Source: Escherichia coli
GTDB taxonomy: Bacteria > Pseudomonadota > Gammaproteobacteria > Enterobacterales > Enterobacteriaceae
NCBI RefSeq assembly: GCF_024223415.1
Contig: NZ_CP100500.1
Strand: one strand, 5' to 3'
DNA: 64,000 nt
The notes beneath the pieces are model-generated. The model saw only the letters and a program-made list of their open reading frames with translations, did not search any database and was not told the origin of the DNA. This document shows positions 1 to 64,000 of the stretch, piece after piece. Position 1 is the first letter of the stretch, and the number at the start of each line of letters is the position of its first letter. The position numbers and the translations under genes are program-made.

Positions 1-130
1 TAGTAGATCGTCGGAGAGCAAAAAACGGCGATAACGAATACATGGCATGGGATATGACTCTCGGTTGGATCGTCTGGCAGCAACGAGCTGGTATCCATTT
101 TTCAACAATGACACAGCAAGAGGTGAAATA

Positions 131-502
131 ATGGAGCCATACAGCCTCACACTCGATGAGGCCTGTCAGTTTCTTAAGATATCCAGACCAACCGCCACCA
201 ACTGGATACGAACAGGCCGCCTACAGGCAACACGTAAAGATCCAACCAAGCCAAAATCTCCTTACCTCACAACACGGCAAGCCTGCATTGCGGCGCTTCA
301 GTCTCCGCTGCATACTGTCCAGGTGAGCGCGGGTGATGGCATAACAGAGGAAAGAAAATGTCACTCTTCCGCAGAAATGAAATATGGTATGCCTCGTATT
401 CGCTCCCGGGCGGGAAACGAATTAAGGAATCTCTTGGCACAAAGGACAAGCGGCAAGCTCAGGAGTTGCACGACAAGCGAAAAGCAGAACTCTGGCGAGT
501 AG
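131..502 (+). CDS. xisD: prophage excisionase-like HTH protein, overlaps integrase 5' end
   Basis: ATG at 131 is preceded by AAGAGGTG. An HTH segment [26 protein letters not shown] sits directly upstream of and overlapping int. The 3' extent is uncertain. Confidence 0.5.
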
Positions 503-1521
503 AAAAGCTAGGGGATTTACCTGATGTCACTTTTGAAGAGGCCTGCCTAAGATGGCTTGAGGAAAAAGCTGATAAAAAATCTCTCGATTCAGATAAAAGC
601 CGGATTGAGTTCTAGCTTGAACATTTTGAGGGTATAAGGCTTAAAGATATCTCGGAGGCAAAGATTTACTCTGCTGTAAGCAGAATGCATAACAGAAAGA
701 CGAAAGAAATATGGAAACAGAAAGTTCAGGCCGCCATCAGGAAAGGTAAAGAACCGCCTGTTTATGAACCAAAGCCAGTATCAACTCAGACAAAGGCAAA
801 GCATCTTGCCATGATAAAGGCCATTCTCCGTGCTGCAGAACGCGACTGGAAGTGGCTGGAAAAAGCGCCTGTCATCAAGATACCAGCGGTCAGAAACAAG
901 CGAGTCAGATGGCTGGAAAAGGAGGAAGCAAAACGCCTTATTGATGAGTGCCCCGAACCACTGAAATCTGTCGTCAAGTTTGCGCTGGCAACTGGTCTGA
1001 GAAAGTCGAACATCATAAATCTGGAATGGCAACAAATCGACATGCAGCGACGAGTTGCCTGGGTGAATCCAGAAGAGAGCAAATCAAACCGCGCCATTGG
1101 TGTGGCGCTGAACGATACCGCCTGTAAAGTGTTGCGTGATCAAATAGGCAAGCATCACAAATGGGTGTTTGTACATACCAAGGCGGCTAAGCGAGCAGAT
1201 GGAACATCAACGCCTGCGGTCAGGAAGATGCGCATCGACAGCAAGACATCATGGCTATCAGCTTGTCGTCGTGCAGGAATTGAAGATTTCCGTTTCCATG
1301 ACCTCAGACACACCTGGGCAAGCTGGCTGATCCAGTCAGGCGTCCCATTATCAGTGCTTCAGGAAATGGGCGGATGGGAGTCCATAGAAATGGTTCGTAG
1401 GTATGCTCACCTTGCGCCTAATCATTTGACAGAGCATGCAAGGAAAATAGACGACATTTTTGGTGATAATGTCCCAAATATGTCCCACTCTGGAATTATG
1501 GAGGATATAAAGAAGGCGTAA
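358..1521 (+). pseudogene. intD: DLP12-type tyrosine integrase interrupted by one in-frame TAG (613-615)
   Basis: ORFs 358-615 and 685-1521 are in the same frame. The N-terminus [21 protein letters not shown] and the C-terminal catalytic HDLRHTW...RRYAHL motifs match IntD. The only break is the stop in GAG TTC TAG CTT. Confidence 0.85.
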
Positions 1522-1536
1522 CTGATTGAATTGTAA

Positions 1537-1613
1537 TGGCGCGCCCTGCAGGATTCGAACCTGCGGCCCACGACTTAGAAGGTCGTTGCTCTATCCAACT
1601 GAGCTAAGGGCGC
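1537..1613 (-). tRNA. argU: tRNA-Arg (anticodon UCU)
   Basis: The reverse complement GCGCCCTTAGCTCAGTTGGATAGAGCAACGACCTTCTAAGTCGTGGGCCGCAGGTTCGAATCCTGCAGGGCGCGCCA folds as a 77-nt cloverleaf. The anticodon loop is CU-UCU-AA. Confidence 0.95.
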
Positions 1614-1855
1614 GTTGATACCGCAATGCGGTGTAATCGCGTGAATTATACGGTCAACCCTTGCTGAGTCAATGGCTTTTGATCTGGTTGCTGAACAAGT
1701 GAACGACCGCGTCTGATTTTCTGATTTATTTCGCTATAGCGGCAAACAAATGCACACCGCTGCGCGTCTGAATCAAGAAAACCCGTATTTTCATGTATCA
1801 AAGTACAATTTACCGCCCTAACGGAAAATTGTCCGCTCCTATGAGACTGGTAACT

Positions 1856-2488
1856 ATGAAACCAACGTCGGTGATCATTATGGATACTCATCCTATCATC
1901 AGAATGTCTATTGAAGTTCTGTTGCAAAAAAACAGTGAATTGCAGATTGTCCTGAAAACGGATGATTACCGCATAACCATCGATTATCTCCGAACCCGTC
2001 CTGTTGATTTAATCATTATGGATATAGACTTGCCCGGAACAGACGGTTTTACCTTCCTGAAAAGGATCAAACAAATCCAGAGCACAGTGAAAGTGTTATT
2101 TTTATCATCGAAATCAGAATGCTTTTATGCTGGCAGAGCGATACAAGCTGGTGCTAACGGTTTTGTCAGTAAATGCAATGATCAGAATGATATTTTTCAT
2201 GCCGTTCAGATGATCCTCTCCGGATACACGTTTTTTCCCAGCGAAACGCTCAACTATATAAAAAGCAATAAATGTAGTACGAATAGTTCAACGATCACTG
2301 TACTATCTAATCGTGAAGTGACGATATTACGTTATCTGGTTAGCGGATTATCTAATAAAGAAATTGCCGATAAGTTATTACTTAGTAATAAAACAGTTAG
2401 TGCGCATAAATCTAATATTTATGGCAAGCTAGGTTTGCATTCAATTGTAGAGCTTATCGACTACGCCAAATTATACGAATTAATATAA
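1856..2488 (+). CDS. fimZ: LuxR/FixJ-type response regulator of type-1-like fimbriae
   Basis: 210-aa protein starting MKPTSVIIMDTHPIIRMS, with receiver domain plus C-terminal LuxR HTH. K-12 synteny next to argU and sfm. Confidence 0.9.
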   Translation: MKPTSVIIMDTHPIIRMSIEVLLQKNSELQIVLKTDDYRITIDYLRTRPVDLIIMDIDLPGTDGFTFLKRIKQIQSTVKVLFLSSKSECFYAGRAIQAGANGFVSKCNDQNDIFHAVQMILSGYTFFPSETLNYIKSNKCSTNSSTITVLSNREVTILRYLVSGLSNKEIADKLLLSNKTVSAHKSNIYGKLGLHSIVELIDYAKLYELI

Positions 2489-2490
2489 TA

Positions 2491-3006
2491 TTAATTATAA
2501 TTGATCATAAATATCGCATCCGCTTTCGCCACACCTGGCCGAACACCGCTGGCTAACGCTCGATAATTGGCAAAAAAGTTTAGTGTGACATTGCCATTTG
2601 CATCTACTTCCTCAGTCGGGCTCGCCTCCCCCAGTGCGAGCCGGGAGCGATCGCTATTACGTAATTCGATGGCGACGGTTTGTGCCATTGCGGGATCATC
2701 CAGAGCCAGCAGGTTGACATCAGATGCCGGCGTTCCCGTAAATAAAATCGCAACTGAACCCGGAGGACATCCCTCCAGCCGCAGGCTAAAAGGGACGAGT
2801 GCCGTGGTATCGCCAGCGGTCAGTAGTTGTGTCGTAGGCCATCTGCCTAAATCTACCGTCTTATCCTTATCTGCTGTGTTTACGGTACAGGAGAAATCAA
2901 CCACGTTACCGTGCAAATTGATATTAATCGTTCCTAAAGGGTCAACTGCCCATCCACTGGAACTCCACAGTAGCCCGCAGAAACAGCTAAAGAGTACTCT
3001 TCTCAT
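2491..3006 (-). CDS. sfmF: minor fimbrial subunit
   Basis: 171 aa from MRRVLFSCFCGLL, with a fimbrial subunit C-terminus (ADAIFMINYN). Last gene of the sfm operon. Confidence 0.9.
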   Translation of the reverse strand: MRRVLFSCFCGLLWSSSGWAVDPLGTININLHGNVVDFSCTVNTADKDKTVDLGRWPTTQLLTAGDTTALVPFSLRLEGCPPGSVAILFTGTPASDVNLLALDDPAMAQTVAIELRNSDRSRLALGEASPTEEVDANGNVTLNFFANYRALASGVRPGVAKADAIFMINYN

Positions 3007-3016
3007 TCTCCGTACC

Positions 3017-4024
3017 TCATTGATAATCGACGCGTAAATACCCCAGCGCGCTAAACGGCCCTTCGGTCGGTTTTTGACCGGTAATACTGATAGGCCAGGC
3101 GCGAAGTGTGACATTGGCTACCGCAGCTGCATCCAGACGGAAAGGAATAACGCTATTGAGATCGTTAGGCGTGATCGGCGTATCGTTCTGATCGGCGACA
3201 ATAAAACCTAAATCCTGATTGTCCGACACCATCGCCTGACCAGAAACGGCACTGGCTTCCAGACGCATTGTTAAATAAGCCTGCGCAGCAACATTCGTAC
3301 ATTTGACCGCAATGCTCTTGGTTTGCGGCATGACACCAGCAGGTCGATTACCCGGCCCTGCCGCACTAAATAACGATGCGCCGATATCACCAAAATCAAA
3401 TTCAACAATCTGCCCGGCATTTAATTCGCAGTTTTGCGGTACTTCAACCCGGCCACCAAAACTAATGGTATAAACAGGTGTAACCAACGGATCGTAAGGC
3501 GTTGATGTCACATACACGGTAAACATCACCTGTCTGGGGATCTCCACCATGTTAATAAAGGGCCGAATAACCTTTAAACGAAATATCAAACGAGAATCCA
3601 TCACCCCGAACGGAAGGTTTTGCGAAACGTTAGGATCTGTTCCCATACGAATATAATTTTGCGGGGAAAATTGAATATCCATCACACTATCAACCAGACT
3701 CATCGCACCTAATAGATAATCATTTAATTGCATATATTTATAATTATCTATAGTTTCCTGAACAATAAAGTTAGTGACATAACTACGGTATGTATAATTC
3801 ACCAGCGTGCCGGGTGGACAAATTGCTGACACACCTACCCAGCCGGATTTTTCCGGTAAAACAACAATCTGCCCTGGCTGGTTATTGGTGCTATTAAAGA
3901 CATTTGAGAGATCATAGTGCTCATCTTCTGCTACGCCAGTACTATTTGCACAAACAGTAGCCCAGGATATGTTTGCCAGACACAAACATGCCATCGCCAA
4001 TAATAATCTGCAGATTATCTTCAT
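3017..4024 (-). CDS. sfmH: fimbrial adhesin-like subunit
   Basis: 335-aa ORF with signal peptide and FimH-like two-domain layout. sfm synteny. Confidence 0.85.
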   Translation of the reverse strand: MKIICRLLLAMACLCLANISWATVCANSTGVAEDEHYDLSNVFNSTNNQPGQIVVLPEKSGWVGVSAICPPGTLVNYTYRSYVTNFIVQETIDNYKYMQLNDYLLGAMSLVDSVMDIQFSPQNYIRMGTDPNVSQNLPFGVMDSRLIFRLKVIRPFINMVEIPRQVMFTVYVTSTPYDPLVTPVYTISFGGRVEVPQNCELNAGQIVEFDFGDIGASLFSAAGPGNRPAGVMPQTKSIAVKCTNVAAQAYLTMRLEASAVSGQAMVSDNQDLGFIVADQNDTPITPNDLNSVIPFRLDAAAVANVTLRAWPISITGQKPTEGPFSALGYLRVDYQ

Positions 4025-4036
4025 TGATAATTTCCT

Positions 4037-6646
4037 TTATGAGCCAGGATGTGTGCAAACTGCCGAAATAACAGTGACGGCTTGCTGTAAGCTTTGCTTC
4101 GGCAATACATAGTGCGCAATGCAGCGTGAGTTCGCGCCGTCTCCCCACTGAACCAGTAATTCACCAGACAATGGCGCACCACTTAAATAAACTTGCCCGT
4201 CATCACCCACCATACTGGTTATTCCGGTACTGTTTTCCCGTACCAGTGATCCAAACGGCACCGGTTTTCCGCCCTGGGTAACGGTAATGAGCGCCCGCAC
4301 GCCTATGCGGGTATCAAAATTGGCACGAACCAACGCGCCTTGCGTCGGCACAACGCTGCTAATATTTTTTTCAACATCGATGGAATTCCCCATCGTATTG
4401 GTATCAAGCGCGATACGGTTATACCGATAAACCGTGGCATACGGCATCACCGCATAGCCGCGCCAGTCGGTTAAAATGCCAGTTTGATTTTCAATGCGTA
4501 CACCGCCTGCGCCAGGCGCTTTAATCAAAACATTGGTATCCCCTAAAGGCTGGCTCAGCGTTATGCCATTTTCATGCCCGACCACACCGCCAGACAGCTG
4601 CCAGTTAACGTCATGTTGATCGCGGTCGTAGTTATACCCGATCCCCAGCGTACCGTAAGCGGCCTGCCAGTTTGCCGTGGCGCTGCCCGTGTACCCATTA
4701 TTCGAAGTATCGCCCTGGCTTACGTGATAACTCAGGTTGTGGCCTTCCAGTAAGGTCCCACCAACGCCTGCCAGCCAGCTATTTTGCCCGTTGCTATTAC
4801 GGTTAGCGTTAAAGGAGGCATAAGCGCGGTCGAGCGCATTTTCCCGGGTGTAGCGACGTTTGGTCAAAACATTGAAAGGCACTGAAACATTAAGTCCGAC
4901 AATACGTTCATTATCGGGGATCCCTACAGATTCATTCCACGAAAATGAGAGCGAATAACTGATGCCAACCCAGCTGCTGGTATACCCCACCTGATACCAC
5001 GTATCTGAATCCGAAGTATTCCAGTATTTTTGATGGGTACCAGAAATATAAAGCGAGCCAAAGTCATTAAGTGATTGTGAAATATTTAACTGCAAACGGT
5101 CTTTACGGCTAAAGCGTAAATTGTGGTAATTCACGATTATCGGTTCATCGCGATGCTCACCGTCGTAATCGTAATCATATTCGTACCCCTCCATTCGACG
5201 ATACGCAACATCATCAAGGGTATAAAAACCTTGTGTCGAATAGCGGTAACCCATTAACTGAAAATTGGTGCCGAAGGTGTTCATCGATTTCGCATAGAGG
5301 AAGCGAATAGAATCCCCCTCATGACGACTATCGTCGGCTAACTGACTGCGCGCATGGGTCACATCCAGAGATACTGCCCCCCAGTTTCCGAGATTGCGCC
5401 CCAGCCCTAATAAAAAGGCGGTGTAATTGGCAGATAATTGTGTCCCGCCGTAGGCAGTAAATTCCTGTGGTAAACCACCGAGTGCCGTGCCCTGAAAAAA
5501 GAAAGGTGATGATTGCTGACTATTACCGCTACGAAAATCGCCCGCCGTCAGGTCAAATTTGAAACGCCCTTCGCGTTGTAAAATTGGCACTGTTGAATAC
5601 GGAATTGTGTAATTCTGCTGATTACCATCGCGCTCGTCGATGGTGACGTCCAGATCGCCATTTGAAGATGTCGGGTGCAAATCTGTAATTTCAAAAGCGC
5701 CGGGGGAAACATAGCTTTGATAGATAATAAAACCATTTTGCCGAATCGTTAGCTGGGCCGCCGTACGGGCAATCCCACGTACTGTTGGGGCAAACCCTTG
5801 CTGGCTATCAGGATACATATTATCGGAAGAATAAAGCCGTACACCACGAAATCCAACACCATCGAAAATATCACTTCCTGTATTGCCGTCTCCCATTACC
5901 AGTTCACTTTTCAGTGGAATAATGGCGCGCTGTACCCAGGTGCCAATATTATTCCACTGTTCTGAATGATATCCATTTCCGCGAAAATAGTTCCAGGAAC
6001 CATTGTTGCGTAAACGCCACGGGCCAATATTAATCCCGCTGAGCTCACTAAAAAAATAGCTATCGTTACCATTACCTCTGTTACCGGTGAAATTATAATT
6101 CAGGAGTAAAGCAGGAATACCTTCATCCCACTCTTCAGGCGGAATGTAACCGTGAGCGCTACTCAGCAACGCTATCTGTGGAATAGTGATGTTCAGGCGC
6201 ATCGCTGCAAAATCAAAGTTAATTGTGGCATCAGGTACAGCTTTCAGTAAATTAATACATTTATTATTTTGCTGCTGGGCTAACTCGGGAAATGCACTGC
6301 TATTAAGGCCAATTCGTTCAAGGAGTACCTGGTTAAAACAGGGCATTAACCCACCTGATTTATCACCTGTATTTTCTGTTGTCGATTCAAATACGATATC
6401 CTGTGAACCAATGAACTCATCATTACGCCAGAGATCCACCCGATACACACCCGCAGGTTGATGATTACCTCTCTCAAAGCGCGATAAATCAGCAACGGAT
6501 GTGCCATTCTCTAATAAAAATGCCGGGTTGAAATAACTTTCCGCATAGCTTAAAAAGGAGGGTAAAATGGCAAGAGATGAATAACAAATTCCGGCCAGAC
6601 ACCAGGTATACCTCTGCGGAATATCCGTAGTAGTGGGTATTTTCAT
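4037..6646 (-). CDS. sfmD: fimbrial outer-membrane usher
   Basis: 869-aa usher-family protein between the chaperone and tip subunits. Confidence 0.93.
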
Positions 6647-6676
6647 AATTAGCTCTGATATTGTCAGATGATTCGG

Positions 6677-7369
6677 TTAGTTTAAGTTCACTTCTCTGAC
6701 CGGGGTTACTGAACCATAATCATTAACGGTCTGAAATTTCAGCTTTCCCTGCACTCCTGAGGGTAAGGGAATTTGTGAATTAACTCTGGGTGCAGCCATA
6801 GCATTCCCCAACTTTTGGCTGCCCACTTGTAAGTTAACCAGGGTGACATAAAAAGGTGATGGATTATGAACATTGATATAGTTACCGGATCGCGAAAACT
6901 TGAGTGTGTCCGGCGCTTCTGCGGGTAATTCTTGTAGTTGAATTGGACGGAGAAATAACTTCATGCGCGATAAAATCGCCAGTTGCAAAACATTCCTGCC
7001 GTTCAATGCATTTTTATCTACCGAAGGGATCGTCTTAACATTCATCCAGAACAGAGACTCACGATCTGCCGCCAGCGGTGGACCGGTGTAAATAATACGC
7101 AAAGTATTTTCGCTTTTGGGTTCACTAACAAATAGTGGCGGTGTAATGATGAATGACTTTTCTTTTACACCGCTGCTGTTTTCAATCCACGAATTGACCA
7201 GAAAACGCTCATTGGTATGGCTATTTCTAATCCATACCGCAGTCTGTTTAGCATCAGCGGGATAAATAATACGCGTGGCACCTAATGCGATCCCTCCGGC
7301 AGCATGGGCGCTGGCCGAAATGATTAAATAAAATATAATGAGCATCAATAACTTTATTTTAGTCATCAT
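6677..7369 (-). CDS. sfmC: periplasmic fimbrial chaperone
   Basis: 230 aa with signal peptide, PapD-like. Confidence 0.93.
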
Positions 7370-7588
7370 AGTTAATACGCCTTGTGTATTCCTGACGGCA
7401 AAAATAAGAAATATAAAGAAATGATTGCTTTGGTTTCTTACAACACATCATTCCCTTTTCATTTAATAAAGCGGCATGATACAAAGTGAACATGATTTCG
7501 ATTTACATTGCCACCATACCGCTTCAGACAACCGGTACATTACTTTGTTATAAGACGTGATATATAATTCAAAACAACGTGGTTTTGA

Positions 7589-8131
7589 TTATTCGTATCT
7601 CATAATAAAAGTCGCGTCAGCATTTGCTTGCCCTGCTGATGCACTTGTACCGGTGCCTTTATAACGTGCAGAAAAATGAAGAACGTTGGTCCCGGGGATC
7701 AAGTTCTGGTTGGTTGAGAAGCTATTCCCATCAGGTTTGAGAATTGCGGATGTATTATCAAGTATTTCAATACCGACACCCGTTGCTGTTGTTGTATTGG
7801 TACTGGATGCAATGGCCAATAAATTATCATTGATTGCATCAGCCTGACCAGAAAATGCAACGGCAGCATTAGCGGCAACAACAGGATCGCAGTCGTTCAA
7901 CTGTATAGTGAATGGAATTAATGCAGAGGTATTACCAACAGCATTGAAAATATCGGTACGATATTGACCGAGTGTGACAACCTGGTCTGCCGAGTCAGTA
8001 TTCACTGAACAGGCAGCATTCACCAGTTCGCCTTCAAAGTGAATTGTACCGCCATCTACAACGGCAGCATAACTACCCGTAGCGGCGAATAGTGCGGCAG
8101 CCAGCGCAGACGAAATAAATCTTAATTTCAT
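7589..8131 (-). CDS. sfmA: major type-1-like fimbrial subunit
   Basis: 180 aa from [22 protein letters not shown], with the fimbrial C-terminal beta-strand ATFIMRYE. Confidence 0.9.
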
Positions 8132-8601
8132 ATATATTCCTTCAATCTCATTTATCGACTCCACATCCGTATATAACCGATTACTTTATTTAAGACACTG
8201 ATAGTAGTAAATTCCTTTTTATCCTCTAAGAATGTCTTAATTGAAAATATGCACTCTATTCTAAAAAATAGAGAGCCCCGTTAGATGAATACTTCCGCGC
8301 AAAATATATTCAACACAAATATAGACCTGAAGCGGTAAATTACCAGGCTGAAAATTCTTTTTATATTGTCAGGTATTTCTTAAATTATCTTAATCCTTTG
8401 ACAAGGAAATAAGTCAGTTCCAGATTTACAACGCCATCATGGACGAAAAATGAAGCTTTCAATCTCAGCGACAGTGCGCCTCACCTTCGCAAGAGGTCGC
8501 TTCACGCGATAAATCTGAAACGAAACCTGACAGCGCGCCCCGCTTCTGACAAAATAGGCGCATCCCCTTCGACCTACGTAACAGATGGAATCCTCTCTCT
8601 G

Positions 8602-9468
8602 ATGGCAGCAAAGATTATTGACGGTAAAACGATTGCGCAGCAGGTGCGCTCTGAAGTTGCTCAAAAAGTTCAGGCGCGTATTGCAGCCGGACTGCGGGCA
8701 CCAGGACTGGCCGTTGTGCTGGTGGGTAGTAACCCTGCATCGCAAATTTATGTCGCAAGCAAACGCAAGGCTTGTGAAGAAGTCGGGTTCGTCTCCCGCT
8801 CTTACGACCTCCCGGAAACCACCAGCGAAGCGGAGCTGCTGGAGCTTATCGATACGCTGAATGCCGATAACACCATCGATGGCATTCTGGTTCAACTGCC
8901 GTTACCGGCGGGTATTGATAACGTCAAAGTGCTGGAACGTATACACCCGGACAAAGACGTAGACGGTTTCCATCCTTATAACGTCGGTCGTCTGTGCCAG
9001 CGCGCGCCGCGTCTGCGTCCCTGCACCCCGCGCGGTATTGTCACGCTGCTTGAGCGTTACAACATTGATACCTTCGGCCTCAACGCCGTGGTGATTGGCG
9101 CATCGAATATCGTTGGCCGCCCGATGAGCATGGAACTGTTGCTCGCAGGTTGCACCACCACCGTGACTCACCGTTTCACTAAAAATCTGCGTCACCACGT
9201 AGAAAATGCCGATCTACTGATCGTTGCCGTCGGCAAGCCGGGCTTTATTCCTGGTGACTGGATCAAAGAAGGCGCAATTGTGATTGATGTCGGCATCAAC
9301 CGTCTGGAAAATGGCAAAGTTGTGGGCGACGTCGTGTTTGAAGACGCGGCTAAACGCGCCTCATACATTACGCCTGTTCCGGGCGGCGTTGGCCCGATGA
9401 CGGTTGCCACGCTGATTGAAAACACGCTACAGGCGTGCGTTGAATATCATGATCCACAGGGTGAGTAA
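8602..9468 (+). CDS. folD: bifunctional methylene-THF dehydrogenase/methenyl-THF cyclohydrolase
   Basis: 288 aa, [19 protein letters not shown]. Confidence 0.97.
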
Positions 9469-9469
9469 C

Positions 9470-9682
9470 ATGGCGACATTTTCTTTAGGTAAACATCCGC
9501 ACGTTGAGCTGTGCGACTTGCTGAAACTGGAAGGCTGGAGCGAAAGCGGCGCGCAGGCGAAAATCGCGATTGCCGAAGGCCAGGTGAAAGTCGACGGTGC
9601 GGTTGAAACGCGCAAACGCTGCAAAATCGTCGCCGGGCAGACAGTGAGTTTTGCAGGTCACAGCGTACAGGTTGTTGCCTGA
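9470..9682 (+). CDS. ybcJ: S4-like RNA-binding domain protein
   Basis: 70 aa from MATFSLGKHPHVELCDLLK, immediately after folD. Confidence 0.85.
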   Translation: MATFSLGKHPHVELCDLLKLEGWSESGAQAKIAIAEGQVKVDGAVETRKRCKIVAGQTVSFAGHSVQVVA

Positions 9683-9789
9683 TCCCTTTCCCGGCCTGTA
9701 TCAACAGGCCGGTTCTCTTTTCAGACTTTTGCCCTCTACGCCCCGTTCATCCATGCTGATAGCATCGACATTTTGCCGAAGCGACCATC

Positions 9790-10311
9790 ATGCCAACCGT
9801 TATTACGCACGCCGCCGTTCCCCTATGCATTGGTTTAGGGTTGGGTTCGAAAGTCATCCCTCCGCGTCTGTTATTTGCCGGAATCATCCTGGCGATGCTG
9901 CCCGACGCAGACGTATTGTCGTTTAAATTTGGCCTTGCTTACGGCAATGTTTTTGGTCATCGCGGGTTTACCCATTCGCTGGTGTTTGCGTTTGTTGTCC
10001 CGCTGTTATGTGTGCTGATTGGACGCCGATGGTTCAGGGCTGGGCTGATTCGCTGCTGGCTGTTTTTAACCGTCTCGTTGCTATCGCACAGCATGCTGGA
10101 TTCGGTAACCACTGGCGGTAAGGGTGTTGGCTGGCTGTGGCCGTGGTCAGATGAACGCTTTTTCGCTCCCTGGCAGGTGATTAAAGTCGCGCCGTTTGCA
10201 TTGTCTCGTTACACCACAGCGTACGGGCATCAGGTGATTATTTCTGAATTGATGTGGGTGTGGTTGCCGGGGATGCTACTGATGGGAATATTGTGGTGGC
10301 GCAGACGATAA
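9790..10311 (+). CDS. ybcI: inner-membrane metal-dependent hydrolase family protein (DUF457)
   Basis: 173 aa, multi-TM. K-12 synteny. Confidence 0.85.
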   Translation: MPTVITHAAVPLCIGLGLGSKVIPPRLLFAGIILAMLPDADVLSFKFGLAYGNVFGHRGFTHSLVFAFVVPLLCVLIGRRWFRAGLIRCWLFLTVSLLSHSMLDSVTTGGKGVGWLWPWSDERFFAPWQVIKVAPFALSRYTTAYGHQVIISELMWVWLPGMLLMGILWWRRR

Positions 10312-10334
10312 CCGGATGCGAAAACTCGCATCCG
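10311..10334. terminator. hairpin CCGGATGCG-aaaact-CGCATCCGG between convergent ybcI and cysS
   Basis: Perfect 9-bp stem located between the two convergent stop codons. Confidence 0.6.
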
Positions 10335-10346
10335 GCAATAGCGCAA

Positions 10347-11732
10347 TTACTTACGACGCCAGGTGGTCCCTTGCGGGCCATCTTCCAGCACGATCCCCAT
10401 CTCGTTAAGACGGTCACGCGCCGCATCTGCCGCCGCCCAGTCTTTCGCTTTACGGGCATCCAGACGCTGTTGAATTAACGCTTCAATCTCAGCCACTTCG
10501 CTGTCATCTGCCTGCGCGCCGCTTTGCAGGAACGCTTCCGGTTCTTGCTCCAGCAGGCCCAATACAGCGGAAAGTTTACGCAGGTGAGATGCCATTGCAT
10601 TCGCCGCTGCCATATCTTCTGCTTTCAGACGGTTCACTTCACGCGCCATATCAAACAGCACGGAATAGGCTTCCGGGGTGTTGAAATCGTCGTCCATCGC
10701 TTCAATAAAGCGCGCTTCAAACGCTTCGCCACCGGCAGGCGCAACGGTTTTATCTGTGCCGCGCAGCGCAGTGTAGAGACGCTCCAGCGCCGCACGCGCC
10801 TGCTTCAGGTTCTCTTCGCTATAGTTCAGCTGGCTGCGATAGTGGCCCGACATCAGGAAGTAACGCACGGTTTCCGCGTCGTAGTATTTCAGCACATCGC
10901 GCACGGTAAAGAAGTTACCCAGCGATTTGGACATCTTCTCGCGGTCAACCATCACCATCCCCGAGTGCATCCAGTAGTTAACATACTGACCATCATGGGC
11001 ACAGGTGGACTGCGCGATTTCATTCTCGTGGTGCGGGAACATCAGGTCTGAACCGCCGCCGTGGATGTCAAAGTGGTTACCCAGCTGCTTGCAGTTCATT
11101 GCCGAACATTCAATGTGCCAGCCAGGACGGCCCGCGCCCCACGGAGACGGCCAGCTCGGTTCGCCCTCTTTCGACATCTTCCACAGAACGAAGTCCATCG
11201 GGTTGCGTTTGTCGTCGACCACGTCAACGCGCGCGCCTGCCTGCAGCTGGTCGAGATCCTGACGCGACAGCACGCCATAAGTTGGATCGGTCGGGACGTC
11301 GAACATCACGTCGCCGTTGTCCGCCACATAAGCGTGACCTTTGGCGATCAGTTGTTCAGTGAGTTCAATAATTTCTGCGATATGGTGCGTCGCGCGCGGC
11401 TCCATATCCGGGCGCAGAATGTTCAACGCATCAAAATCTTTGTGCATTTCGGCGATCATGCGATCCACCAGCGCCACAAAGCTTTCGCCATTTTCATTGG
11501 CGCGTTTGATGATTTTGTCGTCGATATCGGTAATGTTGCGTACATACTTCAGCTTATAGCCGAGGAAACGCAGATAGCGCGCAACCACGTCAAAGGCAAC
11601 AAAGGTACGCCCGTGACCGATATGACAGAGATCGTAAACGGTGATTCCACACACGTACATGCCGACTTCCCCGGCGTGAATAGGCTTAAATTCCTCTTTT
11701 TGGCGTGTCAGAGTATTGAAGATTTTTAGCAT
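10347..11732 (-). CDS. cysS: cysteinyl-tRNA synthetase
   Basis: 461 aa, with HIGH (CHIGHGR) and KMSKS motifs present. Confidence 0.97.
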
Positions 11733-11905
11733 CGAAGATTCCGTTTAGACATGTGTGGGTAATTGAGTTGCGTATAATACCCATATTTCCCGCGCGAATC
11801 AGCATACATTGCGTGATGATCCGATCGTGCGGTTATGCTATAACACCACCCTATATATGACCCGAACTGGGTTGAAGCACCAATCAAACGGAACAGGATG
11901 CAAAA

Positions 11906-12400
11906 ATGGTTACTTTCCACACCAATCACGGCGATATTGTCATCAAAACTTTTGACGATAAAGCACCTGAAACAGTTAAAAACTTCCTGGACTACTGCCG
12001 CGAAGGTTTTTACAACAACACCATTTTCCACCGTGTTATCAACGGCTTTATGATTCAGGGCGGCGGTTTTGAACCGGGCATGAAACAAAAAGCCACCAAA
12101 GAACCGATCAAAAACGAAGCCAACAACGGCCTGAAAAATACCCGTGGTACGCTGGCAATGGCCCGTACTCAGGCTCCGCACTCTGCAACTGCACAGTTCT
12201 TCATCAACGTGGTTGATAACGACTTCCTGAACTTCTCTGGCGAAAGCCTGCAAGGTTGGGGCTACTGCGTGTTTGCTGAAGTGGTTGAAGGCATGGACGT
12301 GGTAGACAAAATCAAAGGTGTTGCAACCGGTCGTAGCGGTATGCACCAGGACGTGCCAAAAGAAGACGTTATCATTGAAAGCGTGACCGTTAGCGAGTAA
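11906..12400 (+). CDS. ppiB: peptidyl-prolyl cis-trans isomerase B (cyclophilin)
   Basis: 164 aa, [27 protein letters not shown]. Confidence 0.97.
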
Positions 12401-12402
12401 TC

Positions 12403-13125
12403 GTGGCGACACTCTTTATTGCAGATCTTCATCTCTGCGTGGAAGAACCGGCGATCACCGCCGGTTTTCTGCGTTTTTTAGCGGGGGAAGCTCGCAAGGC
12501 CGACGCGCTGTATATTCTTGGCGATCTGTTTGAAGCGTGGATTGGCGACGACGATCCCAACCCACTCCATCGCCAGATGGCGGCGGCGATCAAAGCGGTG
12601 TCCGATTCCGGCGTTCCCTGTTATTTCATTCATGGCAACCGTGATTTTCTGCTCGGCAAACGCTTTGCCCGTGAAAGCGGCATGACGTTATTGCCGGAAG
12701 AAAAGGTGCTCGAACTTTATGGTCGCCGGGTGTTGATTATGCATGGCGACACGCTGTGCACCGATGACGCGGGTTATCAGGCTTTTCGCGCCAAGGTCCA
12801 CAAACCCTGGCTGCAGACGCTATTCCTCGCCCTGCCGTTGTTTGTGCGCAAACGCATTGCCGCGCGAATGCGCGCGAACAGTAAAGAAGCCAACAGCAGT
12901 AAATCGCTGGCGATCATGGACGTTAACCAAAACGCGGTGGTCAGTGCGATGGAAAAACATCAGGTGCAATGGCTGATTCACGGGCATACCCATCGCCCGG
13001 CGGTACATGAACTTATCGCCAACCAGCAACCTGCTTTTCGCGTGGTACTCGGTGCCTGGCATACAGAAGGTTCGATGGTGAAAGTCACGGCGGATGACGT
13101 TGAGCTGATTCATTTTCCGTTTTAA
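12403..13125 (+). CDS. lpxH: UDP-2,3-diacylglucosamine pyrophosphohydrolase
   Basis: 240 aa with GTG start, and calcineurin-like motifs DLHL, GDLFE, GNRD. Confidence 0.95.
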
Positions 13126-13155
13126 AAAACCCGCAACTTTGCTGATTTCACAGCC

Positions 13156-13171
13156 ACGCAACCGTTTTCCT
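13156..13171. promoter_or_regulatory. PurR operator (PUR box) upstream of purEK
   Basis: ACGCAACCGTTTTCCT matches the PUR-box consensus ACGCAAACGTTTTCNT and lies about 70 bp upstream of purE. Confidence 0.75.
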
Positions 13172-13242
13172 TGCTCTCTTTCCGTGCTATTCTCTGTGCC
13201 CTCTAAAGCCGAGAGTTGTGCACCACAGGAGTTTTAAGACGC

Positions 13243-13752
13243 ATGTCTTCCCGCAATAATCCGGCGCGTGTCGCCATCGTGATGGGGTCCAAAAGCGACT
13301 GGGCTACCATGCAGTTCGCCGCCGAAATCTTCGAAATCCTGAATGTCCCGCACCACGTTGAAGTGGTTTCTGCTCACCGCACCCCCGATAAACTGTTCAG
13401 CTTCGCCGAAAGCGCCGAAGAGAACGGTTATCAGGTGATTATTGCGGGCGCAGGCGGCGCAGCGCACCTGCCAGGCATGATTGCTGCCAAAACGCTGGTG
13501 CCAGTGCTGGGCGTGCCAGTACAGAGCGCCGCACTGAGCGGTGTCGATAGCCTCTACTCCATCGTACAAATGCCGCGCGGCATTCCGGTGGGTACGCTGG
13601 CGATTGGTAAAGCTGGCGCGGCAAACGCGGCGTTACTGGCAGCACAAATTCTTGCGACTCATGATAAAGAACTGCACCAGCGTCTGAATGACTGGCGCAA
13701 AGCCCAGACCGACGAAGTGCTGGAAAACCCGGACCCGCGAGGTGCGGCATGA
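13243..13752 (+). CDS. purE: N5-carboxyaminoimidazole ribonucleotide mutase
   Basis: 169 aa from [19 protein letters not shown]. Confidence 0.97.
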
Positions 13753-14816
13753 AACAGGTTTGCGTCCTCGGTAACGGGCAGTTAGGCCGTATGCTGCGTC
13801 AGGCAGGCGAACCGTTAGGCATTGCTGTCTGGCCAGTCGGGCTGGACGCTGAACCGGCGGCGGTGCCTTTTCAACAAAGCGTGATTACCGCTGAGATCGA
13901 ACGCTGGCCGGAAACCGCATTAACCCGCGAGCTGGCGCGCCATCCGGCCTTTGTGAACCGCGATGTGTTCCCGATTATTGCTGACCGTCTGACTCAGAAG
14001 CAGCTTTTCGATAAGCTCCACCTGCCGACCGCACCGTGGCAGTTACTTGCCGATCGCAGCGAGTGGCCTGCGGTGTTTGATCGTTTAGGTGAGCTGGCGA
14101 TTGTTAAGCGTCGCACTGGTGGCTATGACGGTCGCGGTCAATGGCGTTTACGTGCCGATGAAACCGAACAGTTACCGGCTGAATGCTACGGCGAATGTAT
14201 AGTCGAGCAGGGCATAAACTTCTCTGGTGAAGTGTCGCTGGTTGGCGCGCGCGGCTTTGATGGCAGCACCGTGTTTTATCCGCTGACGCATAACCTGCAT
14301 CAGGACGGTATTTTGCGCACCAGCGTCGCTTTCCCGCAGGCCAATGCACAGCAGCAAGCGCAAGCCGAAGAGATGCTGTCGGCGATTATGCAGGAGCTGG
14401 GCTATGTGGGCGTGATGGCGATGGAGTGTTTTGTCACCCCGCAAGGTCTGCTGATCAACGAACTGGCTCCGCGTGTGCATAACAGCGGTCACTGGACACA
14501 AAACGGTGCCAGCATCAGCCAGTTTGAGCTGCATCTGCGGGCGATTACCGATCTGCCGTTACCGCAACCAGTGGTGAATAATCCGTCGGTGATGATCAAT
14601 CTGATTGGTAGCGATGTGAATTATGACTGGCTGAAACTGCCGCTGGTGAATCTGCACTGGTACGACAAAGAAGTCCGTCCGGGCCGTAAAGTGGGGCATC
14701 TGAATTTGACCGACAGCGACACATCGCGTCTGTCCGCGACGCTGGAAGCCTTAATCCCGCTGCTGCCGCCGGAGTATGCCAGCGGCGTGATGTGGGCACA
14801 GAGTAAGTTCAGTTAA
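13749..14816 (+). CDS. purK: N5-carboxyaminoimidazole ribonucleotide synthase
   Basis: 355 aa, ATP-grasp fold. Its ATGA start overlaps the purE stop. Confidence 0.97.
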
Positions 14817-14834
14817 CCTGGTGCTCATTTGATT

Positions 14835-14923
14835 GCCGGATGCGGCGTGAACGCCTTATCCGGCCTACACCGCTCCGGTACCCATTGTAGGCCTGATAAG
14901 ACGCGTCAAGCGTCGCATCAGGC
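14835..14923. repeat. REP/BIME element (two inverted REP units)
   Basis: GCCGGATGCGGCGTGAACGCCTTATCCGGCCTAC and GTAGGCCTGATAAGACGCG...GCATCAGGC are canonical REP palindromes. Confidence 0.9.
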
Positions 14924-14954
14924 ATGGTGCACCGATTGCTGGATGCTCTCATCA

Positions 14955-15848
14955 CTACAGCGAAATACAGGTCCCCGCTTCGCCCGCCAGCGTCTCTTCA
15001 ATTCGCGATAACGCCCCAATCCACGCGGGTTTACCACGGCTTCTGACATAACCACTCACCGCCGTTACCTTCGGCCCCATCGAACCATCGGCTTTGGCAA
15101 ATGGCGCTAACTCATCCGGTGTGGCATGGCGAATGGCACGTTGCTGCGGCGTTCCCCAGTTTTCATATACCGCATCAGCATCGGTGAGGATCACCAGTCC
15201 ATCTGCATTAATCTGCTCGGCGAGCAACGCAGCGGCGAGATCTTTATCAATCACCGCTTCACTCCCTGCTCCGTCATCCGTCACAGGCACACCGCCGCCG
15301 CCGCTGCAAATCACCACATGCCCCTCTTTGAGCAACAACTCGATGGCTTCGCTGTCGAGAATTTTACGCGGTTGCGGAGACGCCACCACCCGGCGCAAAT
15401 ATTTACCATCACGTTTCATCTGCCAGCCGTAAGCCGCTTCCAGTGCCTCTTGTTCTTCTGGCTGATAAACCGGACCAATAAATTTCTCTGGCTGCAAAAA
15501 CGCCGGATCATCAGGCGAAACTTCAATGCGCGTCAGCACCGTCGTGACAGGCGGCATCTGCGGCTGTGCGCTCAAACTCTGCGCCAGCATATAGCCAATC
15601 ATCCCCTGACTTTCTGCCACCAGCACATCCAGCGGATACGGTTCTACCTCTTTCCACGCCAGATTCTGCAATGCCAGCAACCCCACCTGCGGCCCGTTGC
15701 CGTGAACAATCGCCAGCCGATAAGAACGGGCCAGGCGCGCCAGCGCGGGTACAGCACTGGCGATATTGCGATATTGATTTTCTGCCGTCAGCGCCTCACC
15801 GCGCTGGAGTAAGGCGTTGCCCCCAAGAGCTACAACCAGTGTTTTCAT
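14955..15848 (-). CDS. ybcF: carbamate kinase-like protein of the anaerobic allantoin/oxamate branch
   Basis: 297 aa from [18 protein letters not shown], carbamate kinase family. Confidence 0.92.
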
Positions 15849-16660
15849 GGTTTTCCTTGTAATAATTGTTGGCCAAGCCAAAACCCCAGCAGCGTATCTG
15901 CCCCTGACGTATGCCCCAGCGCCAGCAGCGAATCAATCGCAACAGCGGTACGTTTCGGGCAACTCAGAGCATGAACAAAGTGCAGGAGTGGCGAGGCGAA
16001 ATATCCTTGCGCGGCATAACGTAAATAACTGACGCTCACCGCTGTGGTAACGAGTTGCAGATTGTCGGAACAGGCAAAAAACGGACGACCGGAGCGCGCA
16101 TCTAAAGCGCCATAATACCAGGCCGCCAGCAGCATTCCGCTCAGCGTGTCATCATGACTCGGCGTTAATCCGGGGCCTTTACCCAGCCAGTGCCGCCAGT
16201 CGGTCTTAACGCCATTGAGCGCGGCCTGAAAACAGTGACGAAACTGGCGTAACTCAGCAGGCAGCGGATCGCTTGCCGCCAACGCCAGTGGCCCGAAAAG
16301 CCCGTTTTCCTCCGCGCGTTGCATCCATGCAGCTGCAAGTGGTTGAGGATGCGCAGGCGGCGTAATACGCAGCAAACAATAACGCTGTGGCTGTTTAACC
16401 GTGAAACGCCCGAGGCGAATCCCTTGAGCCACAACCTGTGGTCGTTCATTGCCGCATAATCCACCGCATAACGCATCGAATTGCGCACGGCGAAGCACCC
16501 ATCCTCCGGGGCCGAAACCACTACCCTGACGATGCAGCGTTAACAGTTCGCCGCTTTCCGTCATCAGGTTAATCGCCCGCCGCCACACTCCCGCTAACCG
16601 CCAGGACTGGCGATAATTCGGTGCGCTACTACTGGCAAGCAGAGGATGGATGATCGTCAT
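15845..16660 (-). CDS. ylbF: DUF2877 protein, fdrA-ylbE-ylbF cluster
   Basis: 271 aa from [19 protein letters not shown]-12 synteny. Confidence 0.85.
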
Positions 16661-16670
16661 TGCGCGTTCC

Positions 16671-17930
16671 TCAACCAATCCCCATGCTTTCAGCCAGTGC
16701 TTCCAGCGCCTGTTCAAAACACGCCAGCGGTGCCCGCACGGTGCCTGCGCCAATCTGCCCGATCCCCGCCTCTTTATGGGCGATACCGGTATTGATGAGT
16801 GGCGTAATGCCGGTTTCTACCACGCGACGAATGTCCAGTCCCAGGCACGCGCCCTGAAAATCCCAGCTTGGGATCTGCAACTGCATATTGCGTTCAAGGT
16901 AAATTTCCGCCATCTCTTCAGATACCGCCCTGGCCGCTTCCATGCCACCCGCACCGACAAAGCGCGTTACGCCAGGCGCTGCGATCATTGCCGCACCTCC
17001 GATACCAAAGGTTTCGGTAATCGCGCTATCGCCCATATCCGGGTTCGCCTGCTCCTGCGAGAAGCCGGTGAAAAACAGACCTTGCGGAGTGTTTACAGGC
17101 GCAGTAAACCAGCGTTCGCCCAGCCCGCTTACCCGAATCCCGAACATATTGCCGTTGCGGGTCATTGCCGTGACGATGCTGCCTGCGCGGATCATCGCGC
17201 CAGCATCCATCGCCGCCTTGCAGTAAGCCATCGCGAGGTTGAGGAAGAACTGATCGGTCACGCTGAGGAAATCCATCACTTCCGCGATGTGCTGTTTATC
17301 ATGATCGAGGCGAGCAATTTGTGGGGCCAGCGCACGCATTAACAGTGCTGAGGAAGCAATATTGCGTTGATGGAACTCATCGCCCATCGTAATGCCCTGC
17401 GCCATCATCGCAGTAAGATCGATACCGCGCTCCATGCGCCCCAGCGCCGCGCTTAATACTGGCATTAACACATCGCGCATCCAGCGATGGCGAGTCAGGA
17501 CATCTTCGCCGTAAGCGCCAAAACGCATCACTTTGCCGATACCTTCGTTGAGGTTGCAGTACGCCCGGTTGCCGTCGGTCACGTTCTCGACCACCAGCAT
17601 CGGCATACTGGCAGAAGTAATACCGCCCATTGGCCCGACGGCATTCACATGGTGACAAGGAATGAAGTTCACTTCCCCCAGATCCAGCATCGCCAGTGCC
17701 TGCGCTTCATCTTTCGCCCAGCCTTCAAACAGACATGCGCCCACGCACGCCCCTTTCATTGGCCCGGTCATCTCCTGCCAGCGCATTGGTGGCCCGGCGT
17801 GAAGCAGTGTTTTGCCCTGGTTTAACGCACTGATGAGTGAAGATGCTGGTTTAACATCCAGCCAGTGTGGACGAGCGCGACGAATTTGTTCGATAACCGC
17901 AGCATTGGCTTGCGCCACTGATGTAAACAT
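16671..17930 (-). CDS. ylbE: DUF1116 protein, intact 419 aa here (recalled as frameshifted in K-12)
   Basis: Single uninterrupted [21 protein letters not shown]... Confidence 0.85.
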
Positions 17931-17939
17931 GGGAACCCC

Positions 17940-19607
17940 TTATTGCAAACGTTCTAATAAACGAGCCAGTTTTTTATTGCCGCCGGCGACTGGCGCCCAT
18001 TGGTAATGCACCACCGGTTTGCTGGCGCTTTGTAGTTCCAGCGCAAAACTGCGTAATCCGATGTTAATCACGGCGACGTTTTCCAGTAATGACGGTGTGT
18101 GTTGCTGTGCGGCAGGCGAGAGCGGATGAATTAACGCTGCCGCCAGCAAGGTGGCTTCCGGTAGCGAACTCACGACCGCAATCCCCGCATCTTCCAGCGT
18201 GGCGATTTGCTGCGAGCGGCATTGCGGGTCACGTTCAGTGCCTGTCACCGTGGCAATGGCATACAGTGGTTGATTGTCTGAACGCGCAGCACAGGCTTTT
18301 TGCCAGGCGCTTACCAGCGAGGCGGCAGGATCGGCGGTCGCACCGAAGCCAATCACGACATCAAGCAGCAGCACACGCACTTGCGGTTTAGCGCCGAGAT
18401 CGGCAATTAACTGGTTGCGTAAGGTTGGGTCGATCATCGGATGGGGACGCCCGACTGTGTAGAAATCATCGCCGAGGTCAATAATCTGGTGACCATCGGC
18501 GTCGAGCATCATGCCGTGATGATGGGCATCATCGGCTTCCACGCCAAGGTGTCCGGCAAGTAATCCCGCCGCTTCGGCAGCCAGCGTACCGCCGGTATAC
18601 AAACCGCAAATAAATCCGCTGCTGGCAGGCGTTATCGCGTTACGTCGCGCCGTAACGCGTGAAAGCAGGCAAGCCAGGCGTGCGGCCTCATCCAGCGAGG
18701 AGGCAAACCAGACATTCTCGTCGCGGGCCACCGCCGGGGTATAACCTAAAAACAGCGCCACCGTCGGTTTGCCGGTTGCTTTCATGGCATTAACAATTTT
18801 CAGACGCACCGCTTCGGCAGGTGGTTTTGAAACAAATGCCAGCACTTCGCTTTTCTCGTCTGCACTGAGCATCTCCAGCGCCGTCAGCGCACTGATGCCG
18901 CCCACTTCACGGCTGAGGTCGCGGCCGCCAAGGCCAATCGCGTGAGTAATTCCCTCCCCTGCCAGCGCAATCTGCGAACACAGCTCCTGAATCCCGGTAC
19001 CGGAAGCGCCAATGACGCCAATATTGCCTTCCGGCATCACGTTAGCAAAAGCCAGCGGCGTGGCGGCAATCATCGACGTACCGCAGTCCGGCCCCATCAC
19101 CAGCAAGCCTTTTTCCCGCGCGCGGGTTTTAAGTTGGATTTCATCTTCCAGCGTGACGTTATCGGAGAACATCATCACGTTGAGGTTGCGATCCAGCGCC
19201 TGATTCGCCAGCTCCGCCGCATACTCGCCAGCCACTGAAATCAGCGCCAGATTGGCATCGGGTAATTTCTGACAGGCACTGTCCCAGCGACGCACCTGCG
19301 TCAACGCCTGGCTGCTGCCTGACCCCTGCGCCAGTTGTTTTAGCGCCTCTTCAAGCTGCTGCATAATCGCCTGCGCGATCCCCGCATCCGCCGCTTCGCT
19401 ACGAATTGCCACGCAAATATCGTTCGGCGTGGCGTTATTAAAATCGTCATGCCAGAAACCTGTGGTATCTAATAACGCTTTATTGGCGGGCGTACCCATC
19501 ATTACGGAAACATCATCAACATTTTCTGATTCGCTGAGTTTTCGTGAAATAATCATTAAACTGACCGAATCCTGAAAACACCCTTTTTTAATAAAGGCGT
19601 GGATCAT
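17940..19607 (-). CDS. fdrA: succinyl-CoA-synthetase-alpha-like (CoA-ligase fold) protein
   Basis: 555 aa, MIHAFIKKGCFQDSVSLMIISRKL. Confidence 0.9.
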   Translation of the reverse strand: MIHAFIKKGCFQDSVSLMIISRKLSESENVDDVSVMMGTPANKALLDTTGFWHDDFNNATPNDICVAIRSEAADAGIAQAIMQQLEEALKQLAQGSGSSQALTQVRRWDSACQKLPDANLALISVAGEYAAELANQALDRNLNVMMFSDNVTLEDEIQLKTRAREKGLLVMGPDCGTSMIAATPLAFANVMPEGNIGVIGASGTGIQELCSQIALAGEGITHAIGLGGRDLSREVGGISALTALEMLSADEKSEVLAFVSKPPAEAVRLKIVNAMKATGKPTVALFLGYTPAVARDENVWFASSLDEAARLACLLSRVTARRNAITPASSGFICGLYTGGTLAAEAAGLLAGHLGVEADDAHHHGMMLDADGHQIIDLGDDFYTVGRPHPMIDPTLRNQLIADLGAKPQVRVLLLDVVIGFGATADPAASLVSAWQKACAARSDNQPLYAIATVTGTERDPQCRSQQIATLEDAGIAVVSSLPEATLLAAALIHPLSPAAQQHTPSLLENVAVINIGLRSFALELQSASKPVVHYQWAPVAGGNKKLARLLERLQ

Positions 19608-19923
19608 AACAACTCCTTAAAAATTGCACCCATGGCAATTGCACGAGCAGTGTTAATGTGGCGATTACGGTATCGATGACAACGAGTAAATAAGGTGATG
19701 AATATCACACAGGGATTATTAACAAAAGAATTCAAATAACCGCCAGACTATTACGCGTTATTTTTTAATAAGCATGGTTGTTTTAAAAACCAGGTTAAAA
19801 GCGCGAAGATTATCAAATAAATTCTAACTATATTTTTTTGCCTGTCTGGATCACATAATCCAGATATTTTCCCTGTATGTTAATTGCAGTCATGCTTCAC
19901 ACCGTCGTTAAAAAGGAAGACAG

Positions 19924-20973
19924 ATGAAAATCAGTCGGGAAACACTCCACCAGCTAATTGAGAATAAACTCTGCCAGGCTGGGTTAAAACGTGAGCACGC
20001 TGCAACCGTGGCTGAAGTATTGGTTTACGCCGATGCCAGAGGGATCCACTCTCATGGCGCGGTGCGCGTGGAATACTACGCGGAACGCATTTCAAAAGGC
20101 GGCACCAACCGCGAACCGGAGTTTCGTCTTGAGGAAACCGGGCCGTGCTCGGCAATTTTACATGCCGACAATGCCGCCGGACAGGTCGCGGCGAAAATGG
20201 GTATGGAACATGCCATCAAAACCGCCCAGCAAAATGGCGTTGCGGTGGTCGGTATCAGCCGGATGGGTCACAGCGGCGCAATCTCTTATTTTGTGCAGCA
20301 GGCAGCCCGCGCCGGATTAATTGGCATTTCGATGTGCCAGTCCGATCCAATGGTGGTGCCGTTTGGCGGCGCGGAAATTTACTACGGTACTAACCCACTG
20401 GCCTTTGCCGCGCCGGGAGAAGGCGACGAGATCCTTACCTTTGATATGGCGACTACCGTACAGGCATGGGGAAAAGTGCTCGACGCCCGCTCGCGTAATA
20501 TGTCTATCCCGGATACCTGGGCGGTCGATAAAAACGGTGCACCAACAACCGATCCGTTCGCGGTACATGCTCTGCTCCCCGCAGCCGGGCCGAAAGGGTA
20601 TGGCCTGATGATGATGATTGACGTCCTCTCAGGCGTCTTACTCGGCTTACCGTTCGGGCGACAGGTTAGTTCGATGTATGACGATTTACACGCCGGGCGT
20701 AATTTGGGGCAATTACATGTAGTTATTAACCCGAACTTTTTCTCCTCCAGCGAATTATTCCGTCAACATCTTAGCCAGACCATGCGCGAATTAAATGCCA
20801 TTACCCCCGCGCCCGGTTTTAATCAGGTTTATTATCCCGGACAGGATCAGGATATTAAACAACGCAAAGCCGCCGTCGAAGGCATCGAAATTGTTGATGA
20901 TATTTACCAGTATTTAATTTCCGACGCGCTTTATAACACGTCATACGAAACGAAAAATCCCTTTGCGCAATAA
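19924..20973 (+). CDS. allD: ureidoglycolate dehydrogenase
   Basis: 349 aa, Ldh_2 family, MKISRETLHQLIENKLCQAGL. Confidence 0.95.
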   Translation: MKISRETLHQLIENKLCQAGLKREHAATVAEVLVYADARGIHSHGAVRVEYYAERISKGGTNREPEFRLEETGPCSAILHADNAAGQVAAKMGMEHAIKTAQQNGVAVVGISRMGHSGAISYFVQQAARAGLIGISMCQSDPMVVPFGGAEIYYGTNPLAFAAPGEGDEILTFDMATTVQAWGKVLDARSRNMSIPDTWAVDKNGAPTTDPFAVHALLPAAGPKGYGLMMMIDVLSGVLLGLPFGRQVSSMYDDLHAGRNLGQLHVVINPNFFSSSELFRQHLSQTMRELNAITPAPGFNQVYYPGQDQDIKQRKAAVEGIEIVDDIYQYLISDALYNTSYETKNPFAQ

Positions 20974-20994
20974 TTATTGAGACAGGACTTTCTT

Positions 20995-22230
20995 ATGATT
21001 ACACATTTTCGTCAAGCCATAGAAGAAGCGCTGCCCTGGCTTTCCTCATTTGGCGCTGACCCAACGGGTGGGATGACCCGTTTACTTTATTCGCCGGAAT
21101 GGCTGGAAACCCAGCAGCAATTTAAAAAAAGAATGGCCGCAAGTGGGCTGGAAACACGTTTCGATGAAGTGGGGAATTTATACGGTCGCCTGAGTGGCAC
21201 CGAATATCCACAGGAAGTGGTTCTGAGCGGTTCGCATATCGATACCGTGGTTAACGGCGGTAACCTCGACGGGCAATTCGGCGCGCTGGCGGCGTGGCTG
21301 GCAATTGACTGGCTGAAAACTCAATACGGCGCACCGCTGCGTACGGTTGAAGTGGTGGCGATGGCGGAAGAAGAAGGCAGCCGCTTCCCGTATGTTTTCT
21401 GGGGCAGTAAAAATATCTTTGGGCTGGCGAATCCTGACGACGTGCGGAATATCTGTGATGCCAAAGGAAATAGTTTTGTCGATGCGATGAAGGCTTGCGG
21501 ATTTACTCTGCCGGACGCCCCGCTAACTCCGCGTCAGGATATTAAAGCCTTTGTCGAACTGCATATCGAACAGGGCTGTGTGCTGGAAAGTAATGGGCAA
21601 TCAATTGGCGTGGTGAATGCAATTGTCGGGCAACGTCGCTATACGGTGACGCTGAACGGCGAATCAAACCATGCAGGCACCACGCCGATGGATTATCGTC
21701 GTGATACGGTTTACGCTTTCAGTCGCATTTGCCATCAGTCGATCGAAAAAGCGAAAAAGATGGGCGACCCGCTGGTGCTGACCTTTGGTAAGGTGGAGCC
21801 GCGCCCGAATACGGTGAATGTGGTGCCGGGTAAAACCACGTTCACCATTGATTGTCGTCATACCGACGCCGCCGTGCTGCGTGATTTCACCCAACAGTTA
21901 GAAAACGACATGCGGGCGATTTGCGATGAAATGGACATTGGTATTGATATCGATTTATGGATGGACGAAGAACCCGTGCCGATGAATAAGGACCTGGTCG
22001 CCACCCTGACAGAATTGTGTGAAAGTGAAAAACTGAATTACCGGGTGATGCACAGTGGTGCCGGGCACGACGCGCAAATTTTCGCGCCTCGCGTGCCGAC
22101 CTGCATGATTTTCATTCCCAGCATCAATGGGATCAGCCATAACCCGGCGGAACGCACCAATATTACCGACCTTGCCGAAGGGGTCAAAACGTTGGCACTC
22201 ATGCTTTATCAACTTGCCTGGCAGAAATAA
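20995..22230 (+). CDS. allC: allantoate amidohydrolase
   Basis: 411 aa from MITHFRQAIEE, M20 peptidase family. Confidence 0.95.
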   Translation: MITHFRQAIEEALPWLSSFGADPTGGMTRLLYSPEWLETQQQFKKRMAASGLETRFDEVGNLYGRLSGTEYPQEVVLSGSHIDTVVNGGNLDGQFGALAAWLAIDWLKTQYGAPLRTVEVVAMAEEEGSRFPYVFWGSKNIFGLANPDDVRNICDAKGNSFVDAMKACGFTLPDAPLTPRQDIKAFVELHIEQGCVLESNGQSIGVVNAIVGQRRYTVTLNGESNHAGTTPMDYRRDTVYAFSRICHQSIEKAKKMGDPLVLTFGKVEPRPNTVNVVPGKTTFTIDCRHTDAAVLRDFTQQLENDMRAICDEMDIGIDIDLWMDEEPVPMNKDLVATLTELCESEKLNYRVMHSGAGHDAQIFAPRVPTCMIFIPSINGISHNPAERTNITDLAEGVKTLALMLYQLAWQK

Positions 22231-22237
22231 GGAGTCA

Positions 22238-22249
22238 TAAATGGGATAT
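22238..22249 (+). repeat. left copy of the attachment core/target duplication TAAATGGGATAT
   Basis: Matches 33891-33902 (TAAAAGGGATAT) at 11 of 12 positions. GGGATAT is identical in both. Confidence 0.8.
22241..22249 (+). other. allE: orphaned first three codons of allE (ATG GGA TAT), cut off from the gene body by the satellite insertion
   Basis: The SD GGAG and ATGGGATAT follow the allC stop exactly as in the uninterrupted arrangement. Reading continues into island DNA and stops after 12 codons. Confidence 0.8.
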
Positions 22250-22322
22250 ATCTATAACTTATTTTCAATAAGGTATTGATTTAATTAAACAACTTACACT
22301 ACAAAAAGTGCCAAAAATCGCA

Positions 22323-22348
22323 AATTAACTACACCATTAACTACACCG
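22323..22348 (+). repeat. 26-bp island-internal direct repeat AATTAACTACACCATTAACTACACCG (itself a tandem ATTAACTACACC x2), left copy
   Basis: Identical copy at 33743-33768. Imperfect similarity extends about 50 bp further. Confidence 0.85.
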
Positions 22349-22645
22349 TTCGGCGCACTGTATGAAACAACGTGGAACAAATAGGCACAAGAAATATAAA
22401 GGCGGGTAATTTTAAGGGGGCGTTGCTGTCGATACGGGGATCCACATATCGAGATTGATACCTGGCTTTTTTTCCGGTTAACCTTTAATCAGGCTGGTGG
22501 GCTTTACCTGTTCTGTAGGAGTGGTCATTATGACCATTCAGCCAATGACCTTAATCAGAATTTTTCGCTAAAAAATGACGTTGGCCACGTCATCCGGAAA
22601 GCACAAAATCACGTCGATTTTTAATGGATGGTTAAACCGTCTTTT

Positions 22646-22681
22646 TGTCACGGTGTGTCACTGGTTGTCACGCTCTGTCAC
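22646..22681 (+). repeat. four TGTCAC motifs spaced exactly 10 bp apart
   Basis: TGTCAC starts at 22646, 22656, 22666 and 22676, so the copies are phased by one helical turn. Confidence 0.8.
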
Positions 22682-22693
22682 GATGTCCGGCCT

Positions 22694-23044
22694 CCTCACA
22701 TTGAGGATTGTGGAAGAATCAATGGGTTAGTCTTACTACCCAAACTACGGGTAGTTTCCGTAGTTTCATGGTCGAGTTGCAGATCTGCAACTCCCCCATC
22801 AACCACAGGCGAATTTCCGCCTTCGGTCATTCCTTAATCATCTGCGTAATCATAATGATTATTCAGCCACCTCAATTTTGAGGTTTGCTTTAAGTTCAGC
22901 GAGTTACCGCGCCGACTTCCTCAAATTGAGGTTTCCGAAAATATCAGTGGGTTAGCGATTAAGCTGACCATTAATTAAACTGCGAAAATTTCGTAGTTTG
23001 TGACTGTCTTTCAGGCAGCTTGTTATCAGTCCTCAGATGTGAGG
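22694..23044. promoter_or_regulatory. four dispersed palindromes CCTCA-N3/4-TGAGG
   Basis: Located at 22694-22706, 22870-22883, 22919-22931 and 23031-23044. A perfect 20-bp palindrome GAGTTGCAGATCTGCAACTC lies at 22774-22793. Confidence 0.7.
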
Positions 23045-23087
23045 GATGTAGCCAGCGCAATTTTGCGTTATCGGGAATATCAGCAAG

Positions 23088-23369
23088 TTACCGCCGTAAC
23101 CGTTCCGGCTTCTTCCACTGATAAGTGTTTTTCGCGCTCTCCTGATACATCGCCACGCGTCGACGGTATGCCAGCAACTCTAGTACTCTGATTCGTATGT
23201 CGCGCATATCCACGCCGTTAAGCTCAATACCATCACGGCGCATTACATCAGCAACAACACGCACGTAATTTTCGGCGATCACGCTGTCCGGCTGCGTGGC
23301 CTGTTCGTCATGCTGCTGGCTGATTCCGGTAACGCGGCGGATTAATCCCAGTAGTTCGGCTTCTGTCAT
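23088..23369 (-). CDS. hypothetical 93-aa satellite protein
   Basis: ATG preceded by GGGGGC. No family recognised. Lies just beyond the left cos copy. Confidence 0.55.
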   Translation of the reverse strand: MTEAELLGLIRRVTGISQQHDEQATQPDSVIAENYVRVVADVMRRDGIELNGVDMRDIRIRVLELLAYRRRVAMYQESAKNTYQWKKPERLRR

Positions 23370-23402
23370 TGTGCCCCCATCGCTCTGATAGTCTGGTGTC
23401 GT

Positions 23403-23466
23403 CGGGTCCTTCTGGAATTATGGCCCGTTACGGGGCGTCGACCTCGCGGTTTTTCGCTATTTATGA
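23403..23466 (+). repeat. lambda-type cosQ-cosN sequence, left copy (12-mer GGGCGTCGACCT at 23433-23444)
   Basis: CGGGTCCTT..GTTACGGGGCGTCGACCTCGCGGTTTTTCGCTATTTATGA matches the lambda cos junction ..GGGTCCTTTCCGG..GTTACG/GGGCGGCGACCT/CGCGGGTTTTCGCTATTTATGA (from memory). Confidence 0.8.
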
Positions 23467-23480
23467 GCTTTTTTAGAGGG

Positions 23481-23631
23481 AGGTTGTTGTTTAATTGTTT
23501 GTCATATCCATTTGATAACTAAGTAAAAATAAAGAGCAATACAACAACCTGATAGTGTTTTTTTGATGCTAAAAATAAAAAAATACTAATTGAATCAAAT
23601 AGTTTTAAAAAAATACGTGGTTGTTGTATTG
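23481..23631 (+). promoter_or_regulatory. cosB-like region: three GGTTGTTGT(A/T)TT sites in + - + orientation separated by A-tract DNA
   Basis: Sites at 23481-23497 (+), 23537-23550 (-) and 23618-23631 (+). Their order and orientation mirror lambda R3-R2-R1. Confidence 0.6.
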
Positions 23632-23661
23632 CGTATTTGATGGCGTAACAGAAAGTGATTT

Positions 23662-24102
23662 TTAACTTTGCTGTTCTGTAACGACTGATTGTTCCATGCT
23701 GGCACGGCGAACGCTTACGGCATGACGCCACCCAGCCAGAAAGCCAGCCATTTTATTTCGTGCCTTGCTCACATCTTCCGGTGAATAGCCGTAAATATGC
23801 AAACCTTCATCAAATCGCTGTTCTGTTTCTTCACTGAAATACTCGTCGCGCTCTGACGCAATCAACCTGGCAACCATAATCTTTTCCAGTGCGCTGGTTT
23901 CTCCGTGGTACTCAATAGCATCAAGATGGCTTTTACCCATGCACCAGAATAATGTGTGTCCGATGTGATAACCGCCGGACTTTCCGCGATCCGCATCAAG
24001 ATATGGCATGCCCTGTTTGGTCCATGCGCGAATAGTGGTTCTGTTGACCTTGAAATGTTCTGCTATTTCCTGCTGACTCACAAAACAAGCTTTATCAATC
24101 AT
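23662..24102 (-). CDS. Nu1-like winged-HTH protein (small-terminase N-domain homologue; candidate packaging-redirection protein)
   Basis: VSQQEIAEHFKVNRTTIRAWTKQGMPYL aligns with lambda Nu1 VNKKQLADIFGASIRTIQNWQEQGMPVL. The C-terminal half is unrelated to Nu1. Confidence 0.7.
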   Translation of the reverse strand: MIDKACFVSQQEIAEHFKVNRTTIRAWTKQGMPYLDADRGKSGGYHIGHTLFWCMGKSHLDAIEYHGETSALEKIMVARLIASERDEYFSEETEQRFDEGLHIYGYSPEDVSKARNKMAGFLAGWRHAVSVRRASMEQSVVTEQQS

Positions 24103-24169
24103 AATGTTACCTTAATCATGCGATTAAATGTTAATCAAGTGGTGGTGGTGTCACCTTCACGGAAAAACG

Positions 24170-24234
24170 TCATAAATAGCGAAAACGCGCGAGGTCGACG
24201 CCCCGTAACGGGTCCACATGCCGGAAAGGACCCG
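24170..24234 (-). repeat. lambda-type cosQ-cosN sequence, right copy, inverted (12-mer at 24192-24203)
   Basis: The reverse complement CGGGTCCTTTCCGGCATGTGGACCCGTTACGGGGCGTCGACCTCGCGCGTTTTCGCTATTTATGA matches the left copy and lambda cos. Confidence 0.8.
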
Positions 24235-24235
24235 C

Positions 24236-24258
24236 AAAAAAAGCCGGATTTCTCCGGC
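24236..24258 (-). terminator. intrinsic terminator after orf137
   Basis: On the minus strand, the GCCGGAGAAATCCGGC hairpin is followed by a U7 run, 7 nt after the stop codon. Confidence 0.8.
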
Positions 24259-24264
24259 CTTGTC

Positions 24265-24678
24265 TCAGATGGTTTTCAGTATGCGATCGATGTCGCCGTC
24301 ATCGCCCTGGTTTGTGCCATCGTATGCCATGCCAGCTGATACGGCTTTCGGGCTGTGCATGTCCATAAAGTTTTCAAAGGCTGAAGTAAGCTCTGGTGCA
24401 ACCTTCGGGCGTTCCTGCTCTATGGTCATGCTAAGGATGCTTTTAGCCGTACCAACATCGATACAAGGCACGTTAGCCATTGCACGTAACAGCGGCTGGT
24501 AGTCGTCAGATTCATGAAGCGCCATAATCGCATCAGCGCGCGGCTTGTCCTGTTCTTCCAGTTTGTTGAGTCGGTGTATGGCCTCGTAGGTTGATAAACC
24601 TCTGTCAGCCATTGCCCGCGCTTCGGCTTTAAATTTACTCGCCAGCGGTAGCTTCATGATACTTTCATTCGTTGCCAT
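24265..24678 (-). CDS. hypothetical 137-aa head-module protein
   Basis: Strong SD AGGGGGAA. Tightly packed after the decoration gene. No family recognised. Confidence 0.6.
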   Translation of the reverse strand: MATNESIMKLPLASKFKAEARAMADRGLSTYEAIHRLNKLEEQDKPRADAIMALHESDDYQPLLRAMANVPCIDVGTAKSILSMTIEQERPKVAPELTSAFENFMDMHSPKAVSAGMAYDGTNQGDDGDIDRILKTI

Positions 24679-24690
24679 CGTTCCCCCTGC

Positions 24691-25026
24691 TTATCGTGCC
24701 AGCGGCTGAACGGATACGCCGGAACCCGCAAAGGCGGCGCATTTTTTCGCATCGGTGTCGACGCTATCAGGCCAGTTAACGGCGGCAATATTGAATATCC
24801 CCGTTTTGTAACACTGTGCTGATTTCTGCTTTGACGTGTCCACGGGGTGCGAAGTCAGATAAACAGCTTTGCCAGATTCCTGACCATCCCACGCCTTAAA
24901 CTCGCCATTGTCTGCCAGCATCAGCGGGGTAAATTCCTGAATAACGCCAGCATCAGCGGCAAAATGTACCAGCGTCGTGGATACCTGCTGGCTGCCTGAA
25001 AATAACTCAATGTATGGAGCGTCCAT
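24691..25026 (-). CDS. head decoration protein, lambda gpD-like
   Basis: 111 aa. TPLMLADNGEFKAWDG and KKCAAFAGSGVSV align with gpD TPLMLDTSSRKLVAWDG and KKRTAFAGTAISIV. Confidence 0.8.
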   Translation of the reverse strand: MDAPYIELFSGSQQVSTTLVHFAADAGVIQEFTPLMLADNGEFKAWDGQESGKAVYLTSHPVDTSKQKSAQCYKTGIFNIAAVNWPDSVDTDAKKCAAFAGSGVSVQPLAR

Positions 25027-25037
25027 AGAATCCCCCG

Positions 25038-26093
25038 TTAAGCAATTTTGACGGTAACAAATTTGCGAATATCTGCCGGTACCGGCTGCGGTGCGCTGTG
25101 CGTCTGCACGTACTCAATCGCCGGATCGCCGTCCTCAATCCAGTTTTTCGGGTAGTACATGTTTTGCGTTGCGCCCGTTCTTACCGCTTCCTGATCCATA
25201 ATCGCACCATATGCCACCAGCCCTTTATTGTTGGTGTTACCCAGGACCAGCAAATCAGGCTCAAGGAAATATTTTTCGGTGCCGTCGCTGTCAGTGTATT
25301 TGCCGGAATAGACGATAAGGGCCAGATCACCAAGATAGCCTTTAAAGCTCACCACTTCGCCCAGGTTTTTACAGGCCAGCTCGGCGGCGGATTCTGACCC
25401 ACGGGAAAGATCGTACAGTTCACGGAATTTTTTAAAGCTGCGTAATGTGCGCCATACCTCACCGCCCATAATCATGACGTTGGCGGGGCAACCTGCCTGA
25501 TCAGCATAAAGCTCGATGTCATAGATTGGGTCGTGCATGTCTTTATCCTGCTGGGACCATTTTTTACCACTGGCCTGCTGTATGATGCAGTTTTCCGGTA
25601 TTTTCCAGTCGATTTCATAGCGTTCTATGCCTTCGCCCTCAATGATGTTTTTTCCGGTCGTTACCGCATTCACCGCCAGCCATTCAACACGCGCTTTAAT
25701 GGCGTTTACCTGGCGGCGCATGTTGCCAGTAATCAGGCGCATACGGCGATAGGTTGGGTCGTTAAGCTGTGCCGGATCTTCTCCAGCCATGCGCATGATG
25801 GTCTTTGTTGGATCGATTTCGTGCTTTGGCTTCATGTAGCCTGGTTTAATCGTGCTGGTTTCGTACCCTTTATCGCGCTGGACCTGACTACCCACCATAG
25901 GAGAACAGAACGCAGACATCGTAACCTCTTCAATGTCCAGGGTGTCCAGCATGATGTTTTGGGTGTTGAAGGTCGCCACGTTCGGGAAAAACAGCGTGGT
26001 AAACAGCGGACTAAATTTAAATTCCGAAATATCCCCGCGATTCAGGTACGCGAAAAGCTGGTTAGTTGTAAGTGCCGTTGCTTTGCCTGTCAT
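25038..26093 (-). CDS. major capsid protein, lambda gpE family
   Basis: 351 aa. KFSPLF, PGYMKPKHE, YPKNW and HSAP align with gpE KFDPLF, PGYVKPKHE, YPKNW and QSAP. SD GGAGGTG, with a TAATG overlap with the upstream ORF. Confidence 0.9.
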   Translation of the reverse strand: MTGKATALTTNQLFAYLNRGDISEFKFSPLFTTLFFPNVATFNTQNIMLDTLDIEEVTMSAFCSPMVGSQVQRDKGYETSTIKPGYMKPKHEIDPTKTIMRMAGEDPAQLNDPTYRRMRLITGNMRRQVNAIKARVEWLAVNAVTTGKNIIEGEGIERYEIDWKIPENCIIQQASGKKWSQQDKDMHDPIYDIELYADQAGCPANVMIMGGEVWRTLRSFKKFRELYDLSRGSESAAELACKNLGEVVSFKGYLGDLALIVYSGKYTDSDGTEKYFLEPDLLVLGNTNNKGLVAYGAIMDQEAVRTGATQNMYYPKNWIEDGDPAIEYVQTHSAPQPVPADIRKFVTVKIA

Positions 26094-26299
26094 TATTCAC
26101 CTCCGTGAACCTGATTGATACCCAGCGCCGCACGTAAATAGGTGCGCACCTGCCAGCCTGTTGACGGCTCAACCATCGCCAGCGGATCAAGTCCTGCCGC
26201 AATGCCTGCTTTTACATTCTGCTGGTGGCGTTCCTTGAGCGCCTCCACGATGTCGGGGCTTATGTAGACCGTCACCCCGCCTTTTTTCTCTTCTGCCAT
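26093..26299 (-). CDS. hypothetical 68-aa protein, first gene of the capsid operon
   Basis: Translationally coupled to the capsid gene. No family recognised. Confidence 0.55.
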   Translation of the reverse strand: MAEEKKGGVTVYISPDIVEALKERHQQNVKAGIAAGLDPLAMVEPSTGWQVRTYLRAALGINQVHGGE

Positions 26300-26332
26300 A
26301 GTCAGAAATTCCTCTTTGACTTAAAAAATCAT

Positions 26333-26383
26333 AACTGGATGTTCATCCAGTCCTGATTATAATCATGATTGCATTTTGTGCAA
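26333..26383 (-). promoter_or_regulatory. sigma70 promoter of the capsid operon (TTGCAC-16-TATAAT) with an overlapping LexA-like palindrome
   Basis: On the minus strand, the -35 is at 26378-26383 and the -10 at 26356-26361. AACTGGATGTTCATCCAGTC (26333-26352) has CTG-N10-CAG and starts 5 nt after the -10. Confidence 0.6.
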
Positions 26384-26466
26384 TAATGTTGAGTTGTGTT
26401 GCAAATTATGAAATGATTATCCCGATCATGTGTGTCAGTGCACCATAAAAAACCTCGTATACAAAA

Positions 26467-26504
26467 GCCCGATAAGCCCCCTGTGACCTTATCGGGCTTT
26501 TTTT
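26467..26504. terminator. hairpin GCCCGATAAG..CTTATCGGGC with T7 on the plus strand and UUUUGU on the minus strand (bidirectional)
   Basis: 10-bp stem flanked by A/T runs. Confidence 0.7.
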
Positions 26505-26510
26505 AGGCGT

Positions 26511-26532
26511 AAAAAAGCCGGATTGCTCCGGC
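26511..26532 (-). terminator. intrinsic terminator after the PerC-like gene
   Basis: On the minus strand, the GCCGGAGCAATCCGGC hairpin is followed by U6. Near-identical to the terminator at 24236-24258. Confidence 0.8.
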
Positions 26533-26539
26533 TGTGTGC

Positions 26540-26812
26540 TCACTTCTGCGGGTAGTTGCGCCATATTGCTTTGCCAATACCAGCTATCCCCATTTGTTTT
26601 TCAGTGCGATTAACTGACCTTTTCAGAGCGCCTAAATCATCCGGCGGCTCCGGTGGCCTCTGTGCCTTCCGTGAACATTCCAGCCGTCGCATTGCCACCT
26701 GTGCGCGTTCCTTGTCTGTCTCCACCAGCATCATCACTTCACCCCATCGCGCGGCCGCCCTCCGGTAAAATCCTTTCGCCTCCAGTTCCTCCGCTATCCG
26801 GTCATGTACCAT
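26540..26812 (-). CDS. PerC/Pch-family transcriptional activator-like protein
   Basis: 90 aa from MVHDRIAEELEAKGFYRRAAARWGEVM, with SD GAGGGGG. The motif resembles PerC-family A..LE..GLWRRAA.RW (from memory). Confidence 0.55.
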   Translation of the reverse strand: MVHDRIAEELEAKGFYRRAAARWGEVMMLVETDKERAQVAMRRLECSRKAQRPPEPPDDLGALKRSVNRTEKQMGIAGIGKAIWRNYPQK

Positions 26813-26822
26813 CGTCACCCCC

Positions 26823-27233
26823 TCAGAACGGAATATCATCACCGTAAGGGTCATCGCCTCCCGCTGGTGGCTGATTACCCTGTGTGCCTGTGGTTTTGCG
26901 TCTGTTCCCGCCAGGACGTGCCGCACGGGCACTGATTACGCTGTCTGCGATGACCTGCCAGCCCTGCCGCGTTTCGCCGTTCTGGCCTGTCCACTGGCTT
27001 ACCTGCATGTTACCCGCCACGCTCACCAGTTCGCCTTTGTGGTGTCTGGCCAGTGCGTCGGCCTGTCTGCCAAACGCCAGGACGGATAACCACATCGTCG
27101 CCGTTCCGTCATCTGCCTGGCTGCATGGCAGGGGAACCGCCATACTCGCCATCGCCATTTGTGTCCCTTTGCTGGTCTGTTTTGTCTGCGGGTCGTCCAC
27201 CAGCCGCCCGTAAGCCGCTATCTGTGCTGTCAT
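26823..27233 (-). CDS. ssb: single-stranded DNA-binding protein
   Basis: 136 aa with an OB-fold-like N-terminus, a Gly/Pro-rich linker and the canonical acidic tip DDIPF. Confidence 0.85.
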   Translation of the reverse strand: MTAQIAAYGRLVDDPQTKQTSKGTQMAMASMAVPLPCSQADDGTATMWLSVLAFGRQADALARHHKGELVSVAGNMQVSQWTGQNGETRQGWQVIADSVISARAARPGGNRRKTTGTQGNQPPAGGDDPYGDDIPF

Positions 27234-27487
27234 GCTGTCTGCTCTCCGGTTTTAACATTGATGGTTGTCACCTGTTCCGCTCCGGCAATCTCCCGCTCTG
27301 TCAGCGTGGCAAAGTTTGCCGCCGTCGTTGTCATGAATGCGCTTATCAGTTCGGGATGTGCTTTCGCGTATCCTTCCCCCGTGTTGCGGTCGATGATTTT
27401 TATCGCCACCCTCAGCCAGTGCTCTGTAAGGTCAATGGCGCGGTTATGTGATTTCTTCTGATTGTTAAATTTTTCTGATGTGTGCAT
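27230..27487 (-). CDS. hypothetical 85-aa protein
   Basis: ATGA overlap with the ssb start. No family recognised. Confidence 0.5.
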   Translation of the reverse strand: MHTSEKFNNQKKSHNRAIDLTEHWLRVAIKIIDRNTGEGYAKAHPELISAFMTTTAANFATLTEREIAGAEQVTTINVKTGEQTA

Positions 27488-27534
27488 TTTTATTTTTACC
27501 CCCTCGTTTAAAAAGTTTTGAGTTGTGGTGCACC

Positions 27535-27760
27535 TCCTCTACCTCTCTACACAATCATCTTTCAGGTCAGTAATGGCGCGGCTTTCAGCGGGGTAGAGGG
27601 CTTTTTTGGCCCTCTACCCGCCATCTACCACCCCCTCACAAATGCCCTGAATTATGGTAGAGGGTGTAGAGGGCTTTTAAGTACCTTCTACCTGCCATCC
27701 ACCCAATCTATCCACATGAAATATATGTAATTATTTTCTTAAGGTAGAAGGGGTAGAGGG
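27535..27760. repeat. iteron array, at least 10 copies of (G/T)GTAGA(G/A)GG in both orientations; candidate satellite replication origin
   Basis: Includes GGGTAGAGGGC-ttttttg-GCCCTCTACCC (27590-27618), GGTAGAGGGTGTAGAGGGC (27655-27673) and GGTAGAAGGGGTAGAGGGC (27742-27760). Lies directly downstream of the primase-helicase gene. Confidence 0.7.
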
Positions 27761-27773
27761 CTTTTGTCTAAAA

Positions 27774-29522
27774 CTATAAAAACGCGTCGCAGTCGTCTGT
27801 TGTTGTCACGTTGGTTTGCGTAAACCCTTTAATCCTGCGCGTTATATATTCATGACCGTAAACTTTCGCCGCTGGCTTCATGGCCTTGCTGAACTCAGCC
27901 ACGTTCAGCGGTTTGCTCCTGCCTGCATACGCCATAAACGCCAGATAGACGCGGTAAAGGCTGTTTCTGGTCGTGTACTTCACTGAATCGCCACCGCCGC
28001 CCATCATCAGGCCACGTGCTTCCTCCAGAAAATTCAGGAACTGGCAAAACTCAATAACCGGATCCGTCTGTTGCTTTATTGCCAGAGCTTCATCACCGTC
28101 TCGCTGTTCAATGAGTAAAGCCCGTGCCTTTTCAGGGTCGGCAAAGTTCGCCAGCAAGCGGCGGATAATGACAGGGATTTCAGCCGCGATCTTTTCCGGT
28201 AGCTCCCTGTCTTTTTCTGCCTCGCTTACGATGTTATCGAACCGGAATATCACCCGACGACGTGACACGCCTCCTGCCCGTTCGGTGAATATCATCGGGT
28301 TATTATTGGTTGCCAGCACAACCGCCCTGATTACCGCCGTGAATCGCTTTTCATATTTCGGGTTGATTTCCACGGGGTCGCCGCCCGTGATTTTCTTGAT
28401 GCCCGTTCCTTCGCCTGTATATTTCGGCTGGTCTGCCAGGACAATAAGCCTACTCCCGACAACCTGCGCACGCCCACCAGCATCATCAAGCGATGTCATC
28501 TCAGCGCTTACCGTGTTCTGTTTCCCTGCCAGAAGGCTGGCTATGTGTGTGAATGTACTTTTACCGCTCCCGCCGTCTCCGGTGGCCTCAATAAACATCT
28601 GCCAGTCGTACCGGTTCGCCATAATCATGTACAGCGCGGCACATATACGCATCATCTTGCGCGGGTCTTTTCCGGCAGCGTGATCAAGCCATTTATGAAA
28701 GTTTGGCGCGTTGTCGCGGATATTCTCACCTGGTACTGGCGGCGTGTACTCAATGCCGTTGTGTGTGGTGATCCAGTTCTCCGGCGTGTGCGGGGAAAAT
28801 TCCCCCGTTTTCAGGTCAAGCGCACCATTGGCGAACGGCAGCAAATCGCCGGACGGCTCGCCCATTGGTTCGGCAATAACTTTTAACGCTTCCACGGCGT
28901 TACTGATTACGCGCTTGCTGAAAGTGGCCCTGTGCTCTGAATAGATCGCCACCATTTCGCGGCTCAGTTCCATTGTGCTGACCGGACACCATACCCCGCC
29001 GCGCCATACGTGAACGATTTCACTTTCCAGATGCACACAAACGCCATCAAATCGACCAGCAAGCATCTGTGCGCGCTCACTGTCTGCCATTTGTGCCAGT
29101 TGCGTATTTTTCTGCTCCGGCATGGTAAGCCCTGCGGCAATATTTTCACGCTCAGCATTCAGATAGCGCCGCCAGTTTTCACACTTCTGACCGTGCATTC
29201 CTTCAGAGTAAAAATTCGCATCCTGAATATCTGCCGCCGCCAGCTTCTGACCAATCTTTTTGGTCTCCACTAAATCCAGTTCTCCGGCCTGGTACAGCCT
29301 TACGCGTTTTTTTCCATCCGGAACAATTTTCAGCGCATCAAGTTCAGCAAGCTGATTTGGCCCAAGCCACACAGGCGGCACATTATCGCCGGATGCGGGA
29401 CCGTCCTTCTCCTGCCACTGTTGTGCATGCGACCAGGCATCACTACCCGCAAAGATAATTACCTCTGTGTCTTTGTGTTTTATTCCGCGTGGCTGTTTTT
29501 TTACGTTCGGTGCCAGTTTCAT
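27774..29522 (-). CDS. P4-alpha-type primase/SF3 helicase (replication initiator)
   Basis: 582 aa with Walker A GDGGSGKST and a D5_N/P4-family C-terminal layout. Confidence 0.85.
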   Translation of the reverse strand: MKLAPNVKKQPRGIKHKDTEVIIFAGSDAWSHAQQWQEKDGPASGDNVPPVWLGPNQLAELDALKIVPDGKKRVRLYQAGELDLVETKKIGQKLAAADIQDANFYSEGMHGQKCENWRRYLNAERENIAAGLTMPEQKNTQLAQMADSERAQMLAGRFDGVCVHLESEIVHVWRGGVWCPVSTMELSREMVAIYSEHRATFSKRVISNAVEALKVIAEPMGEPSGDLLPFANGALDLKTGEFSPHTPENWITTHNGIEYTPPVPGENIRDNAPNFHKWLDHAAGKDPRKMMRICAALYMIMANRYDWQMFIEATGDGGSGKSTFTHIASLLAGKQNTVSAEMTSLDDAGGRAQVVGSRLIVLADQPKYTGEGTGIKKITGGDPVEINPKYEKRFTAVIRAVVLATNNNPMIFTERAGGVSRRRVIFRFDNIVSEAEKDRELPEKIAAEIPVIIRRLLANFADPEKARALLIEQRDGDEALAIKQQTDPVIEFCQFLNFLEEARGLMMGGGGDSVKYTTRNSLYRVYLAFMAYAGRSKPLNVAEFSKAMKPAAKVYGHEYITRRIKGFTQTNVTTTDDCDAFL

Positions 29523-29818
29523 TTTTTACCCCTGAATACGTTAAGCATCTTTTTTATTTCCTGAATATTGGCGCGTGCTTTCTCCCTGCTGGTTGGTTTA
29601 CTGCGGGGCGCTGCCTGTACCAGAGAAAAATCACGCCGGAACTGATAAACAGGCATCACGCAATCATATTCGTAGCCTTCACGGCGGTAAGTGATGCGCC
29701 GTTCCTCCACGCCTTTAATCGTTACCGTGCCGCCGTACTGGTCGCGGTAAATATCGCCGTTCATAAATTCAGGCCGAGCGGGGCCGCTGGCATTAACGCC
29801 AGTATTTTTCATTCCCAT
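29519..29818 (-). CDS. hypothetical 99-aa protein
   Basis: ATGA overlap with the primase start. Basic C-terminus. Confidence 0.55.
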   Translation of the reverse strand: MGMKNTGVNASGPARPEFMNGDIYRDQYGGTVTIKGVEERRITYRREGYEYDCVMPVYQFRRDFSLVQAAPRSKPTSREKARANIQEIKKMLNVFRGKK

Positions 29819-29822
29819 ATAA

Positions 29823-30065
29823 TTAAATTCCGTTTGTGTGGTGTTTTAATTCGTCAATTTTTTCTAATGCTTTGTTTATCTTGCTGGTGGAAATATCCAG
29901 CAATTCAGAAATAGCAAATATAAGTCTTGCCGTTGATTCATCTCTTTCGTTGTTTGACAGCAATTGAAACCACACGTTTGTAATTTCAATTGCCGAATTA
30001 TTATAGGTTATTGCACTGTTCATGTATTCCGACACCTCTGCAAGCGAAAGTTTATTATTCTCCAT
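29823..30065 (-). CDS. hypothetical 80-aa protein (AT-rich)
   Basis: Predicted helical, with markedly lower GC than its neighbours. Confidence 0.5.
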   Translation of the reverse strand: MENNKLSLAEVSEYMNSAITYNNSAIEITNVWFQLLSNNERDESTARLIFAISELLDISTSKINKALEKIDELKHHTNGI

Positions 30066-30246
30066 AACGTTCTACCCTCTCATCAATTAACCACAGTGCA
30101 ACACTTCCTGACAGTCTTGCCAGAAGGCCAGCTAATGCGGATATATCATCATCATTTAATTTATTAGGGTACGCTTCAAGAAGTCTGCAAATAATTTCGG
30201 TTTGGTGGGCGCGTTCAGCGGCTTCGTGTAATGTAATTTCCTTCAT
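30055..30246 (-). CDS. hypothetical 63-aa protein (AT-rich)
   Basis: Overlaps the next ORF by 11 nt. Confidence 0.5.
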   Translation of the reverse strand: MKEITLHEAAERAHQTEIICRLLEAYPNKLNDDDISALAGLLARLSGSVALWLIDERVERYGE

Positions 30247-30431
30247 TAATGCACCTCTTTTAATTCATACACTGCTGAAATAATGACTTGTGATAAGCCA
30301 TATTCTGATGATTCGCTTCTCACCGCAGCAATAGCCGTCTGAACATTAACAGCCTTCACATTCTGAGCGATACCAATTGTGTGGCCTAGTGGGTTAACAG
30401 CTCGGGCAAATACACGGAAGGTTTTAAGCAT
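30246..30431 (-). CDS. hypothetical 61-aa protein
   Basis: Its start overlaps the upstream stop, and its own stop overlaps the next start by 1 nt. Confidence 0.5.
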   Translation of the reverse strand: MLKTFRVFARAVNPLGHTIGIAQNVKAVNVQTAIAAVRSESSEYGLSQVIISAVYELKEVH

Positions 30432-30789
30432 GGCGCACCCCCTGAATAACCTGATATCCGCAACTGGTCAGCAATTCGATAAATTCCGGCAGAGTGCCAA
30501 AACAGCAATCAGTGCGTAGCTGTTCGCAGGATACCTCAACGCCGTTTTCGTAATGGCTCACTATGCGCCCGGTAAAATGCGGATCATCATCGTGATGGCA
30601 CGTTGACGGTTTCATCAGCCGCGCGCGTTCCGCCAGTTCCAGCAATGCTTCAACGCTTCCGGCAATTGCACCATCCGGCAGGTGATAATTACTTACTACG
30701 CGTCCATTCTCTACATTGACCAGTAGCTGTCCGGTAAATTTCTCACGAAACTGAACGCGGTTAAGATCGGTAAGTGACAGGTTAATCAT
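30424..30789 (-). CDS. hypothetical 121-aa protein
   Basis: Start MINLSLTDLNR, chosen because ATGATTAA overlaps the upstream stop codon. Confidence 0.55.
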   Translation of the reverse strand: MINLSLTDLNRVQFREKFTGQLLVNVENGRVVSNYHLPDGAIAGSVEALLELAERARLMKPSTCHHDDDPHFTGRIVSHYENGVEVSCEQLRTDCCFGTLPEFIELLTSCGYQVIQGVRHA

Positions 30790-30979
30790 GGCACACCTCC
30801 TGACGAATACGGGCGGCGAATACAGCGACACAACCGGACGGGCAACGGTTACGCGCTTCGCGTTCTGTCCAGGCGGTCACGTGGATAATTTGAGATTCTC
30901 CGGCACTCAGTGCCAGAAAACGCCACACAAAGGCGGTTTGTGTGTGCGCAAGGCGTGGGGTATGCTGTGTTCCAGCCAT
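30782..30979 (-). CDS. small Icd-like (P4-family cell-division-inhibitor-like) protein
   Basis: 65 aa MAGTQHTPRLAHTQTAFVWRFLALS...TEREARNRC...FAARIRQE, with SD GAGGT. The family call is from memory of P4-like prophage annotations. Confidence 0.4.
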   Translation of the reverse strand: MAGTQHTPRLAHTQTAFVWRFLALSAGESQIIHVTAWTEREARNRCPSGCVAVFAARIRQEVCHD

Positions 30980-31070
30980 AATCGTTACCTCAATTAATGG
31001 TTTGGTTAGAAGCCCGTTGGTGTTCATAGCGCCAGCGGGCTTTGTCTTTTCATCGATTACCTCAATAAAG

Positions 31071-31151
31071 GTGTCAGCCACTATACTAGTAACAGGTGTC
31101 AGCCACGTCAATAGTGTTTTTCCATTTTCTTGTGTGTATACTGTCAGCCAC
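31071..31151. promoter_or_regulatory. divergent control region with three (G/C)TGTCAGCCAC repeats interleaved with TATACT -10-like hexamers
   Basis: Copies at 31071-31081, 31096-31106 and 31141-31151. TATACT at 31082-31087 and 31137-31142. Confidence 0.65.
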
Positions 31152-31172
31152 CTAATAACAAGGAAATCAGAT

Positions 31173-31352
31173 ATGGCAACGAAAGCAGTTAATGGAAAAT
31201 CCAAAAAACTTGAGGCACGAGTCCCCCATGCAATAGCTGACGCTTTAGAAAATTTAAAGGAAGAAGGCGAAAGCACTGGGCAATTTATCGTTTCGGCACT
31301 TGAAGGCGAGATCAAACGCCGCCAGCGCCGGAAGGCCAAAGAATCAGAATAA
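31173..31352 (+). CDS. ribbon-helix-helix (Arc/MetJ/CopG-like) DNA-binding protein, candidate satellite repressor
   Basis: 59 aa. KKLEARVPHAIADALENLKEEGESTGQFIVSALEGEIKRRQ fits a beta-strand/helix/helix pattern. Divergent from the early operon. Confidence 0.6.
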   Translation: MATKAVNGKSKKLEARVPHAIADALENLKEEGESTGQFIVSALEGEIKRRQRRKAKESE

Positions 31353-31409
31353 TCACTATCAGCGCCGTGGTGTGAGGTACTGCGGCGCATTGTTTTAAAG
31401 GTGATAATT

Positions 31410-31601
31410 ATGAATAACCAAGAACTACAAAATAAAGCATTATCAATTATCATGCGCCAGCGTGAGAAAACCCGCAGGGAAATAAATAAGGCATTAACCC
31501 GCACTGAAAATCTTAAAGTTCCTGATAAGTTCGCCCTTGATCCTTTTGTCGAGAAATACCCTCGGCGCTTAAAAGCAAACAAAAACCGCCCACCTGGCTG
31601 A
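31410..31601 (+). CDS. hypothetical 63-aa basic protein
   Basis: ATG with SD AAGGTG. Followed by an intrinsic terminator. Confidence 0.5.
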   Translation: MNNQELQNKALSIIMRQREKTRREINKALTRTENLKVPDKFALDPFVEKYPRRLKANKNRPPG

Positions 31602-31635
31602 CAATCCACCAGCAAGCCAGGACACTGATCACATT

Positions 31636-31663
31636 GGCCACCGTGACAGGTGGCCTTTTCTTT
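31636..31663 (+). terminator. intrinsic terminator of the rhh operon
   Basis: GGCCACC-gtgaca-GGTGGCC followed by TTTTCTTT. Confidence 0.8.
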
Positions 31664-31716
31664 GCCCGTTATCCGGCAATTGTGGCGCTTCGCCACACGG
31701 TTGATATAATCCCACT

Positions 31717-31787
31717 GCTCATATTCATTTTTTGCGCAGTAGGTTAATTGTTCAGAAAGGCGGCTCCTTATCGGGGCCGCTTTTTTT
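31717..31787 (+). ncRNA. candidate ~70-nt small RNA, antisense to the alpA-early operon transcript
   Basis: An extended -10 TGATATAAT (31702-31710) lies upstream of an 8-bp-stem hairpin plus T7 (31760-31787). There is no credible plus-strand CDS between them. Confidence 0.35.
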
Positions 31788-31928
31788 ATGTCTGAAAAAC
31801 CGCGATTTTGTTGTTTTTCAGTTTCACAAGGCCGAACGAAGCCCCGCCCCTGTTCGGGCGTATATCCAGTCTTCATGGTTAAATCTCTGTATTAGTGGAT
31901 GGGTGGCGGCTGTGTGCCGCCAGTCTTT

Positions 31929-32117
31929 TTAGTGAACTGCCTCGCAGCTTTCCTTCCATGCCAGAACTTCGGATAAAGACCAGCCAACGGAACGACCGCC
32001 CAGCTTACGCCGTGATGGGAATTGTCCGGCCTTTTCCAGGCGGTAGCGGCATGAGCGGCTAAGCCCTGTTAGCTTTTCGCATTCTTTTTCACGTATAAAC
32101 CGATCAGTGCTTAACAC
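31929..32117 (-). CDS. alpA: AlpA-family HTH regulator/excisionase-like protein
   Basis: 62 aa, GTG start with SD AAAGGGGG. The LTGLSRSCRYRLEKAGQFPSRRKLGGRSVGWSLSEVLAW motif is typical of AlpA. Confidence 0.85.
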   Translation of the reverse strand: MLSTDRFIREKECEKLTGLSRSCRYRLEKAGQFPSRRKLGGRSVGWSLSEVLAWKESCEAVH

Positions 32118-32409
32118 TATTGCCCCCTTTCGTTTCTTAAAGAGTTATTTCGTGTTCTATTGCGTTGGTATGTGTCTGATTGTGTCAGGGTGATTCAGAG
32201 TTGGCAAATGTTGGTGGCGGGTATTTTACAGAAACGGGGTTATTTTAATAAAAAACATTTTAATTCAGTATTATGCAAAGGCATAAAATCTCGTTTTATG
32301 CCTTTTTTCTCACTATTTAAAGCGTTATTCGCTAATGTATAAAAAACCAGTTGAGCATTAAAAATCAGCAACTTATAAATCTGTATACTTTTTGGCCTCT
32401 TGTTCGTGG

Positions 32410-32443
32410 TTGTTTCACGTTGTTGCGTATTGTTTCACGTTGT
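32410..32443 (+). repeat. two direct copies of TTGTTTCACGTTGT, 20 bp apart
   Basis: The same 13-mer family occurs inverted near both island ends (22364-22379 and 33787-33800). Confidence 0.75.
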
Positions 32444-32491
32444 ATCTGTGCACTTATCCAGTATGCGCATACTGAAAAAACACGAAAAAAA

Positions 32492-33742
32492 TTATTTTCT
32501 TCTGGTTACTGGTAGCGTGGTTACGTTTTCATGTGCTCCCGCCAGTATCTCCAACCGCTCCACCCACATATCCAGCGCATTGCGTTTCGCATCCAGATAA
32601 CGGGAATGATTATAAACTCGCTGCATTCCTGGCATCTGGTGGCCTGTAAGCTGCTCCACGACGTGAGGATCCACGCCTAAATCGTTCAGCATCGTTGTAA
32701 AGGTGCGCCGGATGTCATGCAGTGACCAGTGAGGGTGTTTAAGCCTCCTGTGCGCTAATCTTCCATACTGCGATACGCTGGCCTCCTGTTTCACTTCCCC
32801 CAGCAATAAGCCCGTGTGCCTGTTCTGCTCCACCAGCTGCGTGACGAACGGCAGTATCGCTTCCGGTATGGGCCGGAATATGGCTACCTTCGTTTTGCTG
32901 TGCTCCTTCGGAACGGTCCATAGCATTTCGGTAAAATCCCACTCCCCGATCTCCGATAGCCTCAGTTCTACTGTCCTGGCTCCGAAGACAATCAGGAGGC
33001 GGATTAGTGCGACGTAGTAAGGGGAAAATATTTTTTTGTCCAGTGCCTGCAATAATTCGCCAAGTTCTTTGTTACTTAAGACACGCTGACTTATATCCGG
33101 TTTTTTCCCAACGTCAGCAACACTCATATCATCAAGAACGTTGCTGATTGCATAGCGCCGCTTCCGGCAGAACTTAAGCGCCTGTTTGCATGTCTGTAGC
33201 AGGAATCCGGCGGAAACAGGGGCTTGCTTTGCCACCCGATCAAAACAGGCCAGCCAGTGCCGTAGCTCGCATTTATCCAGCGGCATAGCACCAATCTGCT
33301 GTATTACGTGATTATTAAGTCGCCTTTTCAGGGCGATATAATCCACGCGGTTTTCCTTTACGTAATACTCAAGCCAGTAGGTAAGCGCATCGCCAACCGT
33401 TACAGGCTTTAACGCTTCCTGTACGGTGTAATTCATCTCATGACGTGGATTTTTCCCCTCAGCCAGCCATGCGCGGCACTGTGCGGCTTTTTCCCTGGCT
33501 GCTTTCAGGCTCAGATCAGGATAATTTCCCAGCTTAATCCGTTCCGGTCGTGCTCCCCTTCCCGTTCCGGCCCTGTAGGTGAAATACCAGGTTAAAAGGC
33601 CGCTGGTTGAATGCCTGACGGTCAGGTTTCCACCGTCATTAAGAAAGACTGTTTTTTGGGCGGGTGTGCCGTTGATTTTCCTTAGCTGTGTATCGCTCAG
33701 TTTGTTAAGTGCTCTGCGCATAATTTTGATTCCGGTCATCAC
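32492..33742 (-). CDS. int: P4-family tyrosine integrase
   Basis: About 410 aa with catalytic HDIRRT...GH...Y motifs. Adjacent to the right attachment site. The start is ambiguous (GTG 33742, ATG 33739 or the ATG of MRRALNKL). Confidence 0.9.
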   Translation of the reverse strand: MMTGIKIMRRALNKLSDTQLRKINGTPAQKTVFLNDGGNLTVRHSTSGLLTWYFTYRAGTGRGARPERIKLGNYPDLSLKAAREKAAQCRAWLAEGKNPRHEMNYTVQEALKPVTVGDALTYWLEYYVKENRVDYIALKRRLNNHVIQQIGAMPLDKCELRHWLACFDRVAKQAPVSAGFLLQTCKQALKFCRKRRYAISNVLDDMSVADVGKKPDISQRVLSNKELGELLQALDKKIFSPYYVALIRLLIVFGARTVELRLSEIGEWDFTEMLWTVPKEHSKTKVAIFRPIPEAILPFVTQLVEQNRHTGLLLGEVKQEASVSQYGRLAHRRLKHPHWSLHDIRRTFTTMLNDLGVDPHVVEQLTGHQMPGMQRVYNHSRYLDAKRNALDMWVERLEILAGAHENVTTLPVTRRK

Positions 33743-33768
33743 AATTAACTACACCATTAACTACACCG
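33743..33768 (+). repeat. right copy of the 26-bp repeat, immediately upstream of the integrase start
   Basis: Identical to 22323-22348. Candidate integrase arm-type or RDF binding site. Confidence 0.85.
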
Positions 33769-33890
33769 ATCGTTGCACAAAGGGCTACAACGTGAAACAA
33801 GCTGGAACAAGAAAAATCACAAATTTGTTTATAATCAAAAACATAATGCACAACCTGAAACATTATGAAACGGCAAAAAACACTAATTGA

Positions 33891-33902
33891 TAAAAGGGAT
33901 AT
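33891..33902 (+). repeat. right copy of the attachment core TAAAAGGGATAT
   Basis: See the left copy. The allE reading frame resumes inside this repeat. Confidence 0.8.
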
Positions 33903-34679
33903 TTAAATAACGTCACCGGTTACCGCGATGATTTACTGGCTAACCGTGCGATTGTGAAACACGGTAATTTCGCACTGTTAACACCAGACGGTCTGGTAAA
34001 AAATATTATTCCGGGCTTTGAAAATTGTGACGCGACAATCCTCTCCACGCCAAAGCTGGGTGCCTCTTTTGTTGATTATCTGGTCACACTGCATCAAAAC
34101 GGTGGCAACCAACAGGGCTTCGGTGGCGAAGGCATTGAAACGTTCCTGTATGTGATCTCTGGAAATATCACTGCCAAAGCCGAAGGCAAAACATTTGCCT
34201 TAAGCGAAGGTGGCTATCTTTATTGCCCGCCAGGCTCCTTAATGACGTTTGTTAACGCCCAGGCCGAAGACAGCCAAATCTTTTTATATAAGCGCCGCTA
34301 TGTTCCGGTAGAAGGCCATGCACCGTGGCTGGTTTCTGGCAATGCCAGCGAACTGGAACGCATTCACTATGAAGGTATGGATGATGTGATCCTGCTGGAT
34401 TTTCTGCCCAAAGAGTTAGGTTTTGATATGAACATGCATATCCTCTCTTTTGCACCAGGTGCCAGCCATGGTTATATCGAAACACACGTTCAGGAACACG
34501 GTGCCTATATTCTTTCCGGTCAGGGGGTTTATAACCTCGACAATAACTGGATCCCGGTGAAAAAAGGCGATTACATCTTTATGGGCGCTTATTCTTTACA
34601 GGCTGGTTATGGCGTAGGGCGTGGTGAAGCGTTCAGCTATATTTACTCGAAAGATTGCAACCGCGACGTAGAGATTTAA
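33897..34679 (+). pseudogene. allE: (S)-ureidoglycine aminohydrolase body lacking its start codon (codons 2-261)
   Basis: GYLNNVTGYRDDLLANRAIVKHGNF... continues to the native stop. ATG is replaced by AAG and preceded by an in-frame TAA. The first possible internal start is GTG 33954. Confidence 0.8.
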
Positions 34680-34721
34680 GTCATACCACTCGCCTGATTA
34701 TTTTTAGCTATGTTGGATTTT

Positions 34722-34748
34722 GCCACGGTTTATACCGTGGCTTTTTTT
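34722..34748 (+). terminator. intrinsic terminator after allE
   Basis: GCCACGG-tttata-CCGTGGC followed by T7. Confidence 0.8.
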
Positions 34749-34756
34749 GTAACATT

Positions 34757-34785
34757 GCCTGATGCGCTTCGCTTATCAGGCCTAC
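34757..34785. repeat. REP element
   Basis: GCCTGATGCGCTTCGCTTATCAGGCCTAC. Confidence 0.85.
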
Positions 34786-34906
34786 ATGATCTCTGCAATA
34801 TATAGAATTTGCGCGATTTTCAGGAAGGATATAGTGCTCATGCAGCATCCGGCATGAGCACTGCGCTCTTATACGAAATAAATCGCATCCGCTTTAAAGG
34901 TAAGGG

Positions 34907-36052
34907 TCAGTTTTTAATTCCCTGACCTATTTTAATGGCGCAGGCAATATTTCGCGCGCTGTTGAAGAGATTGGTTTCACCGCTGGCGAGCACTTCGGCT
35001 AAAGGTGCCAGACGAGGCAAAATGCTGAATACCGCGTCAATGCCGTACTGGTGCACCACTTCCACGCCATCACCCAATACGCCAGCAATCCCAATCACCG
35101 GTACATTAAACTGCTTCGCCACCGACGCAACGCCCAGCGGCGCTTTACCGCCTGCCGTTTGCGAGTCAATGCGCCCTTCCCCGGTGATCACCAGTGCTGC
35201 CCCCTGCACCGCCTGCTCCAGGTTGACCGCACGCAGTACAATCTCAATACCCGGTTTAATATCCGCATTGAGAAATACCGCCGCCGCAATACCCATACCG
35301 CCCGCAGCGCCGCCGCCCGCCATCTGACAGACATTAATTTCAGTTTGCTGTTGTAAAACACGGGCGTAATTTTGCAGCCCCTGTTCCAGCTCTTCGACCA
35401 TCTCCGGCGTTGCCCCTTTTTGCGGGCCAAACACCGCCGCCGCGCCGCGTGCCCCTACCAGCGGGTTATCAACGTCACATGCTACTTCAATATGGCAGTT
35501 CGCCAGACGCGGATCGCATTCATCCATCTCAATGCTTGCCACGCGCGCTAAATTGCCGCCGTTAGCCACCAGCACCTGACCGTCGGCATCAAGGAAACGC
35601 ACACCGAGCGCCTGCGCCATGCCCATACCGCCGTCGACCGTCGCACTGCCGCCAATGCCGAGAATAATATGGCGAATGCCGTTATCCAGCGCATGACGAA
35701 TTAACTCCCCCGTACCAAAACTGGAGGCCAGCAACGGATTACGCTTTTCAGGCGCGACCAGCATCAGGCCACTTGCTGCCGCCATCTCAATCACCGCCGT
35801 TTTCCCGTCGCCGGTAAGGCCATAAAAAGCATTCACTTTTTCGCCCATCGGCCCGCAGACTTCAAGCGTCACGATGTTGCCGCCCGTCGCGGCGACCATC
35901 GCATCCACCGTCCCTTCGCCGCCATCCGCTATCGGCAAACAGATATAGTTCGCATCGGGAAAGAGGGTCGAAAACCCGGCTTTAATTGCCTGACAACATT
36001 TTTCTGCACTTAAGCTCTCTTTAAAAGAGTCTGGCGCAATGACAATCTTCAT
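34907..36052 (-). CDS. glxK: glycerate 2-kinase
   Basis: 381 aa from [18 protein letters not shown]. Confidence 0.95.
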
Positions 36053-36073
36053 TATCAATCCTTTTTCAACAAA

Positions 36074-37375
36074 TTATTCGATGCGTTCCCACGGAATAAG
36101 GTTATCCATAAGAACAGCCAGTAAAATCCCGACCAATAAGCCGTTACTGAGCAGAGGACGAAGCGTTAATGGAAGGTCTTGCAGATACACAGGCGGTAAT
36201 GCCATTAAAAATATGCCGACAAATAACGGCAATGCGAGTCGATAAATATTGCGAGCGGTAAACGTTATTTGCTGGCTAAACACCAGCGCGGAAAAGAGTA
36301 AAGGCAGATAAGAAACCAGCATGACCGCACTACTCACGGGTAAAGGGATACTGCAAAACAGTCGCGTGAGTGCAGGAACCAGCGCCACCAGCAGGCAAAT
36401 AACGCTGCCATAAATAAACGAACGCCGCGTGTAATCGCCAGTCTGGGTTAATAAACCAATGGATGAAACAAACGGTGAAAATGGAATTACCGCCAGCGGT
36501 ACGGTTATCAGCGTCATAAATCCGGTCGCCACAAAGCTGCGACGATAACGCGTATTCCCCGCGCCCTGCTGCGGATAAAAAACATCCGTGCCCCGAATCG
36601 CACCGTAGGTATTGCTGATATTCACCAGACCTGTAATCACCGCCGTCAGAATAATCCCCGGAGACAAAGCACCGCCACTGCCGAGCGGGAACCACTGCCA
36701 GTGCAACTCACCGGAGAGCGAATGCGAAGAAGGAAAGCAAAAGTACCACAACAACCAGCCGGTTATGGTGCCGACCAGCAGGCCATAACGGGCAAAACGT
36801 TGCGGCAGGAAAATAATCATCGCCAGTACCAGGCACATCACCGCCACCGAGAGCGCGAACGGCGGTAACTGAATTTTAAAATTCGGGTCGGCTATGCCAA
36901 ACGGCAGCCCGAGCATACCTTTGAAAAAGATAGTGGTCAGCTGCGCGCCCAGCATCAACATAAACAAGACCATCACCGACGGCGTAAATAACCGCGCCAG
37001 GCGATGACCTAATCCGCTAAAACCAATCAACATCGTCAGCACGCCGGAGAGCGCAATCCCCACTGCCAGGCTGGTGGCGATATCGTTGATCGGTGTCCCG
37101 CGCGATGCTTCGCCAAGGGTGATAGTTAGGATGGTTCCCCACCACAGGCCCCCCGGCCCTTCCATAATAGCGCGACGATGGCCACAGAACGCCTGAGCGA
37201 AGCAGGCCAGTGCGGTAGCAAGAAAAGCATATTGCGTGAGCGTAAGCAGGCTACTTTGCGGCAACTGAAAAGCAGAAAGTAGCGTAGGAGGAACCACAAC
37301 CGTGTTGCAAAAAATAAAGAAAAACCACTGAAATCCTGATAACAGGCTTTCGCGGCTGACTGCAAAATTGAACAT
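36074..37375 (-). CDS. ybbY: putative purine/uracil permease family transporter
   Basis: 433 aa, multi-TM. K-12 synteny. Confidence 0.9.
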   Translation of the reverse strand: MFNFAVSRESLLSGFQWFFFIFCNTVVVPPTLLSAFQLPQSSLLTLTQYAFLATALACFAQAFCGHRRAIMEGPGGLWWGTILTITLGEASRGTPINDIATSLAVGIALSGVLTMLIGFSGLGHRLARLFTPSVMVLFMLMLGAQLTTIFFKGMLGLPFGIADPNFKIQLPPFALSVAVMCLVLAMIIFLPQRFARYGLLVGTITGWLLWYFCFPSSHSLSGELHWQWFPLGSGGALSPGIILTAVITGLVNISNTYGAIRGTDVFYPQQGAGNTRYRRSFVATGFMTLITVPLAVIPFSPFVSSIGLLTQTGDYTRRSFIYGSVICLLVALVPALTRLFCSIPLPVSSAVMLVSYLPLLFSALVFSQQITFTARNIYRLALPLFVGIFLMALPPVYLQDLPLTLRPLLSNGLLVGILLAVLMDNLIPWERIE

Positions 37376-37431
37376 AAACACACCTTAACCGGAGAATGCC
37401 CGCCGCAAGGACGGGCATTGCAGGGGCCAGA

Positions 37432-38793
37432 TTACTGCTGATGTTTAAGGATAAATTGACCTTTCGGCGCAACAGGGAAGCCCAGTTCAATGTCGTAAAT
37501 CACATCACCACGTAAGATGGTTTTCGTGATACGCGCGCCAATGGTACGGCCAACATACGGGCTGACTTTGTGGCGATATTCCAGATCGTCATTGGTAAGA
37601 ACATAGCTGCTATTCGGCTGAATGAAGACGAAGTCGGCATCTTTTCCTGGGGCGATACGGCCTTTTTGCTGCAGACCGAAAATATCTGCTGCGTTAGTCG
37701 CCATTAATTTGCCGAACATTGGCAGAGACATTCCGCGTTTCTGTACCGCTTCATCGAACATCACGTCCATACAGTTTTGCAGACCGGCAATACCGCCCCA
37801 TGCTTCCATGATGTTGCCGGCTTTCATTTCCGGAGGGCATGGTGAGTGGTCGGAAACCAGGCAGTCGATTTCACCGTTAAACAGTTTTTCCCACATGCCT
37901 TTCTGGTTTTCCAGATCGCGGATCGGCGGTGAACACTTCGCCAGAGTGCCGATTTCTTCGAACTGATCGGTATCCAGTACAAAGTAATGCGGGCAGGATT
38001 CACAAGTAACATCCTGACCTTCCTGACGTGCACGAGTCACTTCTTCAACGCCTTCCGGGCTGCTGATATGGCAAACGTGCAGACGGCAACCGGCAACTTT
38101 CGCCAGATACAGCACGCGGCGAATCGCTTCCACTTCGGTAAATACCGGACGCGAAGCCACATAGTCATGGGCAGTTACGCGACCTTCACGTTTCGCTTCT
38201 TCGCCCAGTGCGTCACAGATCAGCGCGTTTTCGCAGTGCACCAGCACCGGCTGCCCCAGTTCGCCCAGCTTCTGCGCACCTTTGAAGAACTGCCAGTCGT
38301 TTACATCACGGAAGTCGTTGTCGATACCGCGATCGCCACAGGTCGCAACGAAGCATTTGAAGCCGACAACGCCCACTTCATCCAGCTCATGCAGACGGTC
38401 GATGTTGTAAGACACCAGGCCACCGAGTTGTGCCGCATCGATAGTCAGCTTGCCTTTAGCGGCATCGAACTTCAGTTCAATTGAAGCGCGGTCAACCGTT
38501 GCAGGCAGCTGGTTGAGCGGCATTTCGATCATGGTGGTGATACCACCTTTTGCCGCTGCGCGAGTACCGGTTTCATAACCTTCCCAGTGGCTACGACCCG
38601 GTTCAGAAATATGGGTGTGCGCATCAACCATGCCCGGCGAAACCACCAGACCAGACGCATCCATAACTTCTTTTGCATCGCCCAGATCCTGACCGATAGC
38701 AGCAATTTTGCCGCCTTTAACGGCGATATCTACAACGCGAGCTTCGTTTTCTAAAATAACGGTGCCGTTTTTAATGATTAAATCAAAAGACAT
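37432..38793 (-). CDS. allB: allantoinase
   Basis: 453 aa, [25 protein letters not shown], amidohydrolase fold. Confidence 0.97.
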
Positions 38794-38852
38794 AACAAAC
38801 TCCTTGTAAAATACAGATTGGTTTTTAACTCAATGTTCAATATCGGGATTAA

Positions 38853-40307
38853 TTAACCTATGGTTTTTTGCTCTCCTGTTTTTTCTGCTGTTGTACGTTT
38901 CTTTAATAAGGCGTAGGCCGCAAAGGCGACGATGACGCCGACAAACCATGAAACACGCGATAACGGTTCCATAAAGGGAATAAACTTACCGCCAAGAGAT
39001 AAAATAACGGCCACCAGAGTTACTGAAAACGCGGTGAGGTTAAAACCGTTATCGTAATATTTATAATCGCCAGGTGCGGTGTACAGTTCATCAAGATTAA
39101 TTTGCCCACGCATCACCACAAAATAATGCGCCATCATGACACCAATTACCGGACCCAGCATTCCGCCGATGATATCGAGGAACAGATAAATACTGTCCTG
39201 ATTTTCCATTAATTTCCACGGGCAGATCAGCAGGCTGATAATACTGGCAATCAGTACGCCGTTTTTATAGGTCAGTTTTGTCGGTGCAATGGCAGCAATC
39301 TAATAACCGGCCGGAATAATATTACCGGTGGCGTTAGTGGAAATGGTCGTCATCAGAATAACCAGTACCGCAAAGAACGAGGCAAACAGGCTGTCCCAAC
39401 GCTGAACAATATCCAGCACGTTCCAGGTGTCAGCGCCGTAGTGAATACTGGCTCCGGCAATAATACATACCCCAGCGACCGCAAACAGAATATAGGCCAC
39501 AACTAAACCCAGCGTTTGCCCCAGCGCTTGCTCACGAAACGAGTGGGCGTTTTGCGTAAAGTCGGATGCGCTCACCGCCGGTGCCGCCCAGACCGCAACT
39601 ACCGCATTAATCACTACCAGGAACAAGAATCCACTGTTTTCTGCTTTCTGAATACCGCTCGGAATGTAGTCAAAGATTGGACCGAGCCCGACCAGCGAAA
39701 TCGCCCAAATCGCCATACCGCCGAAAACGATATAGATGCACGGGTTAAGAATAGCAGTGAATTTATTTAAAACTTTGCCACCGCCAAAACCTATACCAAC
39801 GTTGACCAGCCAGAAGAGTAAGAAAGTAATTAAGCCCGGTAGAGAAAGGCCTAACAGAGTGAAATCACCACCGAGAGTCAAAAATCCCGGCCAGATTTTG
39901 CCAATCAGAATCAAGCAGGCCAGTGACCCCGCGTAACATTGCAGGCCAAACCACATAATGGCAGCAATACCGCCTCTTAATAATCCGGGAAACAGTGCGC
40001 CACGTACGCCGTAAGAAGCACGCAGGATCATGGCAAACGGTACGCCGTATTTACTGCCCGCAGCGCCGTTTAATACCATTACCGCGGCAATGAAAAAGGC
40101 GCTGAGGATAATTGCCAGCATAATACTAAAGGTAGACAAGCCGAGAATAAAAAAGCCGCCGACCATCACATAATTGGGAACGTTATGAACCGAACCCATC
40201 CATAAGGTAAAATAGTTAAATGTTTTCCAGGTCCGCTGGCTTTGCGTTTTCGGCAATAGATCTTCGCTATAGCCGCGTTGCTGGAATAGTTTTCTCTGAT
40301 GTTCCAT
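38853..40307 (-). pseudogene. allP: NCS1-family allantoin permease split by one in-frame TAG (39300-39302)
   Basis: ORFs 39300-40307 and 38853-39209 share one frame. The frame reads ..NIIPAGY*IAAIAPTKLTYKNG.. with no other stop, giving 485 codons in total. Confidence 0.85.
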
Positions 40308-40475
40308 AAATCCCTCTTAATTTCACGTATCGAATAACGTTGTTTTAATCTAGCTATGAGGAACAAATAAAATAAAAATATTATTTTTAATACTGAAGCA
40401 ACATCTTTGGCTGCTTTCTTTTTTAATATTGCTGGCCGATTCATTTTCTGATATCGGCCATTTTTATTGCGGGTA

Positions 40476-41354
40476 TCAGGCCAGTTTATGGTTAGCCATT
40501 AATTCCAGCGCCTGCACTAACGCAGAGTGATCCAACTGGCTGCCACCGTTTGCCGCACAGGTATTAAATAGCTCCTGGCAGGTCGCAGTGTTTGGCAGGT
40601 TCAGCGCCAGTGCTTTCGCACTTTGCAGTGCCTGGTTGAGATCTTTCTGGTGCAGCGCAATTTTGAAACCTGGATTAAAGGTGCGTTTAATCATGCGCTC
40701 ACCGTGAACTTCCAGAATACGTGAGGAAGCAAAGCCGCCCATCAGCGCCTGGCGCACGCGTACCGGGTCTGCACCGGCTTTTGAAGCAAACAGCAGAGCT
40801 TCAGAGACCGCTTCAATATTGAGCGCCACAATAATCTGATTTGCCACTTTGCAGGTTTGTCCGTCGCCGTTACCGCCCACAAGGGTGATATTTTTACCGA
40901 GCAGTTCAAATAGCGGTTTAACACGTTCAAATACCGCTTCGTCACCGCCAACCATAATTGACAACGTACCTTCACGCGCGCCGATTTCGCCGCCGGAGAC
41001 TGGCGCATCGAGATAATCACCGCCCAGTTCATTCACCTGACGAGCGAAACGTTTAGTTTCAATCGGGGAAATGGAGCTCATATCAACAATGGTTTTGCCC
41101 TTCAGCGAGGCTTTGGTACAACCATTTTCACCGAACAGAACTTCTTCAACCTGTGGTGTATCCGGCACCATAATAAAAATGATGTCCGATGCTTCCGTTA
41201 CCTGGTGCGCAGTTTCAACACTGACGGCACCCAGTGACAGTAATTCATCAGCAACCGGACCAATGGTTGTGACATGCAGTTGATGACCGGCACGCGCCAG
41301 ATTAATGGCCATCGGTGTACCCATAATGCCTAAGCCAATAAATCCCAGTTTCAT
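40476..41354 (-). CDS. glxR: tartronate semialdehyde reductase 2
   Basis: 292 aa, MKLGFIGLGIMGTPMAINL. Confidence 0.96.
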   Translation of the reverse strand: MKLGFIGLGIMGTPMAINLARAGHQLHVTTIGPVADELLSLGAVSVETAHQVTEASDIIFIMVPDTPQVEEVLFGENGCTKASLKGKTIVDMSSISPIETKRFARQVNELGGDYLDAPVSGGEIGAREGTLSIMVGGDEAVFERVKPLFELLGKNITLVGGNGDGQTCKVANQIIVALNIEAVSEALLFASKAGADPVRVRQALMGGFASSRILEVHGERMIKRTFNPGFKIALHQKDLNQALQSAKALALNLPNTATCQELFNTCAANGGSQLDHSALVQALELMANHKLA

Positions 41355-41453
41355 AATTAACCTCTTTTAAATTTTGCTTTTCCTGGATTCAGACAACACG
41401 ATCCCCTGCCAACTTAGCGGCCTAAAAAAGCATTGCCTGAATAGCGTTACGTT

Positions 41454-42230
41454 TTAACGGTACGGATCCATCCAGCGTAAACCGGCTTCCGTGGTGGTTT
41501 GGGGTTTATATTCACAACCAACCCAACCGTTGTAGTCAGAATTTTCGATTACCTTAAAGAGATAATCATAATTAATTTCTCCGGTCCCCGGTTCGCCGCG
41601 ATGCGGATTATCGGCAATTTGCAGGTGACCAATTTTATCGGCCCACTGAGTCATGGTGTTGGTTAATTCACCTTCCATCCGCTGCATGTGATAAATGTCA
41701 TACTGAATTTTCAAATTGCAGCAACCAACATCATCAATCAATTTCAGCGCCTGCCGAGTTCCGGTGAGATGGAAACCAGGAATATCAAAATGGTTAATAG
41801 GTTCAATCAGTAATAAAATATCTTCTTTCATCAGCATATTCGCGGCATAACGCAGGTTTTCTACAAGCGTTGCGTGAATCTGTTCACTGCTGAAACCAGC
41901 CGGCGTTTTACCGACCAGACAGTTAATTTTTTTATTACCCAGCGCACGGGCATAACGAATCGCTGCTGCTACGCCATCCCGAAACTCTTCTTCACGACCA
42001 GGAATACAGGCAATACCGCGCTCCCCCGCCGCCCAGTCACCCGCCGGTAAATTGTGCAGCGTATGTTCGAGTTTATTACTCGCCAGCACCTGTTTTAATT
42101 CTTCAATGTCGTAGTCATAAGGAAACATAAATTCAACGCCGCGAAAACCACACTGCGCAGCTTTCTCAAAACGGGCGAGAAAATCATATTCACCAAATAA
42201 CATCGATAAATTAGCAGAGAAACGTAACAT
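41454..42230 (-). CDS. hyi: hydroxypyruvate isomerase
   Basis: 258 aa, MLRFSANLSMLFGEYDFLARF. Confidence 0.96.
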   Translation of the reverse strand: MLRFSANLSMLFGEYDFLARFEKAAQCGFRGVEFMFPYDYDIEELKQVLASNKLEHTLHNLPAGDWAAGERGIACIPGREEEFRDGVAAAIRYARALGNKKINCLVGKTPAGFSSEQIHATLVENLRYAANMLMKEDILLLIEPINHFDIPGFHLTGTRQALKLIDDVGCCNLKIQYDIYHMQRMEGELTNTMTQWADKIGHLQIADNPHRGEPGTGEINYDYLFKVIENSDYNGWVGCEYKPQTTTEAGLRWMDPYR

Positions 42231-42242
42231 TATTTATCTCCC

Positions 42243-44024
42243 TTATTCATAGTGCATGAAGCAGGTTTCAGTCGGTGCATCCGCTGCGTTATCGGCGATA
42301 TCTTCAAATTCCATGACGTTATCCAGTTCGCTGCCCATCGAAATATTGGTCACACGCTCGAGAATAACTTCCACGACTACCGGTACCCGATATTGCGCCA
42401 TTAAGGCTTTCGCCTGTTCAAAGGCCGGTGCAATATCTTCCGGTTTGAAGACGCGAATCGCTTTACAACCTAAACCTTCCGCTACTTTTACGTGGTCGAC
42501 GCCGTAACCGTTCACTTCGCTGGAGTTGATATTCTCGAAAGCGAGTTGCACGCAGTAGTCCATGTCAAAGGCGCGTTGTGACTGACGAATCAGGCCGAGA
42601 TAGGCGTTATTCACCAGCACATGGATGTACGGAATGTTGAACTGCGCGCCAACGGCTAACTCTTCAATCAGGAACTGGAAGTCGAAGTCACCGGAAATCG
42701 CCACCACATTGCGTTTCGGATCAGCGGCACAAACCCCTAGCGCCGCCGGAATCGTCCAGCCTAACGGACCAGCCTGACCACAGTTGATCCAGTGGCGGTC
42801 TTTAAAGACATGCAGCATTTGTGCCGCAGCGATTTGTGACAGACCGATGGTGGTAACATAACAAACATCGCGACCAAAGGCTTTGTTCATCTCTTCATAC
42901 ACGCGCTGCGGTTTCACCGGCACGTTGTCGAAGTGGGTTTTGCGCAGCAAAGTGCGTTTGCGCTGCTGGCAGTCGGCGACCCATTCTTTACGACACGGCA
43001 GACGACCCGCTTTTTGCATCTCCTGCGCCACTTCAACCAGCAGTGTCAGCGCCGCTTTAGCATCAGAGACAATGCCGAGATCCGGACACAGCACGCGGCC
43101 AATTTGCGTCGGCTCAATATCGATATGAACGATTTTGCGCCCTTCGGTGTATTTCTCTACCGAACCGGTATGACGGTTAGCAAAACGGTTACCGATACCA
43201 AACACCATGTCGGACGCCAGCAGCGTTGCGTTACCGTAACGATGCGCGGTTTGCAGACCGACCATCCCGGCCATCAGTTCATGATCGTCCGGGATACAGC
43301 CCCAGCCCATCAGTGTTGGGATCACCGGAACGCTGGTCAGTTCAGCAAACTGTTGTAACAGTGCAGCTGCGTCAGCATTGATTACCCCACCCCCGGCAAC
43401 AATCACCGGACGTTCGGCCTGGATTAACATTTCTACAGCTTTTTCGATCTGCATACGGCTGGCAGCAGGTTTGTAGACCGGCAGCGGTTCGTACATGTCA
43501 GGATCAAACTCGATTTCCGCAACCTGAACGTCGAACGGTAAATCCACCAGTACCGGACCCGGACGACCAGAACGCATCAGGTGAAATGCCTGTTGCAGCA
43601 CGCGAGGCACCAGCGCCGCTTCACGAACTGTAACCGCCATTTTGCTGACCGGTTTAGCGATTGCTTCAATATCTACGGCCTGAAAATCTTCTTTATGCAG
43701 ACGGGCGCGCGGTGCCTGGCCGGTAATGCACAGAATAGGAATGGAATCAGCAGAAGCGGAATAGAGCGCGGTGATCATGTCCGTGCCCGCAGGACCGGAA
43801 GTCCCCAGACATACGCCGATATTCCCTGCCGTTGCGCGGGTATAACCTTCCGCCATGTGCGAAGCACCTTCCACATGACGCGCCAGAATGTGACGAATAC
43901 CGCCGTGCTTACGCATCGCTGAGTAGAACGGATTGATTGCAGCTCCCGGAACGCCGAAGGCGGTGGTGATACCTTCTTTCTCCAGCACATACATTGCCGC
44001 GTCAACGGCTCTCATTTTTGCCAT
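42243..44024 (-). CDS. gcl: glyoxylate carboligase
   Basis: 593 aa from [18 protein letters not shown], a ThDP enzyme. Confidence 0.96.
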
Positions 44025-44044
44025 TTTATTCCTACCTCTATTAA

Positions 44045-44061
44045 TTGGAAAAATTTTCCAA
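44045..44061. promoter_or_regulatory. AllR operator in the gcl promoter
   Basis: TTGGAAAAATTTTCCAA palindrome, 20 bp upstream of the gcl start. Confidence 0.75.
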
Positions 44062-44113
44062 CCTTCAAATTTTGTCAAAAAAACCCGCTCCGCAGAGCGG
44101 GATGCGACAGACA

Positions 44114-44929
44114 CTATGGATGTGCTTTCAGTCCCAACGCCGTGCTGATATCGCGGGCGGTGTCTCTGACCAGCTCACCCTGACTGACAAAACGATCTTC
44201 TGTCAGTCTTGATGAAGGCCCGGAGATGGAGATAGCGGCAACAACACTACCGACATCATCGTAAATTGCTGAAGCTATGCAATTCAGACCTACAACATGC
44301 TCTTCTTTATCTACGGTATAGCCCAGTTCACGCGCTTGTTCCAGGTCCTTCAGCAAGGTGAGCATATCCACAAGCGTAGTTGGCGTAAACTGCTGCAAAC
44401 CGGTTTGCAGAATGATGCTCATCAACTCCTCTTCCGCCAGCGGATAAAGCAGCGCTTTGCCCGCACCGGAAGCATGCAGTGGCAGACGACTGCCCAGTGG
44501 CGCACACATCCTGACCATCGATTTACACTCTAACTGACCAATTAATACCGCTTCATTGCCGTTACGGATCGCGACATTGACCGTTTCGCCGGAAAGTAAC
44601 ATCAGGCGGCGCATAAACGGCCCGGCGACGGAGAGGACATCGCGGTTATGGATGTACGCTGCACCGACGTTAAAGACACCTAATCCTATATGCCACCAGC
44701 CTAACTGACTGTCCTGATAGACAAAATCCGCTGCCTGTAAAACCTTCAGCAAGCGAAAGGTCGTGGAGAGCGGCAAATCCAGATTGAGAGAAATATCGCT
44801 AACCGACGAACTTCCCCCACTTTTTTCCAAATATTGCAGAATCGCAATTCCCCGCTCTAACGCCTGTGCGCCCTTCTGTGCCACAGGCTCCGCCTGTCCT
44901 GGCCTGCCGCGCCGTCTAACTTCCGTCAT
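44114..44929 (-). CDS. allR: IclR-family repressor of the allantoin regulon
   Basis: 271 aa, [27 protein letters not shown]. Confidence 0.96.
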
Positions 44930-45006
44930 ACCTACGTTAACTCCGACCTACAAGTGAGCATAAACAATGAACAATTAGTTTATCTTATGCAAGTCGGTTG
45001 CAGGCG

Positions 45007-45489
45007 TCACGCAAAACAGAGTTCCTGTTCAGGAATACTTTCAACATCACAGTTGTCACTGCCGCCGCGATCGATGGTCAGAAAATCGGTGACGCGCTGC
45101 CAGGCGAAAAGTGGGTGATGCCAGACGTTACGATGGTAATTCACTCCCTGTTCGCCGTTGGTGATAAACGCCCGCAGCGTTGACAGGTCTGGTTTGTCGT
45201 CGCCTAACGCCACGACCACCACAAACACCTCACCTTTCATCGGGATAAAGGCCTGAGTACCCAGCGGATGACGTTCGAGTTCGTGAATGGTCAGCGGCAG
45301 ATTCGCCGGTTGCGCGCGGTTAATGCTGATAAGCGTACGGTCTTGCTCAAGAATCTCAACCAGCGCCAAATCGTGGTAACGCTCCACCAGGCCATTGTTA
45401 ATATGGAAAAAATCCCGTTGCTGCGTTTCGATTACGTCGCCATAAGCACTAAAGGCTTTCTGACTTAACGGTAATACCTGAAGTTTCAT
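45007..45489 (-). CDS. allA: ureidoglycolate lyase
   Basis: 160 aa, [21 protein letters not shown]. Confidence 0.96.
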
Positions 45490-45594
45490 CTTTTTGTCCT
45501 TGTAACATAATTCCGTTCAACCACCGCCGACCGGTCAGCTTGGTTTCAATAACAGGCAATCTAAAACCTTAAGAGAACAACATCAACACAAAAG

Positions 45595-45611
45595 TTGGAA
45601 TATTTTTCCAA
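45595..45611. promoter_or_regulatory. AllR operator in the allA-allS intergenic region
   Basis: TTGGAATATTTTTCCAA palindrome. Confidence 0.7.
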
Positions 45612-45718
45612 AACTAGATTTAGTCCACAAATTGAACAGGGTTATCATGTAAAAATACTGATAAATCAGAGGATAAGAAAATCACGCAACTTGCGGATTT
45701 AAAAGGGGATACCTGAAG

Positions 45719-46645
45719 ATGTTCGATCCAGAAACCTTGCGGACTTTCATTGCGGTTGCTGAAACAGGAAGTTTTTCAAAAGCGGCAGAACGATTATGTA
45801 AAACCACGGCGACGATCAGTTATCGCATTAAACTTCTGGAAGAGAATACCGGAGTAGCGCTGTTTTTCCGCACGACTCGCAGCGTGACGTTGACAGCGGC
45901 TGGCGAGCATCTACTTTCCCAGGCCAGAGACTGGCTGAGCTGGCTGGAAAGTATGCCAAGCGAGCTGCAACAGGTGAATGATGGCGTGGAACGCCAGGTG
46001 AATATTGTCATCAACAACCTGCTCTATAACCCCCAGGCCGTCGCCCAGTTGCTGGCGTGGCTGAATGAGCGTTACCCCTTTACCCAGTTTCACATCTCCC
46101 GACAAATCTATATGGGCGTCTGGGACTCGCTATTGTACGAAGGTTTTTCGCTGGCTATCGGCGTCACGGGAACTGAGGCGCTGGCAAATACCTTTAGTCT
46201 TGATCCCTTAGGATCGGTGCAATGGCGATTTGTCATGGCGGCGGATCATCCGCTGGCGAACGTTGAAGAGCCGCTAACAGAAGCGCAGTTGCGGCGCTTT
46301 CCGGCGGTCAATATTGAAGACAGCGCCCGCACCTTAACCAAACGCGTCGCCTGGCGATTGCCAGGGCAAAAAGAGATTATTGTTCCTGATATGGAAACGA
46401 AAATCGCCGCCCATCTGGCGGGCGTTGGCATTGGTTTTTTGCCAAAATCGCTTTGCCAGTCAATGATCGATAATCAACAACTGGTCAGCCGGGTAATCCC
46501 AACGATGCGCCCTCCTTCGCCATTGAGTCTGGCATGGCGCAAATTTGGCAGCGGCAAAGCGGTAGAAGATATTGTGACCTTGTTTACCCAGCGCAGGCCG
46601 GAAATCAGCGGATTTTTAGAAATTTTCGGCAACCCACGCAGTTAA
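45719..46645 (+). CDS. allS: LysR-type activator of allD
   Basis: 308 aa, [24 protein letters not shown]. Confidence 0.95.
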
Positions 46646-46698
46646 AAATCAAGTTTCCTTGCGCGTTGGCGCGTAAAATAACGCGCAAGCTGATTTGA

Positions 46699-47808
<1,110 letters not shown>

Positions 47809-47923
47809 TGAGGGACGTATTTGTATTAGTCGCGACTTGATCTGACACATGGCCTTGAAAGGTTGAGAGTTACCGGTTTTGATATGAGTGTCGAATCCTT
47901 ATCCAAAACAAGAGGTAACTCTC

Positions 47924-48346
47924 ATGCTTCATACTGCCAATCCCGTCATCAAACACAAAGCCGGTTTGCTCAATCTGGCTGAAGAACTCAGCAACGTATC
48001 AAAAGCCTGTAAAATCATGGGCGTTTCGCGTGATACGTTTTATCGTTACCGCGAACTGGTCGCTGAAGGCGGTGTGGATGCGCAGATTAATCGTAGTCGC
48101 CGCGCTCCTAACCTTAAGAACCGTACCGATGAGGCAACTGAACAGGCTGTTGTTGATTACGCCGTCGCTTTCCCGACACATGGTCAGCACCGGGCCAGCA
48201 ACGAGCTGCGTAAACAGGGGGTTTTTATCTCCGACAGTGGTGTCCGTTCTGTCTGGTTACTCCATAACCTTGAGAATCTCAAAAGACGATACTGAACAAA
48301 TTTTATCAGGTGACGTTCCGTAAAAAGTTGTATGGAGTTCTCGATG
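47924..48346 (+). pseudogene. ylbG: IS481-family transposase remnant: N-terminal HTH part, then an internal deletion and a short C-terminal piece
   Basis: MLHTANPVIKHKAGLLNLAEELSNVSKACKIMGVSRDTFYRYR... stops at 48295. FYQVTFRKKLYGVLDA (48299-48346) resembles a segment from far downstream in full-length transposases. Confidence 0.65.
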
Positions 48347-48349
48347 CAG

Positions 48350-48443
48350 TCGGCGCGACTATCAGTACCCCCGCTGAACCCTGGACTATCGGGCCGCCGT
48401 ACTGGGGCATGTCACCCTGGCGTGCCGCTGGTTTTCCGCTAAT
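48350..48443 (-). pseudogene. diverged orphan 5' fragment of an rhs gene (PAAR-like N-terminus) with ATG changed to ATT
   Basis: The reverse complement encodes ISGKPAARQGDMPQYGGPIVQGSAG. It is about 80 percent identical in DNA to 53425-53521, the start of the main rhs gene. Confidence 0.75.
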
Positions 48444-48809
48444 GGTTTATTTCCTCTTTCTTTCCCGGCAAGAATTTATTTTAATCCGGAAGGATTATTT
48501 ATTTTCAGATAGGGACTCACATTAAACACGTAACATTTTAATTAATGCATGGCTGAATATGTATTACACAATGTCAGATATCGTAAAAGACCAGTGCAAT
48601 TCTATGTAAACTCTCTGACTGTTTATTTTATTTGTTGTTTCAGGGTCGGAACTCACCCTCAATAAACAACTGAATACGAGTAGATATTCATCGTCTGAGC
48701 TATATGGCTTTACACAATAGCCGACATGTCTTTTCTCAGTCAGAAATTTTACTTTTCCTCACTACGAAGTTGACGACTTCGATATGGGATAGACTCTTAA
48801 TTCAAGCAA

Positions 48810-49007
48810 TTACTCTGCACAAGCATCAGGCAATCCAGCTCCAATATTTGTTATAAAATAATGCGTAACATTAATTTCACCAACAAAAAAAAGGTTTACG
48901 CTATCCCCTTGCCCTGGTATTTTACCATATTTACACCACACTTTTTTTGTATCTGGATCATTCTCTGATACGATTTTCGCCACTTGTTCCCTGGCCCTCA
49001 CTGTCAA
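48810..49007 (-). CDS. hypothetical 65-aa ORF (TTG start), possibly the frameshifted 3' part of the immunity gene
   Basis: AT-rich. Its frame stays open upstream into the 86-aa ORF as far as the T7/A7 tract. Confidence 0.35.
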   Translation of the reverse strand: MTVRAREQVAKIVSENDPDTKKVWCKYGKIPGQGDSVNLFFVGEINVTHYFITNIGAGLPDACAE

Positions 49008-49039
49008 TGTTTTCTTAAACCTACCCCCATCATCATTTG

Positions 49040-49300
49040 TTAGGGAAAAATAAGAAAAAAATAATCATCTTCTACATTTGTGTATATTGATATATCCACC
49101 GCTACGTGCGGAAAAAAATCTGGGAGCCATGTAAAAACTCCATCATTTTCTGGTATTGCCATATAGTTTATGTAATGTTTACTTACAAGAGATTCATCTT
49201 TGTATAAATAAAGATAAGTAATTACGCATAAAACAACAATGATTATAATAGCAAAAATAAATATTATCATCTTTGATAGATTACTTGAGATAGCCAGCAT
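49040..49300 (-). CDS. candidate Rhs immunity protein, small membrane-anchored
   Basis: 86 aa with N-terminal [24 protein letters not shown]. Overlaps the rhs stop by 20 nt. AT-rich like the toxin tip. Confidence 0.55.
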
Positions 49301-52300
49301 CTTGTAAAGCCTTTATCGTTTTTTTATGCTCTGGATTAATATAATCACTACATCTATCTGAGCAATCTGTTGTTGATGGACATGTCAACCCATGGTCATT
49401 TACAGCCAAGTCTTTTTTATTATCTTCAATCATTTCAGAATGGGATAGCTTTACTTTTCTGCCGTACATACCGAACAGATTTAACCCGTAATCTCTAATC
49501 TCTTTTTCATAACCCAGCCCTTTCGCCGATCGGCTAACACCAGCGTCATTTAATTTAGACACTCGACAAAATGCCATACAATGGAAAAATTGATCAGTCC
49601 CACCTAAATTTAATCTCTTCATATCTTCATAAGTATCAGATAATATATCCCATGCTCTTTGATGGTTTAGTTGATCTTTTCTTCTTATTAGCGCTACATC
49701 TGCGGGACTTAACCCTAATGGATCAATACCATTCACCGGATTCAGCGGATACGCATACAGACTCCATCCCCCCTCCAGCCCTATCGGGTCCTGAGTGATA
49801 TACCGCCCCTGCAACGGATCGTAGTACCGGTTCCGGTTGTAGTACAGCCCCGACTCCTTATCATACTGCTGCCCCGGCAGCCGGTACGGCTGGTGCAGGT
49901 GATGCGGGTTCTCCTCATTAAGCTGGTTGCCCCATTCATCATATTCCGCGCTCCACGCCGTATTGCCGTCTTCACTGATAAGCGCCAGCGGCAGGCCCCG
50001 GTAGTCACAGTGATAAAGATGTATTTTTCGCTCAGGCAAATAAACCGGCTCTATCTGTGCCGCCAGCCGCTCCACCGTCAGCCCGCACTGCGCAAGCCAC
50101 TGGCGGCTTTCACTGCTCACGCAGTTTGCCCGGATTTCCCCCTCCAGCCTGTCCAGCAGCCCCACCAGTTCAGCCGGGAACACCACACCGTGGCCGTCTT
50201 CGCTCCCTTCCTGCTGCAGCTTCTCCGCCAGGCTGCGGCACTGCGCTTTCTCCCGTTCACCGTTGTCTGTTTCGATGCGGATGAGCGGCGCGAAGCTCCC
50301 CGGCTGGTATACCGTCTGGATACGCGTGGTGTCGGTCTGTACCGTCGTCAGCCGGTCGCCGTCCCATCCGTACCACGTCACCTCCGGTTTACGCGACAGC
50401 GACATCCATCCCGTCAGGTCACGCTCCCGCCGCCATACCCGTTTCGCCATTCGCCGTCCCAGCGGGTCACAGAGGTAGCGGCTCTCGACCAGTGGCTCGC
50501 CATGCTGTATCCGCGTGTGGAACACCAGGCGGTGCTGGCTGTCGTAGTGATAGTGGTGGGTCCGCTCGTCGTCCGTCCGTATCACACCCGCCGGGATGCG
50601 GTCCGTCTTCTCCGTCAGCCTGCCGTATTCATCGTGGCGGTAGACATAGTGCGCATCCTCCGCGATGCGGTTATCCGGCCACACTGTGAGTGTACTGTCC
50701 GGGTGCAGCTCCGGGTCCGGCAGCCGGTTTCCCGCCGGGTCGGTCGCATACGGGATGCGGATGTCCAGGTCCGGTGCGAGGGTGCGCACGCTCTCCAGCC
50801 TGCCCGTGGCGCTGTAGCCGTATTCCCGCGTCTGCCGGGGGGCGCTGATGCGCACCAGGTCGCCGTTGTCACTCCACCCGTAGTCACGGTCATATACCAG
50901 GCTGTTCAGGTGCTGGCTCTGTAACCGGCCTGCGGGGGTGTATGTGTTGGTCAGTTCATATGCGGCATTACTGCCTGCCATGCTGCCGAAGCTGCGCACC
51001 GTCTCCCGGTGCAGGCGGTCGCGCGTGAACTCCAGCAGCGGCGTCCCGCCCAGCTTCATTCCCGCCAGGTAACCGCTGCCATACGTCAGCCACTCCACCG
51101 GCGGCAGGCTGTCCGGCGTGACGCGGTTTGCCAGCCCCTGTTCGTTGTATGCGTGTTTCGTCTCATGCTGCCACAGCAGTTCCCCCGTCTCCGGGTTCTC
51201 CACCGTCTGGCGTTCGCCGGTCAGGCGGCCCTTATCGTCGTAGCCGTAGTGGGCAGCGACACGGTGGCCTTCACTGAGATGGCTGATGTCTGTCAGCCAG
51301 CCGTGGCCGTCATACTGCCACTGCTCTGCCGGTTCACCGTTTACCGTGCGGTGAGTGATACAGTCCGATTCATCGTAGTACCAGAGGGTGACAAGCCCCT
51401 CATCTTCACTCTGCGTGAGTTTTCCTGTCAGGTCATAATGATAACGCAGCGTCCGCCCGTCAAAGCCGCCCTGCTGTACCAGGCGGTCCAGCGCATCGTA
51501 ACTGAAATCACTGTGGCTGCCGTTCTCGTTAGTCAGACTGATGACACGTCCGGCAACATCGTACTCCATACTGCGCGTCAGCCCGCCCTGCGTGGTGCTG
51601 ACCGCCTTTCCCCACGCATCGTACTGTGTCTCGCTCCGGTTGCCGTCCGGGGTGATAACGGCAGTCAGGTCGCCTGCGGCGTTGTACTCATACCGCGTTT
51701 CATGGCCCTGTGCGTCTTTCACCGAGATTAACCGGCCACGGTTGTCATAGCGGCGGTAAAGGCTGATGCCTTCCTCGCGGTGGACCGCCGTCATCTGGCC
51801 GAAGCGGTCGTATTCATAGCGGGTCTGGTAGCCCGAGCAGTCGGTGAACGCCAGCAACTGACCGTAGCGGCTCCAGGTCATCTGCCGGGTGCTGCCCGTC
51901 GCATCTGTTGTCGTGGCCGGTAATTCACTGTGCGGATTATCATAAGCATGCCGGATGACGTCCCCGCTGCGCGATGTCTCCGATACCAGCCTGCCCGGTT
52001 CATCATATGCCCGGCGGCTCTCCAGCCCGTCCGGGGACACCACCGCCGTCAGCTGGTTCCCGTCGTTATAGTAAAATTTCGTCTCCCGCCCGTCCGGTGT
52101 GGTGATGTCCGTGATATCGCCGGACACCACATTCAGACCGTACTCTGTCCGCCGTCCCGCCGCGTCCGTCTGCGCCGTGAGCCTTCCTGCCGCGTCATAC
52201 CCGCTGTGCGTGACGCTGCCGTCCGCCAGTTCTTTTTTCACCACCCGCTTCAGCCCGGCCCCGCCTTCTGTATGCAGCACCTCACGCCGGTTCAGGCTAT

Positions 52301-53521
52301 CCGTGACGGTGATGCGGTCCTGCTCATACTGGTAGCGGTAACTCAGGCCTGCCGGGTTCAGCTGCTCCACCACCCGCCCGGTATCGTCGTAGCGGTAGCG
52401 CATCTCCGGCCTTCCCGCATAACGGTGCCCCACCATCCGGCCCGGGTGCTGCGCGTCATACGTGAAAGCGCGCACCTGCGTATTGCTGCGGTCATATACC
52501 GCCAGCAGTTCACCGGCTTCCGTATACGTGTACCGCACCAGTGGCGCACCGGGCAGGCTCTCCGGGTATGCCGGATCGTGCATCAGCCACACCGCCGAAA
52601 GGCGGATGCCCCTGTCGGGGCCGTATTCGGTACCGGGCAGTGTGTCGGGGAACGCTGAGGCTGAGAGAGGGCGGGAACGGTCAGAAGAAGATAGCGAAGA
52701 GGTGCGGGCCTCTTCCGCACGCTGCGCCTGCGTGGTCAGCACCAGACGGAACTCCCGCCCGGCACCGTCCGTCACGCCGGTGATTCCCCCGGCCAGGTCA
52801 CCGGCGGCCTCACGCCGGTGATTCCCCCGGCCAGGTCACCGGCGGCCTCACGCCGGTACGTCAGCGTCCGCCCGAAGCGGTCCGCCATCCCGGTAAGCAC
52901 CCGGTACGGCGGCAGCGGCGCTGGCAGTACGTCCTCAGCACCCGGCACCCGCTCAGACCACCCCAGTATCCACCACGGCCCCTGTGCGCTGTTGGTCGCC
53001 AGGTAAAGATGCGGGCTTAACCGGATATCCGGCGGCAGCGACGCCCACAGCCGTGCCAGCGTATGGCCGTCCGGCTGTGCTGCCTTACCACCGCGCACCA
53101 GCCACAGGGACTCGCTGCGGCTGTACACCGCCTCACCCGGCAGCAGCGGCTCAAAGTGAATGCTCCGTCCGCCGTTGTCGTTGAGTACCAGTGCATCATC
53201 GCGTAGCTGTAAGCGGATATCAGAAGGCGCTTTCCAGCCGGGGCCAAAAATCCCCACCGGTGCAGGCGTCTTCGTCCGGTAGCTGCTGTAGGTGCGGGAG
53301 AGAATGAACGGCAGCGGGCCGGGCAGCGCAAGGTCCGTCTCGCCGGGCAGCACCTTCGCCCCCAGCAGCGGATTTACCGGGTTGCCCGAAGTCATCCCGC
53401 CCGGACACACCGAGCACGCCACGCCAGTTGGCGCGCCAATTCTTACACCTGCCGAACCCTGGACAATGGGACCGCCATACTGAGTCATATCTCCCTGACG
53501 CGCCGCTGGTTTTCCGCTCAT
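49281..53521 (-). pseudogene. rhsD: RhsD-type polymorphic toxin gene, frameshifted by a 38-bp tandem duplication
   Basis: N-terminal MSGKPAARQGDMTQYGGPIVQG, YD-repeat core and DPLGL demarcation (49710-49724). The reading frame is broken between ORFs 52772-53521 and 49281-52775. Confidence 0.85.
52773..52848. repeat. perfect tandem duplication, 2 x 38 bp (CACGCCGGTGATTCCCCCGGCCAGGTCACCGGCGGCCT), followed by a third 9-bp CACGCCGGT
   Basis: Copies at 52773-52810 and 52811-52848 are identical. Because 38 is not a multiple of 3, the duplication causes a frameshift. Confidence 0.95.
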
Positions 53522-53949
53522 ATAAAGTGCCCTTTTAGTTATTGTTCATATCCCTGTGTTAGTAACAAAAAAATAAAATGACACACAAGACCAGCTAATG
53601 TATTTATATATTTTTCACATAAACTTATTTGTTCTCAATCAACAACAACTGTTATTACAGGTCACTTTCAATATTTTATTAAACTAAAATTTTTAGCACA
53701 GATGAATTCATCATCAACAAATTCACTATATGGATAATATCCATTCAACGCATATGATTTATGATTTTATTAGTCTGAGTTATTTTTGTAGGGCTATATT
53801 TAAAATTATTAAACTCCACCGATTCAGATTAATATCAGCAATAGAAAGATAGGAAATCACCAATTCAATAACATCATCAATGAAACATATTGTAGAATTA
53901 ATTTAAACAAGGCGTTCCATTCAACCAGAACGCCCCTTATTTACTCTCA

Positions 53950-56364
53950 TCACCCCGCAAACTGCCTGAACAGCGCCTTACCCTTAACCAGTCGCGCACC
54001 CAGCCAGCCGCCGAAAAGCGACAGCAGCAGCGCACCGCTGCACGGCAGAACAATCCACAATCGCCAGTCTGGCTCCCACGGAAAATCAAACACTTTCGCC
54101 TGCAACACTGCCAGCGCCGTTTCCGCACCAATTGCGGCCACCAGGCCGGAAACAAACCCAAGCATGGCGAACTCACACCACAACGTGGTACGCAGCAGTT
54201 TTTTCCCCGCACCGAGTGTGCGCCACACCACCAGCTCCTGATGACGCTGACGCATTCCCACCTGCACCTGTGCCAGCAACAGCAACATACCGCAGGCGGT
54301 GACCAGCACTACCATCACTTCCAGCGCCCGACTTACCTGCTCCAGCACCTGGCCGACCTGTTTTAAAATCGCGCCAATGTCTAACAGGCTAATGGTCGGG
54401 AACTGGCGGTTGAGTTGCGTCAACATGCCGTTGCCATTCTCCCAGCGGAAACTGGTAAGCCAGCTCTGCGGTTGCCCGTCTAATGCCCCTTCAGGGAAAA
54501 TAAAATAGAAATTAGGCCGCAGACTTTCCCAGTCCACTTTGCGCAGGCTGGTCACTTTAGCACGGAACTCCTGGGTATCGCCCATAAAAGTCACGGTATC
54601 ACCGAGGGCAACGTTTAAGCGTTTCGCCAGCCCCTCTTCCATCGACACTTCATCGGCTTTTGGCGGCCAGTTACCGGCGACAATCGGATTATGATCGGGC
54701 CGCGTATTTTGCCAGGTAAGATTGAGTTCGCGATTGAGCGCCTCATCTTCATTGCCTTCTGTCGGCTTGCCGTTAATCGCCGTCAGTCTCGCCCGCACCA
54801 CCGGATAAAACGATTCCGGGACTATCTGATGTTCCGCGAGGAACGCTTTTAGCGGTGCTACCTGTTCTGTGGCGATGTTGATTAAAAAGTAGTTCGGGCT
54901 TTCTGGAGGTAGCTGCTGCTGCCAGCGGTCGAGCAGATCGCCACGCAACACCAGCAGCAGTGCCAGCAGCATAAAGGAGAGCGAAAATGCCGAAAGCTGG
55001 CTTAACGTTGACCACGGCTGACGTAACAGGCGGCTAACCGCCAGGCGCAGAGGCAGCGATTTCAGCGTCATGCGGCGAAGTACATTCAGCAGCATCCAGC
55101 CCAGCACACCGCACAGCAAAGCCAGTACTACCGCGCCCGCCAGCACCGCCCAAAGCAGCATGCTGCCACCCATTAATCCGACGAGCAGCAGCACAACCAC
55201 CACACTGACAATCGGCAGATAAAACTTCAGCGGCCAGACGTTCGCAACCACATCATTACGTAATACGCGTAAAGGCTGCGTTGCCAGCAACAAGCGGTAT
55301 GGTCGTAGCCCCACCAGCAGCGAGATGACTGTCATGGTGCCAAGCGCCCACAGCCACGGCCAGAGGCTGGCAGGCGGTAGTGCAGCAGGCAGAACGGGCT
55401 TGAGCAGCACCATCAACACGTTTTCGAACAACAGGCCTATCGCCCCACCGGTAACGGCTGAAAGCGCCAGCACCATCAACCACTGACCGACGATTAGCTT
55501 ACGCAGTTGCGCACGCCCTGCCCCCAGCGTTTTGAGGATCGCCACCAGATCGTAGCGACTGCGACAGTAATGATTCATCGCTACCGCCACTGCTGCCACT
55601 GCCAGCAGCAAGGTCAGAAGCGCCGAAAGCAGCAGGAACTGTTGCGAGCGTTCCATCGATCGCCCCAGCGCGCCTTCGTCCTGTTCCAGACCGTACCAGC
55701 GTTGTTCGGGTTTAAGCTGAGGTAACAACCATTTCTCATAGCCGTCGAGTTGGTTCTCGTTGCCGCCGAATTTATAGCGCCAGTTGACCCGACTCCCCGG
55801 CTGCACGGCTCCGGTTTTATCGACATCCGCCAGATTCATCATCAGACGCGGAGCCATCTGGAAGGGGTTAAAACCGGAATCCGGTTCCTGAATCACTTCT
55901 CCGGCAATCCGCAAAGTGGCATCGCCCACGTCAATGGTGTCGCCCGTTTTCAGGTTAAGCAGTGCCATCAGGCGTGGGGCCAGCAATACGCTGCCCGCCT
56001 GCGGTTTCAGGCCAGGGGGATTGGTTTGCAGATCGCCATACATCGGGTAGATATCATCCACCGCTTTGACGTTCGCCAGCTGCGGTGTGTCGCCTGCAAA
56101 TGTCATGGTGGCGAAAGTCAGCTGCTTGCCGACTTTCAGGCCGCGCTTTTGCGCTTCCTCCAGCCATGCTTGCGGCACTTCGCGCGAACTGCGCAACGCC
56201 CGATCGCCCGCCATAAACTCCCGGCTTTGTTGGCTTAAGCCCTTCTCCATGCGATCGCTGATATTGCCCAGCGCCAGCACGCAGGCCACCGCCAGGCTTA
56301 GCGCCAGCCAGACAATTAATAGCGACGGCGAACGCCATTCGCGCCAGAACCAACGTGCAATCAT
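53950..56364 (-). CDS. ybbP: FtsX-like ABC transporter permease
   Basis: 804 aa, multi-TM. Its ATGA start overlaps the ybbA stop. Confidence 0.93.
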   Translation of the reverse strand: MIARWFWREWRSPSLLIVWLALSLAVACVLALGNISDRMEKGLSQQSREFMAGDRALRSSREVPQAWLEEAQKRGLKVGKQLTFATMTFAGDTPQLANVKAVDDIYPMYGDLQTNPPGLKPQAGSVLLAPRLMALLNLKTGDTIDVGDATLRIAGEVIQEPDSGFNPFQMAPRLMMNLADVDKTGAVQPGSRVNWRYKFGGNENQLDGYEKWLLPQLKPEQRWYGLEQDEGALGRSMERSQQFLLLSALLTLLLAVAAVAVAMNHYCRSRYDLVAILKTLGAGRAQLRKLIVGQWLMVLALSAVTGGAIGLLFENVLMVLLKPVLPAALPPASLWPWLWALGTMTVISLLVGLRPYRLLLATQPLRVLRNDVVANVWPLKFYLPIVSVVVVLLLVGLMGGSMLLWAVLAGAVVLALLCGVLGWMLLNVLRRMTLKSLPLRLAVSRLLRQPWSTLSQLSAFSLSFMLLALLLVLRGDLLDRWQQQLPPESPNYFLINIATEQVAPLKAFLAEHQIVPESFYPVVRARLTAINGKPTEGNEDEALNRELNLTWQNTRPDHNPIVAGNWPPKADEVSMEEGLAKRLNVALGDTVTFMGDTQEFRAKVTSLRKVDWESLRPNFYFIFPEGALDGQPQSWLTSFRWENGNGMLTQLNRQFPTISLLDIGAILKQVGQVLEQVSRALEVMVVLVTACGMLLLLAQVQVGMRQRHQELVVWRTLGAGKKLLRTTLWCEFAMLGFVSGLVAAIGAETALAVLQAKVFDFPWEPDWRLWIVLPCSGALLLSLFGGWLGARLVKGKALFRQFAG

Positions 56365-57047
56365 GCTTCCTCCTGCAACTGCCCGTTCACCAGCCGTAAG
56401 CAGCGGTCGCAGCGTGCCGCCAGTTGCAGGTCGTGGGTCACCATAATCAACGTGGTGCCATGTTCACGGTTGAGGGAAAACAGCAGGTCGGCAATTTTAT
56501 CGCCGGTCTGGCGGTCAAGGTTGCCGGTGGGTTCGTCGGCAAACAGCACATCAGGTCGACCGTTAAAGGCTCGTGCCAGCGCCACTCGTTGCTGTTCACC
56601 GCCGGAAAGCTGTGCCGGAAGATGATCCAGACGTTTACCCAGCCCTAACTGTTCGAGCAACGCTTTCGCTCCGTTACGACTTTCCGCGCTACTCTCACCG
56701 CGCAGCAGCGCCGGAAGCTCGACGTTTTCCAGCGCGTTAAGGGTAGGAATTAACATAAATGACTGAAAAACAAAGCCGACGTGCTTCGCGCGCAACTTTG
56801 CCCGCGCTTCTTCGTCCATATTATGTAGCGGTTGTCCCACCAAACTCACTTCGCCACTGCTGCCGTCATCCAGCCCGGCGAGGATCGCCAGCAAGGTTGA
56901 CTTACCCGATCCCGACTCGCCCACCAGCGCGATGGTCTCGCCGCGTTTGACAACCAACTCAACTCCGGTGAGGATGGAGAGTTCATGCTCCCCCTGACCG
57001 ACGGACTTCTTAAGATGATGAACTTCAACAATGTTTTCCGCTGGCAT
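56361..57047 (-). CDS. ybbA: ABC transporter ATP-binding protein
   Basis: 228 aa with Walker A GESGSGKST and signature LSGGEQQR. Confidence 0.95.
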   Translation of the reverse strand: MPAENIVEVHHLKKSVGQGEHELSILTGVELVVKRGETIALVGESGSGKSTLLAILAGLDDGSSGEVSLVGQPLHNMDEEARAKLRAKHVGFVFQSFMLIPTLNALENVELPALLRGESSAESRNGAKALLEQLGLGKRLDHLPAQLSGGEQQRVALARAFNGRPDVLFADEPTGNLDRQTGDKIADLLFSLNREHGTTLIMVTHDLQLAARCDRCLRLVNGQLQEEA

Positions 57048-57641
57048 TTGCCCTTCCTGTTCCTGGTCCTGTTAACCTTCCGTGCCGCCGCAGCGGACAC
57101 GTTATTGATTCTGGGTGATAGCCTGAGCGCCGGGTATCGAATGTCTGCCAGCGCGGCCTGGCCTGCCTTGTTGAATGATAAGTGGCAGAGTAAAACGTCG
57201 GTAGTTAATGCCAGCATCAGCGGCGACACCTCGCAACAAGGGCTGGCGCGCCTTCCGGCTCTGCTGAAACAGCATCAGCCGCGCTGGGTGCTGGTTGAAC
57301 TGGGCGGCAATGACGGTTTGCGTGGTTTTCAGCCACAGCAAACCGAGCAAACGCTGCGCCAGATTTTGCAGGATGTCAAAGCCGCCAACGCTGAACCATT
57401 GTTAATGCAAATACGTCTGCCTGCAAACTATGGCCGCCGTTATAATGAAGCCTTTAGCGCCATTTACCCCAAACTCGCCAAAGAGTTTGATGTTCCGCTG
57501 CTGCCCTTTTTTATGGAAGAGGTCTACCTCAAGCCACAATGGATGCAGGATGACGGTATTCATCCCAACCGCGACGCCCAGCCGTTTATTGCCGACTGGA
57601 TGGCGAAGCAGTTGCAGCCTTTAGTAAATCATGACTCATAA
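57015..57641 (+). CDS. tesA: periplasmic thioesterase I/protease I/lysophospholipase L1
   Basis: 208 aa from MMNFNNVFRW, with the SGNH motif GDSLSAGY. Confidence 0.95.
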   Translation: MMNFNNVFRWHLPFLFLVLLTFRAAAADTLLILGDSLSAGYRMSASAAWPALLNDKWQSKTSVVNASISGDTSQQGLARLPALLKQHQPRWVLVELGGNDGLRGFQPQQTEQTLRQILQDVKAANAEPLLMQIRLPANYGRRYNEAFSAIYPKLAKEFDVPLLPFFMEEVYLKPQWMQDDGIHPNRDAQPFIADWMAKQLQPLVNHDS

Positions 57642-58440
57642 AGCAACGGAGATCCTGACAGGTAAAGTTATGCAAAAATCGGTCTTAATTACCGGATGTT
57701 CCAGTGGAATTGGCCTGGAAAGCGCGCTCGAATTAAAACGCCAGGGTTTTCATGTGCTGGCAGGTTGCCGGAAACCGGATGATGTTGAGCGCATGAACAG
57801 CATGGGATTTACCGGCGTGTTGATCGATCTGGATTCACCAGAAAGTGTTGATCGCGCAGCCGACGAGGTGATCGCCCTGACCGATAATTGTCTGTATGGG
57901 ATCTTTAACAATGCCGGATTCGGCATGTATGGCCCCCTTTCCACCATCAGCCGTGCGCAGATGGAACAGCAGTTTTCCGCCAACTTTTTCGGCGCACACC
58001 AGCTCACCATGCGCCTGTTACCCGCGATGTTACCGCACGGTGAAGGGCGTATTGTGATGACATCATCGGTGATGGGATTAATCTCCACGCCGGGTCGTGG
58101 CGCTTACGCGGCCAGTAAATATGCGCTGGAGGCGTGGTCAGACGCGCTGCGCATGGAGCTACGCCACAGCGGAATTAAAGTCAGCCTGATCGAACCCGGT
58201 CCCATTCGTACTCGCTTCACCGACAACGTCAACCAGACGCAAAGTGATAAACCAGTCGAAAATCCCGGCATCGCCGCCCGCTTTACGTTGGGACCGGAAG
58301 CGGTGGTGGACAAAGTACGCCATGCTTTTATTAGCGAGAAGCCGAAGATGCGCTATCCGGTAACGCTGGTGACCTGGGCAGTAATGGTGCTTAAGCGCCT
58401 GCTGCCGGGGCGCGTGATGGACAAAATATTGCAGGGGTGA
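57631..58440 (+). CDS. ybbO: short-chain dehydrogenase/NADP-dependent aldehyde reductase
   Basis: 269 aa with the SDR motif TGCSSGIG. Confidence 0.9.
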   Translation: MTHKATEILTGKVMQKSVLITGCSSGIGLESALELKRQGFHVLAGCRKPDDVERMNSMGFTGVLIDLDSPESVDRAADEVIALTDNCLYGIFNNAGFGMYGPLSTISRAQMEQQFSANFFGAHQLTMRLLPAMLPHGEGRIVMTSSVMGLISTPGRGAYAASKYALEAWSDALRMELRHSGIKVSLIEPGPIRTRFTDNVNQTQSDKPVENPGIAARFTLGPEAVVDKVRHAFISEKPKMRYPVTLVTWAVMVLKRLLPGRVMDKILQG

Positions 58441-58458
58441 GTTGAAGCGCGCGCTTAA

Positions 58459-59355
<897 letters not shown>

Positions 59356-59417
59356 TATTCCGTTGATCGGCACATGAACCACAACGCCGGATGCGATGCT
59401 GCGCATCCGGCATCGCA

Positions 59418-60197
59418 TCATTTCTTCTTCAATTGCGTCACCACCAACTGGTGGCGCGAATTATAAAACTTACGATAGGTTAAATAGCAGGCAATAATGG
59501 TCGACAAGCTGGCGGTTGAGAGCAGCATAAAAGTCACCATAATCTGATATTTAATCGCCTTCACCGGATCAATCCCGGCAAATATCAGCCCGGACATCAT
59601 TCCTGGTAAACTCACTAAGCCAACCGTTTTTGCTGAATCGACCGTCGGAATTAAAGCCGCGCGAATACTGTCGCGAATCAATATCGCTGAAGCCTGCTTC
59701 GGCGTCGCGCCAAGACTCAGTTTCTCCTGAATCTGTTGCTGTTCGCTAATGACCCGTTGCCCTAAATTGTTGTAACACAACCCCACCGCTACCATGGCGT
59801 TACCGGCAATCATCCCGGCGATAGGGATCACCTGCATCGGGATAAATTCAATCGACCCTGAGAGAATCAGCACCGCCAGGGTAATTCCCGCCCCGACCGT
59901 AATGGCAATAAACGATGAGATAAAAGCTTTAGCAATATATTTACTGCGTTTTTGCGCGTTCCACGCCGCATTAAAGCAGATAAATAACACCATCAATAAT
60001 GTCAGGCTGGCATCATCCACGCTGAAAATATACTTCAGCACATAGCCGACAATAATCAGCTGAATTATCGCTCGCCCGACGCTCCAGAGAATATCTTTCT
60101 CCAGCGCCAGTTTTTCTTTATGGCTAATTAAGATTGCCACCACCACCAGCATTAATGCCAGTGCTAATGATTCGTTAGTAATATTATGCGAGTTCAT
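59418..60197 (-). CDS. fetB: iron-export ABC permease
   Basis: 259 aa from MNSHNITNESLALALML. Confidence 0.92.
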   Translation of the reverse strand: MNSHNITNESLALALMLVVVAILISHKEKLALEKDILWSVGRAIIQLIIVGYVLKYIFSVDDASLTLLMVLFICFNAAWNAQKRSKYIAKAFISSFIAITVGAGITLAVLILSGSIEFIPMQVIPIAGMIAGNAMVAVGLCYNNLGQRVISEQQQIQEKLSLGATPKQASAILIRDSIRAALIPTVDSAKTVGLVSLPGMMSGLIFAGIDPVKAIKYQIMVTFMLLSTASLSTIIACYLTYRKFYNSRHQLVVTQLKKK

Positions 60198-60861
60198 AGC
60201 GTGCTTCCTGCATTTCTCCGGCATGCGGTTGCAGTGTAATCACTTTATCCGCATGATTAATTTCGTCTTTATCGTGTGTCACCCACAGCACGGCAATATT
60301 TTGCTCGCGCACATAACGATGGATCATCTCATTAACGTTATGTTTATTACTTTCATCCAGCGCACTGGTGATTTCATCCAGCAATAAAACCTTCGGCATA
60401 AATTGCAGGTTACGAATCAGTGAGATGCGTTGTTTTTCACCACCAGATAGCTCGGCGATATTTTTCGTCAAAATGCTGTCCGGCAAGGCGAAGCGTTCGA
60501 GAAAATCGAGAAAAATGGCTGGGTCAGGCTGCCGGTTACGGATCTGCCAGGGAAAGATCAGATTATCGTATACCGTATCGCCAAACAGCGTCGGTGTCTG
60601 GGCGCAGTAAGAGACTTGTTGGCGGTAGATTTCTGGCTTTAGTGTGCTGACATCCTCACCTTCAAACAGTAACGTTCCGCTGGTTGGGCTGATCAATGAA
60701 GCAACTATTTTTAGCAACGTACTTTTGCCACAACCAGAAGGACCGGTAATTAACTTAAATTCGCCAGCACGCAGCGAAAAATTGATGTTATTAAGAATCT
60801 TCGCATCACCCGCCAGATATCCTACGTTTTGTAGCTGAAGCAAAGGACTATTTTCCTGCAT
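60184..60861 (-). CDS. fetA: iron-export ABC ATPase
   Basis: 225 aa with Walker A GPSGCGKST. Confidence 0.93.
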   Translation of the reverse strand: MQENSPLLQLQNVGYLAGDAKILNNINFSLRAGEFKLITGPSGCGKSTLLKIVASLISPTSGTLLFEGEDVSTLKPEIYRQQVSYCAQTPTLFGDTVYDNLIFPWQIRNRQPDPAIFLDFLERFALPDSILTKNIAELSGGEKQRISLIRNLQFMPKVLLLDEITSALDESNKHNVNEMIHRYVREQNIAVLWVTHDKDEINHADKVITLQPHAGEMQEARYELA

Positions 60862-61006
60862 CGCTGTTCCCTTTTTCTGATTTTTACTAAAAACAGTTTA
60901 TCCTTCGCAGGAATAAGGGGGAACTCTCTTTCAGTAATCAGGTATAATTTGTTTAATCAAGCAGCAATTTTGCTGATTATGGACGGTACAACAGGAGGTT
61001 TTTCCG

Positions 61007-61924
61007 ATGCTTATCTTTATCCCGATTCTCATTTTTGTCGCGCTGGTCATTGTCGGCGCGGGCGTCAAAATCGTGCCGCAGGGCTATCAATGGACGGTAG
61101 AACGTTTTGGTCGCTATACCAAAACGTTACAGCCGGGGCTCAGTCTGGTGGTGCCGTTTATGGATCGCATTGGTCGCAAGATCAATATGATGGAGCAAGT
61201 GCTCGATATCCCTTCCCAGGAAGTTATCTCGAAAGATAACGCCAACGTTACCATCGACGCCGTGTGCTTTATTCAGGTGATTGATGCGCCGCGCGCGGCT
61301 TATGAAGTCAGCAATCTGGAGCTGGCGATCATCAACCTGACCATGACTAACATCCGTACCGTGCTGGGTTCAATGGAACTTGACGAAATGCTCTCTCAGC
61401 GCGACAGCATCAACTCACGCCTGCTGCGTATTGTCGATGAAGCCACTAACCCGTGGGGGATTAAAGTCACCCGTATTGAAATTCGCGACGTGCGCCCACC
61501 GGCAGAGCTTATCTCTTCAATGAACGCGCAGATGAAAGCGGAACGTACCAAACGTGCTTACATTCTTGAAGCGGAAGGGATCCGTCAGGCGGAAATCCTC
61601 AAAGCCGAAGGTGAAAAACAGTCGCAAATCCTGAAAGCGGAAGGCGAACGTCAGTCGGCGTTTTTACAGGCTGAAGCGCGTGAACGTTCCGCTGAAGCAG
61701 AAGCCCGCGCCACCAAAATGGTGTCTGAAGCCATCGCCTCCGGTGATATTCAGGCGGTGAACTACTTCGTAGCGCAGAAATACACCGAAGCGTTACAGCA
61801 GATCGGTTCGTCCAGTAACAGCAAAGTGGTGATGATGCCATTAGAGGCCAGCAGCCTGATGGGGTCGATTGCCGGGATTGCCGAGCTGGTGAAAGACAGC
61901 GCCAACAAGCGGACTCAGCCATGA
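61007..61924 (+). CDS. qmcA: SPFH/band-7 (stomatin-like) membrane protein
   Basis: 305 aa, [29 protein letters not shown]. Confidence 0.95.
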
Positions 61925-62379
61925 TGGAGTTAATGGTCGTTCATCCACATATTTTCTGGCTCAGTCTCGGCGGTTTGCTGCTGGCAGCCGAGATGCTGGG
62001 CGGAAATGGTTATTTGTTGTGGAGCGGCGTGGCAGCGGTGATTACCGGCCTGGTGGTCTGGCTGGTGCCGCTGGGTTGGGAGTGGCAAGGGGTGATGTTT
62101 GCCATCCTGACGCTGCTCGCCGCCTGGCTGTGGTGGAAATGGTTGTCGCGGCGGGTGCGCGAACAAAAGCACAGCGACAGTCATTTAAACCAGCGCGGGC
62201 AGCAGCTGATTGGCCGACGTTTTGTGCTGGAATCTCCGCTGGTCAACGGGCGCGGTCATATGCGCGTCGGTGACAGTTCATGGCCTGTCAGCGCCAGCGA
62301 GGATCTCGGCGCAGGTACGCATGTTGAAGTCATTGCGATAGAAGGGATAACGCTGATCATCCGTGCGGTCATCGCCTGA
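61921..62379 (+). CDS. ybbJ: NfeD-family membrane protein
   Basis: 152 aa. Its ATGA start overlaps the qmcA stop. Confidence 0.9.
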
Positions 62380-62460
62380 TGCGACGCTGACGCGTCTTAT
62401 CATGCCTACAAAATATGCCCGAATCGTAGGCCAGATAAGGCGCTTGCGCCGCATCCGGCA
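62374..62460. repeat. REP/BIME element
   Basis: GCCTGATGCGACGCTGACGCGTCTTATCATGCCTAC and GTAGGCCAGATAAGGCGCTTGCGCCGCATCCGGCA. Confidence 0.9.
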
Positions 62461-62481
62461 TATAGCCGAGTAGAGGCAAAA

Positions 62482-62844
62482 TTACTCTTCCCTGCCTTTA
62501 CCCATACTTTTTTGGTCTTCATCCGGATAGTGTTTTTTTAGATATTCCAGGACGTTTTTATTGACCTTGTGTTGGGTATACACCCACCCTTTCCAGTAAT
62601 CAGGCTGGTCCAGGTAAACTTCTGGCGGAATGGTGAAATCAGAAAGCGTTAACCATTCGGCTAACAGATCGGGGTTTCGTTTCTGTATCAACTGCAACAG
62701 CATAATCAGCGACATGGCAGAGGCAGGAGCCGTACTATCGCCGCTTAAATACTTCCACACTGTCGACCGGTTCGAACGAAAAAGGATCGGTAGCAATGCC
62801 CGGTCCAGATTCATTTCATTAAAAATCTTCTCAAATTCATTCAT
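62482..62844 (-). CDS. hypothetical 120-aa protein with possible N-terminal HTH
   Basis: RSTVWKYLSGDSTAPASAMSLIMLLQ resembles an XRE-type HTH. AT-rich. Divergent from the repeat-protein gene. Confidence 0.45.
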   Translation of the reverse strand: MNEFEKIFNEMNLDRALLPILFRSNRSTVWKYLSGDSTAPASAMSLIMLLQLIQKRNPDLLAEWLTLSDFTIPPEVYLDQPDYWKGWVYTQHKVNKNVLEYLKKHYPDEDQKSMGKGREE

Positions 62845-63210
62845 TTAAATTTTCCTGCCTGGCGTAAACCTCTTAAAAATTGAGATTTATCAAAGAAACG
62901 CATTTTAGCACACATCAGGAACCGCTTCACGTTTAGTCCAGAAACAGAATTTATTTCGCTTATCAAAACAAGTCTTTACTCTTTTTTACATTGAAAGAGC
63001 ACGAAATGTTTTCCTTTTTTATTTATAAAAGAAACAATTTTTGTTTCTTATTGGTGGTGTTTACGCTTACACCAAACAAAAATGCGCTTTACATCACATA
63101 AATGGCGGCGTAGATTTCGATCAAATTGCAACGCAGTTTATTTCTTAAAACAATATTATTTGTTTCTTATAGAAACATTAATACGACTTATTTTGAACAA
63201 GAGAAAATGA

Positions 63211-64000
63211 ATGAAAACTGTAAACGTAGCTTTACTGGCACTCATAATTTCAGCAACATCCAGCCCTGTTGTTTTAGCTGGTGATACCATTGAAGCAGCG
63301 GCAACAGAGCTTTCAGCCATTAACTCTGGCATGTCGCAATCGGAGATTGAGCAGAAGATTACCCGCTTTTTAGAACGCACAGACAACAGCCCCGCTGCGT
63401 ATACCTATTTGACTGAACATCACTACATCCCTTCTGAAACACCTGATACCACTCAGACTCCCACTGTCCAGACAGATCCTGACGCAGGACAAAAAACCGT
63501 TGCCGCTACAGGTGATGTACAGACAACTGCCCGTTATCAGAGCATGATCAACGCCCGACAGTCTGCGGTAACTGACGCCCAGCAAACGCAAATTACAGAG
63601 CAACAGGCGCAGATCGTAGCCACACAAAAAACGCTCGCCGCGACTGGAGATACGCAAAATACCGCGCATTATCAGGAGATGATTAATGCCAGACTGGCGG
63701 CTCAAAATGAGGCTAATCAGCGCACCGCCACTGAACAAGGGCAGAAAATGAATGCGCTGACAACCGATGTGGCAGCACAACAGCAAAATGAAAGGACTCA
63801 ATACGATAAACAAATGCAAAGTCTGGCGCAGGAGTCTGCCCAGGCACATGAACAAATTGACAGCCTGTCACAAGACGTAACCCAAACGCACCAACAGTTA
63901 ACCAACACCCAAAAACGGGTTGCAGATAACAGCCAGCAAATTAACACGCTCAATAACCATTTCAGTTCGCTAAAAAACGAAGTTGATGACAATCGTAAAG
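63211..64000 (+). CDS. secreted Q/T-rich coiled-coil repeat protein, 5' part only; possibly the stalk of a trimeric-autotransporter-type adhesin
   Basis: Not in the ORF track because no stop falls inside the window. ATG 63211, signal peptide MKTVNVALLALIISATSSPVVLA/GD, 263 codons open to the window end. Ends NHFSSLKNEVDDNRK, which is typical just before YadA-like anchors (from memory). Confidence 0.5.
   Translation, partial: MKTVNVALLALIISATSSPVVLAGDTIEAAATELSAINSGMSQSEIEQKITRFLERTDNSPAAYTYLTEHHYIPSETPDTTQTPTVQTDPDAGQKTVAATGDVQTTARYQSMINARQSAVTDAQQTQITEQQAQIVATQKTLAATGDTQNTAHYQEMINARLAAQNEANQRTATEQGQKMNALTTDVAAQQQNERTQYDKQMQSLAQESAQAHEQIDSLSQDVTQTHQQLTNTQKRVADNSQQINTLNNHFSSLKNEVDDNRK

Follow-up and report, generated by a model that had tools for sequence, protein, structure and literature searches.

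The rhs gene, its toxin tip and ybbD

The stretch of Escherichia coli DNA analysed here (the window, 64,000 nucleotides) carries on its minus strand an rhs gene (49281–53521) whose ORFs and Pfam matches comprise a PAAR-like start, a DUF6531 domain, RHS repeats, an RHS core and a C-terminal toxin tip. The tip occupies 49284–49709, exactly 142 codons after the Rhs core/tip boundary DPLGL (49710–49724), and ends in a stop codon at 49281–49283. The RHS repeats (RHS_repeat, E = 1.4e-66) and the RHS core (PF03527, E = 7.6e-15, upstream of DPLGL) precede it, in agreement with the Rhs tip proposed in the initial annotation, and direct reading reproduces the 142-residue sequence quoted there. The fall in GC content past DPLGL is likewise real, from 0.58–0.66 (about 0.60) in the Rhs core to 0.29–0.38 across 49100–49699. 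From the ORF and tip coordinates, the interval 49040–49709, annotated as one item, is therefore two features: the tip with its stop codon (49281–49709) and an ORF overlapping it.

The rhs gene lacks one uninterrupted reading frame here, being split into two ORFs (52772–53521 and 49281–52775), the first of which encodes an N-terminal fragment that matches DUF6531 (E = 1.9e-19) and, weakly, PAAR (E = 0.014). The frameshift, which the initial annotation had recognised, is due to a tandem duplication at 52782–52857, where a 38-bp unit is present in two copies (52820–52857 and 52782–52819, minus strand, by direct reading). The duplication is absent from the intact rhs homologue, and none of the perfect matches listed among complete E. 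coli genomes contains it, all of them spanning 83 nt and thus a single copy. Intact rhs homologues of 1,400 residues are found at two related loci (L002 and L021).

The overlapping ORF belongs to ybbD (48810–49300, minus strand; PF26610 YbbD_head, NF011298), the disrupted gene of the cognate immunity protein, which we delimited using NCBIfam and intact homologues. Its 86-codon front part (49040–49300), with a strongly hydrophobic N-terminus, overlaps the end of the tip by 20 nt, and its C-terminal part lies at 48810–49007. The 86-residue ORF, earlier taken for the whole partner gene, corresponds to the first half of ybbD, shortened by a slip from T8 to T7 in a homopolymer at 49055–49061 (minus strand) that is evident on alignment with intact ybbD. 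The two ORFs cover positions 1–85 and 99–163 of the NF011298 profile (E = 2.9e-52 and 6e-42), the split of the gene keeping each of them under the cut-off of 326 bits. Intact ybbD encodes 163 residues at L002 and L021, the window allele being one T shorter, and homologues of intact YbbD carry PF26610 in precomputed Pfam matches. With both rhs and ybbD broken, the toxin-immunity module is dead in this strain. The T7 form is widespread: exact alleles occur with T7 in 1,414 E. coli genomes and with T8 in 538.

The same module is found in K-12 as ylbH (b0499)–ybbD (b0501), with a 100% identical tip, the same T7 frameshift in ybbD, and the same flanking DNA and chromosomal position (ybbP ... selU/allS). 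In K-12, however, the tip sits on a short core remnant downstream of rhsD (which has a DUF4329 tip) and ybbC, whereas in the window it ends a full-length rhs gene. In O157:H7 the rhs ORF (RhsD, z0651) is intact rather than frameshifted, and ybbD has two poly-T slips instead of one. Of 5,426 complete E. coli genomes, 2,866 carry the tip module; about 965 genomes besides that of the window have a full-length rhs gene ending in it. The tip proteins of K-12, SCU-316, O157:H7 and the window are the same or one residue apart. What the window holds is a decayed copy of a module carried by half of E. coli, K-12 included, and is of little significance on its own. This also limits the earlier suggestion of a toxin/immunity specificity different from that of K-12. 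The partner ORF is indeed unrelated to K-12 YbbC, so the specificity differs from that of RhsD–YbbC; K-12 taken as a whole shares it, through the identical ylbH–ybbD module.

The tip belongs to the SAA-like family

The initial annotation could assign the tip to no toxin family. The best Pfam match of the tip alone is SAA (PF00277; E = 2.2e-4), although its 22.0 bits fall under the gathering score of 30.8 bits, and a PDB sequence search returned four weak matches, all of them SAA. A word-indexed homologue search reached relatives in Enterobacterales only; an exhaustive HMMER search went further and collected 126, in nearly all of which the domain lies at the extreme C-terminus. A family profile built from 53 sequences matched SAA structures with E = 1.9e-16, 4.9e-13 and 9.3e-13 (a range reaching 1e-12) and, among structures, nothing besides SAA below E = 0.07. 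PF00277 was matched by 43 of the 53 family members at E ≤ 0.01, the best with E = 9.7e-25. The AlphaFold2 model based on the 53-sequence alignment (pLDDT 95.2, pTM 0.87; a model from six sequences, with pLDDT 55.5, was discarded) has helices at residues 2–33, 39–51, 56–78, 90–108, 116–123 and 129–137, the first four and the short fifth reproducing the series of helices of the SAW clade. The Foldseek search that had been suggested as a check gave SAA1 or SAA3 for all of the top seven matches (probability 1.00, TM 0.68–0.74), with noise below. No NCBIfam model matched the tip, and no nuclease or other enzyme family was matched in Pfam, NCBIfam or the search of the family profile against structures. 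A Peptidase_C7 match (E = 0.018) was repeated in no family member and was set aside as noise.

The tip is therefore a bacterial SAA-like toxin domain of the prok-SAA family, in the SAA-Wnt clade of the Lipocone superfamily. The family is not novel. The C-terminus of O157:H7 RhsD, which is the same tip, was called SAA-like in 2020, and the likeness was then taken to suggest involvement in host immune responses (PMC7216683). The prok-SAA family was described computationally by Burroughs, Nicastro and Aravind (eLife 2025, PMC12419801); it shares with our tip the position at the C-terminus of polymorphic toxins on RHS/T6SS-type proteins, the four-helix core with a short fifth helix, the His/Glu/Asp residues, the s-N-x-x-G motif and a downstream gene for a TM-anchored immunity protein. 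The exact E. coli tip is absent from the accessible part of the supplementary prok-SAA set of that study, which includes sequences 60–63% identical to it. The match to a characterised toxin family, which the initial annotation had said would count against its view, is found in part, in that the family is described and its activity is predicted. Our literature search found no experimental report on the ylbH-type tip, on YbbD with Rhs, or on an assay of any prok-SAA toxin.

A common fold with another K-12 Rhs tip had also been proposed, from a pattern around H-C-x3-C-R ascribed to K-12 RhsD. The true RhsD tip, a DUF4329 domain (E = 4.7e-38), lacks this motif, and the window tip has no DUF4329 match in Pfam. 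The quoted string DAMRHCYLMCRMTK...GKNHE...ERIMDLKNNTVG occurs verbatim in the K-12 RhsE tip (b1456), a Min-Wnt domain (Pfam DUF6973, PF22322; E = 2e-12). With that correction the distant kinship holds, since an hhalign comparison of the tip family with the RhsE tip gives E = 1.1e-6 at 91% probability, with D39, H43, C44, C48, E70, D100, N104, G107, C116 and C120 in register. Min-Wnt tips such as that of RhsE share D-x3-H-C-x3-C-R-x-[ST]-K, the Glu of helix 3, D-x3-N-x2-G and a C-terminal C-x3-C with our tip. Where the Min-Wnt signature F-R-H ... A-H-E ... D-L-x-N-N-x-x-G-R has R-H and H-E, however, the tip has F-H-C and K-E, and in Pfam it has no DUF6973 match; the two tips appear to be kin at clade level only. 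That the tip instead forms an unassigned family of its own, with the K-12 RhsD tip as nearest relative, is very improbable. The sub-threshold Pfam score of the tip alone, the empty NCBIfam result and the real pattern shared with an Rhs tip are consistent with such a view; against it stand the strong and already published SAA/prok-SAA assignment, the DUF4329 nature of the RhsD tip and the origin of the quoted string in RhsE.

The motif that attracted attention is more than a chance pattern, since 82 relatives from the exhaustive HMMER search show little or no variation at H43, C44, C48, E70, D100, N104, C116 and C120. In helix 2 (D39-QFF-H43-C44-MAF-C48-R-V-S-K52, 49554–49595), which includes F-H43-C44-M-A-F-C48-R49-V-S51-K52, conservation is 1.0 at D39, H43 and C44 and 0.99 at C48, and the family profile aligns the motif to ‘DKYFHA’ of SAA. 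Helix 3 has E70-I-R-D73 (49491–49502), with the predicted catalytic Glu (0.93) and the polar residue that closes the helix (0.89), aligned to ‘RE’ of SAA. Helix 4 has D96-NKK-D100-LAV-N104-DH-G107 (49389–49424), with the Asp and the s-N-x-x-G signature (D96 0.95; D100, N104 and G107 0.99), aligned to ‘EDSxADQxANEWG’. In helix 5, C116-SDR-C120 (49350–49364) is an invariant pair (both 1.0), giving the tip four invariant cysteines; all four motifs are on the minus strand. The Lipocone active site has been defined as a His in helix 2, a Glu in helix 3, a polar residue at the end of helix 3 and an Asp in helix 4, and the SAW clade by the motif s-N-x-x-G-R (PMC12419801). The positions on helices 2, 3 and 4 of the tip fit this definition and A103-N104-x-x-G107 is present, the final Arg of the clade motif being replaced by Leu108. 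We predict from this conservation that H43, E70, D73, D100, N104 and G107 form the Lipocone/prok-SAA pocket, and that C44 pairs with C120 and C48 with C116 in disulfides. In the accessible part of the published prok-SAA set, two sequences lack C44 and C120 jointly and retain C48 and C116.

Animal SAA (human SAA1, 4ip8; mouse SAA3, 4q5g and 6pxz) has the helix bundle and the motifs Y..M+.AN..G.DKYFH, RE and DS..D..AN..G in common with the tip. It differs in being a secreted apolipoprotein rather than a toxin tip, in lacking all four cysteines and an immunity partner, and in having no counterpart of the C-terminal helix 129–137.

YbbD partners and the place of action

A search for related loci with a narrow tip alignment gave seven, and in five to seven lineages, several of them distant from each other, a YbbD-family gene abuts an SAA-like tip. 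These are E. coli, Neisseria, Rodentibacter, Burkholderiales, Lysobacterales and the lineages of L004 (an NCBI genome) and L007 (a metagenome-assembled contig). The YbbD partners there are anchored by a TM segment or carry a lipobox, and share the motif W-[IL]-P-x-F-[FLV]-P and a pair of invariant cysteines, whereas the ‘Imm-SAA’ of PMC12419801 has four conserved cysteines. The pairing and the gene overlap are kept across distant Proteobacteria, and YbbD diverges faster than the toxin (49% against about 81% identity), a pattern typical of toxins and their immunity proteins.

This evidence bears on whether the module is functional at all. It could be argued that the domain is an inert relic travelling with Rhs elements, its toxicity in E. 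coli lost or never present, and that YbbD is an unrelated small membrane protein, as would be in keeping with the orphan pseudogene pair of K-12, the breakage of both genes in the window, the excess of T7 over T8 alleles of ybbD and the silence of the experimental literature on this tip. Moreover, the intact toxin ORF of O157:H7 beside a doubly broken ybbD is odd for an active toxin that would endanger its producer. We nevertheless consider this explanation improbable: the nearly identical tips of K-12, SCU-316, O157:H7 and the window all retain every pocket residue, intact toxin and intact YbbD occur together in close relatives, and the pairing persists in distant Proteobacteria with YbbD evolving the faster.

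The four invariant cysteines of the tip and the membrane or lipid anchors of its YbbD partners suggest action in the periplasm. Nucleases are common among Rhs and CDI tips, and a cytoplasmic nuclease, or a toxin depleting NAD or nucleotides, would resemble most characterised E. coli Rhs tips. Here it seems most unlikely, given that the tip matches no enzyme family in Pfam, NCBIfam or the structure profile search, has four invariant cysteines and adopts the helical SAA bundle, and that the immunity partners are without exception membrane-anchored or lipoproteins. For Lipocone toxins in general only TM or lipoprotein immunity proteins are reported, and the action of TelC is exclusively extracytoplasmic (PMC12419801). 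The sister-family effector BteO, toxic in the periplasm alone, fits the same compartment.

Lipid head groups or OmpA as the proposed target

Autoproteolytic cleavage at DPLGL-type motifs is established for Rhs/YD proteins. On balance we think it probable that the module, which has decayed in this strain, specifies at the rhsD locus an SAA-like toxin tip that attacks lipid head groups in the periplasm with YbbD as its immunity protein. From Rhs biology, the Rhs shell would enclose the tip and free it by self-cleavage at DPLGL, and contact-dependent delivery to a neighbouring cell would most likely use type VI secretion. In the oxidising periplasm, the two disulfides would fix helix 5 on helix 2, and a pocket of H43, E70, D73, D96/D100 and N104 would attack a phosphate-linked lipid head group in the outer leaflet of the inner membrane. 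By analogy with TelC, the most likely substrate would be a cell-wall precursor linked to undecaprenyl pyrophosphate, such as lipid II, and its cleavage would block envelope synthesis. YbbD, in which a membrane anchor at the N-terminus is joined to a periplasmic domain, and whose gene overlaps the toxin stop codon, would protect the producer.

The attack on a lipid head group is the least certain step of this proposed mechanism. Head-group chemistry is proven in the superfamily for TelC and PTDSS1/2 and predicted for the rest (PMC12419801), and for our tip it would be an extrapolation from these distant families. TelC, the LXG toxin and lipid II phosphatase of Streptococcus intermedius, is placed in the same superfamily (PMC12419801) and likewise has extracytoplasmic action and immunity, but belongs to another clade, is delivered by a T7SS and acts in Gram-positive bacteria. 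The profile and Foldseek results contain no direct sequence or structure match between TelC and the tip, for which TelC may serve as a template of the proposed chemistry. The sub-threshold SAA score of the tip alone and the Leu in place of the clade Arg also weigh against our preferred reading.

The main challenge comes from BteO of Bacteroides fragilis (PDB 9uu0), a T6SS effector of the sister family and the only close structural neighbour to have been studied experimentally. It is toxic only in the periplasm and loses toxicity when the equivalents of H, E and D are mutated; its reported mode of action is non-catalytic and consists in binding to proteins of the OmpA family. Its immunity protein is BtiO, as YdcD is that of RhsE, where our tip has YbbD. 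Applied to the tip, this would leave family and compartment as they are, and the groove would grip the peptidoglycan-anchoring C-terminal domain of OmpA, Pal or MotB-like proteins; the outer membrane would be uncoupled from the wall, envelope homeostasis would be disturbed and YbbD would fill the groove. We regard this as a possible but unlikely alternative. BteO is the only PDB match of a Min-Wnt sequence (E = 1.9e-4), and hhalign links our tip family to Min-Wnt tips; the match between the tip family and the BteO segment itself is not significant, however (probability 0.4%, E = 0.14, helix-4 motif only). The residues essential in BteO (R143/H144, H167/E168, D187 and D191) fall on Lipocone motif positions, and their mutants lose OmpA9 binding. 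Over-expression of OmpA6, 8 or 9 suppresses BteO toxicity, but BteO is toxic without OmpA9, and loss of three ompA genes leaves cells viable whereas BteO is lethal. The description of BteO as non-enzymatic rests on missing PG hydrolase or amidase activity and not on a lipid-carrier assay. Moreover, polar residues that are invariant across families, proven enzymes included, fit catalysis better than they fit the binding of a variable protein, and Pfam detects no OmpA-like domain in YbbD. Binding of human SAA to E. coli OmpA has been reported (Hari-Dass 2005, cited by PMC12419801), in accord with OmpA as a target. Weighing these points by analogy with the studied superfamily members, we favour cleavage of lipid-carrier head groups over OmpA binding.

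More speculatively, the His/Glu/Asp groove might have had one ancestral periplasmic job throughout the SAA-Wnt clade (the tip, the RhsE tip, BteO and animal SAA), an idea that we hold tentatively and think rather doubtful. If it were true, the lipid-head-group enzyme and the non-enzymatic OmpA binder would be two views of one mechanism. Either BteO and its relatives would be unrecognised phosphoesterases of lipid II or the undecaprenyl carrier, with OmpA binding secondary, or SAA-like toxins and, by descent, human SAA would act by seizing OmpA-type peptidoglycan anchors. The function of the H43/E70/D100 pocket bears directly on this conflict between enzymatic Lipocone and OmpA-binding BteO, with a lipid II-type carrier and OmpA as candidate targets. 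It has a wider value in that prok-SAA toxins are proposed ancestors of human SAA, whose real function is debated. Strains such as SCU-316, in which a ylbH-type tip of E. coli accompanies intact YbbD, would provide the simplest system for deciding, and E. coli offers the toxin, the immunity protein and naturally broken alleles in a tractable host.

Assignment of the tip to the serum amyloid A family

The C-terminal tip of the window's Rhs protein comprises the 142 codons on the minus strand (49284–49709; stop codon 49281–49283) that follow the DPLGL codons at the end of the Rhs core (49710–49724), all read directly. The initial annotation had regarded it as a toxin tip that could not be assigned to a family, and its interval contains two items, the tip itself and an overlapping 86-aa ORF (49040–49300, minus strand). 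Direct reading returned the tip residues quoted there, including F-H43-C44-MAF-C48-R49-V-S-K, and the drop in GC content is real, from 0.58–0.66 in the core to 0.29–0.38 across 49100–49699.

By profile, Pfam and Foldseek comparisons, the tip belongs to the serum amyloid A (SAA)/prok-SAA family. On its own its best Pfam match is SAA (PF00277; E = 2.2e-4, 22 bits), below the gathering score of 30.8 bits, and a PDB sequence search at E <= 10 returned four matches only, every one of them serum amyloid A. An exhaustive HMMER search using a small tip profile retrieved 126 proteins with E values up to 1e-3, of which 50 reached 1e-10 or lower, and in nearly all of the 126 the domain is the extreme C-terminus, a placement that marks a polymorphic-toxin tip and bears out that part of the original reading. 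One relative of odd, repeated architecture, P0104 (1,854 aa), has five partial matches to the domain's C-terminal half, spaced every 365 residues, where the usual relatives have a single C-terminal tip. When a profile of a 53-sequence domain alignment was compared with structures, it matched 7zh7 (E = 1.9e-16), mouse SAA3 (4.9e-13) and human SAA1 (9.3e-13), and beyond SAA gave no match below E 0.07; 43 of the 53 members match Pfam SAA individually (best E = 9.7e-25). The AlphaFold2 model built from this alignment (pLDDT 95.2, pTM 0.87) has helices at residues 2–33, 39–51, 56–78, 90–108, 116–123 and 129–137, and the top seven Foldseek matches to it in the PDB are SAA1 or SAA3 (probability 1.00, target-normalised TM 0.68–0.74), with probabilities of at most 0.14 thereafter.

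We consider this assignment solid, but not new. An in-silico EHEC study from 2020 used human SAA1 as the template to model the C-terminal end of O157:H7 RhsD (z0651), and it also detected PF00277 in seven PAAR-Rhs proteins (PMC7216683). According to Burroughs, Nicastro and Aravind (eLife 2025; PMC12419801), prok-SAA is one of the Lipocone families that were recruited to serve as toxin tips; delivery is by T6SS or MuF, and the tip is followed by "TM+Imm-SAA". Two entries of their Prok-SAA sequence file, WP_074823867.1 and HAU8267270.1, share 63% and 60% identity with the window tip. The tip was thus already known computationally, from the K-12 annotation, the SAA-like call of 2020 and the family definition of 2025.

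The predicted pocket and its relation to RhsE and BteO

Across 82 near-full-length relatives, conservation (in tip numbering) is 1.0 at D39, H43, C44, C116 and C120, 0.99 at C48, D100, N104 and G107, 0.95 at D96, 0.93 at E70 and 0.89 at D73. On the modelled helices these positions provide a His in H2, a Glu in H3, a polar residue ending H3, an Asp in H4 and an s-N-x-x-G cap, and they match exactly the predicted Lipocone active site and the SAA-Wnt clade signature as defined in PMC12419801. In two published prok-SAA sequences C44 and C120 are both absent with C48 and C116 kept, and this joint loss suggests that the predicted disulfides pair C44 with C120 and C48 with C116.

The tip had also been proposed to share its motif and a distant fold with the tip of K-12 RhsD. 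The fold relation holds, but the protein named was the wrong one: the true RhsD tip, LQTWDDARSGACTGG, lacks the motif and matches Pfam DUF4329 (E = 4.7e-38). The string that had been quoted for it, including DAMRHCYLMCRMTKTFGSTIADVIGKNHEAAGDRQGQPAKERIMDLKNNTVG, is real and is the tip of K-12 RhsE (b1456), which matches Pfam DUF6973 (E = 2e-12), is filed as Min-Wnt in the Lipocone data and has the four-Cys pattern in common with the window tip. Using hhalign, the tip family aligns with the single RhsE tip at 91% probability (E = 1.1e-6), with D39, H43, C44, C48, E70, D100, N104, G107, C110, C116 and C120 among the aligned positions; the relation is the published one between the sister families prok-SAA and Min-Wnt. 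In the K-12 rhsE locus (NC_000913.3 1527000–1532000) this Min-Wnt/DUF6973 Lipocone domain lies at about 2475–2939 and is followed by ydcD (2923–3405). K-12 therefore carries two Lipocone tips of the SAA-Wnt (SAW) clade, rhsE and ylbH (an orphan copy of the window tip), both as pseudogenes.

We favour a mechanism in which the tip pocket would cleave a phosphate-linked lipid head group, because of the superfamily argument (PMC12419801) and the precedent of TelC, a lipid II phosphatase toxin; the most likely substrate would be an undecaprenyl carrier, for example lipid II. A non-enzymatic alternative comes from BteO, a Bacteroides fragilis effector published as a unique T6SS effector that acts non-enzymatically by binding OmpA (PMC12541434). 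When one Min-Wnt sequence of the Lipocone data set was searched against the PDB, its only match was 9uu0 (BteO; E = 1.9e-4, chain residues 422–500). With chain H440 taken as BteO H144, as counted along the printed alignment, the BteO positions at which mutation abolishes toxicity (R143/H144, H167/E168, D187 and D191; PMC12541434) coincide exactly with the Lipocone pocket, F-R-H ... A-H-E ... D-x3-D-L-x-N-N-x-x-G-R, and the BteO paper itself makes no mention of Wnt, Lipocone, DUF6973 or lipid II. That the window tip likewise acts without catalysis, by binding OmpA-family proteins in the periplasm, would be in line with the loss of OmpA binding in inactive BteO mutants (PMC12541434) and with the binding of OmpA reported for human SAA in the work that PMC12419801 cites. 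However, the non-enzymatic conclusion for BteO rests on absent PG hydrolase and amidase activity, BteO is still toxic without OmpA9, and a triple ompA mutant is viable (PMC12541434). For the window tip we regard OmpA binding as the less likely explanation, with lipid head-group cleavage remaining the preferred one. The biochemical activity of SAA-like toxins could be studied conveniently in this E. coli module.

The immunity partner YbbD and the probable site of action

The 86-aa ORF starts 20 nt before the toxin stop and has a very hydrophobic N-terminal segment, in keeping with its earlier description as membrane-anchored, but it is not a complete gene. It corresponds to positions 1–85 of the 163-aa family NCBIfam NF011298, and a 65-aa ORF (48810–49007) corresponds to positions 99–163; in alignment the sole difference from the intact allele is T7 instead of T8 at 49055–49061, the protein of the T8 allele being WP_000879783.1. 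The 86-aa ORF is thus the front half of ybbD, truncated by a slip in a poly-T run. Precomputed annotations place YbbD and its homologues in Pfam PF26610 (YbbD_head). The earlier supposition of a distinct immunity partner was right.

Related partners are found well beyond E. coli. One (in CP029992.1) is 33% identical to YbbD (E = 7e-18); another, L007, is 49% identical and has the same 20-nt gene overlap, its adjoining tip being ~81% identical (the figure for the near-identical protein P0008). Partners from Neisseria and Rodentibacter (160–168 aa, N-terminal TM helix) and from Burkholderiales and Lysobacterales MAGs (150–155 aa, lipobox) all adjoin the toxin stop and share a W-[IL]-P-x-F-[FLV]-P motif. 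In all five aligned sequences (E. coli YbbD, P0149, L007, the CP029992.1 partner and a metagenome partner, L003), two Cys of the extracytoplasmic part are invariant. Since YbbD-family sequences have basic residues before the anchor and acidic residues after it, we infer from the positive-inside rule that the YbbD domain is probably periplasmic. Immunity proteins of Lipocone toxins are all TM proteins or lipoproteins, and TelC is active only outside the cytoplasm (PMC12419801). Together with the toxin's four invariant Cys, these features suggest that the tip acts either in the periplasm or on the inner membrane's outer face.

State and spread of the E. coli module

The neighbouring genes (ybbA, ybbP, rhs, selU, allS, allA, allR and gcl) identify the E. 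coli rhsD locus. The window tip and all sequence downstream of it can be aligned with ylbH and ybbD, orphan pseudogenes of K-12, and the tip protein is 100% identical to ylbH. Among the complete genomes of E. coli (5,426), 2,866 contain this stretch; in ~965 of these carriers the match reaches further into the Rhs core, as in the window, and in the remainder it begins only at the K-12 orphan start, behind another main tip. In strain SCU-316, the closest relative at 99.9% identity, both genes are intact: its Rhs (1,400 aa) ends in an identical tip, and its YbbD has the full 163 aa. The O157:H7 tip differs from that of the window by one residue.

In the window both partners, rhs and ybbD, are broken, so the module is unable to work as it stands. 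The rhs gene is split, on the minus strand, into an N-terminal fragment with DUF6531 and a weak PAAR motif (52772–53521) and a main ORF with the RHS repeats and core (49281–52775). The frameshift arises from a perfect 38-bp tandem duplication (52782–52857, minus strand; copies 52820–52857 and 52782–52819) of ACCGGCGTGAGGCCGCCGGTGACCTGGCCGGGGGAATC. This duplication was not found in intact rhs homologues, and among the matches listed in complete E. coli genomes every perfect match is 83 nt long with one copy; the lesion thus looks either private to this strain or an assembly artefact. Directly upstream of the rhs start, between ybbP and rhs, GC falls to 0.25–0.30 (53500–53900), and this AT-rich stretch could be a silencer-bound promoter region.

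The ybbD lesion is shared with K-12, both having T7 at the first poly-T run (49055–49061, minus strand) and T8 at the second (48885–48892, minus strand). Among ~2,325 complete genomes that carry the segment, 1,414 have the exact broken allele (T7), against 538 with the exact intact one (T8). Both runs are slip-prone, and ybbD may undergo recurrent slippage or phase variation.

At the equivalent chromosomal position, E. coli ECGI0523 (CP178306.1; locus L016, 2501–2539) has a variant tip that ends after 12 residues, the remainder being only 48% identical; this could be an allele that has decayed further or diverged. Between ybbD and selU lie ylbI/ylbG remnants (47888–48323, plus strand, and 48300–48800). 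They comprise a 135-aa ORF that resembles a transposase-type helix-turn-helix N-terminus, for which annotations in relatives give an incomplete HTH protein, together with AT-rich non-coding sequence. Sequence 100% identical to the E. coli tip also occurs in an 'uncultured Alistipes sp.' bin (CASFSC010000074.1; L010), and a partial protein of Ligilactobacillus salivarius (P0026) is 91% identical; both most likely reflect E. coli contamination by binning or assembly rather than horizontal transfer.
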